Source: an uncultured Armatimonadia bacterium
GTDB taxonomy: Bacteria; Armatimonadota; Zipacnadia; Zipacnadales; UBA11051
Reading direction: 5' to 3'
NCBI GenBank assembly: GCA_964622325.1
Contig: CAZUOJ010000001.1
Location: 65,399-129,398, forward strand
Length of the DNA: 64,000 nt
In this document: positions 1 to 64,000 of the stretch, in pieces
Position numbering within the stretch: position 1 is the stretch's first letter
How the letters are laid out: every line of letters starts with the position of its first letter
Notes under the pieces: model-generated
Databases searched by the model: none
The model's input: the letters and a program-made list of their open reading frames with translations, nothing else
Told to the model about the DNA's origin: nothing
Made by a program: the position numbers and the translations under genes

Positions 1-1
1 G

Positions 2-334
2 CCGGCGCCAGAGACAACGACAGATCCGGAGGCGCCTTCTGCCTTTTCAACGCCCGGAGAGAAGGCAGCGGTGCCCAAAGAGGCTCCGCCAGAAGAAATC
101 GTAGTCACAGCGCGGGTAGTGGGCTTGTTTTATCGGGGCAAAGAGCCTGGGGGAGCGCCGCTCGTAGAGCTGGGCAGCCATGTAGAAGCCGGCCAGCAAT
201 TGGGCATTATAGAAGTGTTGCGCAAGCCCACAGCCGTGACAGCGCCCGTCGCGGGCGAGATTGTGCAGATTTTCCATGAAGATGGGCATGGGGTCCAATA
301 CGGAGATCCCCTGTTTGTCATTCGTCCGGATTAA
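2..334 (+). CDS. accB: Biotin carboxyl carrier protein (AccB/BCCP), C-terminal part; 5' end lies outside the window
   Basis: The frame is open from position 2 with a Pro/Ala-rich linker (PAPETTTDPEAPSAFSTPGEKAAVPKEAPPEE) followed by a biotinyl/lipoyl-type domain (…GIIEVLRKPTAVTAPVAGEIV…YGDPLFVIRP) that resembles the E. coli and B. subtilis BCCP C-terminus. It sits next to accC as in Firmicutes. The lysine hairpin motif is non-canonical (see findings). Confidence 0.6.
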   Translation, partial: PAPETTTDPEAPSAFSTPGEKAAVPKEAPPEEIVVTARVVGLFYRGKEPGGAPLVELGSHVEAGQQLGIIEVLRKPTAVTAPVAGEIVQIFHEDGHGVQYGDPLFVIRPD

Positions 335-357
335 AAAGTGCGGGAGGGGAGCCCGCG

Positions 358-723
358 ATGAAAGCGCGTTTTTCTTTATCTTTCGGTTTTGCGCTGATAG
401 AAATCATTGTAGTGCTCGCCCTGTTGCTGATTGTGGCGGGAGCCTATTACGGGTTGAGCCATAAAGGGGAAAAAAACGCTCCGGCAAAATCTATTCCGGC
501 CAAAGCTATCGAAAAAGCCCATTCCGTAGAATGTCAGAGCAATTTACAACAAATTCGGCAAATGATCCAGATGGAAGCCGCCACGGGCGAAGGCTTTCCC
601 GCTCGCATAGATCAGGGCGCGACAGCGTCCATAAGTCGTTGCCCGGTCAGCGGCCAGCCCTATAGTTACGATCCGCAAACAGGACGCGTCTGGTGCTCGA
701 CTCCCGGACATGAACGCTATTAA
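358..723 (+). CDS. Prepilin-type N-terminal cleavage/methylation domain protein, short DUF1559-like pseudopilin
   Basis: The N-terminus …SFGFALIEIIVVLALLLIVAG matches the G|F-x-L-I-E prepilin cleavage/methylation motif followed by a hydrophobic helix. The downstream …HSVECQSNLQQIRQMIQM… resembles the conserved C-x-N-N-L-K-Q-I/L motif of DUF1559 'H-X9-DG' pseudopilins. Confidence 0.55.
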   Translation: MKARFSLSFGFALIEIIVVLALLLIVAGAYYGLSHKGEKNAPAKSIPAKAIEKAHSVECQSNLQQIRQMIQMEAATGEGFPARIDQGATASISRCPVSGQPYSYDPQTGRVWCSTPGHERY

Positions 724-1096
724 ATGTCCCCGTGAATTAAGAAGGAGGCAAACAAAAACAGTAGTCCGCTCATAGAATTAGTTGCTCATTTTGAAACAGG
801 GGCGATTACAGGCCATATTTTACGACTAGAGATATTACACGGGAAGTATAGGGATATTCGGTGTGCGAGACATTGACAACAGATAAGACGGCGGCTTTTG
901 GCAAAATGCGCATGAACACAAAAGGCATTATCCCGAGAGAATCGTTGTCTGATAGCCGCTGACTTATCTGTTTCTTTGTGCTTCACAATTATCCGAAAAT
1001 GCCTGATAAAGGATATTGAATCCGTGTGCCGGTTTCAGGATTTAAAAGCCGTTTCCATTTTTGTTTTTAAAGTCTCCATCATCTGGAAAACAATCT

Positions 1097-2449
1097 ATGT
1101 TCGAGAAAATTCTAATTGCTAATCGCGGCGAAATTGCCTGCCGGATTATCCAGGCCTGCCGTGAATTAAAAATTGCCACGGTGGCCGTCTATTCAGAAGC
1201 TGATGCGGAGGCCCTGCATGTGCGGATGGCTGATGAAGCCGTTTGCATAGGGCCGCCGCCCAATCGGGATAGCTATCTGAACGCCGCTAACATCATCAGC
1301 GCCGCTGTGATTACAGGCGCGGAGGCGATTCATCCCGGCTACGGGAATTTGTCCGAAGTGCCGAGCTTTGCGGAAGCCTGTGAAGCCTGCAAAATCACTT
1401 TCATAGGCCCGCCTGCCCATGTAATTGCTTTAATGGGCGATAAGGCGGAGGCGCGGCGGACGATGCAAGCGGCGGGCGTGCCCGTGATTCCGGGCAGCGA
1501 GGGGCCCGTGCGGGACGCTCGAGAGGCGCGTGAAATTGCCGACAAAATCGGCTATCCCGTGCGGATTAAAGCCGTCAGCGGGGGAGGCGGAAGAGGCATC
1601 CGCGTAGTGCAAAATCCCGAACAGATGGCCGCGGCTTTAGACACGGCGCGCGCGGAAGCGCGCGCCGCCTTTGGCAATGATGCCGTGTACATCGAAAAGG
1701 ATATTGAAGAGCCGCGCCATGTGGAAGTGCAGATTTTGGCGGACAAATACGGCAATGTGATCCATTTAGGGGAACGCGATTGCTCCATCCAGTATCGCAA
1801 TCAGAAGCTTTTAGAGGAGGCGCCCTGTCCTGTTGTGTCCAATTCGCTGCGGCGGCGGCTGGGGGAAGCCGCAGTGCGCGCCGCTCAGGCTGTCGGTTAT
1901 GTGAATGCCGGAACGATAGAGTTTTTGCTGGATAAGCGCGGCCGCTTCTATTTTATGGAAATGAATACGCGGATCCAAGTTGAACATCCTGTGACGGAAA
2001 TGCTTACAGGCGTGGATATTGTTCGGGAGCAAATTCGGATTGCCGCGGGCGAGAAGCTCGGCTACGAACAGGGGCGAATCTGGTTCAATGGCCATGCGAT
2101 TGAATGCCGCATTTTAGCCGCGGATGGGGAACGGGATTTTATGCCCTCGCCCGGGCGGATTGAGGAATGGCGCATTCCCTATGGGCCGGGCATTCGTGTG
2201 GATTCGGGGGTGAGCACAGGCTCTGTAGTGACTTCCTATTATGATCCGCTCATTGCGAAAGTGATTTGCTGGGATCATAATCGCGCGGCGGCGATTGCCA
2301 AAATGGAGGGCGCTCTCCGCAGCATGATCGTACGGGGGATTCGCACGACAATTCCCTTCCATTTGCGGCTGTTGGGCAATGCTTATTTTCGGCGGGCGCA
2401 AATTGATACACATTTCCTGGAGCGGCGTATGCTGAGCAGCGAGGAGTGA
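1097..2449 (+). CDS. accC: Acetyl-CoA carboxylase biotin carboxylase subunit
   Basis: [36 protein letters not shown]… is the canonical AccC N-terminus, with the ATP-grasp region and the C-terminal biotin carboxylase domain present. The ORF track offers an upstream ATG at 1061, but homology supports 1097. Confidence 0.9.
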
Positions 2450-2455
2450 GGCCCA

Positions 2456-2629
2456 TGAATAGCTATGTTCCCATTCATCCATTCTGGCGCGCCCTAGTGG
2501 GAGCGGCCTTTGGCTTTGGCATTGGCCTCACAGGCCTCATTTTTGGCGTGGGGGCAGCTATTTTAATGCTGATCCTTGTGCTTATCGGGGGCATAGTGGG
2601 CGTTTTGCTGATTAGCGGCGAATAAAGGC
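2456..2629 (+). CDS. Small hydrophobic membrane protein (57 aa), not in the ORF track because it is under 60 aa
   Basis: It begins with ATG 6 nt after the accC stop and is preceded by AGGAGTGAGG. The translation MNSYVPIHPFWRALVGAAFGFGIGLTGLIFGVGAAILMLILVLIGGIVGVLLISGE has two Gly-rich TM helices. Its position after accC matches where Firmicutes carry the small Asp23-associated DUF2273-type membrane proteins. Confidence 0.4.
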
Positions 2630-2808
2630 AGATTGGCCTGTTTAGAAGCAGACGCTCATTGAAACAAAAGGCTGCGATGTAAGCCAAGAATGTGCTTTGG
2701 GGCGGAAAAGGCTCATTTGAGGCCTTTGGCGCGTGCAAGCATTTTTGAAAATCGCCGCACATAAAGCAGGGAAATAATTTTGTCCAGGCGATATTTGACA
2801 ATCCGAGA

Positions 2809-3309
2809 GTGCTTGGGGGCGACAGTCCTGTGAAACACAGGGGCGCACGACGGAAAGCACGAGAATTGGCGCTCAGCTTGCTCTTTGCCGCTGATGTCGG
2901 CCAGGGGCCTGGCGCCGCCATGGCCAACGCCTCACATACATTAGAGGTGCTGGTGGAAGAGTGGAATTTGCAGCCCGAGGAGCGCGAAAAACTGACGCCG
3001 GAAATTGAGGATTATGGACGCCGCCTCGCGGATTTATATTTCCGCCATGCACACGAAATAGATCAGCTCTTGCAAAATTATTCCCATGAATGGGCTTTGG
3101 AACGAATGCCGGCAATTGATCGGAATATTTTGCGGATGGCCCTCACAGAGCTTCGTTATATTCCGGAAGTGCCTGTCAATGCGGCGATTAATGAAGCCGT
3201 AGAGCTGGCCAAGCTGTACGGCGGCCCCGATTCAGGGAAATTCGTCAATGGCATTCTCGGCGCGTACGCTCGTGATCATTCTTTATCTGCGCCCAATCCG
3301 CCCTCGTAA
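2809..3309 (+). CDS. nusB: Transcription antitermination factor NusB
   Basis: …RRKARELALSLLF… and …ERMPAIDRNILRMALTELRYIPEVPVNAAINEAVELAKLYGGPDSGKFVNGILG match the NusB signature (KFVNGVL). The exact start is uncertain (ATG 2809 or GTG 2830). Confidence 0.85.
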   Translation: MLGGDSPVKHRGARRKARELALSLLFAADVGQGPGAAMANASHTLEVLVEEWNLQPEEREKLTPEIEDYGRRLADLYFRHAHEIDQLLQNYSHEWALERMPAIDRNILRMALTELRYIPEVPVNAAINEAVELAKLYGGPDSGKFVNGILGAYARDHSLSAPNPPS

Positions 3310-3406
3310 ATGACAGATCGAGCGTTCTCCACGCCCACTATGCAACGCCATGATAATATCTTTTTCTTTCCTTTCTCACAATTTGCTCTAGGAGTGAATC
3401 GGTTTT

Positions 3407-4603
3407 GTGGAAGCCGCCAAGCCCCTTTCAGTTTCAGCATTGACAGCCTATCTCAAGCGTCTTATTGAACGCGACGAAATTTTAGCGGATGTGTCCGTCC
3501 GGGGCGAAATATCCAATTTTTCGCGCCATTCCTCGGGGCATTTGTATTTTTCCTTGAAGGACGCGACAAGCACGCTCAGCTGCGTTTGTTTTCGCAGTGT
3601 GGCCGCGACTTTATCTTTTGAGCCTGCGGATGGGCAGCAAATCATCGCTTCCGGACGTATAACGGTTTTTGAAAAGCAGGGCCGTTATCAATTGATTGTT
3701 GAGGAGATGCAGCCTGATGGCGCCGGGGCATTAGCGGAAGCCTTTGAAGCTCTCAAGCGCAAATTAGAGGCCGAAGGCTTATTTGCCCCGGAGCGCAAGC
3801 GCCCCTTGCCGCGTTTTCCCCGCGGCATTGGCCTCATTACATCGCCGACAGGGGCGGCCGTCCAGGATCTCGTGAGCATTATTTCCCGCCGTTTTCCTTT
3901 AGCCCGAATCGTCATTATTCCCACAATTGTGCAGGGCGAGGAGGCTGTGGACAGCCTTGTCTCATCAATACGCTTTGCGAATACGATTGAAGGCCTGGAT
4001 GTGTTAATCGTGGGACGAGGCGGAGGCTCTTTAGAAGATTTGTGGAGCTTTAATGAGGAAGCTGTCGCCCGGGCTGTTTTTGCCAGCCGTTTGCCTGTGA
4101 TAAGCGCTGTCGGCCATGAGACAGATGTGTGCTTGACGGATTTTGTCGCCGATCTGCGAGCGCCCACGCCTTCAGCGGCCGCGGAGCTTGTTGTGCCCGA
4201 TGCGGCGGAATTGCAACGCCATTTACACGCCTTAGGACGCCATATGCAAAATCGCCTGCTCCATTTCATCCAGCGAGATCGACAGCGCTTACAGCGTCTG
4301 GCCTCTCATCCGCTTATGCAGCGCCCGTATGCGCTTTTAGAAGCGCGTATGCAGCGACTGGATGAGGCTTATGAGGCTTTGCGCCAAAACATACACAGAA
4401 TTGTTGAAGCGAACAAAGCGCGCCTGGAAAAAGCTACTGTAGGGCTCACAGCTTTGAGCCCTCTCTCTGTGTTGAAGCGGGGCTATGCGATCTGCCGTCT
4501 CCGCGCGACAGGAGAAATCGTGCGTTCGATCCAGCAAATTCAGCCCCAAGCGGATTTGTCCATTACAGTTTCCGATGGGGATTTTGCCGCCATTGCCCGT
4601 TAA
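3407..4603 (+). CDS. xseA: Exodeoxyribonuclease VII large subunit
   Basis: It has a GTG start. It carries the N-terminal OB fold (LSVSALTAYLKRLIERDEILADVSVRGEISNFSRHSSGHLYFSLKD) and the catalytic core (…GRGGGSLEDLWSFNEE…). It lies immediately upstream of xseB. Confidence 0.85.
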   Translation: MEAAKPLSVSALTAYLKRLIERDEILADVSVRGEISNFSRHSSGHLYFSLKDATSTLSCVCFRSVAATLSFEPADGQQIIASGRITVFEKQGRYQLIVEEMQPDGAGALAEAFEALKRKLEAEGLFAPERKRPLPRFPRGIGLITSPTGAAVQDLVSIISRRFPLARIVIIPTIVQGEEAVDSLVSSIRFANTIEGLDVLIVGRGGGSLEDLWSFNEEAVARAVFASRLPVISAVGHETDVCLTDFVADLRAPTPSAAAELVVPDAAELQRHLHALGRHMQNRLLHFIQRDRQRLQRLASHPLMQRPYALLEARMQRLDEAYEALRQNIHRIVEANKARLEKATVGLTALSPLSVLKRGYAICRLRATGEIVRSIQQIQPQADLSITVSDGDFAAIAR

Positions 4604-4757
4604 CTGGAAATACAAGCCATGTTCTCGATGATTGCCTGTCCAAACACGGGAACAGATTTTAATCAAGGCCTAAAAGTAAATGGGGACGGAAATAAATCTC
4701 CCTTCTTCCCAGATACTGTGTTAAAATTAAATAATCTAAAATTATAAAGAGCGAGAT

Positions 4758-5090
4758 ATGAGACAAAACAAAGACAAAAAAGAGCCCAAGCCTTTAGAAG
4801 AGCTGACATTTGAAGAAGCAATGGAGCGCCTGGAAGAAATTGTGAGCCAGCTGGATCGGGGCGATTTAGCTTTGGAAGAAGCGATAAAGCTGTTCCAGGA
4901 GGGCACAGCTTTGCGCCAGATATGTGAGCGCAAATTGGCAGAAGCCGAAGCAATTGTAGAGCAATTAATTGTGCCCAAGCAGGAGCCTGAAGAGGAAGAA
5001 GCCCAAACTGATAATATAGATTCTACAACATGGCAGGGGAGCTTGCTCAGCTCGGAAGAGGAAGATGAAGAGGAAATTGAGGAAGAATAA
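4758..5090 (+). CDS. xseB: Exodeoxyribonuclease VII small subunit with an acidic C-terminal tail
   Basis: LTFEEAMERLEEIVSQLDRGDLALEEAIKLFQEGTALRQICERKLAEAEAIV matches the XseB helical hairpin. The tail is Glu-rich (SSEEEDEEEIEEE). Confidence 0.8.
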   Translation: MRQNKDKKEPKPLEELTFEEAMERLEEIVSQLDRGDLALEEAIKLFQEGTALRQICERKLAEAEAIVEQLIVPKQEPEEEEAQTDNIDSTTWQGSLLSSEEEDEEEIEEE

Positions 5091-5182
5091 TCCTCAGAGG
5101 AAGAATAATCATTATGGGCAAATAGCGGGCTTTAACAATTCTGCCGAAGATTTCCAAAAAACAGAGAAAATTTCAAGCTATT

Positions 5183-7060
5183 ATGAGCAGTTTATTGGAG
5201 ACAATTAAGCAGCCTTCGGATTTGCGCCATTTGACACGAGAAGAACTCAAGCAATTGGCTGAAGAGATTCGGCAGCGCATTTTGCAAACCGTTGCGTGCA
5301 CGGGGGGCCATTTGGCGCCGAATTTAGGCGTTGTGGAGCTGACAATTGCTCTTCATCGAACCTTTGATTCTCCCCACGACAAAATCATTTGGGATGTGGG
5401 CCATCAATGTTACGCTCATAAGCTCTTGACAGGCCGTCAACATACATTTCATCGCATTCGCCAGGACGGGGGGCCTTCAGGCTTTCCTTCCAGAAGCGAG
5501 TCGGAACATGATGTCTGGGGCGCGGGACATGGCTCCACTTCCATCTCAGCAGCTCTGGGCTTTGCCACGGCGCGGGATTTGCGCGGCGGCAACGAACATG
5601 TCGTGGCTGTGATTGGCGATGGCGCTTTAACAGGGGGCATGGCTTTCGAAGCGCTCAATCAGGCAGGCCAGCAGCGCGTCAACATGCTCGTTGTGTTGAA
5701 CGACAATGAAATGAGCATCAGCCGCAGCGTGGGCGCAGTAGCGGCTTATTTATCGCGTTTGCGGGCTGGGATAGAGCCCAGCGTCCAGCGCGCCCGACGT
5801 GATTTAGAGCGTGTGCTGCGCTATATGCCCGGCGGCGACACGATGATGCTGGCGATGGAGCGGCTGCATGAAAGCATGAAACAGCTTGTCGTCCCCGGAA
5901 TGCTTTTTGAGGAATTAGGCTTTACATATTTAGGCCCGATTGATGGCCATGACATATCTCAGCTTCTGGAGATGCTGGAGCAAGCGAAGCGCCTTTCAGG
6001 CCCCGTGCTGTTGCATGTGCTCACTGTAAAAGGCAAGGGATATGTGCCCGCGGAATGTGATCCGCAAGCTTTCCACGGCACGCCGCCATTTGATTTGGAA
6101 AACGGCATTGAAGAAATCACAGAAGGGCCGCCAACATTTAGCAAAATCTTTGGCGACACCTTGTGTGAATTAGCCGCCAAGGATCGCCGCATCGTCGCCA
6201 TCTCAGCCGCCATGCTTTCCGGGACAGGCCTGGCCCGCTTTAAACAACTCTATCCAGAGCGCTGCTTCGATGTAGGAATGGCAGAAGAACATGCTGTGAC
6301 ATACGCGGCGGCTTTAGCGGCGGCAGGGCTACGGCCTGTTGTCGCTATTTACAGCACATTTATGCAGCGCGCCTATGATCAAATTTTGCATGATGTATGT
6401 TTGCAAGGGCTGCCTGTTGTGCTGGCTCTGGATCGGGCGGGGCTTGTCGGCGATGATGGCCCCACGCATCACGGCGTTTTTGATATTAGCTATTTGCGGC
6501 ATATTCCGGGCCTCACAATTATGGCGCCGTCCGATGAGCAGGAATTGCGCGATATGTTGTACACAGCTTTCTGCCTCTCCTCGCCTGTGGCTATTCGTTA
6601 TCCCCGTGGCCAGGGCCCGGGGATTTCGTTTGCCCCGGAAATGCAGGAGCTGCCCCTGGGCCGGGGAAGAGTCCTGCGTACTGGCGAAGATGCGACGCTC
6701 ATCACGATTGGGACGATGTTGAGCCAGGCCTTACAGGCGGCAGAAATTTTAGCCCGCGAAGGCATTCAGGCCGGCGTTGTGGATGCCCGTTTTGTGAAGC
6801 CGTTGGATGAAGAATTGCTCTTACAACGAGCTGCTTTGGGGCCTATCGTGACAATTGAGGAGAATGTTTTGGCCGGCGGATTTGGCTCCGCCGTGCTGGA
6901 GCTTTTACACGAGCATGGCCTCCATTCTGTTCGTTTGCATCGTCTGGGAATTCCCGATCGCTTTATTCGCCACGGAAGCCGAGAAAAGCTATGGGCCGAA
7001 ATTGGGCTATTGCCCGAGCAAATTGCGGCGAGCATTCGGGAGCTTATCGGCCATCAATAG
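5183..7060 (+). CDS. dxs: 1-deoxy-D-xylulose-5-phosphate synthase
   Basis: TGGHLAPNLGVVELTIALHRTFDSPHDKIIWDVGHQCYAHKLLTGR is the Dxs N-terminal signature. The protein is 625 aa with transketolase-like domains. Confidence 0.9.
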   Translation: MSSLLETIKQPSDLRHLTREELKQLAEEIRQRILQTVACTGGHLAPNLGVVELTIALHRTFDSPHDKIIWDVGHQCYAHKLLTGRQHTFHRIRQDGGPSGFPSRSESEHDVWGAGHGSTSISAALGFATARDLRGGNEHVVAVIGDGALTGGMAFEALNQAGQQRVNMLVVLNDNEMSISRSVGAVAAYLSRLRAGIEPSVQRARRDLERVLRYMPGGDTMMLAMERLHESMKQLVVPGMLFEELGFTYLGPIDGHDISQLLEMLEQAKRLSGPVLLHVLTVKGKGYVPAECDPQAFHGTPPFDLENGIEEITEGPPTFSKIFGDTLCELAAKDRRIVAISAAMLSGTGLARFKQLYPERCFDVGMAEEHAVTYAAALAAAGLRPVVAIYSTFMQRAYDQILHDVCLQGLPVVLALDRAGLVGDDGPTHHGVFDISYLRHIPGLTIMAPSDEQELRDMLYTAFCLSSPVAIRYPRGQGPGISFAPEMQELPLGRGRVLRTGEDATLITIGTMLSQALQAAEILAREGIQAGVVDARFVKPLDEELLLQRAALGPIVTIEENVLAGGFGSAVLELLHEHGLHSVRLHRLGIPDRFIRHGSREKLWAEIGLLPEQIAASIRELIGHQ

Positions 7061-7087
7061 CGAAAGCGATTTACAGGAGAAAGCATA

Positions 7088-8554
7088 ATGACGACGCGTT
7101 TAATGCCGCTTGCCGGGCTCATCATACTATTTTCGCATATTGCCGGAGCGCAGCCCCTCCCCTCAGAAATGGAGCTGGGCATGAAAGCCTACGCTTCCGG
7201 CCAGATGGAACAAGCGCTCAAGCATTTTGAACAGGCGCTCAAAGCCAGCCCCAATAATCCTGTCTTGCTGTGCTGGCTCGGCACAACATATTTGCAGCTA
7301 GGCCAGCTCTCGCAAGCAGAGGCAACTTTAAAAAAATGTTTGATGGCCCTGCCGCGTTATGCCATTGCCCATAACAATTTAGGAAATGTATATTTGGCGC
7401 AGGGACGCCTGAGCGAGGCGGAAGCGTGTTATCAAAAGGCGATTGCTTTAAAGGCAGATTATTTTGATCCGCATTTTAATTTAGCCAATCTTTATATGCG
7501 TCAGGGACGCGATGAAAAGGCATGGAATGCCTTTTCACGCGCGCTCAAGATAAATCCAAATGATTATGAGGCTCGTGTACAATTTGGCGCGGCTTTGCAG
7601 AAAATAGGAGAGGCGGAGAAGGCAATTGCGCATTATGAAGCTGCCTATCGTTTGCGCCCCCAAGAAAAACATTTATTGCTCATTTTAGGGGCTCTGTATT
7701 TAAAAATTGCTCGCTATGACAAGGCAAAAGAATATTACGAACAGGCGCTCCAACACGATTCGCAAAATGCGGAAGCGCATATCGGCCGTGGCATAGCTTT
7801 GTATCATTTAAGGCAATTTCCCGAAGCGTTACAAGAATTAAAACAGGCCGAAACGCTTGCTCCGCGCTCCTTTGCAACTTATTATAATCAAGGGCTGATA
7901 TATGAAGCGCTGGGAGATGTGCCGGCAGCGGAAGCCGCTTATCGCAAAGCTTTAGAATTGAAGCCAGAAGACGCGATGGCTTTGAATAATCTGGGCAGCC
8001 TGGCATTCAAGCAGGAGCGTCTTGCTGAATCTTTGCAGCTTTTTGAGCGAGCGGCTCAAGCCGATGAAGCATTTTCCTGGGCCCATATCAATTGGGCTTT
8101 AGCTTTGGAAGCGGCGGGAAAAAAAGAAGAGGCATTCGCCCAATGGCAGCAGGCTGCTAAACGATTTCCCAATGAAGCTGCCGTTTTTAATGGCTTGGGG
8201 AATGCCTATTATGAGCGCCAAAAATTTCCCGAAGCCTTATCTGCGTATTTGCGGAGCCTGCAGTTGGAGCCGAATAATCCGCAAATCTTAAATAATGTGG
8301 GCTTGATTTATCTGGCACAAGGCAAACTAGATATGGCAGAAACGCATTTCCGGAAAGCTTTGCAGGCTAATCCTAAATTCGCGCCGGCGGCGAATAATTT
8401 AGGCGTTGTATTGGAGCATCGAGGCCGGCTGGAGGAAGCCAGAGCCCAATATCAGCGCACGCTCCAAATCGAGCCGCAATTTGAGCCAGCCCAGAAAAAT
8501 TTGCAACGTTTAGAAAGCGCTCCGGCAACATCAACGCCGAAAGCATCAGGATAA
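7088..8554 (+). CDS. Secreted tetratricopeptide (TPR) repeat protein
   Basis: It has an N-terminal signal peptide (MTTRLMPLAGLIILFSHIAGAQP). There are more than 12 successive ~34-aa repeats with the W-LG-Y / A-F-A-P consensus (e.g. AHNNLGNVYLAQGRLSEAEACYQKAIAL). A good RBS (AGGAGAAAGCATA) precedes the ATG. Confidence 0.8.
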   Translation: MTTRLMPLAGLIILFSHIAGAQPLPSEMELGMKAYASGQMEQALKHFEQALKASPNNPVLLCWLGTTYLQLGQLSQAEATLKKCLMALPRYAIAHNNLGNVYLAQGRLSEAEACYQKAIALKADYFDPHFNLANLYMRQGRDEKAWNAFSRALKINPNDYEARVQFGAALQKIGEAEKAIAHYEAAYRLRPQEKHLLLILGALYLKIARYDKAKEYYEQALQHDSQNAEAHIGRGIALYHLRQFPEALQELKQAETLAPRSFATYYNQGLIYEALGDVPAAEAAYRKALELKPEDAMALNNLGSLAFKQERLAESLQLFERAAQADEAFSWAHINWALALEAAGKKEEAFAQWQQAAKRFPNEAAVFNGLGNAYYERQKFPEALSAYLRSLQLEPNNPQILNNVGLIYLAQGKLDMAETHFRKALQANPKFAPAANNLGVVLEHRGRLEEARAQYQRTLQIEPQFEPAQKNLQRLESAPATSTPKASG

Positions 8555-8634
8555 TAAACATGTCGATTATTGGATTTCACAGTCGTTTTTGAAGCCAAAC
8601 ATGGGAAGCTGAGTCTTGTTTATTAAGGAAGTAT

Positions 8635-9507
8635 ATGTCGGATACATTGCGTCGCATTCAGCGTGTTGGCATTGTTGTTGCGCCTCATCGCCCAAGAGCG
8701 ATTGAGATAGCCAATCAATTAGCTGCGCAATTGCAGAAGCGGGGCTGCGCATGTGTGTTTGAGGAGGCCATCCAGGGCAATGGGCTGCTGCCGGGGCCTT
8801 TTGCCTCATTAAGCGATTGCGCGCAAACGGATCTCATGATTGTTTTAGGCGGAGATGGCACGCTTCTTGTCGCTGCTCATGAAGCTGCTCCGCAGGGCAC
8901 GCCTCTTTTGGGCGTGGATATGGGGAGCTTCGGCTTTTTGGCCGCAGAAGATCCACATGAGCTTCTGCGCCGCGTCGATCAGCTCCTGGCGGGCGATTTT
9001 ACGCTTGAACGCCGTGTCATGTTAAAAACGCAGGGCCCTCATAGCACGCCCTGGGCGCTCAACGATATTGTCGTAGCTAAATCAACATATGGGCGTATTG
9101 TACGGCTGCGGACATTTTTAGATGGAGATTATATCGCCACATTTCCTGCAGATGGCTTGATTATTGCTACAGCCACAGGCTCCACTGCGTATAATCTTTC
9201 GGCGGGCGGGCCTATTGTGGATGCGCGGATGGAAGCCATCGTGTTGACGCCGATTTGCCCTCATACATTGTATTCGCGGCCGCTATTAGTGCCCAGCGAT
9301 GTCACAATCGATATCCAATTGATTGGGGATGGCAAGGCCGATCCGCAAGCCGCTATTTTTGTTGATGGCGCACAATTGGGGCTGCTAAATGAAGACGAAC
9401 ATATACACATTACGCGGGCGCCGCAAGATGCTTTATTAGTGCAATTGACGCCAGGACATTTTTATCATCGTCTACGAGAAAAATTGAAATGGGGGATGGA
9501 ACGCTGA
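8635..9507 (+). CDS. nadK: NAD(+) kinase
   Basis: GGDGTLL motif, NDIVV and ATGSTAYNLSAGGPIV motifs typical of NadK/PpnK. Confidence 0.85.
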   Translation: MSDTLRRIQRVGIVVAPHRPRAIEIANQLAAQLQKRGCACVFEEAIQGNGLLPGPFASLSDCAQTDLMIVLGGDGTLLVAAHEAAPQGTPLLGVDMGSFGFLAAEDPHELLRRVDQLLAGDFTLERRVMLKTQGPHSTPWALNDIVVAKSTYGRIVRLRTFLDGDYIATFPADGLIIATATGSTAYNLSAGGPIVDARMEAIVLTPICPHTLYSRPLLVPSDVTIDIQLIGDGKADPQAAIFVDGAQLGLLNEDEHIHITRAPQDALLVQLTPGHFYHRLREKLKWGMER

Positions 9508-9574
9508 AAATTTTCCCATCTTAAATACATTTAATAGCCTGTTATGGCTTTACGACTGATGACGGAGCAGGAAA

Positions 9575-11302
9575 GTGCTTGTGGCTCTTTCCATTAAAAG
9601 TTTTGCCTTAATAGATGAGCTCACAGTTTCCTTTTATCCCGGCTTTTCAGTGCTCACAGGAGAAACGGGCGCCGGCAAATCCATCCTTGTGGATGCGCTT
9701 AGCACTGCATTGGGGGAGCGTGTTTCCAGCGAAGTAATCCGCAGTGGGACGCAGATGGCCACAATAGATGCTGTCTTTTCATTAGAAGATTGTCCCGCGG
9801 CCCGACAGGCTGCGCAAGACGCTGGGCTGGATGTAGATGCAGATAATCTCCTCATTTTGTCCCGACAAATAGCGGCAGGCCGCAGTCAATGTCGAATCAA
9901 TGGGCGTCCCGTCACATTAAGCCTCCTGCAAAATATCAGTCGCCATCTTGTGGATATTCATGGCCAACACGAGCATCAAGCCTTGATTCATCCAGAGAAT
10001 CATCTGGAATTTCTGGACAATTATGGCGGCCCGGCCCATTTAGCAATGCGGCGTGAATATGAACAATTTTATAATGCCTTCATAAGCGTGCAGCGGCAGC
10101 TTGCCACGCTGCGCCAGCAAGCCCGCGAACGAGCACAACGGCTGGATATGTTGCGCTTTCAAATTCAGGAAATCAAAGAGGCACAATTACAGCCTGGAGA
10201 AGAAGAGGAATTGTTAGCCGAACGCCAGCGCCTTCTTAGTATAGAGCAGCTGCGCGAACGAACAGAAGAAGCTTTGGCTTCTCTGGGCGGCACAGAAGAA
10301 TTGCCTGGCGCTGTCACATTGCTAGCCCAGGCCGCGTCCCAGCTACGGCGTCTGGCCGAAATAGATTCCTCTCTTGGCGCTACAGCCGAAGAAATGGAAA
10401 CAGCTGCGACAATAGCCGCTGAAGCCGAACACGTATTGCATGAATATCGAAACAATCTGGATGTCAATCCACAGTGTTTAGAGGAAATTGAACAACGCTT
10501 GGCACTTTTGGCGCGCCTAAAACGGAAATATGGCGACACAATCGCAGATGTGTTATGCTATCTGAAGCGGGCGGAGGAAGAGCTAGCGACAATTGAAAAC
10601 TTTGAGGCACAGGAAGAGGCGTTGTTAAAGGAGCGAGCGCAAGCTGCTGCCCTAGCGTTACAAGCGGGCAAAAAGCTTTCGGAGGCGCGGCATAAATTAG
10701 CCCAAAAGTTGTCGCACGATGTTGTGGATATTTTACAGACATTGGGGATGCCGGCCGCCCAATTCGATGTGGCTTTTGTGCCGCCTGCGGATGCTATAAG
10801 CTTGCCCGATGGATCTGAGTCCGTAGCCTTAGGGGCTCGCGGATTTGAAGAAGCGCAATTTATGTTTTGTGCGAATGAAGGCGAAGAATTGCGTCCCCTG
10901 GCTAAAATTGCTTCCGGCGGCGAATTATCCCGCATCATGCTGGCGTTTAAATCCCTTTGCTCCAAGCGAGGGGAAATTCCCACAATTATTTTTGATGAAA
11001 TTGATGCGGGCATAGGAGGCCATGTTGCGCATCGCGTGGCGGAAAAGCTGGCCGATCTGGCGCAACAAGCGCAAGTGCTGTGCGTCACACATCTGCCCCA
11101 GATTGCTGGCCTAGCGGATCATCATTTGCAAGTCAGCAAAACTGTCCACAAGGGCCGTACAATTATAAAAGTCAAAGAATTAAGCGCCGAGGAACGGATT
11201 GATGAATTGATAAGGATGTTTGGCGCGGACGCACATGATGAGGCAGCTCGGCTGCACGCGCGCCAGCTCTTGCAACAAGCTGCTGCCCGCCGGGCAAGCT
11301 AA
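9575..11302 (+). CDS. recN: DNA repair protein RecN
   Basis: It has a GTG start. The N-terminus carries a Walker A (LSIKSFALIDELTVSFYPGFSVLTGETGAGKSILVDAL). A long coiled-coil follows, and the C-terminus has signature/Walker B elements (…IIFDEIDAGIGG…). Confidence 0.9.
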   Translation: MLVALSIKSFALIDELTVSFYPGFSVLTGETGAGKSILVDALSTALGERVSSEVIRSGTQMATIDAVFSLEDCPAARQAAQDAGLDVDADNLLILSRQIAAGRSQCRINGRPVTLSLLQNISRHLVDIHGQHEHQALIHPENHLEFLDNYGGPAHLAMRREYEQFYNAFISVQRQLATLRQQARERAQRLDMLRFQIQEIKEAQLQPGEEEELLAERQRLLSIEQLRERTEEALASLGGTEELPGAVTLLAQAASQLRRLAEIDSSLGATAEEMETAATIAAEAEHVLHEYRNNLDVNPQCLEEIEQRLALLARLKRKYGDTIADVLCYLKRAEEELATIENFEAQEEALLKERAQAAALALQAGKKLSEARHKLAQKLSHDVVDILQTLGMPAAQFDVAFVPPADAISLPDGSESVALGARGFEEAQFMFCANEGEELRPLAKIASGGELSRIMLAFKSLCSKRGEIPTIIFDEIDAGIGGHVAHRVAEKLADLAQQAQVLCVTHLPQIAGLADHHLQVSKTVHKGRTIIKVKELSAEERIDELIRMFGADAHDEAARLHARQLLQQAAARRAS

Positions 11303-11370
11303 CAAGACGCTGCTTTCCTCAATCTTAAATGAGGGCAGAGGCAACAGGATAAGAAATCAGGAAGGGAAAC

Positions 11371-11628
11371 ATGATTAAGTTAGTGATACAAAAAGAACGA
11401 TGCAAGGCTTGTGGCCTTTGTATTGTTTTTTGCCCCCAAAAGCTGTTAGAGTTGTCTGAGGAGCTGAATGAAGCCGGCTATCGCCCTGTGAAACAAAATC
11501 ATCCCGAAAAATGTACAGGCTGTGGAATTTGTGCCGTGATGTGCCCGGATATTTGTTTTTCCATATATCGGATAAGGGAGAAGGCAGAGGCCGGACAGGC
11601 TGAGGCCCAAAAGGAGGCCGCGCCATGA
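11371..11628 (+). CDS. 2-oxoacid:ferredoxin oxidoreductase delta subunit (2x[4Fe-4S] ferredoxin)
   Basis: It has two CxxCxxCxxxCP motifs (CKACGLCIVFCP and CTGCGICAVMCP). It is 85 aa and immediately precedes the alpha subunit, overlapping it by 4 nt. Confidence 0.75.
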   Translation: MIKLVIQKERCKACGLCIVFCPQKLLELSEELNEAGYRPVKQNHPEKCTGCGICAVMCPDICFSIYRIREKAEAGQAEAQKEAAP

Positions 11629-12683
11629 GCAAAAAAGTCCTCATTTGTGGCAATGAGGCCTGTGCTTGGGGCGCAATTGCCGGCGGCTGTCGCTATTTTT
11701 TTGGCTATCCGATTACGCCGCAAAATCAAATTCCGGAATTTATGGCCGCTCATTTGCCTAAAGTGGGCGGCGTGTATTTGCAGGCGGAAAGCGAAACAGC
11801 TGCCATCAATATGTGTTTTGGAGCCGCTGCAGCCGGCGCCCGTGTTATGACAAGTTCATCTGGCCCGGGCATTGCCCTGATGCAAGAAGGCATTTCCTAT
11901 CTGATTGGCGCTGAATTGCCCTGTGTGATTGTGAATATTGCGCGGGGCGGCCCGGGGCTGGGCAACATTGGCCCGGCGCAAAGCGATTATTTCCTTACGA
12001 CACGAGGCGGGGGACATGGCGATGGGGCTGGATTGAGCTTTGCGCCTTATAGCGTACAAGAGCTACACGACTGGACAGCTAAGGCGTTTGATATTGCTTT
12101 TCGCTATCGTACGCCTGTAACGATTTTAGCTGATGGCATTTTGGGCCAGATGCAAGAGCCGTGCGAGCTCGCGCCCTGGGAAGATAAGCCTATGCCGGAA
12201 TGTGATTGGAATGTGGGCGGCTTGCGCAGCGGCCGTCCCCGCCGGCTCATCAATTCGTTATATGTGGATTTAGATGAGCTGGAGGCTGTCAATCGCCGCA
12301 TTTTTCAGCGTTATGCTGAAGCCGCAGCAAAAGAAGTCGTCTGGCGCGAATATGGCCACGAGGAGCCAGACATTCTCCTGTGTGCTTATGGCATCAGTGC
12401 GCGCGTCTGCGAGACAGTCGTTGATTGGGCAAGCGAAGCAGGCTGTAAGGCCCGTTTGTTTCGGCCCATTAGCCTCGTTCCCTTTCCCGAAGCCCCGTTG
12501 CGGCAATGGGCTGAACGCGTGAAGAAAATTCTGGTCGCTGAAATGTCAATGGGGCAATTTGTGCAGGATGTTCGGCTGGCCGTGGAGGGACGCTGCCCTG
12601 TAGAATTAGTCTCGCGGACGGGGGGAAAATTCTTGACGCCCGAGGAAGTGCTGGAGAAATTATTCGCCTTGATGAAGGATTAA
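11625..12683 (+). CDS. 2-oxoacid (pyruvate/2-oxoglutarate/2-ketoisovalerate):ferredoxin oxidoreductase alpha subunit
   Basis: MSKKVLICGNEACAWGAIAGGCRYFFGYPITPQNQIPEF… is the typical Por/Kor/VorA N-terminus. Confidence 0.85.
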   Translation: MSKKVLICGNEACAWGAIAGGCRYFFGYPITPQNQIPEFMAAHLPKVGGVYLQAESETAAINMCFGAAAAGARVMTSSSGPGIALMQEGISYLIGAELPCVIVNIARGGPGLGNIGPAQSDYFLTTRGGGHGDGAGLSFAPYSVQELHDWTAKAFDIAFRYRTPVTILADGILGQMQEPCELAPWEDKPMPECDWNVGGLRSGRPRRLINSLYVDLDELEAVNRRIFQRYAEAAAKEVVWREYGHEEPDILLCAYGISARVCETVVDWASEAGCKARLFRPISLVPFPEAPLRQWAERVKKILVAEMSMGQFVQDVRLAVEGRCPVELVSRTGGKFLTPEEVLEKLFALMKD

Positions 12684-12686
12684 GCC

Positions 12687-13478
12687 ATGTTGACGCCATC
12701 CACGGAAACAATCTCTCAACAAATCATCTATGAACGGCCACAATGCTTATATGATGTCAAAATGCGTTATTGTCCGGGCTGTACGCATGGCACAGCCCAC
12801 AGACTTGTGGCGGAAGTCATTGACGAATTAGGCATCGGCGAACGAACAATTGTGATCGCGAGTGTGGGCTGTTCTGTGTATGCGTATGAATATTTTAATC
12901 TGGATGCGCTACAGGCAGCTCATGGGCGGGCGCCTGCGGTGGCGACAGGCTTAAAGCGTGTCTGTCCGGACAATATTGTATTCACATATCAGGGGGATGG
13001 CGATCTGGCGGCTATCGGCTTGGGCAATCTCATCCACGCTGCTAGCCGCGCCGAAAATATCACAATCATCTTTATCAACAATGCCGTTTTTGGCATGACA
13101 CAGGGCCAGATGGCGCCCACGACGCTGTTGGGCCAAAAAACAACAACGACGCCTGAGGGGCGCGAGGCGCGGCGCAATGGATTGCCCATGCAAATATGTG
13201 AGCTGTTACAATCCCTGCCCGGCGTGGCTTATCTAGCGCGGGCCACGATGATTGATCCTCCTAATGTGCGGCAAGCGAAGCGCTGCATACGCCGCGCCTT
13301 TGAGACACAAATCGCGGGCCGCGGCTTTTCGCTAGTGGAATTAGTCAGTACATGCCCCACATGGTGGCAGTGCTCCCCCCTGGAAGCCGCGGAATGGCTG
13401 CGCGAACATATGCTTCCTGTATATCCTTTGGGCGTATTTCGGGATTGGCAACATGAGGAGCAGACAAATGCGTCATGA
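12687..13478 (+). CDS. 2-oxoacid:ferredoxin oxidoreductase beta subunit (TPP-binding)
   Basis: YCPGCTHGTAHRLVAEVIDELGI… and GDGDLAAIGLGNLIHAASRAENITIIFINNAVFGMTQGQ match the TPP-binding fold of PorB/KorB. Confidence 0.85.
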   Translation: MLTPSTETISQQIIYERPQCLYDVKMRYCPGCTHGTAHRLVAEVIDELGIGERTIVIASVGCSVYAYEYFNLDALQAAHGRAPAVATGLKRVCPDNIVFTYQGDGDLAAIGLGNLIHAASRAENITIIFINNAVFGMTQGQMAPTTLLGQKTTTTPEGREARRNGLPMQICELLQSLPGVAYLARATMIDPPNVRQAKRCIRRAFETQIAGRGFSLVELVSTCPTWWQCSPLEAAEWLREHMLPVYPLGVFRDWQHEEQTNAS

Positions 13479-14019
13479 AGTGTTTATGGCAGGCACAGGC
13501 GGCCAGGGCGTGCTTTTGATCGGGCAATTGCTCGCCCAGGCGGCCAATGAAGAAAAGCTCCAAGTTTCCTATTTTCCTATTTACAGCCCGGAAGTACGGG
13601 GCGGCTCGACGACATGTACGGTTGTCATTTCCGATGGGGCTGTAGGCAGCCCCATTTCTGGCCGCCCGGCGATGATGCTCCTGATGGATCAATATTCTGT
13701 TGATGCTCATATTGCGCATTTAAAGCCGGGGGGCAGAGCTTTTGTGAATGCGACGCTTGTGCGGCAGATTCCCCGCCAAGACATAACGACATTTGGCATT
13801 CCCGCGCTGGAAAAGGCAATCGCCCTGGGCAATGAGCGCGTAGCCAATATGATTATGCTGGGCGCCTTTGTGGCCCTGACAGATGTTGTGCCCTTAGCTG
13901 CGCTGGAAAAAGCTCTGCCGGATGTGCTCCCCGAAAGGCATCATAAATATCTCCCCTTGAACATCCAGGCATTGCAATCCGGCGCGGAGCTGGCGCAAAA
14001 AATGTTTGTCAAAGCGTAA
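13468..14019 (+). CDS. 2-oxoacid:ferredoxin oxidoreductase gamma subunit
   Basis: MRHEVFMAGTGGQGVLLIGQLLAQAA resembles the PorG/KorC N-terminus (x-I-R-F-A-G-x-G-G-Q-G). Possible starts are 13453, 13468 and 13486; 13468 overlaps the beta-subunit stop by 11 nt. Confidence 0.75.
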   Translation: MRHEVFMAGTGGQGVLLIGQLLAQAANEEKLQVSYFPIYSPEVRGGSTTCTVVISDGAVGSPISGRPAMMLLMDQYSVDAHIAHLKPGGRAFVNATLVRQIPRQDITTFGIPALEKAIALGNERVANMIMLGAFVALTDVVPLAALEKALPDVLPERHHKYLPLNIQALQSGAELAQKMFVKA

Positions 14020-14040
14020 TCCACACACATTGAGGCATGT

Positions 14041-14698
14041 AATGTTAGAGCATTTAGAGGAAATCGCCGAACAATTGCGGGCTTATTTTGATGCTTTAGA
14101 TAAAGCCCGGGAAGAAGCGTATGTTTTGTCCCGACAAGTCATCCGGGCCGCTTCCGTAGCCATTAAGGAAGCGCATCGCCAGCACATTGCCGCAGCATAC
14201 GAACAATTAGCCGAAGCGCGGAAATTGACGGAGCAGATGCTGGCGGCAGTTGCCCAGGCTCCAGAATTGCGTTACGGCGGCTTCATTCATGACGCGGAAA
14301 AGGAATATTGCGAAGCCGCGCTGGTGCTGGCAGCCCTGACACAGGCCCCTTTGCCAGCGCCCGAGGCGCTGGGCGTCAATCCCATGGCCTGGATTAATGG
14401 CCTGGCGGAAATTGTCGGCGAATTGCGCCGTCATGTGCTGGATTTAATTCGGCTGGACAGGCCTTCAGAGGCTGAAGCCTATCTGGAGGCGATGGACAGC
14501 ATTTATCATGTGATTTTGAGCTTTGATTATCCCAACGCAATTTCGCAGGGGCTGCGCAGCCGTTCGGATGCGGCGCGGGGATTAATTGAACGCACACGCG
14601 GCGATTTGACAAATGCCCTGCGCGCCAGCAAATTAGAACAGCGTATGGCGGAGCTGGAAGAAAAATTAGAAAAACAGGCAAAAGCAAAAGAAGCGTAA
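14041..14698 (+). CDS. All-alpha translin-family-like protein (hypothetical)
   Basis: It has a GAGG RBS followed by an ATG at 14041. The N-terminal helices LEEIAEQLRAYFDALDKAREEAYVLSRQVIRAASVAIKEAHRQ and the C-terminal …GLRSRSDAARGLIERTRGDL resemble the translin family (…GLRKRYDGLKYDVKKVEE in human translin). This similarity is recalled, not searched. Confidence 0.4.
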
Positions 14699-14842
14699 TG
14701 CTTCGCCAAGCGGCCAGAAATTTGCTTCTAGCGGCGTCCCCCAAGGCTGTCTTCCCCGCACAGAAAGCGAGCCTCAGCGGCGGGAAACAACAGGCTTAGC
14801 TTTAGAGACGATTTTTCATTTGCGTCTCCGCAATCGTTATGC

Positions 14843-15178
14843 TTACATATCTATTTTGTCGTTGGGCAGATAGGGGCATTTGATAAACACTAGCCGAATA
14901 TCTTGCTGTGTGTCATTGATGATATTGTGGCATTCCGGAGCTTCCAGCCGCATCACATCGCCTGGCTGCAGGCGCAATTCTTGATTATCCGCTTCCATTT
15001 TCGGCGTGCCGGCATGGACATAAAAATGCTCTTCCACTTCCTGATGGCAATGCCGCCCCAATTGCTGCCCGGGCTTGAGGACAATGAGGCCCCATTCAAA
15101 TCTGGGCCCCCGAAACAGATATTTGGGGCCTGAATCGCCAAAGCGAAATTCGCGCTCCTGTTCGTTTATCAATTCCAT
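14843..15178 (-). CDS. Cupin-domain protein
   Basis: It is 111 aa. It has a cupin motif G(X)5HxH(X)3,4E(X)6G-like segment (GQQLGRHCHQEVEEHFYVHAG) and motif 2 (PGDVMRLEAPECHNIIN). Confidence 0.7.
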   Translation of the reverse strand: MELINEQEREFRFGDSGPKYLFRGPRFEWGLIVLKPGQQLGRHCHQEVEEHFYVHAGTPKMEADNQELRLQPGDVMRLEAPECHNIINDTQQDIRLVFIKCPYLPNDKIDM

Positions 15179-15205
15179 CCCGCAGCCCTCCTGTGTGAAA
15201 ATTAA

Positions 15206-16336
15206 TTAAAGCAGTTGCTTCAAAAGCTCATATAAGCTTTCTTCCGTCACAGGCCGTGGATTGTGTTGGCTGGAGCCTGCGCCCGCAGCTACAGAAATAA
15301 TCTGCGCGAAATCTTCTTCCCGCAAGCCCACATTTTTCCAGGAGCCGCTTACGCCTAATTCTTGCGTTAATTGTTCCGCCCATTCCACAAGTGCGGCGCC
15401 ATCTGGCGGCAGGCCTATTCGGGCGGCTAATTCGGCATAACGCTTCTCCGCCGCCGGCAAATTGAAACGCATCACATAGGGCAACAGCCAGCCGCACACG
15501 CGCCCGTGCGCCAAATGATACAGTGCTCCTAAAGGATGGGCCAGCCCATGGACAAGCCCCAGGCGGGCGCTGGCCAGCGCCAGGCCCGCCAGCAGGCTCC
15601 CCAATGCCATATCTTCCCGGGCGGCTGTATCCGAGCCGTCGGCAGCCACGCGCCGAATAGAACGCGCAATTCGCGCTACGGCCTCCGCGGCCCACATATC
15701 GCTCACGACATTCGCGCCTGTTGAAGTGTAGGACTCAATCGCCTGTGTCAGGGCATCTAAGCCAGAATAAATTGTCTGTTCCCGCGGCAGCTCCCATGTC
15801 AATTCCGGATCCACAATGGCCATACACGGCAAGAGTGCCAGGCCGCGAATGCTTGCCTTTTGTTTTTGGGCCGGATCAGAGAGCACAGCATTGGGCGTGA
15901 CTTCCGCCCCTGTTCCGGCTGTAGTGGGCAGAGCGAAAATCGGGACGCCCGGCTTGTTGAGCGTCGCCCCTGTGGAAAAGATATGTGCCACAGACTCTGG
16001 GGCAAACGCCAGCGCGCCCGCGGCTTTGCCGACATCAATAGCGCTGCCTCCGCCCACAGCGATAATGACATCCGCCTGATGGGCATGATAAGCTTGCCGG
16101 GCGCGTTCTACTGTCTCTAAAGAAGGCTCGGGCTCCACATCGGCAAACACGGCCGCCTGCAAGCCCCTGGCCGCCAGCAGACTCACAAAACACGCCGCGC
16201 GCTTTTGACTCACAGCGCTGCGGCCTGTAATCAGTAAAGGGCGTTTTCCCAGAGGCTCCACAAGCTTCCCCAGCTCTAGATGGGCGCCCTGCCCAAAAAT
16301 GATTTCATGGGGCGCTCGCAGCGTAAATTGCGTCAT
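15206..16336 (-). CDS. Iron-containing (group III) alcohol dehydrogenase family protein
   Basis: …AVGGGSAIDVGKA… is the NAD-binding GGGS motif. The His-rich metal site is present (…LVHGLAHPLGALYHLAHGRVCG…). Length is 376 aa. Confidence 0.8.
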   Translation of the reverse strand: MTQFTLRAPHEIIFGQGAHLELGKLVEPLGKRPLLITGRSAVSQKRAACFVSLLAARGLQAAVFADVEPEPSLETVERARQAYHAHQADVIIAVGGGSAIDVGKAAGALAFAPESVAHIFSTGATLNKPGVPIFALPTTAGTGAEVTPNAVLSDPAQKQKASIRGLALLPCMAIVDPELTWELPREQTIYSGLDALTQAIESYTSTGANVVSDMWAAEAVARIARSIRRVAADGSDTAAREDMALGSLLAGLALASARLGLVHGLAHPLGALYHLAHGRVCGWLLPYVMRFNLPAAEKRYAELAARIGLPPDGAALVEWAEQLTQELGVSGSWKNVGLREEDFAQIISVAAGAGSSQHNPRPVTEESLYELLKQLL

Positions 16337-16468
16337 ACAGCCTCCTGTGCAGGCGTTTTATATTGTTTCTATTTCCCCCATTATATTCCTTTTGGCTTAA
16401 TGGCTTAAAGGAATGGAAATTCTCGCGGCGAAAATAAGCTCATGATCAATTTAACGGAGCGAAACGAA

Positions 16469-17104
16469 ATGCGAACAAAGGCGATTTTAGCAGGAAACGA
16501 AGCCTGGCTTGTGCGGAGTCAGCCCCCGCCGCCTCCATCCACAATGCCGCCATTTGTGCCGCCCTCCTCGCCCGGGATGGCTAGCGCCCCGCCGCCAGGC
16601 AGGCGCCGCTTCCCCTGGCTGTGGCTCATTTTAGGCTGTGGCTGTTTAATTCTGTTGCTTGTGATTGTCGGGGCGATTGTGGGCGTGGGCTATTTTGCGT
16701 TTAAGGAAGCGCCCGAGCGTCTCAAATCCCTGGAAAAAGAAATTCCTCTTCCGCCGGGCCCCAAGACAGACACAAAGCCCGCTCCTGCGCTCCCAACAGC
16801 TCCCAAAGCGGACACGCGCCCCCAGGCTCCCTCCAGCGCGTCCCCGAACGCCACAGCTCCCGCCGCGCCCAAAACAACATCGCCTGCGTCTTCAGGCCCG
16901 CGGCCCTCTAAAAATGCAGCTATACGAGCCGCGTTAAGCTATTGTGAGAAGGGCTGGGTCGCCAAAATTATCCGCCACAATGTGGATTGGACGAAAGTGA
17001 CAGTTGCCGTAGGCCCCCCGGCCTCCGAGTGGGTCGGCGAAATTGATCTGCAATGGCGCGGCAAGGGCTATGTGGCCGTCAAAAAGCGGGCTACAGGCTA
17101 TTAA
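16469..17104 (+). CDS. Proline-rich single-pass membrane protein (hypothetical)
   Basis: It has a cytoplasmic Pro-rich N-terminus (SQPPPPPSTMPPFVPPSSPGMASAPPPG), one TM helix (WLWLILGCGCLILLLVIVGAIVGVGYF), an extracytoplasmic P/A/T-rich linker and a small C-terminal domain. The start is 16442 or 16469. Confidence 0.5.
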   Translation: MRTKAILAGNEAWLVRSQPPPPPSTMPPFVPPSSPGMASAPPPGRRRFPWLWLILGCGCLILLLVIVGAIVGVGYFAFKEAPERLKSLEKEIPLPPGPKTDTKPAPALPTAPKADTRPQAPSSASPNATAPAAPKTTSPASSGPRPSKNAAIRAALSYCEKGWVAKIIRHNVDWTKVTVAVGPPASEWVGEIDLQWRGKGYVAVKKRATGY

Positions 17105-17223
17105 AATGCTTCGGAGCCCTCAGCACACTGTCAAGGCTAGACAGGCATATGGCAATACAATCAGGAACGCCGACAAAGATAGGCTAGAGGAGAAATTGAA
17201 GGCCAAGAAAGTGTACGGGCTAA

Positions 17224-18048
17224 TCAGGCTTCTTGGGCCTGGAGCTGCTGATAAAATTCGTCGCGATAGCTCAGCGGAAAGACGATAGAAGGCACGGACT
17301 GCTGAATATCTTTGCCCGTACGATATTTTTGTTGTGTTAAGGCATTCCGCTCCCGCAATTCCGCATTGGCGTCCAGTTCCCGGCATATATCCAGCAAATC
17401 CGGCGGCATAAAAGGCGGATGAGGCAGCCGGGCAAATAGCTCGCGCACAACTGCTAAATCATCCTGATCATCCACGCAAATACGATATTGCGGCCGATAG
17501 AGGGGGGCAGGCGCCAGAACAGACAACGCGGAAAAGCGCGGATAATGCCGCCGCAGGGCGGGAGTCACATGTTCATGATCGCTGGGACGATTGGCCAGGG
17601 GAACGCTGGCCGCCAGCGCTTTTGTTGTAAAAACTTCGCTTTGCACGCCCAAAGGGAAGACATCCCGAATGCAATTGGCGGCATAATCCACGCCCGCGGC
17701 GAGATGTTGCGCCACAATAAAATCGCTGAGCCAGGGGCACCACATCGGCGAATCGCCCGAAATGCGCACAATCACATCTACTTCAAAATGTTTGGCGCAT
17801 TGCAAATAGCGATCCAGCACATCCTCTTCGCTGCCGCGAAAAACGTCTGCGCCGTATTGGCGGGCGAGCTCTTCGATTAGATCATCGTCGGGATTTACGG
17901 TTGTGGCGACAATAATGCGATCCACAAGCCGGCTGGCTTGAGCGGCTAAAATTGTCCAGCCCAAAAGCGTGTGGCCAGCCAGAGGAACTATAGGTTTGTT
18001 GGGCAGCCGTTGGGCATTCATTCGCGCCTGGATAATGGCGGCAATCAT
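17224..18048 (-). CDS. Cytidylyltransferase-domain protein (SpsF / CMP-sugar synthetase family)
   Basis: MIAAIIQARMNAQRLPNKPIVPL matches the SpsF-type N-terminus (IIQARMGSTRLPGKVLRPL). Confidence 0.65.
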   Translation of the reverse strand: MIAAIIQARMNAQRLPNKPIVPLAGHTLLGWTILAAQASRLVDRIIVATTVNPDDDLIEELARQYGADVFRGSEEDVLDRYLQCAKHFEVDVIVRISGDSPMWCPWLSDFIVAQHLAAGVDYAANCIRDVFPLGVQSEVFTTKALAASVPLANRPSDHEHVTPALRRHYPRFSALSVLAPAPLYRPQYRICVDDQDDLAVVRELFARLPHPPFMPPDLLDICRELDANAELRERNALTQQKYRTGKDIQQSVPSIVFPLSYRDEFYQQLQAQEA

Positions 18049-18101
18049 GAGCGCTCCTAGCAGAAGCAAAAGAAATTAATTTACGCCACGCAAATTGATA
18101 G

Positions 18102-18872
18102 CTAGATTCCGTTCCAGCCAAATATGCGACGTGCATTTTCGGCTGTTTGCCGGGCAATGGCTTCCCAGGATGTGCCACGTGCCTGGGCAACGGCTTCCGC
18201 CACATAACGCAAATACGCCGGCTCATTGCGCTCCCCCCGATGTGGCTGCGGAGGCAGCCACGGACAATCTGTCTCTATAAGCAGCTGCTCCAGCGGCATT
18301 TCCGCCGCAATTTTACGCAGGGCAAAGGCCTTCGGATATGTGATCGGCCCTGCCAGCCCCAGATAAAAGCCCCGCTGGACACATTCGCACGCAAATTCCC
18401 AGCCTCCTGAAAAGCAATGCATAATGATTTTTTGTTCCGCCCGCAGATGCTTATCCAGCAAGGCCAAACATTCGTCTTGCGCCTCTCGGCAATGCACAAT
18501 CAAGGGCAAGGCCAATTCCGCCGCCAGAGCAATGAAAGCAATGAACGCCTCCCGTTGTTTCTCTGGCGGCGACAAATTCCGATAATAATCCAGGCCCGTT
18601 TCGCCAAGGGCCACGACACGATGATGCGCCGCTATCTGGCGGATTTCTTGCAGCACCTCAGGCGTCACATCTTCTGCCTCATGGGGATGCACGCCGACGC
18701 TTGCCCATAAATCCGGCTCTTTTTCCGCTAATTGACAGGCGACGCGGCTAGAAGGCAAATTGTAGCCGACGACAACGCAAGCCTGCAGGCCTTGCAAACG
18801 CGCTCGGCGCAAAACATCCTCCCGGTCGGGCGCAAAGCTAGGATCATTCAGATGGGCATGCGAATCGATCAC
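18102..18872 (-). CDS. tatD: TatD-family metal-dependent hydrolase (DNase)
   Basis: MIDSHAHLND… start, internal …GETGLDYYR…, …HCREAQDE…, …HCFSG… and …ETDCPWL… motifs that define TatD. Confidence 0.85.
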   Translation of the reverse strand: MIDSHAHLNDPSFAPDREDVLRRARLQGLQACVVVGYNLPSSRVACQLAEKEPDLWASVGVHPHEAEDVTPEVLQEIRQIAAHHRVVALGETGLDYYRNLSPPEKQREAFIAFIALAAELALPLIVHCREAQDECLALLDKHLRAEQKIIMHCFSGGWEFACECVQRGFYLGLAGPITYPKAFALRKIAAEMPLEQLLIETDCPWLPPQPHRGERNEPAYLRYVAEAVAQARGTSWEAIARQTAENARRIFGWNGI

Positions 18873-18914
18873 AGCGTTATAAACTTTCTTTATCGCGCGA
18901 AGCTCATTTCGCAG

Positions 18915-19112
18915 CTATGAAGATTGAGAGGGAGTGGAGTCGGATTTAGGCTCCAGCAATTTTATCGCCTCATCCAGCCCCGCCCGCGCCGCAAGCAGCA
19001 ATTCCACGCCTGCCCGGCGCAAATGTTTCACAGACGGACATTGATTGATTTTTCGCTGCATTTCCTGAAGGCGCTGCACACATTCTGTAAAGGGCTTTTG
19101 TGAAAAGCTCAT
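18915..19112 (-). CDS. Small hypothetical protein (65 aa)
   Basis: The ATG at 19112 is preceded by GGAGATTAACG. The translation is MSFSQKPFTECVQRLQEMQRKINQCPSVKHLRRAGVELLLAARAGLDEAIKLLEPKSDSTPSQSS. The longer ORF-track version to 19262 has no RBS support. Confidence 0.35.
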   Translation of the reverse strand: MSFSQKPFTECVQRLQEMQRKINQCPSVKHLRRAGVELLLAARAGLDEAIKLLEPKSDSTPSQSS

Positions 19113-19420
19113 CGTTAATCTCCTTATAAAGAGGCTAAAGCTTTCGTTTTTGTCCCTCTGAATATCCTCTTCGATTTTCAGGATGAGCCCCCCGAATTTA
19201 TTATAACAAACAATGGCCAAAAGAAAAACGCCTCCTGCAAACTCCCAGAAGGCGTTATGCAATTTACTTTTTTCTGTACGAAGAGATTTAGAACAGGCGC
19301 TCGAGGTAATAAAGCGTTGCCCCTTTATTGTCTTTTTTTCTATATAAATCCGAAAAGCTATTTCGCTCCGCTCTGTGAGGCGGATCTGTCAAATTTGCTT
19401 GTACGAACCGAAATCTATTT

Positions 19421-20014
19421 TTATACAGACGCCAGTGGCGGCGGCTCGGGCAGCACTTCCCGCGGCCCTTGCAAATCGCCCATCGGGATATCAAAAGGCC
19501 GGCCCACAGAATAAAAGCCTAATTTTTCCAGCGCCTGTTTAGCCATCTCGCGCACCACTAACGCTGGCTTTTCGCCCACTTTCGCGCCCCCCTGCGCTGT
19601 TTGCAGGGCTGGAATAGCACGGCGATCCCCAATTTCGCCCAGCACCCACGCCGCCCGTCCTCGGAAGGGCTCCGCAAGATGGGCATTATTCAGCACTTTC
19701 GCCACTTCATCCACGACGGGATTGGGCTTTTTGGGATCCGGCTCGTTCACTTCGCGTCCCTTTTTGACAAGCGCCACTCCCGCCATATCATACAACTCGT
19801 CATCCCCTTGCAGCACATCCACTAACAATTCAATTGTACGCTCATCCTCCAGATTTGCTAACGCCAGCACGGCGGCGCGACGTGTCTCCACATCCTGCGA
19901 TTTTATGTCTTCGCTCAGCCGTTCCAGCGGATCAATCGTGCAGCCGTTTAAAATGATAGCCAAGGCAAAAAGCGCCCCGCTTAAAATTGTCTTGCGCATA
20001 AAAAGCCTCCCCAT
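19421..20014 (-). CDS. HEAT-repeat (PBS-lyase-like) lipoprotein
   Basis: It has a lipoprotein signal (…ALFALAIILNGC, a lipobox) and HEAT-like repeats (RRAAVLALANLEDERTIELLVDVL and RGRAAWVLGEIGDRRAIPALQTA). The probable start is MRKTIL at 19999. Confidence 0.6.
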   Translation of the reverse strand: MGRLFMRKTILSGALFALAIILNGCTIDPLERLSEDIKSQDVETRRAAVLALANLEDERTIELLVDVLQGDDELYDMAGVALVKKGREVNEPDPKKPNPVVDEVAKVLNNAHLAEPFRGRAAWVLGEIGDRRAIPALQTAQGGAKVGEKPALVVREMAKQALEKLGFYSVGRPFDIPMGDLQGPREVLPEPPPLASV

Positions 20015-20041
20015 AATCCTTATACTGATACTGAAAAATCA

Positions 20042-21103
20042 TTAATCGGGCAAACGCAGCAGTCGGACTGCTTCAGAAGCGGCGGCTCGTGCCCAGAAAT
20101 GATCGTCCATCTTGGCTTTCTGGATGGCTTCCGTGACTCGTGGCAACAAATCCGCTGAAGGGCGCGTCTTGCCCAGGGCATAAATACAGGCAATCCGCAC
20201 ATCCCCCACTTTGTCCTGTAAGCCCTCCAGCAGCCCGTTAATGGCCTTGCTCATGGCGCTTTCGTCAATGTTCGGCGAGCTGGCGGCGTCGCCCAAAGCA
20301 TAGGCGGCGGCCACACGCACTTCCGCGTCCGGCTCAGCCTCCCCTAAAGCTGTCACGAGGGCATCAATGCCGGCTTTGTCTCCCAGATGCCCGAGCGCCC
20401 GCGCCGCCGCAATCCGTACGGGAATTGTCGTATCAGGAGGCGGGGCAGGCGCAGCTGCTGTTGTGCCAGGGGCGGCATTCTCCGCTGCGGGCGCCGTCGC
20501 CGCTGGCGCTGGCCGCTCCGCCAGAGCATTGATAAGCGCGGAAGCGCCGCCCGGATCCCCAATCGCCCCTAATGCATAAGCTGCCGCCACCCGAATTTCA
20601 TTCTTTTCTTCTTTTTTGCCCAGAATGGCCGCGATCGGCTGGACGGCCTCCTTATAGCGCAATTGCCCCAAAGCCTGCATCGCTGCAATCCGCAGTACAG
20701 GATCCGGAGATTGCAAAGCGGCAATAAGATCGGCGGCGAATTTTTTATTGCCCGTCATCCCCAGAAGCCAGGCCGCCCGGGCCGCTGCCTCTCCTTGTCC
20801 CATCCGCACCATTTGCGCCAGTTGAGGCCCGATGGCGCCGCCGCGCTCGCGCAACGCGGCCAGCGCCTCCATCACTTTATCCGGCTCCTGGCTCGCCAGA
20901 TCGGCTAAATGTTTGCTGGTGCGGCGTACGGCGCTTATCCAGCTAATCACATACGCGGCCACGATGATGACAACAATGACGACGAGGACTTTAATGGTTC
21001 TCTTGCTCACACGCATCAGCTCACAAAAATTATGCTTTTTCGTCTCAGGCACGGAGTTGCCCGGCCTGTATGTCCCTGAATAGGCCTCAAATCTGAATGC
21101 CAA
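20042..21103 (-). CDS. Membrane-anchored HEAT-repeat protein
   Basis: It has an N-terminal TM (IKVLVVIVVIIVAAYVISWI). At least five HEAT-like units follow (PVLRIAAMQALGQL, VRVAAAYALGAIGDPG, VRIAAARALGHLGDKAG, VRVAAAYALGDAAS, VRIACIYALGK). A low-complexity Ala/Pro linker is present. The start is uncertain (TTG 21103 or ATG 21016). Confidence 0.6.
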   Translation of the reverse strand: MAFRFEAYSGTYRPGNSVPETKKHNFCELMRVSKRTIKVLVVIVVIIVAAYVISWISAVRRTSKHLADLASQEPDKVMEALAALRERGGAIGPQLAQMVRMGQGEAAARAAWLLGMTGNKKFAADLIAALQSPDPVLRIAAMQALGQLRYKEAVQPIAAILGKKEEKNEIRVAAAYALGAIGDPGGASALINALAERPAPAATAPAAENAAPGTTAAAPAPPPDTTIPVRIAAARALGHLGDKAGIDALVTALGEAEPDAEVRVAAAYALGDAASSPNIDESAMSKAINGLLEGLQDKVGDVRIACIYALGKTRPSADLLPRVTEAIQKAKMDDHFWARAAASEAVRLLRLPD

Positions 21104-21120
21104 TAGGGGAGTTCATCCGC

Positions 21121-23895
21121 CTAGCTCGCTTGCGCCTGGCGAATCAACTCCAGTTTTTCTTCAATGGCCTGTACTTGCGAGGGCTGCGGCCGCTCCGGCT
21201 CGGGCAGATGTTTCATCAATTGCAGCGCCATTGCATCCCCAATAATTTGCAATGTAGACGCCAGCCATTGTCGTTGATTCAGGCTTCGTTTGGCTTCGCC
21301 GCGGGCGCGCAGCGCCTTTTCCGTAGCGGGCTTTCCGATGGCCGCCAATATCGCCGCGGCCCACACGCGCGTCTGCTCATCCGGAGAATCCAGTTGTTCA
21401 ATCAGACTGTCCACGGGAATGTCCTGCATATTGGCCAGCGCCGTCGCCGCTGCCAGCCGCAATTGCGGATCAGTGGTCGCTGATGTGACTAATGAGATGA
21501 GCATTTCGCCGGCCTGGCCCATCTTCTTCTGCACGCCTTCGCCCAGCATCGCCGCCCGCCGCACGCCTATCATGGCAATGGCCTTGGCGGCGGGCAACGC
21601 CAAGGGTTCGCCCGGCTGCAGCAAAGCCTTGATTTTGTCAATCGCTTGTTCATTCGCCACAAAGCCCAGCGCTATCAAAGCATCTGTGCGCACATTGCGG
21701 GGCGCGGCGTTATCCAGCGCCGCCTCCACAAGCACAGGCTGCAAGGATTGCTGGAGCTGCTGTTGTGCCGCTTCGCTGCCCGCGGCCACCTCTCGCAGCA
21801 ATTGATTTGTGATGCTGGCTGTCTGGAACACTAGCGCAATGGCGGCCCGGCGCTTGGCATCTGTATCCTCTTTGTGCAAAAGCTCTTGCAACAATTTTTG
21901 CACGGGATCCATTCGCCAATTTTTGAGCAAAGCCAGCGCCACATCGCGTACTTCTCTTTGCGCATCCTGCAGGCCAGCCACAAGATTCGCCGTCGCCTCC
22001 GCATAGCCCAAGCGCGCCAGGGCGCGCAGGGCGGCGATGCGCACAATAGCCTCAGGCGCCTCAGCCGCTTTTTGCAGGGGCGGAAGCGCACTCGCCATCC
22101 CCGTCGCGCCCAATGCTCGGGCGGCGCTGGCGCGGGCGGCAGCAGGGGCGGCAGGATTAGCCAGCAGATGGCTGAGCGGCTCCACGGCGGGCTCGCCAAT
22201 TTCGCCTAACGCAATGCTGGCCCAATTCCGTACTTGTTCATTCCCTGAAAGCAGGCTTTGCACAAGCCCAGGCACGGCGGGCGCGCCAATGCGTGTAAGC
22301 GCCATCTGCGCCATATGCCCCACACGCACTTGCGGATGCGCCAGCGCCTTCAGCAGTGTCGGCACTGCGGGCGCGCCGATTTTGGCCAACGCATCCCGCG
22401 CCGCATAATACACTTGCCATTTATCATCCGTCAAAGCCGCGGCTAAGGCCGGAAGCACTTGTTGCGCCGCCGCCACGAGCGAAGACACGGAAGCATTGCG
22501 CAGGGCATCAGACGCCACTTGCCGCACTTCAGGCGACCCCGGATCGCGCAACGCTGCCGCCAAAAACACAATGGCTTCCGGCCCGCCAATTTGGGCCACT
22601 GTTTGCGTGGCTAACAAACGCACTTCCGGATTCGGCGAAGCCAGAGCCGGCTTCAGCGGCGGCACGGATAGAGCGCCGATACGAATCAGCGCCGTCGAAA
22701 TCTCCCGCGAGGCGCCCGAGACATTCGCTATAAGCATCGCCGCCATTTTCTCCGCCGCAGCCTTGGCTTCCGCAATCTTATAGGTTTTGGGATCAGGCGG
22801 GGGCGGGGCAGCGGGGGCGGCCGCGCCTGTTGCGCCCGTGGCTGTAGCCGGCGTTGCGGGCGTTGCTGGGGCCGGCGGCGTTGCTAATTTGGCCGCAGCC
22901 TCGCGCACATCGGCGCCAAGGACTTTCCCCAGGGCTTCCGCTGCCGCTTGCCGCACGCCCATATGCGCATCGTCCAGACGCGCCATTAATACAGGCGTGG
23001 CATTGTGCAGAAGCGCTAGGGCTCCCAGAGCGCCAATGGCCGCCGTCGCCTTCCGGCGAACGCCCCAATCCGGATCCTTCGTCGCGGCCACTAGTGGCCC
23101 CACAACTTGCGGCGCCTCTTCTGGCTTGAGTCCGGCCCCGATTGTGCCCAGCATTGTCGCCGCTTGCCCCCGCACATCGGGCGATTTATAAACTAATAGC
23201 TCCTTCGTTATCGCCTCGACGGCGTTGATTTTCATATTGAGCAGTGATGTAATGGCGCAATCCCGTTCACGATTATATTCAGCCGGCTCTTGGCCCGGCC
23301 GTGGCTCGCCGCGCTGAATGATTTTTACAAGCTCATGCGTCACGGGCTTGCCAATCCCTCCAAATACTGTCGCCACGCCAGTGCGAATGTAATCATCCCA
23401 GGCGCCCATCAGAGGCAGCAAATAGGGGATTGTCGGTTCGCCAATCGCTGTCAGCACGCCCGGAGCGCCTGCCCGCACGGCCGCATCTTTGTCTGTCAAC
23501 GCCTCCACAAGCGGCGGAATGGCTAAGGCCCCAAAACGAGCGACAACAGCCTGAATGCGCGGCTGCACAGGCGCATCCACTACTGTCCAGCAGCTCATAA
23601 GCTGAAACAGAGCTTTTTCGGTGCCAATAAAGCTCACGGCTTCCACGACATAATCCTGGATCCAGCGGGGCTGATTCGCCACGGCCTCCTGCAGTTTTTG
23701 CGTCTCAATAAGCCGATTTACGGCCGCCAGGCGCTGCACGGGAGAGCCGTATGCAATTTGATGGCGTAAACGATTGATTTCTCCTCGCCGCCCACTGGCA
23801 TAAATAATCAGACACAGGGCTAATCCCGCCAAAATGATGCGCGTTATTTGCCGCCTGAGCTGTTCGTCCACGGGCTTCAACTCCTCCTGCTTCAC
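21121..23895 (-). CDS. Large (924 aa) membrane-anchored HEAT-repeat protein
   Basis: It has an N-terminal TM (ITRIILAGLALCLIIYASG), an A/P/T-rich linker (ATPPAPATPATPATATGATGAAAPAAPPPP) and many dozens of xxVRxxAxxALGxIG HEAT/PBS-lyase-type repeats along its whole length. Confidence 0.65.
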   Translation of the reverse strand: MKQEELKPVDEQLRRQITRIILAGLALCLIIYASGRRGEINRLRHQIAYGSPVQRLAAVNRLIETQKLQEAVANQPRWIQDYVVEAVSFIGTEKALFQLMSCWTVVDAPVQPRIQAVVARFGALAIPPLVEALTDKDAAVRAGAPGVLTAIGEPTIPYLLPLMGAWDDYIRTGVATVFGGIGKPVTHELVKIIQRGEPRPGQEPAEYNRERDCAITSLLNMKINAVEAITKELLVYKSPDVRGQAATMLGTIGAGLKPEEAPQVVGPLVAATKDPDWGVRRKATAAIGALGALALLHNATPVLMARLDDAHMGVRQAAAEALGKVLGADVREAAAKLATPPAPATPATPATATGATGAAAPAAPPPPDPKTYKIAEAKAAAEKMAAMLIANVSGASREISTALIRIGALSVPPLKPALASPNPEVRLLATQTVAQIGGPEAIVFLAAALRDPGSPEVRQVASDALRNASVSSLVAAAQQVLPALAAALTDDKWQVYYAARDALAKIGAPAVPTLLKALAHPQVRVGHMAQMALTRIGAPAVPGLVQSLLSGNEQVRNWASIALGEIGEPAVEPLSHLLANPAAPAAARASAARALGATGMASALPPLQKAAEAPEAIVRIAALRALARLGYAEATANLVAGLQDAQREVRDVALALLKNWRMDPVQKLLQELLHKEDTDAKRRAAIALVFQTASITNQLLREVAAGSEAAQQQLQQSLQPVLVEAALDNAAPRNVRTDALIALGFVANEQAIDKIKALLQPGEPLALPAAKAIAMIGVRRAAMLGEGVQKKMGQAGEMLISLVTSATTDPQLRLAAATALANMQDIPVDSLIEQLDSPDEQTRVWAAAILAAIGKPATEKALRARGEAKRSLNQRQWLASTLQIIGDAMALQLMKHLPEPERPQPSQVQAIEEKLELIRQAQAS

Positions 23896-24084
23896 ACACA
23901 GGCGCCGCCGCCTGCTGATTGAGAATGATTCAGCAAACTGCTTATTTTATTTTTCTTCCCCAAAAGATTAAAGCCTGCTTTGTACAGTCGTTTCTCCCTA
24001 ATTTTTCCCGATTCCTGCTTTTTTAGCAATAGCCCTGCCCAGATTTTTTCGCCGCGGCCCGAATTTGTTTCTTTTCGCCAGCCG

Positions 24085-25656
24085 TTACATTGTGTCCAAA
24101 AGCCTCCAAAAAGCCGTCGCCGCCTCAGAAAAGCTAAAGCCATGTCCTCCCATCAGCGTCAATAAGCCGTCAAAGGAGCGGCAGCGTAAAATGGATATAA
24201 GCTCCTTGACTTCTCCTTGGCCGCGGCCGGGCACTGTCTCCGCTGGCCAGCCTGGCCGCCGGCAGCCATCCGCCAACATCAATTGCACTGTATAGCGCTT
24301 TAATTTCCCGCGCGTCCATGTCTTCAAAAAAGGATTCTCCCCCACATAGGCAAAATGACGCGGATTAAACGAAAAGCGAACCGCCGGATGATTGACTTCC
24401 TGCAATATAGCCGCACAGCTGGCACTATCTCGCCACAGCCCGGCCGCATGATTTTCAAGGAGCAAAATAATGTGATGCTGAGCGGCCACATTAGCGAGAT
24501 TCTGGAGAGCCGCCACGGCGCGGGGCATTTTTTCCGCTATCTCTGCCTCACTGGCTATCCAGGGCGGCAATTTGAAATATTCTGGCGCCAGCGCCTCCGC
24601 TTGCCGTAGCGTCTGTTCCAGCTTCTCTGCCTGTTCCGCCGCCGACGCTTCCCAATTGATTGCGCAGGGCCATACAGCCACATGGCAGTTAGCTTCCTGG
24701 ATTTGCGCACAAAAATGGGCGAAAGCTTCCGGGCCGGCCTGTTCCAGGGATTGCACAAGCTGGGAAGAAATTTCCAGCGTCTCAATGCCTTCAGCTTTTA
24801 TATCCCACAGGGCATTGCCGATTTCATCAGGCGGATATATGCCTGAAAGCAAGCCGCTGAGCGTAAAATCTTCGCCTAAAAGGCGTGCGCGTTTTATCTC
24901 CGCTCGCTGCTTCACACAATCCTCACAATGCGGATTGTCACAAAGCACGGCTGCGGGATTTTTCTGCAAAGCCTCCACAGCCAGCCGCAGAACTTCTGAA
25001 GCCTTCATCAGCCGACAAACCGCTTTGCCGATCCGTCCAATCCGCATCGCCCCGGCTTCTAAAAAGAGCCGATCCAGCTGGATAAAATCCCTGTGGGGGC
25101 CCGGGAATTGCTCCAGCACTTTTGTTTGCCGCACGCCCTGCTCATCGTAATAATCCCGCATAATTGTATTCAAATAGGGGCTTCCTACGAGCTCTTCGGC
25201 TAAATGCAGCAATGTATTGCGATCCTGATCGCAGCCGATAAAAAGCAAATAGCCATTTTCGTGTTTGGCGACGCGCCCCCAGGGCGATTCGGGGCCAATG
25301 GCTGTGGGCTGATTGATGTGGCCGGCTAAAATCTCGGCGGCTTTAGGCCCCACGCCAGCGGCAGAATGTGTCGGATGTATGCTCCGTATTGTTTCGGGCC
25401 GCCGCCAAAAACGATCCGTTATGGCTCCCACTGTGGAAGGTGTCTCATGAACATTGAATACGGCTGCGCTGCCCATCGCCGGCATTAAGATTGTGCCCGT
25501 AGGCCCGACAGCCTCAATTAGCGCATCTATCACAGTGTCGGCCCCGCCCTCTACATAGCCCAGCGCCGAGAGGGAAGAATGTACCATTAATATCATTCCA
25601 GGCTCCACGCCTAATTCTTGAAGCCCCTGTTTGATCTCTTCTTTCGTCAATGCCAT
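24085..25656 (-). CDS. Fusion protein: N-terminal AAC(3)-family (aminoglycoside 3-N-acetyltransferase-like) domain + C-terminal xylose-isomerase-like TIM-barrel (sugar phosphate isomerase/epimerase) domain
   Basis: The N-terminus MALTKEEIKQGLQELGVEPGMILMVHSSLSALGYVEGGADTVIDALIEAVGPTGTILMP is the AAC(3)/YokD-family opening. The C-terminal ~270 aa has the xylose-isomerase-like TIM-barrel pattern (…IETLEIS…, …HIILLLENH…, …MGGHGFSF…). The ATG at 25656 is preceded by GGAGTGGACGGACG. Confidence 0.55.
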   Translation of the reverse strand: MALTKEEIKQGLQELGVEPGMILMVHSSLSALGYVEGGADTVIDALIEAVGPTGTILMPAMGSAAVFNVHETPSTVGAITDRFWRRPETIRSIHPTHSAAGVGPKAAEILAGHINQPTAIGPESPWGRVAKHENGYLLFIGCDQDRNTLLHLAEELVGSPYLNTIMRDYYDEQGVRQTKVLEQFPGPHRDFIQLDRLFLEAGAMRIGRIGKAVCRLMKASEVLRLAVEALQKNPAAVLCDNPHCEDCVKQRAEIKRARLLGEDFTLSGLLSGIYPPDEIGNALWDIKAEGIETLEISSQLVQSLEQAGPEAFAHFCAQIQEANCHVAVWPCAINWEASAAEQAEKLEQTLRQAEALAPEYFKLPPWIASEAEIAEKMPRAVAALQNLANVAAQHHIILLLENHAAGLWRDSASCAAILQEVNHPAVRFSFNPRHFAYVGENPFLKTWTRGKLKRYTVQLMLADGCRRPGWPAETVPGRGQGEVKELISILRCRSFDGLLTLMGGHGFSFSEAATAFWRLLDTM

Positions 25657-25773
25657 CGTCCGTCCACTCCATTTTTCCCAGGAAAACACAACAAAAAAAT
25701 TAATTATCTTGTTTGGCACAATTGCTGCTTGCGCGTCCGCGAAAGAATAAAATTATCGCTTTAAAGTTTTGTG

Positions 25774-26142
25774 TTATTCTCGTCGCCTTGTCATCTCCAC
25801 TTCCGCGTGATCCACAAGGCCTCCTAACGGCACGCTTTGCTTGCGCACGCGCACTGTGACTTCATCCACTTCAAATTGCGCTAAAATTGCCTGCGCCACA
25901 TCATGCGCCAGAGCTTCCATAAGCTGATAATGGCGCCCCGCCTCAATGCGGCGCACAAGCTCATACACGGCTTTATAGTCCACTGTTTTCGTCAGATCAT
26001 CCGTACGGCCCGCTTCTGTTAAATCACGCACTAATTCCAAATCCATCGCAAAACGTCCGCCTAGACGCCTTTCCGAATCCTCCACGCCATGATGGCCGTA
26101 AAAACTGATATTCACAAGCCGAATGCAATCCCGCTGTTTCAT
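25774..26142 (-). CDS. folB: Dihydroneopterin aldolase
   Basis: It is 122 aa. IRLVNISFYGHHGVEDSERRLGGRFAMDLEL… is the typical FolB signature. It overlaps the upstream gene by 4 nt. Confidence 0.8.
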   Translation of the reverse strand: MKQRDCIRLVNISFYGHHGVEDSERRLGGRFAMDLELVRDLTEAGRTDDLTKTVDYKAVYELVRRIEAGRHYQLMEALAHDVAQAILAQFEVDEVTVRVRKQSVPLGGLVDHAEVEMTRRRE

Positions 26143-26735
26143 TGTTCCGCTCTGATCAGGCGCTTTTCCGTCACGATGTACGGCACTGATATATCCTCAT
26201 CCTCTGTCGGCACATGAGGCACAATTTGCAATTCAAAAGCCGCCGCCACAATTTGCTCCGGCGCCATACGCGGCTTCAGCCGCGCCAAAAGCCGATCGTA
26301 AAAGCCGCCGCCATAGCCCAGACGATGCCCTTGCATATCAAAAGCCACGCCAGGAATCAAGGCGAATTCAATTTCCTCGGGCGTGGCTAAACGACAACAT
26401 TCTGGCCGTGGCTCCGTAATGCCCCATACGCCAGGCGCTGTATCTCTCTCCCGATCCACAATTTCATATAATTGCAATGTCCGTGAGGCATTATGCACTT
26501 TCGGCAAAAGCAGCCGTTTGCCCTGCCGAAACAATTCGGCTATAAAATCGTGCGTCATGACTTCGCTGCGAAAACAAGCATAGACAAGAAGCGTTTGGGC
26601 ATTTTGCACAGCCGGCATAGCCAATAAGGCTTCTGTAATAGGCTTGCTCAACGCTTCTCGTTCCGCCGGCGACAAAGCATCACGGCGCGCTAATATTTCT
26701 TTTCGCAAGGCGGCTTTACATTCCTGGATTGCCAT
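26139..26735 (-). CDS. 5-formyltetrahydrofolate cyclo-ligase (MTHFS)
   Basis: KAALRKEILARRDALSPAEREALSKPI…, …GYGGGFYDRLLARL… and an ATP-binding-type C-terminus match MTHFS. The probable start is MAIQEC at 26735. Confidence 0.75.
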   Translation of the reverse strand: MAIQECKAALRKEILARRDALSPAEREALSKPITEALLAMPAVQNAQTLLVYACFRSEVMTHDFIAELFRQGKRLLLPKVHNASRTLQLYEIVDRERDTAPGVWGITEPRPECCRLATPEEIEFALIPGVAFDMQGHRLGYGGGFYDRLLARLKPRMAPEQIVAAAFELQIVPHVPTEDEDISVPYIVTEKRLIRAEQ

Positions 26736-26736
26736 T

Positions 26737-27946
26737 TTAAGCTGTCGTGTTGCGTTGTACAATAGCGTCAGCCACACGCGCCACATCAATCATTGCCGCG
26801 ACATCATGAACACGCAAGATGTGAGCGCCATTTAGCACGCCAATGGCGCACATTGCCGCTGTGCCCCAGATACGTTGTTCGACAGGCTTGCCTGTAATCT
26901 CGCCAATTGTCCTTTTGCGAGAGGGGCCCAGGAGAATGGGACGTCCCAGACTCCGAAATTCGCTAAGCCGGCGCACAAGCTCTAAATTGTGCTCGCGTGT
27001 TTTCCCAAAGCCAAAGCCTGGATCAATGATGATATGCTCTTCTTTAATGCCTGCTTCCGTAGCCGCTTCGATGCGATCGGCCAAGAACTCATAAACTTCC
27101 TTCATAACATCTTCGTAATGGGGATTTTCCTGCATTGTGCGCGGCTCGCCCTGCATATGCATAATGATGACGGGTACGCCTGCTTCCGCCGCCAGCTCCA
27201 GCATCCCAGGCCGGCGCAGGCCATACACATCATTGATGATGGACGCGCCAGCGGAAAGCGCCAGCCGACAGACTTCTGGCTTACTGGAATCAATAGATAT
27301 GGGCACATCCACGCGCGCAGCTAATCCTTCAAGGACAGGAAGAACGCGCTGTAGCTCTTCTTCTGCCGAAACGCCCAGGCTGCCCGGACGCGTCGATTCC
27401 CCGCCCACATCTAAAATGTCCGCCCCTGCTGCCACAAAATCCACGCCCTGCTGAATTGCTGCTTGGACATTTGCCCCCAGTCCGTCTCCGGAAAATGAAT
27501 CCGGAGTCATATTAATTATGCCCATGATCCGTGTGCGTGTAAAATCCAGATCAAAATGGCGCCAACGCAACGGCGGCGGCGTTTGGGCATGGCATGCTAA
27601 GACACGTTCAATTTCTTTTCCAATGGCTTGCAAGCCGAAAGGCTCATTGGCCAGTCTCGGCACAAGACGCGCAAAATGCCGCGCATCGCCTATCAGCAAG
27701 ACAGGCCGCGGCGTATCATCAAAAGCGGCCACATGCCGGGACACACAGGCCTCGCCGCCCAGGCTGAGCATAAGCTGTTTGAGAACAGCTGCCGCCTTCC
27801 CGCGCACATTTTCAAGGCGCAAGAAGATGGGCTGGGCTTTGGGGGCCATTATTCGTATGCCCTCGGGAGCTACGCCCACACGCGCCATTTCCCGAGCAAT
27901 TTCTTCTGGCGAAGATAAATTCAACAAGCGCACGTAATGTGACATA
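26737..27946 (-). CDS. folP: Dihydropteroate synthase with an ~125-aa N-terminal extension of unknown function
   Basis: The C-terminal 280 aa match DHPS (IMGIINMTPDSFSGDG…, …DILDVGGESTRPG…, …INDV…). The N-terminal ~125 aa (MSHYVRLLNLSSPEEIAREMARVGVAPEGIRIMAPK…) are not DHPS-like. The real start is likely MSHY at 27946, not the ORF-track 28170. Confidence 0.8.
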
Positions 27947-28126
27947 GATTTCTTAATTTCTTTTTTTCTGTTGGTTGATGTTGTATAATTTGTGTGATAA
28001 TGTTCTTTCTCTTTCCTTGTTTTTGAGAGCATGCGATACAAATAAGGACGCCAATTATTGCGTTTGATATGTTGCAAAAAGCGTCCTGCGGAACAAATTA
28101 AAGCCTGATGGCTGTATTTTGGGGCC

Positions 28127-37364: not shown

Positions 37365-39096
37365 TGAGGAAGTGGCTCATATTTTGAATGAAATTAGCCA
37401 GTTGCTGGCGATATGCGATGAGAATGTTTTCAAAGTGCGCAGCTATGAACGGGCGGCGGAAGCCGTGGCCGGGCTGGCGCGTCCTGTAGCTGAATATGTG
37501 GCCGAAGGCTCCTTGACAACGATTCCGGGCGTGGGCCAGAGCATTGCTGATGTCATTACAGAGCTTATCACAACAGGACAATCTTCTGTACATCAACAGC
37601 TTCTTTCCAGCTGCCCGGCAGGCCTGTTAGAGATGTTGCGTATTCCAGGCTTTGGGCCGCGCAAGGCGGGACAAGTTTATCGCGAATTAGGAATTAGCTC
37701 CGTCGCGGAGCTTGAAGCCGCGGCCCGGGCGGGAAAGCTACGCCATTTAAAGGGCTTTGGCGCCAAGACGGAAGAGAAAATTCTGGCAGGCATCGCTCAG
37801 CTTCACGCAGGCGAAGAGAGGGCTTTGTTAGGCGATGTTCTGCCCGTGGCAGAAGCGTTTGTGGAGCAATTACGAACGCATCCGCTCGTCCAGCAGGCCG
37901 AGATGGCCGGCAGCGCCCGGCGACGGAAGGAAACAATCGGGGATCTGGACATTCTTGCCACTAGCGAAAAGCCCGCCGAAGTTACGCGCTGGTTTGCGCG
38001 AGAAGGAGGGCTGGCCCATGTGGAATTAGCCGGCGATACGAAAGTCAGCGGGCGCACGGAGGCGGGATTGCAAGTGGATTTGCGCGTCGTGCCGCCTCAT
38101 TGTTATGGCGCTGCTCTGCAATATTTTACGGGTTCCATGCAACATAATGTGCGGCTGCGAGAACGAGCGCAAAAACAAGGACTGACAATCAGCGAATATG
38201 GTGTGTTTGAGGGCGAACGTGAAGCCAAAGGAAAGCAAATTGCTGGCGAAACAGAAGAAAGCGTGTATGCGGCTGTAGGCTTGCCGTGGATCCCGCCAGA
38301 ATTACGAGAAGATAGAGGAGAAATTGCCGCCGCCGAAGAAGGGCGCTTGCCCCAATTAATCGCGCTTTCTGATATTCGGGCAGAGCTGCATTTGCATACG
38401 AATGCGAGCGATGGCCGTTTTTCCATCGCCGAAATGGCTGCCGCATGCCAAGAATTAGGCTACAGCTATATGGCTGTGACAGATCATTCGGCCGCACTAG
38501 TCATTGCGAACGGGCTGGATGCCCAGCGCTTACGTGCCCAAATTGACGAAATTAAGGCCTTAAATCAGCAGTTGCCGGACATAACGATCCTGGCGGGCAC
38601 GGAAGCGAATATCCATACTGACGGCTCTGTGGATGTTCCCGAAGAGCTGTGGCCAGAATTAGATATTGTCATCGGCGCCATTCATAGCGGATTCAGCAAG
38701 GACGCAGACAAAATGACTGAACGCCTTGTGAAAGCAATGAAAAGCGGCCGCATAGATATTTTAGCCCATCCCACAGGACGGCTGCTGTTGAGCCGGCAGG
38801 GCTATGAAATTCACATCAAACAGCTTATTGAAGCAGCGGCAGAATATCGTGTGGCTCTGGAAATAAACGCCAATCCTTTACGTCTGGATTTGTCTGATAT
38901 TCACACACGTCTTGCCGTGGAAAATGGCGCCTTGTTAAGCATTAACACAGATGCCCATTCGCGGGACGAATTGTCCCTAATGCGTTATGGGGTTATGACA
39001 GCGCGTCGAGGCTGGGCTGAGCCTAAACATGTCATAAATACATGGCCTCTGGAAAAGCTGCGCGCTTGGCTGCAGGAACGCCGCCGCCTCTTTTAG
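37357..39096 (+). CDS. polX: Family X DNA polymerase with C-terminal PHP (histidinol-phosphatase-like) domain
   Basis: [37 protein letters not shown] is the PolX N-terminal HhH opening. The PHP motifs (…[11 protein letters not shown]…, …AVTDHS…) are in the C-terminal half. It overlaps the recO end by 8 nt. Confidence 0.85.
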
Positions 39097-39130
39097 CGTC
39101 TAAAATCCCAAAAAGCAAAGAAGGCTTTTT

Positions 39131-41053
39131 ATGAAGAAAAATTTGTTCATGCGCAGGATATGCTTGCCTCTGGCGCTTCTTTTAAGCATATGGAGCCAAA
39201 CGCTCTCCCCGCTTCGCGCCGTGCCGGCTGAAACAGTTTCTGTGCTGGCCAACGGCGGATTTGAGGAGGGGCTAAAAGGCTGGGAGAGTATGGAAATGGC
39301 CATGGCGGACAATGTATTTGCGGCCGATGAATCTGTGAAGCGCACGGGGAAGGCTTCTTTGCATGTGAAGCCGCAAACGGCGACGCAATGGCCCTGGATA
39401 TGCCAAAAAATTGCGAATGTTGACGCAGGCGCCACATATGAGTTGCGTGTATGGGCCTGGGCGCAGGGGAATGCAGCGCTTGCAGCGCCCAGCACATATG
39501 TGGCGATTAAGCTGGAATTCATAAATGCGGCCGGAAAGATAGTGGAAGCCCGAACACGCCGCCAGCTTATCATGCCCCAAGAATGGCAACAACTGAGCCT
39601 TTCAGCTCAGGCTCCGCTCGAAACTGTCTCAGCCAGTGTTTATATTCGGATTATGGGCGCCGCGGAAATCTGGCTGGATGATGTGGAGCTGCGACAGACA
39701 CAGCCGGCTCCTGCTTTGTGGCTGGAGCCGCAAAGATGGGCGCTGCCTTCTCATGAAGCGCGTACTGTCTCGCTTTCCCTTCAGGCATTGACGGAGATTG
39801 AAGACGAAGCAAAGGCAGAGGCTGTATTGATTGGGCCTGCCGGTAAGCCTGTGAAAGCTGTTTCCGGCGAGCTGAAGCGGCAGGATAAACAGCGCTGGGC
39901 GGGAGAATTTTCCGTGCCGGCTCTCGCTCCGGGGCGTTATATCTGGCGTGTCAAAATAGGGGAGAGAACAGCTCAAAGCACGCTTTTTGTAGCCATTAAG
40001 GAACGACAGCCAAAATGTCTTAATGAACGCGGCGCCTTTGTGCCCATAGAGGGACAGCCCGTGTTCCCCATTGGCATTTATCATGCCGTCATTGCCGATT
40101 ATAAAATGCTGGCAGAGCAGGGCTTTAATGCCGTGCAGGGGCCAGCCACAAATGATGTGCGGCTGCTTCAAGCCGCCGTCAAGGAGGCAGAACAACAAAG
40201 GCTCTATCTTGCCATTCCCCTCCATTTACGGGGGCTTGTCCGAGCTAATCTGAAGGCTTCTTTAGATAAAATACAATATTTCCGCAAATCTTCTGCCATT
40301 TTAAGCTGGAAAATGGCTGAGGAGCCAGAACAAAGCTCTATTATTGTTGAGGAAATCGTAGAAGCCTATAGCCAGATGAAACAACAGGATAAAAAACGCT
40401 TTTTTGAGCTTGCCGTCAGCAATCCCGACAGTGTGGAATTCTGGGCACATTTTTGCGATGGGCTGCAGATTGTGGCTTTTCCCCACGCCTTAAGTCAGTC
40501 TCTGGCCACTTTAAGCGATTGTCTGGCGCAAGCCCAAAAGGCTTTACAGCCCTGGCAGCATCTTTCAGTGCTGTTGCCTGCAGGCTATCGGGCGGGAGAA
40601 ATTGTGCAGCCCACGCCTGGGCAGGCGCGCTTAATGGCTTATTTGGCGATTATTGGAGGAGCAAAAGGAATTTGGTGGTATGCGCTGCGGGATAGCGATT
40701 GGAAACTTATGGATACGGAATTGTGGCCTTTTCTCAAGCAGCTTAACAGTGAAATATCTGCTTTAGGAAAAGCGGCAATCAATTCAATAAGAATTGCCGA
40801 AGACGGAGAAAATCCCAAATTGAAAAAAGCTGTGTGGCGCCACAATCATAAGCTTTTTGTGGCTGTAGCAAATCCAGAAGAAGAGACACAGGCAGATGTG
40901 TTAAAGCTTGGGGAGGCTATTGGCTCAGAGATAAAAATAGAACAGGGGCCTGTACAAGCAGAGATTCAGGAGGGCAAATTACATATCAGTCTTCCGGCCC
41001 GGGAAGCGGGCTGGCTTACAATTTCGCTGTCTTCATCGTCTGCGCAGCCTTAA
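39131..41053 (+). CDS. Secreted carbohydrate-binding-module (CBM4/9-like) protein with a C-terminal putative glycoside-hydrolase-like barrel
   Basis: It has a signal peptide (MKKNLFMRRICLPLALLLSIWSQTLSPLRA). …ANGGFEEGLKGWESMEM… is the N-terminal motif of CBM_4_9 modules. The C-terminal region (…AYLAIIGGAKGIWWYALRD…) looks TIM-barrel-like. No family can be assigned by eye. Confidence 0.5.
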   Translation: MKKNLFMRRICLPLALLLSIWSQTLSPLRAVPAETVSVLANGGFEEGLKGWESMEMAMADNVFAADESVKRTGKASLHVKPQTATQWPWICQKIANVDAGATYELRVWAWAQGNAALAAPSTYVAIKLEFINAAGKIVEARTRRQLIMPQEWQQLSLSAQAPLETVSASVYIRIMGAAEIWLDDVELRQTQPAPALWLEPQRWALPSHEARTVSLSLQALTEIEDEAKAEAVLIGPAGKPVKAVSGELKRQDKQRWAGEFSVPALAPGRYIWRVKIGERTAQSTLFVAIKERQPKCLNERGAFVPIEGQPVFPIGIYHAVIADYKMLAEQGFNAVQGPATNDVRLLQAAVKEAEQQRLYLAIPLHLRGLVRANLKASLDKIQYFRKSSAILSWKMAEEPEQSSIIVEEIVEAYSQMKQQDKKRFFELAVSNPDSVEFWAHFCDGLQIVAFPHALSQSLATLSDCLAQAQKALQPWQHLSVLLPAGYRAGEIVQPTPGQARLMAYLAIIGGAKGIWWYALRDSDWKLMDTELWPFLKQLNSEISALGKAAINSIRIAEDGENPKLKKAVWRHNHKLFVAVANPEEETQADVLKLGEAIGSEIKIEQGPVQAEIQEGKLHISLPAREAGWLTISLSSSSAQP

Positions 41054-41309
41054 CACAGATGTGTTTTGTTAAGGAAGAATGGAAGAAAAGCAGGCTTTAG
41101 GGCGGCAGCTTTACAAATAGCCCGATTTTTTGTTATACTAAATATGCCAAGCATGTGGCTGCAGCTCAGATAGAAGCCGTCCCGGCTCTGTCTTGGCTGA
41201 AAGCAAGGGGAGCTCGCGTAAGGCGAGAGCCCGCCGCGGCTCAAGCGATTATAACGCTAGCCTTTTTAGAAACAAAAATCGCTTTGAGCCGGGAAGGCAT
41301 GCTGGCGAA

Positions 41310-41338
41310 GGGCCTCTTTTAAGGACAAAGAGAGGCCC
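41310..41338 (+). promoter_or_regulatory. 5'-leader hairpin immediately upstream of the rpsO RBS (candidate S15 autoregulatory operator)
   Basis: A perfect 8-bp stem GGGCCTCT/AGAGGCCC with a 13-nt loop lies 6 nt before GGGAAGGAG and 28 nt before the rpsO ATG. Confidence 0.3.
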
Positions 41339-41365
41339 GAAATGGGAAGGAGAAGCAGAAATTAA

Positions 41366-41632
41366 ATGCTTGACAAACAGGACAAGGCTGAAATTATCAA
41401 AAAATTCGCCACGAAAGAAGGCGACACGGGATCGCCGGAAGTACAAGTTGCTCTTTTAACAGCCCGGATTGAATATCTCACAAAACATTTGCAAGAGCAC
41501 AAAAAGGATCATCATTCGCGGCGTGGCTTGCTGAAGCTAGTGGGGCAGCGACGCCGCCTGTTGAATTATCTGCGCAATAAGGATATTGATCGATACAGGG
41601 CGTTGCTGGCCCAATTAGGCTTGCGCCGATAA
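41366..41632 (+). CDS. rpsO: 30S ribosomal protein S15
   Basis: [88 protein letters not shown] is a full-length S15 match. Confidence 0.9.
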
Positions 41633-41673
41633 AAGAGAAAACGCTCATGCGGTTTGGCAGGATTATGCGAACG

Positions 41674-41715
41674 AAAGCTACGCTTCCGATGGAGGCGTAG
41701 CTTTGTTGCTTTGGC
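41674..41715 (+). terminator. Hairpin after rpsO (partial terminator / processing site between rpsO and pnp)
   Basis: A perfect 10-bp stem AAAGCTACGC/GCGTAGCTTT with an 11-nt loop begins 42 nt after the rpsO stop. It is followed by GTTGCTTTGG, a weak U tract. Confidence 0.4.
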
Positions 41716-41935
41716 AATTTGAGGCTAGTTGAATTTTTAGCCCAACAACTATAAGCAGCAGAACGAGGTTGACGGAAGGACGGGGAAACAGAGAAAGTGG
41801 AGACGCTCATTTGTTCCTTTTGACATTCAGCGCAGGGGGAAATTGCGGCGAGTTTAGGGATTTGAGCGCAGGCTTCTCCCCTTTCCCTGCTTCCTCTCCC
41901 TTTCGCCTCCTCGTTCTGCCAAGGGAGGCAAAGCT

Positions 41936-44176
41936 ATGATTCATGAAATATCTGTTGAATTTGCCGGCCGACCAATAAAGTTTCAGGTCGGCAAGCTGGC
42001 GCAATTGGCCGATGCGTCTTTAGTTGTCACATACGGCGAGACAATGGTGCTGGCGACATGCGGCGTGACGCCAGAGCCTGTGGAGGCGGATTTTTTGCCT
42101 CTGCGCGTGGATTTTGAAGAAAAGATGTATGCTGTGGGGCGGATTCCCGGGGGATTTTTCAAACGCGAAGGGCGTCCTTCGGACGAAGCCGTTATTGTAT
42201 CCCGCAAGATTGATCGGCCGATCCGGCCGCTTTTGCCGTCAGGATTACGGCATGAAGTGCAAGTGATTGTCACGCCGCTTTCGGCTGAAAATGAAAATGT
42301 CGTGGATGTAGTGGCGATGATCGCAGGGGCAGCCGCTGTGCATTTGTCCAGCGCGCCCTTTGATGGCCCTGTGGCGGCGGCGCGAGTGGCCTATTTGAAC
42401 GGCGAATTTATCGTCAATCCCAGCTATGAGCAGTGTTGCCAGGCGAAGCTGGATATCGTGGTGGCGGTGGGGCCATATGGGATTGTGCAAATTGAGATGC
42501 AGGGGGATCAAGCTGATGAGGAGCTGATCGTGCAAGCCCTGAAGCTGGCGGAAGAAGCCTGTGCTCCCGTACAAGCGGCCTTGGAGGAGCTGCGCCAGCT
42601 GGCCGGCAAGCCCAAACGGGAGATGTTTATCTGGGAGCCGCGCCCGGAAATTGTTACGCTTGTAAAAGACAATTATGCTTCCCGCATTTGCGAGATTGTA
42701 TTAAATGCAGACAAGCTGGATCGGCAAACACGATTGGAGGCTTTGCAAAAAGAAATTGTTTCGGAATTGGCCGAACAATATGAAAAGCCGGAGCCCGATG
42801 TGCAGGCTGCTTTTGAGCTTGTCATCAAGGATTATTTGAAATATCTGGCTTTCCAGGAACAGCGGCGGGCAGATGGGCGCGGCCTGCACGAAATTCGGCC
42901 TGTCAGCGCAGAAGTGGGCTTGCTGCCCCGCGCTCATGGCTCAGGCCTGTTCACACGCGGCCTTACGCAAGTGCTTACAGTGACGACATTAGGCGCTGTC
43001 AGCGATCAGCGTCTTGTGCGCACACTGGAAGAGGAAGAATACAAGCGCTTTATGCATCATTATAACTTTCCGCCTTTTTCCACAGGAGAAGTGCGTCCTC
43101 TGCGGCCTGCCGGCCGCCGGGAAATCGGCCATGGAATGCTTGTGACAAAAGCTCTGGAGCGTGTGCTGCCTCCGGAAGATGAATTCCCCTATACAATTCG
43201 TCTTGTCTCGGAAGTTCTGCAGGCGAACGCTTCCACTTCTATGGCCGCTGTATGTGGCTCCACATTGGCGTTAATGGATGCGGGCGTGCCCATCAAAGCG
43301 CCCGTCGCCGGCATATCCATTGGCCTGATCCAAAGCGATAACGATTATCGGCTGATTGTGGATCTGGAAGCCATAGAGGATTTTATGGGCGAAATGGATT
43401 TGAAAGTTGCCGGCACACGCGAGGGCGTGAACGCCATTCAGATGGATACGAAGACAAAGGGCGTCACAGCGGAGCTCCTCGCCGAGGGGCTGCAGCTGGC
43501 CAAAGAGGCGCGACTGAAAGTGCTGGATGTAATGGCGGAAGCCATTCCTTATCCGCGCCCGGAACTATCACGCTATGCGCCGCGAATGATGTCATTGACA
43601 ATCAATCGGGATCAGATTGGCCTGCTGATCGGGCCGGGCGGACGCAATATCCGGCGTTTGCAGGATGAATATGATGTCACGATTGATATTGAGGATGATG
43701 GCACTGTATTAATCTTCGGCTCCGATCCGGAAAAAGTGGAACAGACGCGTCAGATTATTTACGATCTTACACGGGAAATTCAAATCGGGGAAATTTTTGA
43801 GGGCAAAGTCATTGGCATAACAGATTTCGGCGCCTTTGTGGAAATTCTCCCCGGACGCGATGGGCTTGTGCATATCTCGCATCTTTCCTGGGATCGTGTA
43901 GGCAAGACAGAGGATGTGGTGCGAGTGGGGGACACAATTCGCGTGAAAGTTATTGATGTGGATGCCGAAGGGCGTATCCGCTTGAGCCATAAAGAGCTGT
44001 TGCCGAAGCCCAGCGAAGGCGGCCGGCGCGATAGCCGCCCTGACGGCCGGGGCGGAGGAGCCGGCAGCGCTCGCGGAGGCAGCAGCGCCAGCACGCCCGG
44101 ACGCGGCAGTGGACGCCCCTCGGATTTTGGCGCCAGCGATCGGCCCAAGCCCTATTTCCGTAAAAAAGGCGAATAA
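41936..44176 (+). CDS. pnp: Polyribonucleotide nucleotidyltransferase (PNPase)
   Basis: It has two RNase PH domains, KH (…INRDQIGLLIGPGGRNIRRLQ…) and S1 (…GEIFEGKVIGITDFGAFVEILPGRDGLVHISHLS…). A Gly/Arg-rich C-terminal tail is present. It follows rpsO as in most bacteria. Confidence 0.9.
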   Translation: MIHEISVEFAGRPIKFQVGKLAQLADASLVVTYGETMVLATCGVTPEPVEADFLPLRVDFEEKMYAVGRIPGGFFKREGRPSDEAVIVSRKIDRPIRPLLPSGLRHEVQVIVTPLSAENENVVDVVAMIAGAAAVHLSSAPFDGPVAAARVAYLNGEFIVNPSYEQCCQAKLDIVVAVGPYGIVQIEMQGDQADEELIVQALKLAEEACAPVQAALEELRQLAGKPKREMFIWEPRPEIVTLVKDNYASRICEIVLNADKLDRQTRLEALQKEIVSELAEQYEKPEPDVQAAFELVIKDYLKYLAFQEQRRADGRGLHEIRPVSAEVGLLPRAHGSGLFTRGLTQVLTVTTLGAVSDQRLVRTLEEEEYKRFMHHYNFPPFSTGEVRPLRPAGRREIGHGMLVTKALERVLPPEDEFPYTIRLVSEVLQANASTSMAAVCGSTLALMDAGVPIKAPVAGISIGLIQSDNDYRLIVDLEAIEDFMGEMDLKVAGTREGVNAIQMDTKTKGVTAELLAEGLQLAKEARLKVLDVMAEAIPYPRPELSRYAPRMMSLTINRDQIGLLIGPGGRNIRRLQDEYDVTIDIEDDGTVLIFGSDPEKVEQTRQIIYDLTREIQIGEIFEGKVIGITDFGAFVEILPGRDGLVHISHLSWDRVGKTEDVVRVGDTIRVKVIDVDAEGRIRLSHKELLPKPSEGGRRDSRPDGRGGGAGSARGGSSASTPGRGSGRPSDFGASDRPKPYFRKKGE

Positions 44177-44194
44177 ATGCGTTCGTCTTGTAAT

Positions 44195-44236
44195 AATAGC
44201 CGCAGCCTTATTGAAGGCTGTGGCTATTATTTTCAG
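44195..44236 (+). terminator. Rho-independent terminator of pnp
   Basis: A 13-bp stem AATAGCCGCAGCC / GGCTGTGGCTATT (one G·U) with an 8-nt loop is followed by ATTTTCAG. It lies 19 nt after the pnp stop. Confidence 0.5.
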
Positions 44237-44429
44237 CTTCGGATTGTATTCTATTTTCAATCTAACAAGCTGGAGATTTTCTACGATAGGCTTCTTTGGC
44301 TTGTCGCGTAGATAAGAAATCGGCAGTTGAAGGAATACGCAGCGGAAACAATAAAGAAAGAAAAGTGTTGTCCTAAATAGTCACAAATAAATGTAATCAG
44401 AGCTCCAGCCTTTATAAAGTTGTTTTGCG

Positions 44430-45329
44430 ATGATGTATTGGCGCCGAAAGTGTTTGTTGTTGTTTCTTTTTCTGTTGTTTTGCAGTTGGCTGTTTGTGAC
44501 GCCCTATCAGCCGTCTTCAAAGCTTCGTAGCAGGAGTTCCGCCTCTTCGCCACAAATGCTTTCCGCGTCGCCTCCTGCCGAGGGAATAGCGGCAGCGGCG
44601 ATGATGTTCTCTTTCCCTGTTTTTCGCAATTCACAGCGACAGCGAAGCCTTCATGTTGCGCGCACATGGGAGTTGATTGGCGGCGTAGGCGTCAATGTAG
44701 TCCGGATTAATGTTCAGGCGGCACAGGTGCGCGTGATTCCGGGCTTCGCTGCCCAGGCCGATCCCCGCCGAGGCTATTTTCCGCGGGAGAACTTTTATCG
44801 CATTGTACAGCGCTATCAGCCGCGTGTAGCAATTAACGGCACATATTTTCATTTGCTTAATGGACAGCCGACGGGGCCGATTGTGCGCCACGGGCAATTT
44901 CTATACGATGGGCGCTGGGGCACCACAATTTGTTTTGATGAGCAGGGCCACATTTCTTTTCGTTTTCAAAGTGGCATATATGGGCGCCATCGGGGCTGGG
45001 CCGGCGTCAGCAACGCCATCAGCACAGGCCCCACGCTCGTGCGCGATGGACAGCTGTGGCTGCAGCCCCGCCGCGAAGGCTTTCGGGATCCGGCGATTTT
45101 TCGCCGCGCCCGGCGCAGCGCCATCGGCTTAACACACAATAATCGGCTTGTGCTTGTCACAATCCATACGCCAATCACGCTTAATAAGCTCGCGCACATT
45201 ATGTTGCGCCTCCATTGTCGGCATGCGGCAAATTTAGACGGCGGCGCTTCCAGTGCTTTATATTGTAATGGAGTTTTTGTGACAACGCCGCAGCGCAAGC
45301 TGAGCAATGTGCTGCTCGTATATGATTGA
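44430..45329 (+). CDS. Secreted phosphodiester glycosidase-family protein (DUF2233/NAGPA-like)
   Basis: It has a signal anchor (CLLLFLFLLFCSWLFV). …RVAINGTYFHLLNGQPTGPIVRHGQFLYDG… and …NLDGGASSALYCNG… are the conserved motifs of phosphodiester glycosidases ('uncovering enzyme' homologues). Confidence 0.55.
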   Translation: MMYWRRKCLLLFLFLLFCSWLFVTPYQPSSKLRSRSSASSPQMLSASPPAEGIAAAAMMFSFPVFRNSQRQRSLHVARTWELIGGVGVNVVRINVQAAQVRVIPGFAAQADPRRGYFPRENFYRIVQRYQPRVAINGTYFHLLNGQPTGPIVRHGQFLYDGRWGTTICFDEQGHISFRFQSGIYGRHRGWAGVSNAISTGPTLVRDGQLWLQPRREGFRDPAIFRRARRSAIGLTHNNRLVLVTIHTPITLNKLAHIMLRLHCRHAANLDGGASSALYCNGVFVTTPQRKLSNVLLVYD

Positions 45330-45535
45330 GCAATTATAATTTGCCGCTTTCGCCAAGCAGCCTCAAAAGCTGCTTTATTCATTATGCCCTCGAATTGCCA
45401 AGCTGATTTCCGCTCTATTGAGGCAAATTGTTCCGAAACAGGGGCCCAGAGCAGGCTGGAGCGAAACAAAGGCCAACATTGTGTCAGTAGCCTCTGCTTG
45501 CGCCTTACAAGGCGAAAGCCCCGGGCAAAATAGGC

Positions 45536-47323
45536 TTAAGAGTCAAGATAGCGGAGAATAGCTGCTATGACGCGTTGCGTCGCCTGCCCATCCAGGGGGC
45601 CCAGATGAAGACGCAAAAAATGAGCGCGTGCCGTGGCGAGATTATGTGGCATCGCAGCATCTGTTAGCACAGCTTCAATCGCAGGGGCGATGTCCTCATA
45701 TTTATACACGCCCAAGGCCCCGCCAGTGGCGGCATAAGGCAATTCTTCGTCCCATTCCGACAGATTGACTGTGATCACGGGCTTTTGCAGTATATTGGCT
45801 TCAAAAACGACGGTCGAATCGCGCGTAATCATCAAATCAGATGCCGCCAGCAATTCAGACAGAGGCCATTGGCCATGGGGGACAAGCACAACAAAATCAT
45901 CGCGTGAAGATAACAGCTGACGATAGAGACGGATATTGTGCGGCGTATCTGAAGGATGGAGCTTGATCACAAGCCGCGCGCGTAAATGCCGACAGACACG
46001 GGCTATTTCTGCCAGCCACCACTGATGGCGTTGATAATATAAATGCTCATTATATTGCGTGCACAGGACTATCAGCGCCCGAACATGGCGCCGCAGGCTC
46101 TGGATTTCCGGGCGGGGCGTGGGGGGCTTTTGCTCATTGTCGTACAATGGATGGCCTGTAATTCTCACATTGAGCTCAGGCGCGGCGCGCGCCAATATCT
46201 CTTTTGCATATTCGCCAAAAACAAACATCTCATCATACGGCAAATAGGGAAGCGCTAAATAGCGCGGGCCAATGACGCCATGTTGCAGACACAAAACGGG
46301 AATATGCAAACGCTTCGCCGCTATAATCAAAGGCGCGAGGTCCGGATTATAAAGATGAAATCCACACACGACTTTCGGCTTTAAAATCTCAAGAGCCTTA
46401 TAGGCGGCGCGGCCAAGAAGCCATTGCTTGATATAGTCCCGCAAAAGTGTGATAAGCAGCCGCTGCTGCAACGCCTTACGATGCCCCTGGGGCAAATTAG
46501 CTTCCATAGCCTCCGTGGCCTGTGAGGCAATATGGGGAGCCTGTTTGAATATTTGTATTAGGAGAGGCCTGGCTTCCAGGATATCGCTGGGCTGCAAAAA
46601 AGCGGCCCAGGGGGAAAAAGGCAGTTGATGTTCTCGCAAACGTTCACGAGAGCCATGAAAGTCATAATCGATAATGTGGGCAGAAAGGCGTTGTTTTTTA
46701 AGATGAGCCTCCAGATAGGCAATTAAATCCACAGCCGAGGCTCCTGCCGCCAAAAAGAGCACATCACAGGGGTCAAGAACAGAATCAAATTGTGAAGACT
46801 CAAGCTGTGATTTTATGGCGTTAAGAATAGCGGTTCCCTGTCGGCGCGCCCAAAAAGGAACAATTCGTTCTCGAACAGCATGCAGCCACGCAGGGATTTG
46901 GGAACGAACAGAAAAGCCTTGCGCAGCTAAAATGTCCTTCATCGCCAGCTGTAGATCTGTGCGCCACGTCCACCACAAAGGGCTGCGCCAGCTTTCAACA
47001 AGAAACGCTTCATTTTCTTGAGGAGCCTCACACGCCGCTTGCTGTGCAATGTGCGCATTCACAAGCAAAGGGCCCACAGAATAGAGCGCGAACCAGCCAG
47101 CATAAGCCTCCCAAAAATCTTGTAATTCGGGAGGCAAGGCCTCGCCCAGCATCTGCGCCAGCGCTTGGGCTTGATGATTGATCTTGGCCACATTCTCCCG
47201 AACAAGGGAATGTTCGGGCAGGCGCGAATAGGCAGCCTCAATGAGCCCGGGCAAAGCCTGGATACATTTGTCGAGGGGCTTATGGCGTTGACATGCGATT
47301 TGAGGCGCTTGAAAAATCAGCAT
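45536..47323 (-). CDS. TagB/TagF-like CDP-glycerol glycerophosphotransferase-family protein (surface glycopolymer synthesis)
   Basis: The C-terminal …LVIKLHPSDTP…DLMITRDSTVVFEANILQKPVITVN resembles the TagF-family motif K-x-H-P … D-x-L-I-T-D-Y-S-S-V-x-F-D-F … K-P-x-I. The N-terminal half is unassigned. Confidence 0.45.
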   Translation of the reverse strand: MLIFQAPQIACQRHKPLDKCIQALPGLIEAAYSRLPEHSLVRENVAKINHQAQALAQMLGEALPPELQDFWEAYAGWFALYSVGPLLVNAHIAQQAACEAPQENEAFLVESWRSPLWWTWRTDLQLAMKDILAAQGFSVRSQIPAWLHAVRERIVPFWARRQGTAILNAIKSQLESSQFDSVLDPCDVLFLAAGASAVDLIAYLEAHLKKQRLSAHIIDYDFHGSRERLREHQLPFSPWAAFLQPSDILEARPLLIQIFKQAPHIASQATEAMEANLPQGHRKALQQRLLITLLRDYIKQWLLGRAAYKALEILKPKVVCGFHLYNPDLAPLIIAAKRLHIPVLCLQHGVIGPRYLALPYLPYDEMFVFGEYAKEILARAAPELNVRITGHPLYDNEQKPPTPRPEIQSLRRHVRALIVLCTQYNEHLYYQRHQWWLAEIARVCRHLRARLVIKLHPSDTPHNIRLYRQLLSSRDDFVVLVPHGQWPLSELLAASDLMITRDSTVVFEANILQKPVITVNLSEWDEELPYAATGGALGVYKYEDIAPAIEAVLTDAAMPHNLATARAHFLRLHLGPLDGQATQRVIAAILRYLDS

Positions 47324-47484
47324 TTTGCTGTCCAGTGCGAAACTTTAAGAGACAGACAACAAGGCACAAAGAGGCAATTGATGGCCGTTTTGCCGTCTTT
47401 GTCTTTCCTTATAAAAGCCCCAATATGAAAAAATTGCAGCTGGCGCGCAAGAGCAAGATAAGAAAGATTAGATTTGCCTCTTAT

Positions 47485-48501
47485 TTAAAGATGGCGAATC
47501 GTCAATCCGGGCATAGGATTGAGGCGAATGAGGCGCTCGGCGCCTTCTTCCAGCAATTTGGCGCCCATCCAATCCGGATCTTCATGAAGAGCGATAATTG
47601 TTCCGCCGCGGCCGGCGCCCGAAAGCTTGGCGCCAAGCGCGCCATGCTTGAGCGCAGCCGCAATAAGCCGCTCATTTGCTTCGCCGCTGCCCATTAATTC
47701 GCGTGTCAGGGCATGATTTTCATTCATCAATTCTCCCAAACGCGGCCAGTCTTTTTGCAAAAGAGCTTTTTTGCCCAGCCGCCCCAGCTCCCCGATGCGG
47801 GCAAAGCCTTTACGCATGCGCTCATCTCCATTTTCCCATTGTACGCGCGGCTGGGAATGAACGCTGCCCGAATGGCGTTGAATGCCTGTGTTCGCCAGAA
47901 TAAAGGGCAATTCGTCTATGTCCTGTTGCAGCGGCTCCACAGTCGCGTATGGCGCGTCTGGCCCTTCCCCGTGATCCTCTTTGTCGCGCAAATCTATGCA
48001 ATTGCAGCCCCCGAAAATAATCATATAATGATCCTGATAGCCGCAGAATACGCCTAATTCGTGGCGTTCAATGGCACGGGCCAGCTCCGCCAGCTCATGC
48101 CGCTCAAAAGATACATGAAAATGCTCTAAAATGCCGGCTAAAATGACAACAAGCATTGCCGTGGATCCGGCACAGCCGGCTTTTAAGGGAATTGTGCTTT
48201 GGGCGCGGACATGGAATGTGGCGTCTGGATCAATTAATCCTCTTTTCACATAATCAGAACGCCGCAAATAACGCCACACGGCTTTCCCCACATTGAGAAA
48301 ATGGAGCTCCTCATCAAAAGCAAGCTGCTCAGGAGAGGCAATTTCCGCATAATGCCCATAAATGTCAAAAATTAAGCGTGGGCTATCCGAAATCACAGCT
48401 TCTGCCCGCTCTGTGATTGTACAGGAAACGACAGTGCCACCATATATATCGGAGGGATTGCCAATTATCCCGCCGCGGCCGGGCGCACTCACATGAATCA
48501 T
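47485..48501 (-). CDS. GHMP-family sugar kinase
   Basis: It has GHMP motif I (VSAPGRGGIIGNPSDIYGG), the ATP-binding motif II (PLKAGCAGSTAMLVVILAGIL) and a C-terminal GHMP domain. Confidence 0.7.
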   Translation of the reverse strand: MIHVSAPGRGGIIGNPSDIYGGTVVSCTITERAEAVISDSPRLIFDIYGHYAEIASPEQLAFDEELHFLNVGKAVWRYLRRSDYVKRGLIDPDATFHVRAQSTIPLKAGCAGSTAMLVVILAGILEHFHVSFERHELAELARAIERHELGVFCGYQDHYMIIFGGCNCIDLRDKEDHGEGPDAPYATVEPLQQDIDELPFILANTGIQRHSGSVHSQPRVQWENGDERMRKGFARIGELGRLGKKALLQKDWPRLGELMNENHALTRELMGSGEANERLIAAALKHGALGAKLSGAGRGGTIIALHEDPDWMGAKLLEEGAERLIRLNPMPGLTIRHL

Positions 48502-48746
48502 AGTACACTCCTCAACATAATAATCGGATATACGCGATGGGGAAAAGCAGTTTATCCGAATTATCTGCCATTTAGACAGGAATTGTTATTCGTTGTTGCT
48601 CTAATCTTGTAATTGTCAGAAGTATAAAAAAGAAATGCTTTTTCGGCAAGCAAAAGAAGGAAATAGCTCGTGGACAAGAAATTTTAAAAGTAAAACATGC
48701 ACATAGTAACAGTGGCAGCTAAACTTTTTTCAGGAGGCTTATCTCA

Positions 48747-50303
48747 ATGACGCGTAAAGTTTTTGCGAATTCAGGCCTTATTCTTATCATTAATGTGCTG
48801 TGCAGCTGGACAGCGCTGCAAGCTGATGTGCGTTTGCCCAGCCTGCTGGGCAACCATATGGTGTTGCAGCAGGGCCTGCCGCTCAAAATCTGGGGCTGGG
48901 CCGATGCGGGCGAAAAAATTGTCGTGTCCTTTTTAGGCCAGAAAGCGGAGACAACAGCCGATGAGGAGGGACGCTGGCTTGTCACATTGCCAGCCATTTA
49001 TAAGCCTGGCGGGCCTTATGAAATGACAATTCAAGGCAAAAACACAATCACATTACAAGACATTTTAGTGGGCGAAGTCTGGCTCTGCTCGGGACAATCC
49101 AATATGGCCTGGCCCGTCCAGGCATCTAAAAATGCGGCGGAGGAAATTGCGGCGGCACAATATCCCCAAATGCGCCTATTTCAAGTCGCACGCGTGACAT
49201 CCCAAAAGCCGCTGGAAGATGTCAAAGGCTCCTGGCAAATTTGCAGCCCGGAGACAGTGGGCAGCTTTTCGGCTGTGGGCTATTTCTTCGGACGGGATTT
49301 GCAAAAAGCCTTAAATGTGCCTGTTGGGCTTATTAATTCTTCTTGGGGCGGCACATGCGCTGAAGCCTGGACATCCGTAGAAACTTTAAAGGCGGATACA
49401 GATTTTGAGCCGCAATTTGCCTATTGGGAAAAAGCTATTCAAGAATATCCCCAGAATATGGAGAAATATAAAGTCGCTCTGGAGGAATGGAAGAAGGCTG
49501 CAGCGGAAGCCCAAGCAAAGGGCCAGCCTGCTCCCCGACAGCCCCAGCCGCCCAATGGGCCCGATAGTCCCAATCGCCCCGGCAATTTATTTTACGGAAT
49601 GATTGCGCCCCTCGCGAATTTTGCCCTCCGCGGCGCAATATGGTATCAGGGCGAATCCAACGCTGGCCGTGCGTATATCTATCGCAAGCTCTTGCCCTTA
49701 ATGATTAGCGATTGGCGCAAAGCCTGGGGCTACGATTTTGCCTTTTACATTGTTCAGCTGGCGAATTTTATGGCCATCAAATGGGAGCCGGCTGAAAGCG
49801 CCTGGGCAGAATTGCGCGAAGCCCAAAGCCTTACAGCACAGCGTGTGCCTAATTGTGGCCTCGCAGTGATTATAGATGCGGGCGAAGCAAATGACATTCA
49901 TCCCAAAGATAAACAAATCGTGGGCTATCGGCTCGCTTTGCAAGCCCTGGGACATACATACAGACATAATGTCGCCTGCTGCAGCCCTCGCTACGCCGGG
50001 ATGTCTATTGAAGGCCACAAAATTCGAATCAGATTTGAGCATACGTATGGCGGGTTGGAAGCCCGGGGCAGCAAATTTGTCCGGGGCTTTACAATTGCCG
50101 GGCCGGACAAGAAATTTTATCCTGCCAGCGCTCGAATTGAAGGAGACACAGTGCTTGTGTATAGTCGTTTTGTGAAGCAGCCGATTGCAGTGCGCTATGC
50201 CTGGGCAGATAATCCCGTATGCAATCTTTATAATAAAGCCGGCTTGCCCGCGGAGCCGTTCCGCACGGATGATTGGCCCGGCGTGACATTCAAGAATCGT
50301 TAG
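48747..50303 (+). CDS. Secreted sialate O-acetylesterase (SASA/9-O-acetylesterase) family protein
   Basis: It has a signal peptide. …GEVWLCSGQSNMAWPV… is the diagnostic GQSNM catalytic-Ser motif of the SASA family. A C-terminal beta-sandwich is present. Confidence 0.75.
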   Translation: MTRKVFANSGLILIINVLCSWTALQADVRLPSLLGNHMVLQQGLPLKIWGWADAGEKIVVSFLGQKAETTADEEGRWLVTLPAIYKPGGPYEMTIQGKNTITLQDILVGEVWLCSGQSNMAWPVQASKNAAEEIAAAQYPQMRLFQVARVTSQKPLEDVKGSWQICSPETVGSFSAVGYFFGRDLQKALNVPVGLINSSWGGTCAEAWTSVETLKADTDFEPQFAYWEKAIQEYPQNMEKYKVALEEWKKAAAEAQAKGQPAPRQPQPPNGPDSPNRPGNLFYGMIAPLANFALRGAIWYQGESNAGRAYIYRKLLPLMISDWRKAWGYDFAFYIVQLANFMAIKWEPAESAWAELREAQSLTAQRVPNCGLAVIIDAGEANDIHPKDKQIVGYRLALQALGHTYRHNVACCSPRYAGMSIEGHKIRIRFEHTYGGLEARGSKFVRGFTIAGPDKKFYPASARIEGDTVLVYSRFVKQPIAVRYAWADNPVCNLYNKAGLPAEPFRTDDWPGVTFKNR

Positions 50304-50341
50304 TTTTTGCCACATATAGAGGCTATAGAAATATAAAATCC

Positions 50342-50388
50342 GACGCTTTGGAGGAATATCTCCTCCAAAGCGTCTAATATTGTTTGTG
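50342..50388 (+). terminator. Rho-independent terminator after the sialate O-acetylesterase gene
   Basis: A perfect 14-bp inverted repeat GACGCTTTGGAGGA-atatc-TCCTCCAAAGCGTC is followed by TAATATTGTTTGT. Confidence 0.55.
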
Positions 50389-50600
50389 GATATTAGCCCT
50401 CAGACGAGAAAACAGCTAATGAAGATTAACAAGGCGTCAAGCTTGTAGGATTGGGGCAGAAGATAAAAAAGCAAATAGAATGCAAGGCAACGCCAACGCC
50501 TTTGGCGAAGACAAAGGAAAGAGCATTTTGCAGGCTTAACTAGACAAAAACAAAAGAATATTTTACAGATACTGGTATGCATAAACAGGAGGAGAAAAAA

Positions 50601-51362
50601 ATGAAGCTTGGCCTTGTGACATATCAAATAGCCAAAGATTGGACATTAGAGCAAATTATAGTAATGTGTGAAAAGACAGGCCTGGAGGGCGTAGAATTAC
50701 GAACAACACATGCGCACAAGGTAGAATTGAATCTGGAGGCGCAGGCACGGCAGGAAGTGCGGCGTAAATTTGCTGAAAGCGGGCTTGTCTTATGGGGCTT
50801 TGGCACGACTTGTGAATATCATTCTCCGGATCCAAACATATTGCGGGCAAACATTGAAGAGACAAAAGCGTGGATAAAATTAGCTGACGATACGGGCGCT
50901 ATAGGCGTAAAAGTGCGGCCGAATGCCTTTGTTGAGGGCGTGCCCGAAGAACAGACATTGCGCCAAATTGCCGAAGCGCTGCAAGAATGCGGCGAATACG
51001 CCAAAGAATATGGCATAAAGATCATGCTGGAAGTCCATGGCCATGGCACACAGGAGCCCCGGCATATTCGTTCCATTATGCAGATGTGTCAACATCCTAA
51101 TGTGGGCGTCACATGGAATTGTAATGCGGGAGAAGTTGTGAATGGCTCCATCAAGGCTAATTTTGAGCTCCTGGCCCCTTGGATTTGCTCTGTCCATATT
51201 CATGATCTATATGAGCCCTATCCTTATAAAGAATTAATTGCGCTGCTCCAAGAGCAAAGCTTCACAGGCTTTTGCCTGATTGAAATGCCCGAAAGCTGTG
51301 AGCCAGAACGCCTGCTCAAATATTATGTGCTGCTATGGAAGGAGTGGACACAAAAGCAATGA
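50601..51362 (+). CDS. Xylose-isomerase-like TIM-barrel protein (sugar phosphate isomerase/epimerase family)
   Basis: AGGAGG sits 8 nt before the ATG at 50601. MKLGLVTYQIAKDWTLEQIIVMCEKTGLEGVELR… is followed by …KIMLEVHGHG… and …VHIHD… metal-ligand motifs typical of AP_endonuc_2/xylose-isomerase-like barrels. Confidence 0.75.
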   Translation: MKLGLVTYQIAKDWTLEQIIVMCEKTGLEGVELRTTHAHKVELNLEAQARQEVRRKFAESGLVLWGFGTTCEYHSPDPNILRANIEETKAWIKLADDTGAIGVKVRPNAFVEGVPEEQTLRQIAEALQECGEYAKEYGIKIMLEVHGHGTQEPRHIRSIMQMCQHPNVGVTWNCNAGEVVNGSIKANFELLAPWICSVHIHDLYEPYPYKELIALLQEQSFTGFCLIEMPESCEPERLLKYYVLLWKEWTQKQ

Positions 51363-53812
51363 TGCGTTCACATTTCTTCCTGTGGCTCGGCCTAATTTTT
51401 CTATCCCTGAACGGCATAACAGGGAGAATATGGGCGCAACAGGAGGCGGGAGAAATTCTTTTGCCTTTTCCCAATGGGAGCTTTGAGCAGGGGCTGGAGC
51501 GTTGGCACGTCGGGGGCCGTCTTCCGCTGGCTGAGATTTCCCCCCAGCAGGCGGCGCAAGGCAAGCAATCCTTAAAAGTGACAGATGCCAGCGCAGAGGA
51601 AGGCTCAGATATCCGCAGCGATCGTATTGAATTGCCTGGGCCAGGAATATATGAGCTGCGGGGCAGCTATTTGGGCGTCTCCGGCGAAGGGCTGGGCTTA
51701 TATGTGCGAATATATGATAGAGCGGGCAATTTGCTCAATGGCGAAGAAGCGCATATTATTGGCCTGGGCGGCACTGATAAACAATGGCGCAGCATTGCGG
51801 CGCCTGTTTATGCGCCAGAAGGCGCCGCCTGGGCGGAATTGTGGATTCACAGCTATATGAAGGCGATTGTAACAGGCTATTTAGATGAGCTTCATCTTGT
51901 CAAGCTCGCCTCCAGTGCCCAGCCGCCGTGGCCGGGGCAATATAAATTGCGTCCTACAGACAAAGAGCGGCTTACGGAGGCAGATGTTGTGGGCCCTGAT
52001 GGGCTTGTGTATCCGAATTGGACGCGTTGCGGCGTTCAAGGCGGCATTCCTAAAATCCCCCCTTTTGCGCCAATTGAGCAATATGGCGGCCGTGCAAATG
52101 ATGAAGCGGATGACAGCGCAGCATTGCAGGCGGCGTGCGAGGCAGCAGGACAGGCTGGCGGGGGCGCCATCCTTTTGGGGCCCGGGACATATTATCTGGA
52201 TCGGCCTGTGACAATTCGCCATGATGGAATTGTCATCCGGGGCGCTGGACAGAGGCAAACGCGTCTTGTTTTTCGCTATGCGTTGCCCGCGTCCGGAAGC
52301 GCCTTTTTCAGTCCGACGCCGGGCGCAAAAGTTGGACGCGAGACACGCTTGGAATTGCATTGCCGTCCCACAGGCCTGCAAACAATGGAAATATTTGTAG
52401 ATGACATTTCTATTGGACAATGGATGCGGGGCCCCCATTCGGGAAACACATTTTCTTTTGTATTGTACGGGCGACAGGCGCTAGAAAAAGCACAGCCGGG
52501 GCCCCATATATTGCGCGGAATAGGCACATACGACGATGGCACAAAAACACAATGTGAAATCCCGATTGTCTTGGATCCACAATACAAAGATGAGACATTC
52601 GTTCCCAGTACGACAGCAGCGTTGACATTTCAGGGGCGGGGCTTGAGCGGCCCGCGTGTGCTGCTGACAAAGAATGGCAAACGCGGCAGCCGAATTATTG
52701 AAGTGCAGGATGCCTCCAGCTTCCGCGCCGGGGATTGTATTATGATTGAAGCGCCAGCCACGGAACGCTGGAAAAAATTGACGCGCAATGCGTGTCCGTG
52801 GGGGATTTATCGCCGCTATTTTGTGCAAATTGATGCTGTGGCGGGCAACACAATTACATTGCAACAGCCGCTGCGTTTAGAGTTTCCTGTGGAGGATGGC
52901 ACCTATGTGCAAAAAATAACGTCCATACAGCGCTGTGGCGTAGAAGATTTTACGATTGAACAAACAGAGAATCTCTGGATAAGCAGCGTATTTTTCTCAT
53001 ATGCATGGAATTGCTGGGCGCGCGGCGTTACTGTCAAAAAATGCGGACGCTTTCCAGTGTATGCCGGCGCGGCGAAATTCTGTGAAATCCGAGATTGTAT
53101 TTTCGAGGATGCTTGGTTTAAGGGCGGCGGAGGCACAGCCTATGCTGGCTGGGAGAATGCAAGTGATTGTTTGATGGAGAATGTGGAAACATTCAAGCTG
53201 CGCCATGCGCCGCTCGTTCAATGGGCCGCCAGCGGCTGTGTGATTCGGAAGAGCATTTTTCACGAAAGCGACGGACAATGGCATTCGGGCTGGACAAATG
53301 AAAATCTCTTTGAACAATGCCTTATTGAGGCCCAAACGGGCAATGGCGCCTACGGCTATGGGCTATGGGCTTCGCCGCCAGAAGACACAGCGCATGGGCC
53401 TAATGGCCCCCGAAATGTTGTCTATAATTGTGTCATAAGCTCGCCTAAGAGCGGGCTGTGGATGGGCGGCATGAACGAAAATTGGCTTATTGTATATAAT
53501 CAATTTCAGGTCCAATCGGGCGTGGGCGTATTCGCCAAAACAGCGAGCTTTGATCATATTATAAAAGGCAATGTTTTTATCTTGCAGGACGGCCGTTCGC
53601 CCATGTGCCGGCTGCTCACGCCGGATTGTGTCGGCATTGAAATTATTGATAATCTGCTCTATGGCGGGAATGGCAAATTTGTGGAAGGGCTTGCGACGCC
53701 AGCAGTATTGCAAGGCAATAAGGCTTTTCCTCTGGGGGCAGAAGCGGCTGCCTCTCCTCAGCCTCCTGTTCCCTCCATATATGAATGGCAAATTCAACAC
53801 AGCCGGCTATGA
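51358..53812 (+). CDS. Secreted CBM-like + right-handed parallel beta-helix (pectate-lyase-fold) protein, putative polysaccharide lyase/hydrolase
   Basis: Its start overlaps the upstream stop (ATGA). It has a signal peptide (MMRSHFFLWLGLIFLSLNGITG). …FPNGSFEQGLERWHV… is CBM4/9-like. …GGGAILLGPGTYYLDRPVTIRHDGIVIRGAG… is the pectate-lyase_3/beta-helix N-terminal cap. Repeated beta-helix rungs lie downstream. Confidence 0.55.
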
Positions 53813-53833
53813 TTCTGAAGGGGAGCAAATGAG

Positions 53834-54925
53834 ATGAACACAGTGAAAATGGGCGTGTTAGGCGCAGGCAGAGGCATTTCCTTAGCCAAAGCCATTTCTT
53901 TGGCGCCAAGCGCAGAGCTTGTCGCCCTGTGTGATGTGAACGAAGAGCGTCTGGCCGCCGCAGCCGCTATGACAGGCGTTCAGCGCACATTTACGGATTA
54001 TGAAGCCTTGCTGGAAGCCGATGACATTGAAGCTGTGATTGTGGCCTCGCCTATGCCGCTTCATGTGCAGCATTCTGTGCAAGCCTTACAGGCAGGGAAG
54101 CATGTGCTGTGTGAAGTGACGGCTGCGACGAGCCTGGAGCAATGCTGGGAGCTTTTAGAAGCCGTACGGGCTACAAAGCGTAAATATATGCTCGCGGAAA
54201 ATTATTGCTGGTATCGGCCCTGGACGCTCGTGATGGGAATGCTGCGCGCCGGCTTATTCGGCGAATTGTATTATGGCGAGGCCGAACAGCTGCAAAATCT
54301 TAAAGGCGCCTTGCCTCCGCCCGATAGCGGCTACAATTGGCGCACGGCTGAGCTGGCCATGCGCCAAGGCCATCAATACATCACACATGATCTGGGCCCG
54401 CTGTATCAGGCTTTTGGGGAGCGCATCAAGACAGTCGTATGTATGGGCTCCGGGCAGCATCATCTTTCCTGGGCCAGAGCGGATGACACATGCACAGTTC
54501 TTTTGGAAACACAAAATGGCCATCTGCTGCGCATCAGGCTGGATTTTTTCTCCAATCGGCCAGACAATTTCACATATTATGGACTGCAAGGCACGCAGGC
54601 AGCCTATGAAGGGCCGCGTGCGCCAGGAGAGCAGCATCGCATTTATATTCATGGCCACACACGGCCGGGCACATGGGATAGCTTGTGGGATTACGAAGAA
54701 TATCTTCCCCCTATGTGGAAAATGTTGCCTCCCGAGGCCATTAACGATAGCTATGATGGCGGCGCGCCGCTGATGATTGAAGAATTTGCGCGTTGCATTC
54801 TGGAGGACAAGAAGCCGCCGATTGATGTCGTGGACGCTCTGAATATGACAGCCCCAGGGCTGATGTCTGAAATCTCGCGCCAAAAAGGCGGCGTGCCTGT
54901 GGATGTTCCTGAATTCAAACTCTAA
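53834..54925 (+). CDS. Gfo/Idh/MocA-family oxidoreductase
   Basis: VKMGVLGAGRGISLAKAI… is the Rossmann region. …ALQAGKHVLCEV… follows. RBS GGGGAG precedes the start. Confidence 0.8.
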   Translation: MNTVKMGVLGAGRGISLAKAISLAPSAELVALCDVNEERLAAAAAMTGVQRTFTDYEALLEADDIEAVIVASPMPLHVQHSVQALQAGKHVLCEVTAATSLEQCWELLEAVRATKRKYMLAENYCWYRPWTLVMGMLRAGLFGELYYGEAEQLQNLKGALPPPDSGYNWRTAELAMRQGHQYITHDLGPLYQAFGERIKTVVCMGSGQHHLSWARADDTCTVLLETQNGHLLRIRLDFFSNRPDNFTYYGLQGTQAAYEGPRAPGEQHRIYIHGHTRPGTWDSLWDYEEYLPPMWKMLPPEAINDSYDGGAPLMIEEFARCILEDKKPPIDVVDALNMTAPGLMSEISRQKGGVPVDVPEFKL

Positions 54926-55060
54926 CATCAAGCTCTAACATATAAAAGCCATAGGACAAATTGCCAAGCCATGGAAGCGCTAGAAAGAAAAACGGCGAAA
55001 AGTCATTTGCGACGCGCAGATTTTTGCTTTTGAGCGCCATAGAATGAGCGTCTTTATTTA

Positions 55061-56566
55061 TCAGTCTCCAGAAGATTTGTATTGAGCAATAATGTTGTGA
55101 ACAACATAATAATCCTGCTGCAAATCTCCTGTGGGACAAAGCGCCCGTACGGCCTTTTCGGCGCGTTGGGCCCAGCGAATAATGCGGCGGAATTTCGGCG
55201 CTGAAAATGCATATGTGTTATTATGAGCCGCCGCCACGATGTCCGGCTGCCAATCCAGGGCCAATTGCGCGCTGGCCACAAAACCCTCGCCAAAGCGGCT
55301 GCCATTATAGGCGCAAAAGCCCCCTGTGCCGTTCCATTTGGATGTGGGCGTAAAATTATCCCCGCCAAATAATACTTTATAGCCGTCTATGGTCGTCATA
55401 AAAACACAGTGCCAATATGTTTGCCCTGGCCAGGGAGCAATATGAAAGGCGTATTCTTCCCAGTGCCAAAGGCCCTGTGCAGGCCATAAATGAGGGGCTG
55501 ATATTGTGCGAGCTAATTTCCATGGCAGCCAGTGGCCTGGCTGTAAGGCTTCCGCAATCAAGGGATGGAGCCAGGCCTGCGCGCCGTATCGTGCCTGCAA
55601 ATAGGCAATGCCATCACAATGATCATAATGATAATGAGTCACTAACATAGCTGTGGGGACAACATTTAATTCATTGAGCAATGCTTCCAGAGCGGGCATT
55701 TCTGGCTCATGGGGATCCACGACAAGCGCCCGGCCGCTTTCAGAAACAAGCAAATAGCCATTGCCGGCATATTGATACAAATGGGGCAGATATTGCAGGG
55801 CGCCGGCTTTTACATCTATCGGCTCGAGATAGCCATCTTTCGTTCGGGGGCTGATTTGTCCCTTCGCCTGATAGAATGAGAGCAGCCGACGCGAAAGCTG
55901 CTGGAGAGTGAATTGGAGAGGATGGGAAAGGACAGGGCCATGCGCGGGGCAAAGCAAATCCATGGCTATGCCGCGCAAACGCTCTATGCCTTCCCAGGCG
56001 GCTAAAGCGCCTGTGCCCGTCCAATGATCCCATTCCAGATGAAACGGCTGCCAGATTGTGCCATTGGCATAAACAGCATCGCCGCAAAACAAAATTTGTT
56101 TGCCCAGATGATCCAGGAGTATAGAGCAAGCATGAGGGCCGTGTCCTGGCGTGTGAAGAAAACGCAAACGGCGTTTCCGCCAGAAGAGATGGCCATTGGC
56201 GATAATATCATACATCACGTCCGCTACGGGCTGCCGGGGCGGCATATAATTCAGCGGACAGCCTATCCCCAGCCACGGCGGCAACACGGCGGAATTCCTT
56301 TGAGGAGAAAGGAAGGCTTCTTCCCCCGCAGGAGCGTGAATGGCAAAGGGCCAGGCAGAGTGCGCCGCCAGGCCTGCGCATTGATCCTCGTGCGCATGCG
56401 TGAGCAAAACATGCTCTAACTGACGAATGCCCAGCGCAGGCAGTTCGGCCAGCCAGCGCCCGCTGCCAAAATCTATCGCCAGCCCATACTCTCCTTCCTG
56501 GATAAGGTACACATTGCAGGTATCGTGAATGACATACAGGGAGGGCAAAAGCTGTTTGATCATAAA
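55061..56566 (-). CDS. Tandem double metallo-beta-lactamase-fold protein
   Basis: GGAGG sits 8 nt upstream of the ATG at 56566. Domain 1 has …LLTHAHEDQ… (an HxHxD-H variant with Q), …TPGHGPH…, …CGD… and …PAHG…. Domain 2 has …LVTHYHYDHCDG…, …YWH…, …GGD… and …AAH…. Confidence 0.7.
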   Translation of the reverse strand, partial: FMIKQLLPSLYVIHDTCNVYLIQEGEYGLAIDFGSGRWLAELPALGIRQLEHVLLTHAHEDQCAGLAAHSAWPFAIHAPAGEEAFLSPQRNSAVLPPWLGIGCPLNYMPPRQPVADVMYDIIANGHLFWRKRRLRFLHTPGHGPHACSILLDHLGKQILFCGDAVYANGTIWQPFHLEWDHWTGTGALAAWEGIERLRGIAMDLLCPAHGPVLSHPLQFTLQQLSRRLLSFYQAKGQISPRTKDGYLEPIDVKAGALQYLPHLYQYAGNGYLLVSESGRALVVDPHEPEMPALEALLNELNVVPTAMLVTHYHYDHCDGIAYLQARYGAQAWLHPLIAEALQPGHWLPWKLARTISAPHLWPAQGLWHWEEYAFHIAPWPGQTYWHCVFMTTIDGYKVLFGGDNFTPTSKWNGTGGFCAYNGSRFGEGFVASAQLALDWQPDIVAAAHNNTYAFSAPKFRRIIRWAQRAEKAVRALCPTGDLQQDYYVVHNIIAQYKSSGD

Positions 56567-56651
56567 ATTGCCTCCAAAAGGCGATGAATGGATTTGCCAC
56601 ACTGGATTTAGGGCTTTCAGCGAGGCCGGGAATGGCATAAGAATAATCCCT

Positions 56652-64000: not shown

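Follow-up and report, generated by a model that had tools for sequence, protein, structure and literature searches.

In this study, three consecutive genes encoding membrane- or lipid-anchored HEAT-repeat proteins were analysed in a window of 64,000 nt (the whole stretch of DNA examined), and their order was found to be kept in every informative related locus. As far as the compared sequences indicate, the trio is a phylum-specific module of the Armatimonadota that appears to be selected as a unit, because its order is kept between different flanks and at identities down to 34% for the large, 28% for the middle and 47% for the small protein. We tentatively propose, at a likelihood somewhat short of even, that the trio is an Armatimonadota-restricted transcription unit for a non-enzymatic alpha-solenoid scaffold that binds proteins at the cell envelope. 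All three solenoids would lie on the periplasmic side of the membrane, where they would associate with each other, with further exported proteins or with both, and would organise some envelope process. The scaffold role is supported by structural neighbours of generic HEAT type, both binders and scaffolds (alphaRep, importin, PP2A-A, CAND1 and SF3B1), by an invariant lipobox, by the conserved gene order and by the exported company in which the genes are found.

Gene arrangement and conservation

The features of the array in the window are the following:

19227..19256, minus strand: terminator-like hairpin with an 11-bp stem and a T-run, from a consensus scan only
19421..19999, minus strand: gene for the small HEAT lipoprotein, 192 aa, start at ATG 19999 (longest ORF reaches 20014)
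19940..19999, minus strand: predicted lipoprotein signal peptide with the lipobox L-N-G-C at its end (codon of Cys20 at 19940-19942)
20042..21016, minus strand: gene for the middle HEAT protein, about 322-324 aa, start at ATG 21016 or GTG 21010 (longest ORF reaches 21103)
20429..20521, minus strand: Ala/Pro/Thr-rich insertion of the middle protein, residues 164-194, low-complexity AERPAPAATAPAAENAAPGTTAAAPAPPPDTT
20933..20995, minus strand: the middle protein's one transmembrane helix, N-terminal, the sole Kyte-Doolittle peak (2.92)
21121..23871, minus strand: gene for the large HEAT protein, 916 aa, start at GTG 23871 (longest ORF reaches 23895)
22786..22887, minus strand: Ala/Pro/Thr-rich linker of the large protein, residues 329-362, between solenoids I and II
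23791..23847, minus strand: the large protein's one transmembrane helix, N-terminal (about residues 9-27), the sole hydrophobic peak at membrane-span level

A preliminary description of this DNA had reported three neighbouring minus-strand HEAT genes, and both the ORFs and the Pfam matches to HEAT_2 and HEAT_PBS bear this out. The sizes of 924, 353 and 197 aa given there were those of the longest ORFs (21121-23895, 20042-21103 and 19421-20014) and are replaced by the values listed above; the spacers of 18-27 nt were also wrong, since with corrected starts the intergenic gaps amount to approximately 104 and 42 nt. The GTG start of the large gene has AGGAGG (23883-23888) 11 nt upstream, fits the orthologue N-termini M-D-E-x-T-R-[R/Q]-Q and agrees with gene callers, which return 916 aa in near-identical contigs. 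The ATG of the small gene lies 6 nt downstream of GGGGAGG, and the start of the middle gene was deduced from 41 orthologue N-termini that read (M)-N/S-R/K-R/K-T before the transmembrane segment. The longest-ORF products of 924 and 197 aa had no exact-sequence match, since translation in fact begins further inside both ORFs; the locus was recovered through the neighbouring tatD.

The big-mid-small order on one strand was colinear in 35/35 related loci with enough upstream sequence, which supports the operon-like arrangement suggested earlier, and the three genes are presumably co-transcribed. The terminator-like hairpin, approximately 165 nt downstream of the small gene and followed by a TATAAT-like hexamer, is a consensus match that likely marks the end of the transcription unit; no promoter of the trio was identified. 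Between the small gene and tatD lies a 65-aa AF_1253-like ORF (18915-19112) with no Pfam or NCBIfam match, and an Rfam scan of the window returned no RNA families. The array is indeed flanked, as had been stated, by an AAC(3)/TIM-barrel fusion and by tatD, a nuclease gene that is irrelevant to export.

All related loci came from MAGs of uncultured organisms labelled Armatimonadota, in which 29 small, 41 middle and 31 large orthologues were compared, and the order of the trio was conserved across about 35-46 species-level genomes. The preliminary description had called for a search for the triplet in related genomes and had allowed that the arrangement might not recur elsewhere; the conserved order removes that objection and speaks for a joint function of the three genes. 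An apparent fusion of the middle and small genes in locus L029 proved to be an ORF-extension artefact, as a TAG stop separates the two. Archaeal relatives of about 1400 aa were considered as the sum of the three proteins and were rejected, as they combine a single long HEAT array with a transmembrane segment and an acidic linker.

Genes for signal-peptide proteins often follow the trio, with a TON_1535-like solenoid in 15 loci and a second exported protein bearing a weak PHP-like signature in 19; the recurrent neighbours g4, g5 and g6 had no Pfam or NCBIfam match. These secreted neighbours are absent from the 64-kb window and from roughly a third of the loci, and are therefore not obligatory partners. 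PADLOC returned only short repeat-level HEAT-ARM_XIII matches (e.g., profile positions 789-970 of 1972) and no partner genes of anti-phage defence. Moreover, zf-HC2, Peptidase_M56 and an adjacent ECF sigma factor or BlaI were absent from the trio and from the orthologous loci. No paper on the HEAT trio family was found in the literature searches.

Architecture of the three proteins

The profile check proposed earlier placed all three proteins well above the Pfam gathering cut-offs of HEAT_2 (PF13646, 27.7 bits) and HEAT_PBS (PF03130, 20.9 bits). The large protein scored 211.4 bits (E 1.6e-63, 8 stretches) and 52.8 bits, the middle protein 109.4 bits (E 1.1e-31) and 66.4 bits (E 8.2e-19), and the small protein 42.6 bits (E 7.5e-11) and 45.1 bits (E 6.7e-12), respectively. 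An N-terminal anchor on each protein, as originally described, was confirmed by hydropathy, which gave exactly one hydrophobic segment apiece, N-terminal in all three, together with the lipobox of the small protein. AF2 models, which cover the small and large proteins, are alpha-solenoids for which Foldseek returns HEAT/ARM solenoids.

The signal peptide of the small protein in the window is MRKTILSGALFALAIILNG-C, its end reading ILNGC, with a basic n-region, a hydrophobic core and a lipobox with an invariant Cys. In the alignment of 29 orthologues, G19, C20, D23 and P24 are invariant; the lipobox mostly reads [AT]GC, and the window departs from this with an uncommon Asn at position -2. The same signal-peptide and lipobox arrangement recurs in more distant members of the family, which comprises 238 clusters at 90% identity. 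The small protein is thus securely predicted to be an exported, lipid-anchored lipoprotein, and its invariant lipobox argues that it is extracytoplasmic. Its AF2 model (pLDDT 93, pTM 0.86) contains 8 helices after the signal peptide, forming four hairpins, together with an inserted beta-hairpin and a C-terminal tail that is ordered and conserved. A PEP-CTERM signal was rejected for this protein, which ends in LPEPPPLASV with no hydrophobic helix afterwards, and also for the large protein, in which LPEPE is followed by an amphipathic helix that is not transmembrane.

The middle protein has a predicted 7-8 or so hairpins, a conserved C-terminal motif D-x-H-Y-W-V-R and a transmembrane span with a mean of 20 residues over 41 orthologues. 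In the large protein, the transmembrane helix recurs across 31 orthologues, and in the AF2 model residues 3-41 form a single unbroken helix. The remainder of that model (pLDDT 86, 54 helices) comprises solenoid I (residues 44-330) and solenoid II (residues 366-886), with about 10 and 15 hairpins; the total of about 25 agrees with the more than 20 HEAT units first counted, of which the sequence profile recognises only about 15 clearly. Tat export of the large protein, suggested by T-R-R-Q-I-T-W and basic residues after the helix, was discarded, as the second Arg of the S/T-R-R-x-F-L-K motif is not conserved (T-R-R-Q in many orthologues, T-R-Q-Q in others); the motif is not invariant in the middle protein either, which shows N-R-R, N-T-R, S-K-R and similar.

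The Ala/Pro/Thr-rich linkers noted at the outset are present in the window, and that of the large protein is disordered (pLDDT <50 at residues 334-359), but they are lineage-specific rather than conserved: most orthologues lack the linker of the large protein, and the insertion of the middle protein was found in only 7/41 related loci compared. They were accordingly dropped as a sign of periplasmic spanning. The DNA at 22780-22900, described as very GC-rich and repetitive, is GC-rich (73.6% against 52.3% in the window) but only weakly repetitive, with one 24-bp unit in two copies and GGCGGG in 3.8 copies. The Cys content of the three proteins is 0.24%, 0.34% and 0.55%, compared with medians of 1.63% for likely cytoplasmic and 0.77% for likely exported neighbours; low Cys may merely reflect HEAT-repeat composition.

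Membrane orientation and alternative explanations

Armatimonadota have been described as diderm, with LPS genes (PMC10290634), and OmpM homologues have been reported in the phylum (bioRxiv 10.1101/2021.05.31.446380); a periplasm therefore exists. The claim that the HEAT solenoids are extracytoplasmic held for the small lipoprotein, while for the middle and large proteins the charge measures conflict or are ambiguous, and the positive-inside rule gave no clear orientation for either protein overall. The N-tail of the middle protein was more positive than the C-flank in 35/41 loci and never less, which, on the charge-difference rule, favours an N-in/C-out topology with an outside-facing domain. 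The large protein was ambiguous on both the charge-difference and the Lys+Arg measures. A periplasmic orientation of both proteins is presumed here, hints in its favour being the low Cys content and the HEAT_PBS arrays that take the place of the extracytoplasmic sensor domain in an anti-sigma factor (L054) and a BlaR1-like protein (L056) of other phyla.

It is also conceivable, if somewhat unlikely, that the large and possibly the middle protein are N-out/C-in like ZipA, so that their solenoids would be cytoplasmic, the lipoprotein alone would be outside and scaffolds would stand on both inner-membrane faces. The invariant Arg28-Arg29 directly after the helix of the large protein fits a cytoplasmic domain, two acidic residues occur in its short N-tail (M-D-E-x-T-R-R/Q-Q), and AF2 prolongs its transmembrane helix into a basic juxtamembrane helix. 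Furthermore, raw Lys+Arg is higher on the C-flank in 23/31 large and 30/41 middle orthologues, and the characterised HEAT_PBS proteins CpcE/F, DOHH and QueG are cytoplasmic. Against these points, one or two Arg/Lys immediately precede the helix in every orthologue, as in a signal-anchor n-region, the net charge of the middle N-tail is never below that of the C-flank, strong Cys depletion is common to all three proteins, and exported proteins are encoded by both the operon partner and the frequent neighbours. An extracytoplasmic arrangement might, on the other hand, serve for ligand binding, the solenoids holding an envelope polymer or an external molecule and not one another, as in the anti-sigma and BlaR1 HEAT arrays but without a signalling domain. 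Such a role agrees with the use of HEAT_PBS arrays as outside-facing sensor modules in two loci of other phyla (L054 and L056), and also with the small protein having the highest conservation in the trio (47-80% identity), as would be anticipated if it formed a specific binding surface; we nevertheless regard this role as unlikely, as no signalling, enzymatic or transport domain occurs in the trio or consistently adjacent to it and nothing points to a ligand, and in sequence terms it overlaps with, and is inseparable from, the scaffold.

Two further explanations carry much less weight. Many environmental bacteria possess large numbers of HEAT-repeat genes, with 15,197 representatives at E<=1e-3 in the profile search, and the array might then be a chance cluster of lineage-specific paralogues without joint function. 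This is very improbable, as the three proteins matched one another only in repeat motifs (BLASTP E 3e-4, 5e-4 and 0.014) and were shown by this comparison to be separate families alike at the repeat level and not recent paralogues; for each protein, full-length orthologues form a family of their own, the order outlasts changed flanks, and identities of 28-64% argue against one recently transferred island. That the proteins are enzymes of the PBS-lyase or deoxyhypusine-hydroxylase type, acting in bilin attachment or detachment or as a di-iron hydroxylase, is extremely improbable. HEAT_PBS repeats are present, CpcE, CpcF and NblB give weak NCBIfam matches, and DOHH matches by sequence and fold; yet the NCBIfam scores of 24.6-77 bits stand against curated cut-offs of 220-330 (CpcF 77 against 220, NblB 62.4 against 300, CpcE 47.5 against 330), and the similarity to the deoxyhypusine hydroxylase structure 4d4z is at fold and repeat level only. 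In addition, no His-Glu pair of the kind that ligates di-iron was found in columns of A1 or A2 that are invariant or nearly so, all three proteins are N-terminally anchored, with the small one exported, and the MAGs are labelled Armatimonadota, a phylum that is not known to make phycobilisomes or to be phototrophic. Enzymatic or PBS-lyase membership is thus not supported by these profile and alignment comparisons. The earlier claim that no function is assigned to HEAT proteins of the PBS-lyase type beyond the cyanobacteria was itself too broad, deoxyhypusine hydroxylase and the C-terminal domain of epoxyqueuosine reductase being solved relatives.

For the preferred periplasmic scaffold, physical association of the three proteins is assumed, and their graded sizes may serve a scaffold or spacer assembly. 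A more specific form, in which a composite alpha-solenoid would span the periplasm, with the large and middle proteins in the inner and the lipoprotein in the outer membrane, as an Armatimonadota-specific envelope-architecture or spacing system docking accessory secreted proteins (a TON_1535-like solenoid and a degenerate PHP-like protein), is considered decidedly unlikely; the idea of an outer-membrane tether is weakened by the OmpM homologues reported in the phylum (bioRxiv 10.1101/2021.05.31.446380).

Bacterial HEAT-repeat proteins are abundant in metagenomes, and nearly all are labelled just 'HEAT repeat domain-containing protein'. The trio is a defined, conserved, membrane-tethered HEAT unit in a poorly known, largely uncultured phylum; it resolves no long-standing question, and its function is deduced. 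If an envelope scaffold is the true role, it would represent a lineage-specific way of organising the periplasm of a Terrabacteria-type diderm. The trio is a concrete target for complex structure prediction, metaproteomics and, once a carrier is cultured, cryo-tomography.

Comparison with known systems

The best match to the small protein in both sequence and fold was given by thermostable PBS_HEAT proteins of the MTH187 type and by the alphaRep binders designed from them (E 8e-26 to 1e-9 against PDB profiles; Foldseek TM about 0.5-0.6 at about 30% identity). They have the same helix-turn-helix repeat of about 31 residues with the motif xxVRxxAxxALGxIGD, and they bind proteins via the concave face. 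In contrast to the small protein, they are soluble, with no signal peptide, lipobox, transmembrane helix, conserved partners or operon context, and they lack its beta-hairpin insertion and ordered C-terminal tail. The repeat type is also common to CpcE/CpcF, CpeY and NblB, and among these HEAT proteins of phycobilisome lyase and degradation, as in the trio, two or more have adjacent genes; their products function as a complex. Those proteins, however, are cytoplasmic, soluble and cyanobacterial, whereas the trio is anchored and at least one member is exported.

A membrane anchor followed by a HEAT_PBS array, outward-facing by the topology of the families concerned, is found in the sensors of L054 (an ECF sigma factor with a zf-HC2 anti-sigma/transmembrane/HEAT_PBS protein) and L056 (BlaI with a BlaR1-like Peptidase_M56/HEAT_PBS protein). 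Unlike these, the trio lacks signalling domains, whether anti-sigma, protease or of another kind, and neither a sigma factor nor a repressor is encoded next to it. BamD, LpoA, AlgK, PilF/PilW and CpoB are non-enzymatic TPR/Sel1 alpha-solenoids, lipid- or helix-tethered, that organise envelope machines. They offer, from general knowledge, a functional analogy only, since they are built of TPR/SLR rather than HEAT repeats, have no homology to the trio and are each tied to a known machine. Finally, ZipA is bitopic, N-out and C-in, with a linker and a globular domain, and the large protein recalls it in its short mixed-charge N-tail, single helix, basic residues thereafter and, in this lineage, Pro-rich linker; there is no sequence relationship, and the C-flank of the large protein is far less basic and its linker not conserved.

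Gene models, putative transcription unit and flanking genes

The longest open reading frames of the three HEAT-repeat genes (the trio) and the features flanking them were as follows.

19421-20014, minus strand, longest ORF of the small gene (ORF listing)
20042-21103, minus strand, longest ORF of the middle gene (ORF listing)
21121-23895, minus strand, longest ORF of the large gene (ORF listing)
24085-25719, minus strand, ORF of the AAC(3)-TIM fusion (gene callers 24085-25656, 523 aa; Pfam)
19256-19227, terminator-like hairpin (11-bp stem, then a T-run), about 165 nt past the small gene (consensus match only)
18915-19112, minus strand, 65-aa ORF between the small gene and tatD, assigned to PF27253 (AF_1253) in a public collection
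16442-17104, plus strand, 220-aa ORF, Pro-rich in its N-terminal region and with one hydrophobic segment and a stretch rich in Pro, Ala, Thr and Ser

The start of the large gene was placed at GTG 23871, the second GTG in GTG-aagc-AGGAGG-agttgaagccc-GTG-GAC-GAA, which is preceded by a Shine-Dalgarno sequence. The seemingly conserved 'EEL' upstream of this start in orthologues is the GAGGAG itself, their candidate starts lie 8 residues before the membrane helix, and gene callers on near-identical contigs also gave a protein of 916 aa. The small gene starts at ATG 19999, with GGGGAGG 6 nt 5' of it, and encodes 192 aa. For the middle gene, the conserved (M)-x-V-N/S-R/K-R/K-T of 41 orthologues indicated ATG 21016 or GTG 21010 and a product of about 322-324 aa; a ribosome-binding site could not be clearly made out at the 21016/21010 start. 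Because of these corrected starts, the spacers of 18-27 nt reported in the preliminary description were replaced by intergenic gaps of about 104 and 42 nt. The hairpin past the small gene, which is followed by a TATAAT-like hexamer, fits a putative three-gene transcription unit. A promoter scan found no convincing sigma-70 promoter upstream of the large gene.

A domain search bore out the flanks, with the AAC(3)-TIM fusion upstream and tatD downstream. In the fusion, the aminoglycoside 3-N-acetyltransferase part matched Antibiotic_NAT (E 3.8e-53) and the xylose-isomerase-like TIM barrel matched AP_endonuc_2 (E 5e-12). The fusion scored under the cut-off of every AAC(3) resistance family tested, and was also present in loci L001 and L002. 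The 65-aa ORF gave no match in the local Pfam search despite its public PF27253 annotation; a 72-aa relative lies downstream of the trio plus the recurrent gene g4 (described below) in L006, L007 and L008. The L001 counterpart of the 220-aa ORF had no Pfam match.

Repeat architecture and conservation

All three proteins were HEAT-repeat proteins by the curated Pfam thresholds, with scores for the small, middle and large proteins of 42.6, 109.4 and 211.4 bits for HEAT_2 (cut-off 27.7) and 45.1, 66.4 and 52.8 bits for HEAT_PBS (cut-off 20.9), and each carried one strongly hydrophobic segment, located at the N-terminus. A sequence profile derived from the repeats in this window picked out only about 15 units in the large protein, and about 6 and 2-3 in the middle and small proteins. 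The model of the small protein (29 orthologues in the alignment; pLDDT 93, pTM 0.86) showed, after the signal peptide, eight helices paired into four hairpins, with a short beta-hairpin inserted. The C-terminal tail probably packs against the solenoid, since the tail was modelled with high confidence in spite of having no secondary structure. The model of the large protein (23 sequences; pLDDT 86, pTM 0.60) comprised the following parts.

Residues 3-41, continuous helix, membrane span and basic juxtamembrane stretch
Residues 44-330, solenoid I, about 20 helices
Residues 334-359, disordered linker
Residues 366-886, solenoid II, about 31 helices, with a disordered loop at 687-698
Residues 897-915, terminal helix

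These helices amount to about 25 hairpins, in agreement with the earlier estimate of more than 20 HEAT units. Foldseek comparison with the PDB matched generic solenoids only, namely alphaRep designs, deoxyhypusine hydroxylase and importin-alpha for the small protein and SF3B1, CAND1, importin-beta and PP2A-A for the large one, and a PDB-sequence profile search agreed. The Ala/Pro/Thr-rich linkers noticed earlier exist in the window (residues 329-362 of the large protein and 164-194 of the middle protein), but they are not a defining feature, because most orthologues lack them. The linker DNA at 22780-22900 is GC-rich (73.6% versus 52.3% for the window), and its tandem repetition is weak. Near the C-terminus, a conserved L-P-E-P-like motif occurs in the large (K-H-L-P-x-x-E-x-P) and small (L-P-E-P-x-P-L) proteins; a PEP-CTERM signal was ruled out, as no transmembrane helix follows.

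The named relatives come from metagenome-assembled genomes (MAGs) labelled Armatimonadota, Armatimonadia, Candidatus Zipacnadia or 'candidate division WS1'. Full-length relatives of the large protein numbered about 25, were 860-936 aa long and showed 39-96% identity, and the small-protein family comprised 238 clusters, all of about 190-220 aa. Searching one genome per species with the alignment of the small protein yielded 46 orthologous loci (L008-L053). When the window proteins were mapped onto all loci, the large-middle-small order on a single strand was found wherever the contig extends far enough. At least 3.9 kb of sequence lies upstream of the small gene in 35 loci, of which 34 passed a strict colinearity test; in the other, L009, the three proteins were matched in the right order but in split form. 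The lowest identities to the window were 34% (large), 28% (middle) and 47% (small), the small lipoprotein being the best conserved. The genes upstream vary by lineage: folate genes and the AAC(3) fusion in the window, NIF3 and AddAB in L004, and a TPR gene with a division-cluster neighbourhood in L005 and L006. Because the mutual likeness of the three proteins is limited to the repeat motif (pairwise BLASTP E 3e-4, 5e-4 and 0.014), the trio is three separate families kept together and not a recent paralogue cluster. The opposing case of the preliminary description, which included a lineage-specific paralogue cluster with no conserved three-gene order, was not what was found.

Downstream of the trio, other genomes (range L004-L052) often hold three more genes, given here with their coordinates in L006.

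14534-15808, g4, about 425 aa, cleavable signal peptide, 15 loci
16090-17706, g5, about 540 aa, signal peptide, 19 loci
17683-19005, g6, about 440 aa, opposite strand, strongly hydrophobic N-terminal region with a membrane-embedded look, 10 loci

None had a Pfam or NCBIfam match. The g4 profile matched the solved alpha-solenoid TON_1535 (3zpj, E 8e-11), and the g5 profile gave several weak, concordant matches to PHP-domain proteins (E 0.09-0.6); in the g5 consensus DLRV..S.DS, the usual PHP histidines are apparently replaced and the metal ligands apparently degenerate. The 64-kb window contains none of the three, which are frequent companions of the trio and not obligatory parts.

Membrane anchoring and orientation

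The small protein is predicted with high confidence to be a lipoprotein. Its N-terminus shows the basic n-region and hydrophobic core of a signal peptide, and in 29 orthologues Gly19 and Cys20 are invariant, followed three residues on by an invariant Asp-Pro; distant family members in a representative library have the same signal/lipobox arrangement. Two such members, P0197 (460 aa) and P0201 (410 aa), are longer: besides the signal peptide, lipobox and HEAT core they have a C-terminal extension of 200-250 aa.

The orientation evidence for the other two proteins is mixed. The N-terminal tail of the middle protein is short, 4-5 residues, of which one or two are Arg/Lys. Net charge, summed over the free amino terminus and 15 flanking residues, was more positive on the N side in 35 of 41 orthologues and less positive there in none, which predicts N-in/C-out; by raw Lys+Arg, the C side was higher in 30 of the 41. 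The tail of the large protein reads M-D-E-x-T-R-[R/Q]-Q, and an invariant Arg-Arg directly follows the helix. Its net charges were about equal (1.0 versus 1.3), and by raw Lys+Arg the C side exceeded the N side in 23 of 31 orthologues. A Tat signal was also considered; Gln often takes the place of the second Arg before the helix, and this speaks against such a signal.

One published account describes the Armatimonadota as Gram-negative and as carrying LPS genes (PMC10290634), and another reports OmpM homologues in them (bioRxiv 10.1101/2021.05.31.446380); on these grounds a periplasm exists in the phylum. After the first 30 residues, the median Cys contents of the trio proteins were 0.24%, 0.34% and 0.55%, and those of same-loci neighbours were 1.63% (likely cytoplasmic) and 0.77% (likely exported or anchored). 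This Cys-poverty, part of which HEAT composition alone might explain, indirectly supports an outside location. Further indirect support comes from the predicted export of the operon partner and frequent neighbours and, by analogy, from HEAT_PBS arrays at the position of extracytoplasmic sensor domains in other phyla. A periplasmic placement of all three HEAT domains is somewhat favoured. The rival is a split topology, with which the charges around the large-protein helix are compatible; that the HEAT domain of this protein faces the cytoplasm seems rather unlikely.

Proposed role and comparison with known systems

HEAT solenoids serve as protein-binding scaffolds. The best-supported reading is that the trio forms a membrane-tethered module of non-enzymatic alpha-solenoids in the cell envelope. 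Its three members would work jointly, probably through binding to one another, to other exported proteins or to both; what was observed directly is the anatomy and the conservation. An enzymatic role finds little support: NCBIfam, Pfam and the conserved columns gave no catalytic signature. A phycobilin lyase or NblB was rejected at NCBIfam scores of at most 77 bits for CpcE, CpcF, CpeY and NblB against cut-offs of 220-330, as was the deoxyhypusine-hydroxylase type, whose conserved His-Glu pairs are absent from the small- and large-protein alignments. A chance cluster likewise has little in its favour, given the order retained across species. The trio might instead be a ligand-binding receptor, a role that the sensor-position arrays of other phyla bring to mind; Pfam and NCBIfam found no signalling domains in it. 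PADLOC returned repeat-level matches only.

HEAT arrays were also seen in other organisms. In a Gemmatimonadota MAG (L054, 467-2706), the gene after that of an ECF sigma factor encodes a zf-HC2 anti-sigma factor whose C-terminal domain is a HEAT_PBS array, presumed periplasmic. In an Acidobacteriota MAG (L056, 5674-10844), a BlaI-type repressor precedes a 1591-aa BlaR1-like Peptidase_M56 membrane protein in which a HEAT_PBS array of about 1100 aa replaces the penicillin-binding sensor domain. The distant relatives P0026-P0030 (about 1390-1440 aa) combine a transmembrane segment at the N-terminus with a long acidic linker and a single, very long HEAT_PBS array, and the Methanomicrobiales/Methanoregula MAG loci L055 and L059 suggest similar arrays in methanogens.

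The repeats of the trio belong to the HEAT_PBS class, the solved members of which include MTH187/alphaRep, DOHH, QueG, YibA and CpcE/F, and the proteins fell within none of the functionally defined families tested. Relatives are annotated at source only as 'HEAT repeat domain-containing protein' or 'hypothetical protein', and full-text literature searches found no description of the trio, which has no link to any open question. The nearest functional analogies may be the TPR/Sel1 envelope scaffolds and lipoproteins of diderm bacteria. The trio represents a solid, previously undescribed conserved unit, a phylum-restricted, three-component, tethered HEAT module.

What the first reader, a model, noticed from the sequence alone, without database searches (positions are those of the whole stretch)
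24085..25656. AAC(3)-family acetyltransferase fused to a xylose-isomerase-like TIM barrel
The N-terminal ~260 aa begin MALTKEEIKQGLQELGVEPGMILMVHSSLSALGYVEGGADTVIDALIEAVGPTGTILMP, the hallmark of aminoglycoside 3-N-acetyltransferase (Antibiotic_NAT) folds. The C-terminal ~270 aa carry xylose-isomerase-like/AP-endonuclease-2 barrel features (…LEIS…, …LLLENH…, …GGHGFSF…). I am not aware of this domain fusion being characterised. The same window contains stand-alone Gfo/Idh/MocA dehydrogenases and TIM-barrel 'isomerases' of the 3-keto-sugar type. That suggests a pathway acting on amino-sugars or aminocyclitols (N-acetylation coupled to a keto-sugar lyase/isomerase step) rather than antibiotic resistance.
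Basis: partly seen in the sequence, partly recalled or inferred. Interest (0 to 1): 0.5.

Follow-up and report, generated by a model that had tools for sequence, protein, structure and literature searches.

The report
Acetyltransferase fused to degenerate TIM barrel
This is a real, conserved but unstudied two-domain protein, an AAC(3)-IV-like N-acetyltransferase joined to a sugar-isomerase-type barrel that has lost its usual metal site; it looks like a chromosomal metabolic enzyme of Armatimonadota and allied phyla, not an antibiotic-resistance gene.

Summary

The acetyltransferase half keeps the TxΦHΦAE catalytic motif and the group-1 zinc cluster. It fails the NCBIfam resistance cut-offs, keeps only one of five aminoglycoside contacts, and never occurs fused on plasmids.

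The barrel lacks the β7 His and β8 Glu metal ligands and has Asn for the β6 Asp. A canonical isomerase or lyase activity is therefore not supported, although residues lining the pocket remain invariant.

Across phyla the gene sits in co-directional clusters with amide hydrolases (42 of 57 loci), DegT aminotransferases, Gfo/Idh/MocA oxidoreductases and sugar regulators. In this window it instead follows folP, a 5-FTHF cyclo-ligase gene and folB, a linkage confined to its own clade.

Best reading: an N-acetyltransferase for an amino-sugar- or aminocyclitol-like metabolite. It is a new variant of a known kind, of moderate interest.

The parts
24085..25656 (-). Complete CDS of the fusion protein (523 aa plus TAA stop)
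   Evidence: ORF list and translation. Full-length homologs of the same length. A GGAG lies about 12 nt upstream of the ATG.
24883..25656 (-). AAC(3)/Antibiotic_NAT half, aa 1-258, including the C-terminal zinc extension and linker helix
25195..25215 (-). Catalytic motif T148-L-L-H151-L-A-E154 (TxΦHΦAE)
   Evidence: Read directly from the sequence. T148, H151 and E154 are invariant in 36 homologs. The motif and its role are defined in PMC8956665. H151 aligns with the catalytic His154 of AAC(3)-IVa.
24916..24942 (-). Cys cluster C239-x4-C244-x2-C247 (VLCDNPHCEDC), a probable structural Zn site at the domain junction; it contains the invariant D246
   Evidence: Invariant in alignment A1. The three Cys align with H241, C247 and C250 of AAC(3)-IVa, and D246 aligns with Glu249. 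The Zn site in the AAC(3)-IVa C-terminal extension is described in PMC8956665. The fourth ligand (H188?) is inferred.
24088..24873 (-). Xylose-isomerase-like (βα)8 barrel half, aa 262-523, with a degenerate metal site
25774..26142 (-). folB (dihydroneopterin aldolase), the immediate upstream gene on the same strand, 117 bp from the fusion's ATG
   Evidence: PF02152, E=7e-33. The linkage is kept only in the window's clade.
26139..26789 (-). 5-formyltetrahydrofolate cyclo-ligase gene (mechanical ORF; the public gene call is about 198 aa)
   Evidence: PF01812, E=2e-43. Gene call in L090.
26737..28170 (-). folP (dihydropteroate synthase) with an N-terminal extension of about 150 aa (mechanical ORF; the public gene call is 402 aa)
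   Evidence: PF00809 at aa 216-455 of the ORF, E=1e-86. Gene call in L090.

Best explanation
The gene encodes a cytoplasmic, acyl-CoA-dependent (most likely acetyl-CoA) N-acetyltransferase of the Antibiotic_NAT fold, descended from the zinc-bearing 'group 1' (AAC(3)-IV-like) branch. H151, polarised by E154, would deprotonate a primary amine on a small carbohydrate-like metabolite, which then attacks the thioester. The substrate is most likely an amino sugar or aminocyclitol made or consumed by DegT-type transamination of a Gfo/Idh/MocA-generated ketone. The fused barrel follows directly after the zinc-bearing extension, which in AAC(3)-IVa contributes to the acceptor site. It has lost the canonical metal site, so it is not a classical isomerase, epimerase or dehydratase. 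Its still-conserved pocket (E295, N402, N431, D463, E482) probably binds part of the substrate or a partner. The protein works within an inducible sugar-utilisation module together with an amide hydrolase. That pairing suggests an acetylate-then-deacetylate ('protecting group') logic or a salvage logic rather than drug inactivation.

Shown: the architecture, fold, catalytic motif, loss of metal ligands, and gene linkage. Inferred: the acyl donor, the substrate class, the role of the barrel, and the direction of the pathway.
For: Domains and fold. The catalytic T148/H151/E154 are invariant across 36 homologs down to 41% identity, and the motif's role comes from PMC8956665. The Zn-extension residues and D246 (Glu249 in AAC(3)-IVa) are conserved.

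Not resistance-like: the best NCBIfam AAC(3) score is 144.7 against a cut-off of 420. None of 3318 plasmid matches covers the barrel half. The window is a housekeeping chromosomal region.

Barrel: E401 and N431 align with the AsbF positions I recall as Glu134 and Asp165. The fused barrels have no β7 His and no β8 Glu, whereas distant stand-alone relatives from the same search keep E/D/H/E. The invariant barrel residues lie at the C-terminal ends of strands β2, β5, β6 and β7.

Obligate coupling: the barrel subfamily has only 235 representatives among 1.84e9 proteins, and the strong hits are all fusions. Two apparently stand-alone copies are directly preceded by AAC(3)-like ORFs.

Context: in 57 loci with full flanks, 42 have a Cyclase-, Amidohydro_3- or Creatininase-family gene within 3 genes, co-directional in all but one case. 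Cyclase and Amidohydro_3 are mutually exclusive. The operon DegT, Cyclase, fusion, Creatininase, GFO recurs in Armatimonadota genomes, with permuted versions in Omnitrophota, Verrucomicrobiota and Lentisphaeria genomes. Regulators and neighbours are of the sugar-catabolic type: LacI, ROK, AraC, NAGPA, PfkB, class-II aldolase, GH127, GH2.
Against: There is no biochemical evidence, and no cultured carrier was identified. All partner-family hits are below the curated NCBIfam cut-offs, so the substrate class rests on family-level analogy. The window's own copy lacks every one of the recurrent partners within 64 kb and sits instead behind folate genes, so the module inferred from distant relatives (35-45% identity) may not apply to it. 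The cyclase-like partner itself lacks two expected metal-binding His residues, so its 'hydrolase' role is uncertain. Net charge does not discriminate against aminoglycoside binding.
Confidence: 0.5

Rival explanations
1. Bifunctional enzyme: the N-terminal half N-acetylates, and the C-terminal barrel is an active keto-sugar isomerase, lyase or dehydratase catalysing a consecutive step.
For: PF01261 scores above its gathering threshold. The closest structures are enzymes acting on keto-cyclitols and keto-sugars: Art22 isomerase, AsbF, IolE, IolI. Pocket-lining residues E295, N402, N431 and D463 are invariant. Gfo/Idh/MocA partners that could generate ketones are frequent.
Against: The canonical metal tetrad is not there. 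The β7 His and β8 Glu are absent in all fused members. The β6 Asp is Asn in 35 of 36. The β5 Glu is replaced in 5 of 36 (G, S, R, and Asn twice). More distant stand-alone relatives keep all four. The middle of the barrel is poorly conserved and partly deleted in 475-480-aa members.
Confidence: 0.15
2. Biosynthetic N-acetyltransferase for a nucleotide-linked amino sugar destined for a cell-envelope glycan, playing a role like WbpD, PseH or FrbF, rather than a catabolic enzyme.
For: The DegT partner's best NCBIfam hit is PseC (288 bits, below the 423 cut-off), and the GFO partner hits UDP-GlcNAc 3-dehydrogenase. FrbF, a member of this fold, acetylates a CMP-linked amine (my recollection of the reference cited). 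Cytidylate-kinase-like genes follow the fusion in Armatimonadia. A CTP_transf_3 cytidylyltransferase lies 6 kb downstream in the window.
Against: No glycosyltransferases, sugar-nucleotide dehydratases, synthases or flippases recur next to it. The regulators are LacI, ROK and AraC two-component types typical of inducible catabolism. Amide hydrolases are the dominant partners.
Confidence: 0.15
3. Genuine aminoglycoside 3-N-acetyltransferase (an intrinsic resistance or proto-resistance gene) with an accessory domain.
Against: The score is about one third of the equivalog cut-off. Trp63, Asp67, Glu185 and Cys190 of AAC(3)-IVa are not conserved. The sequence is as close to BA2930 and YokD, which have no aminoglycoside activity, as it is to AAC(3)-IVa. 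It is never found on plasmids as a fusion. It sits in conserved metabolic operons across many phyla.
Confidence: 0.08
4. Folate-related function in this lineage, for example acting on pABA, p-aminobenzoyl-glutamate or a pterin amine, or compensating for the folK that is missing after folB.
For: Same strand, directly after folP, 5-FCL and folB, with no predicted terminator or promoter in the 117-bp gap. There is a 4-nt overlap with folB in L001. The order is kept in five related genomes at 68-95% identity. No folK homolog is present in the window or those loci.
Against: The linkage disappears at 63% identity or lower, and 70+ other loci lack folate genes. The one exception, L055, has a normal folB-folK pair 4 kb away. 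The fold has no kinase features. The rest of the source genome, where folK may lie, cannot be seen.
Confidence: 0.07

Closest known systems
AAC(3)-IVa (Antibiotic_NAT group 1; PDB 6MN3/6MN5)
   Different: About 36% identity only, and far below the NCBIfam cut-off. Four of five aminoglycoside-contact residues are not kept. It carries a 265-aa barrel after the extension. It is chromosomal, sits in metabolic operons, and is never plasmid-borne as a fusion.
FrbF, YokD and BA2930 (Antibiotic_NAT members without aminoglycoside activity)
   Same: They share the fold and motif and are precedents for non-resistance roles of this fold. Sequence scores are similar to those for AAC(3)-IVa (BA2930 102 bits, YokD 97 bits).
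   Different: Their alignments end at about residue 232, so they lack the Zn extension, and none carries a barrel domain. FrbF's substrate is a CMP-linked aminophosphonate (my recollection of the cited literature), and nothing here indicates phosphonate genes.
Xylose-isomerase-like barrels Art22 (8Z1I), AsbF (3DX5), IolE (3CNY) and IolI (1I6N)
   Different: Only 13-18% identity. The β6 Asp is Asn, and the β7 His and β8 Glu metal ligands are missing. The subfamily occurs essentially only with an AAC(3) partner.
Gfo/Idh/MocA plus DegT amino-sugar logic (e.g. WbpB/WbpE/WbpD, NtdC/NtdA, or IolG plus StsC for scyllo-inosamine; named from general knowledge)
   Same: In distant homologs the fusion is flanked by a Gfo/Idh/MocA oxidoreductase and a DegT aminotransferase, the standard pair that interconverts a secondary alcohol, a ketone and an amine on sugars and cyclitols. 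An N-acetyltransferase is the usual third enzyme.
   Different: The acetyltransferase here has the Antibiotic_NAT fold rather than LβH or GNAT. The amide hydrolases and catabolic-type regulators are not part of those biosynthetic systems. None of these partners is present in this window.

Membership tests
Antibiotic_NAT / AAC(3) fold (PF02522) | Profile match above the curated threshold over the whole domain | tested here: met
   181 bits against a cut-off of 25; profile positions 1-231 of 232.
Antibiotic_NAT / AAC(3) fold (PF02522) | Three-dimensional fold | tested here: met
Antibiotic_NAT / AAC(3) fold (PF02522) | TxΦHΦAE catalytic motif (Thr, His base, Glu) | tested here: met
   T148-L-L-H151-L-A-E154. 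T, H and E are invariant in 36 homologs. The motif is defined in PMC8956665.
Antibiotic_NAT group 1 (AAC(3)-IV-like) | Zn-binding Cys/His ligands in a C-terminal extension | tested here: met
   The invariant C239, C244 and C247 align with H241, C247 and C250 of AAC(3)-IVa. The fourth ligand is inferred, and metal binding itself was not testable.
Aminoglycoside-resistance AAC(3) (NCBIfam equivalogs) | Score above the curated equivalog or subfamily cut-off | tested here: not met
   AAC_3_IV 144.7 against 420; AAC_3 128.2 against 270; II, VIII and VIa all far below.
Aminoglycoside-resistance AAC(3) (NCBIfam equivalogs) | Conservation of the aminoglycoside-contact residues of AAC(3)-IVa (Trp63, Asp67, Glu185, Cys190, Glu249) | tested here: not met
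   Only Glu249 has a conserved counterpart (D246). Trp63 corresponds to M61, Asp67 falls in a deletion, Glu185 corresponds to E182 which varies in the family, and Cys190 corresponds to Pro.
Aminoglycoside-resistance AAC(3) (NCBIfam equivalogs) | Acetylation of aminoglycosides, or a resistance phenotype | not testable with these tools
   Needs an enzyme assay or MIC measurement.
Xylose isomerase-like TIM barrel (PF01261) | Profile match above the curated threshold | tested here: met
   46.5 bits against a cut-off of 31.1, aa 303-501. It is weak or absent in some homologs' precomputed annotation.
Xylose isomerase-like TIM barrel (PF01261) | (βα)8 fold of this superfamily | tested here: met
Xylose isomerase-like TIM barrel (PF01261) | Canonical divalent-metal ligands: Glu (β5), Asp (β6), His (β7), Glu (β8) | tested here: not met
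   E401 is present in this protein but not invariant. N431 replaces the Asp. The D-3 position of β7 is Met, Tyr or Val. The β8 position is Met, Ala, Lys or Trp. Distant stand-alone relatives keep all four. The AsbF ligand numbering is from memory and is consistent with the alignment offsets.
3-keto-sugar lyase/isomerase type barrels (LgdB, AL1, YcjR, CarB/C-like) | Closer similarity to these than to other barrels, plus a metal site | tested here: not met

The most novel reading that the evidence does not exclude
The fusion marks a previously unrecognised and widespread pathway for an aminocyclitol or amino sugar in Armatimonadota, the PVC superphylum and Omnitrophota. In this pathway an Antibiotic_NAT enzyme transiently N-acetylates the amine as a protecting group before Gfo/Idh/MocA oxidation and ring processing, and a dedicated amide hydrolase later removes the acetyl group. 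A metal-free derivative of the xylose-isomerase barrel has been recruited as the substrate-recognition module. This housekeeping family would then be the physiological ancestor-type of the zinc-bearing AAC(3)-IV group of apramycin/gentamicin resistance enzymes.
Probability: 0.15. Interest if true: 0.65.

Novelty: new variant of a known kind. Interest (0 to 1): 0.42.

Why it matters
The physiological roles of the Antibiotic_NAT fold outside drug resistance are almost unknown; FrbF is the only assigned case. This is a large, phylogenetically broad, chromosomal family with an intact catalytic motif, the AAC(3)-IV-type zinc extension and conserved metabolic partners. It offers a testable candidate for the native function from which AAC(3)-IV-like resistance enzymes may derive. 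It also warns against counting such genes as resistance determinants in metagenomic resistome surveys. Separately, it gives a clear example of a xylose-isomerase-like barrel that has shed its metal site yet stays under selection, always tied to one partner domain.

Tried and rejected
1. Literature on Art22, the closest barrel structure: two searches found nothing relevant. Only the PDB title 'isomerase Art22' is used.
2. The afdb50 fold library was unavailable, so occurrence in cultured organisms and UniProt names could not be checked.
3. Net charge and pI of the acetyltransferase half against AAC(3)-IVa: about -5 against -9, which does not discriminate.
4. Promoter and terminator scan of the folB-fusion gap: nothing beyond chance.
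This is suggestive but not interpretable without the whole genome.
6. NCBIfam naming of operon partners: every hit was below its cut-off, so no equivalog assignment was possible.
7. The idea that the window's other Gfo/Idh/MocA and TIM-barrel genes form a pathway with the fusion was rejected. They are in separate clusters, one about 25 kb away, in a housekeeping region.
8. Apparently stand-alone copies of the barrel subfamily (P0155, P0210) turned out to be preceded by AAC(3)-like ORFs on short, low-coverage contigs. They are split or frameshifted versions, not independent barrels.
9. The interdomain geometry of the model could not be examined, because coordinates are not exposed.
Full report

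HOW COMMON IT IS. The word-indexed search found 411 relatives, and nearly all of the best 120 carry both domains. Where a source names them, the name is 'AAC(3) family N-acetyltransferase', 'aminoglycoside 3-N-acetyltransferase' or 'TIM barrel protein', from Armatimonadota MAGs. A pattern scan of one genome per GTDB species found 234 genomes encoding a relative. The closest are Armatimonadia (up to 73% identity). At 35-42% identity there are Omnitrophota, Verrucomicrobiota, Lentisphaerota/Victivallales, Kiritimatiellia, Planctomycetota, Ratteibacteria and WS1. No paper in the searchable library mentions both Pfam families together, or Antibiotic_NAT together with a xylose-isomerase-like domain. 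The architecture is therefore present in databases but, as far as I can tell, has not been studied.

THE ACETYLTRANSFERASE HALF. The family's catalytic motif is TxΦHΦAE. The His is the base, the Glu polarises it, and the Thr stabilises the intermediate (PMC8956665). Here the motif reads T148-L-L-H151-L-A-E154, and T, H and E are invariant in all 36 aligned homologs down to 41% identity. H151 aligns with the catalytic His154 of AAC(3)-IVa (chain numbering is native +2, verified on five residues). An invariant C239-x4-C244-x2-C247 cluster sits at the domain junction. It aligns with H241, C247 and C250 of AAC(3)-IVa, that is, with the structural Zn2+ site that PMC8956665 describes in the C-terminal extension and calls conserved in 'group 1'. 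The invariant H188 is a plausible fourth ligand, but that is inferred. D246 inside the cluster corresponds to Glu249, which contacts the aminoglycoside in AAC(3)-IVa. The other four contact residues are not kept. Trp63 corresponds to Met. Asp67 lies in a segment deleted here. Glu185 corresponds to E182 in this protein but varies across the family. Cys190 corresponds to Pro. All NCBIfam AAC(3) resistance models score far below their cut-offs; the best is AAC_3_IV at 144.7 against 420. By sequence the domain is as close to BA2930 and YokD, which have no aminoglycoside activity, as it is to AAC(3)-IVa. Against 72,556 plasmids, 3318 records match, but none covers more than the first half of the query. 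Clinical aac(3)-IVa is 36.4% identical over aa 4-254. I conclude that this is a catalytically competent member of the fold, related to the zinc-bearing group-1 branch, but not demonstrably an aminoglycoside-resistance enzyme.

THE BARREL HALF. Enzymes of the PF01261 superfamily normally bind a divalent metal through Glu (β5), Asp (β6), His (β7) and Glu (β8). This is general knowledge of the family. Profile alignments of the C-terminal domain to solved structures place E401 ('LLLEN') on AsbF's 'LLETH' Glu and Art22's 'IENY'. They place N431 ('SFNP') on the Asp of AsbF 'NLD', Art22 'LTLDYGN' and IolI 'LDSFHF', and D463 on Art22's 'LKD'. I then aligned the fused barrels with the nearest stand-alone barrels recovered from 1.84 billion representatives. 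The more distant stand-alone proteins (P0177, P0180, P0208, P0241) keep the full pattern: …LLENE…, …WDPANF…, …HVHVKD…, …LEPH…. Every fused barrel has Met, Tyr or Val at the His position and Met, Ala, Lys or Trp at the final Glu position. The Asp is Asn in 35 of 36, and E401 itself is Gly, Ser, Arg or Asn in five members. The central part of the barrel is poorly conserved and partly deleted in 475-480-aa members. A canonical metal-dependent isomerase, epimerase, dehydratase or lyase activity is therefore not supported. The domain is not decaying, however. E295, N402, N431 and D463 are invariant and lie at the C-terminal ends of strands β2, β5, β6 and β7 in the model, which is the face that forms the pocket in (βα)8 barrels. 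The β7-α7 loop and helix, 'GxGEVKELISILRCRSFDG', is the most conserved stretch of the whole protein. The subfamily is also rare and tied to its partner. Only 235 representatives reach E≤1e-3, and the strong ones are fusions or fragments of them. Two apparently stand-alone copies (P0210, P0155) are directly preceded by AAC(3)-like coding sequence. My inference is that the barrel survives as a ligand-binding, substrate-recognition or scaffolding module of the acetyltransferase, attached right after the Zn extension that helps form the acceptor site in AAC(3)-IVa.

GENOMIC CONTEXT IN THE WINDOW. The gene is the last of a co-directional run: Gfo/Idh/MocA, Gfo/Idh/MocA, folP, 5-formyl-THF cyclo-ligase, folB, then a 117-bp gap and the fusion. 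It is followed by three HEAT-repeat proteins, TatD and a cytidylyltransferase. The gap has no convincing promoter or terminator. The rest of the window is housekeeping: biotin carboxylase, XseA, Dxs, NAD kinase, RecN, a 2-oxoacid:ferredoxin oxidoreductase, RecO, PolX and PNPase. There is one other PF01261 gene, at 50577-51362, next to a β-helix protein and a GH109-like Gfo/Idh/MocA gene, about 25 kb away. The folate linkage is reproduced in relatives of 68-95% identity (L001 with a 4-nt folB/fusion overlap, L008, L090/L091, L093). It is gone at 63% identity (L009, L092: MarR, fusion, Cytidylate_kin2, Amidohydro_3, DUF72) and absent from all other loci. The one exception is L055, where an ordinary folB-folK pair lies 4 kb downstream. 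No folK is detectable in the window or its clade relatives. That is odd, since the fusion occupies the place folK usually has, but it cannot be interpreted without the whole genome.

GENOMIC CONTEXT ACROSS THE FAMILY. I called ORFs in 88 sequences (the window and 87 fetched loci) and clustered them. Seventy-five carry distinct fusions, and 57 of those have at least two genes on each side. In 42 of the 57, a gene of the Cyclase (PF04199, 25 loci), Amidohydro_3 (D-aminoacylase-like, 16) or Creatininase (PF02633, 8) family lies within three genes. These are co-directional in all but one case (a divergent Creatininase gene in L068), and the adjacent ones are usually separated from the fusion by fewer than 40 bp. 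Cyclase and Amidohydro_3 never co-occur, which suggests analogous roles. DegT aminotransferases (8), Gfo/Idh/MocA oxidoreductases (12) and DUF72 (8) also recur. The operon DegT, Cyclase, fusion, Creatininase, GFO is found intact in five Armatimonadota-type genomes. Permuted versions occur in Omnitrophota, Verrucomicrobiota and Lentisphaeria genomes. It is flanked by LacI, ROK or AraC-type two-component regulators, NAGPA phosphodiester glycosidase, PfkB kinases with a class-II aldolase, GH127, GH2, heparinase II/III-like and CBM proteins. The partners hit PseC, IolG, UDP-GlcNAc 3-dehydrogenase, creatininase, MftE and IolN models, but all below the curated cut-offs. Every component has a precedent on amino sugars or on (amino)cyclitols: IolG, StrS/StsC-type DegT enzymes, IolN, IolE/IolI-like barrels, and AAC(3) itself acetylating an aminocyclitol amine. 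These precedents are from general knowledge. None of these partners is present anywhere in this 64-kb window.

MECHANISM PROPOSED. Most likely (confidence about 0.5), the protein is an acyl-CoA-dependent N-acetyltransferase that uses the H151/E154 dyad on a primary amine of a carbohydrate-like metabolite. A structural Zn site buttresses the acceptor cleft, and a metal-free barrel contributes recognition. It works in an inducible utilisation or salvage module together with an amide hydrolase. One chemically sensible logic is transient N-acetyl protection of an amine before oxidation next to it. Shown: the architecture, the fold, motif conservation, loss of metal ligands, and gene linkage. Inferred: the acyl donor, the substrate class, the role of the barrel, and the direction of the pathway. 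Four rivals are weighed in the structured fields: a truly bifunctional enzyme with a non-canonical active barrel (0.15); a biosynthetic nucleotide-amino-sugar acetyltransferase (0.15); a genuine aminoglycoside acetyltransferase (0.08); and a folate-related role in this clade (0.07).

NOVELTY AND VERDICT. Both domains belong to known families, and the gene is already in public databases under a generic and potentially misleading AAC(3) name. Three things appear to be new: the recognition of a large, multi-phylum fusion family; the degenerate metal site of its barrel and that barrel's obligate association with the acetyltransferase; and the conserved amidohydrolase/DegT/Gfo neighbourhood. I rate it a new variant of a known kind, of moderate interest (0.42). 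It would matter mostly as a handle on the native function of the AAC(3)-IV-type fold, and as a caution for resistome annotation.

Noticed in passing
window 25774-28170 (-): A folate cluster of folP, a 5-formyl-THF cyclo-ligase gene and folB has no folK; the fusion gene occupies the position folK usually takes after folB. No folK homolog was found in the 64-kb window or in clade relatives. A distant relative (L055:15759-16486) has an ordinary folB-folK pair.
   Followed up: partly
window 26737-28170 (-): The dihydropteroate synthase carries an N-terminal extension of about 150 aa (MSHYVRLLNLSSPEEIAREM...) with no Pfam hit. The Pterin_bind domain starts at residue 216 of the mechanical ORF, and the public gene call is 402 aa.
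   Followed up: no
window 19421-23895 (-): Three consecutive HEAT/PBS-lyase-repeat proteins (924, 353 and 197 aa) lie directly downstream of the fusion. The largest has an Ala/Pro-rich low-complexity stretch. The trio is conserved in relatives at 71-95% identity (L090, L093). Function unknown.
   Followed up: no
L040-L087 (e.g. L085:7363-8004, L049:9320-9979): The cyclase-like (PF04199) protein that most often flanks the fusion has the consensus 'm.GtYiD.PgH' where the family motif, from memory, is HxGTHxDxPxH. Two expected metal-binding His are replaced. It has no NCBIfam hit, so it may not be a conventional formamidase-type hydrolase.
   Followed up: partly
L088:786-2415 and L089:1-1099: These are split or frameshifted versions of the fusion, with AAC(3)-like ORFs immediately upstream of a separate barrel ORF. 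In L088 the AAC(3) part is itself in two ORFs on a 2.3x-coverage contig. In L089 the two ORFs overlap by 8 nt. Real gene fission cannot be told apart from assembly error.
   Followed up: partly
window 50577-54925 (+): A separate cluster of a stand-alone PF01261 barrel (261 aa), a large right-handed β-helix protein (825 aa) and a Gfo/Idh/MocA protein with a GH109 C-terminal domain.
   Followed up: partly
window 44430-45329 (+) and L049:4070-5827: A NAGPA-family phosphodiester glycosidase occurs in the window and also just upstream of the DegT, Cyclase, fusion operon in a distant Armatimonadota genome. This may be coincidence.
   Followed up: no
L001, L003, L009, L010, L092 (e.g. L092:8604-12075): In Armatimonadia the fusion is followed by a conserved trio: a Cytidylate_kin2 P-loop protein, a 540-aa Amidohydro_3 (D-aminoacylase-like, with the HxH…Cys…His…His…Asp pattern intact) and DUF72. 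From memory, DUF72 is itself a remote relative of the endonuclease IV/xylose-isomerase barrel.
   Followed up: partly
window 57885-61706 (-): A 1273-aa hybrid sensor kinase with at least five PAS domains, HisKA/HATPase and a receiver domain, next to a ZnuA-like binding protein and a metallo-β-lactamase-fold protein.
   Followed up: no
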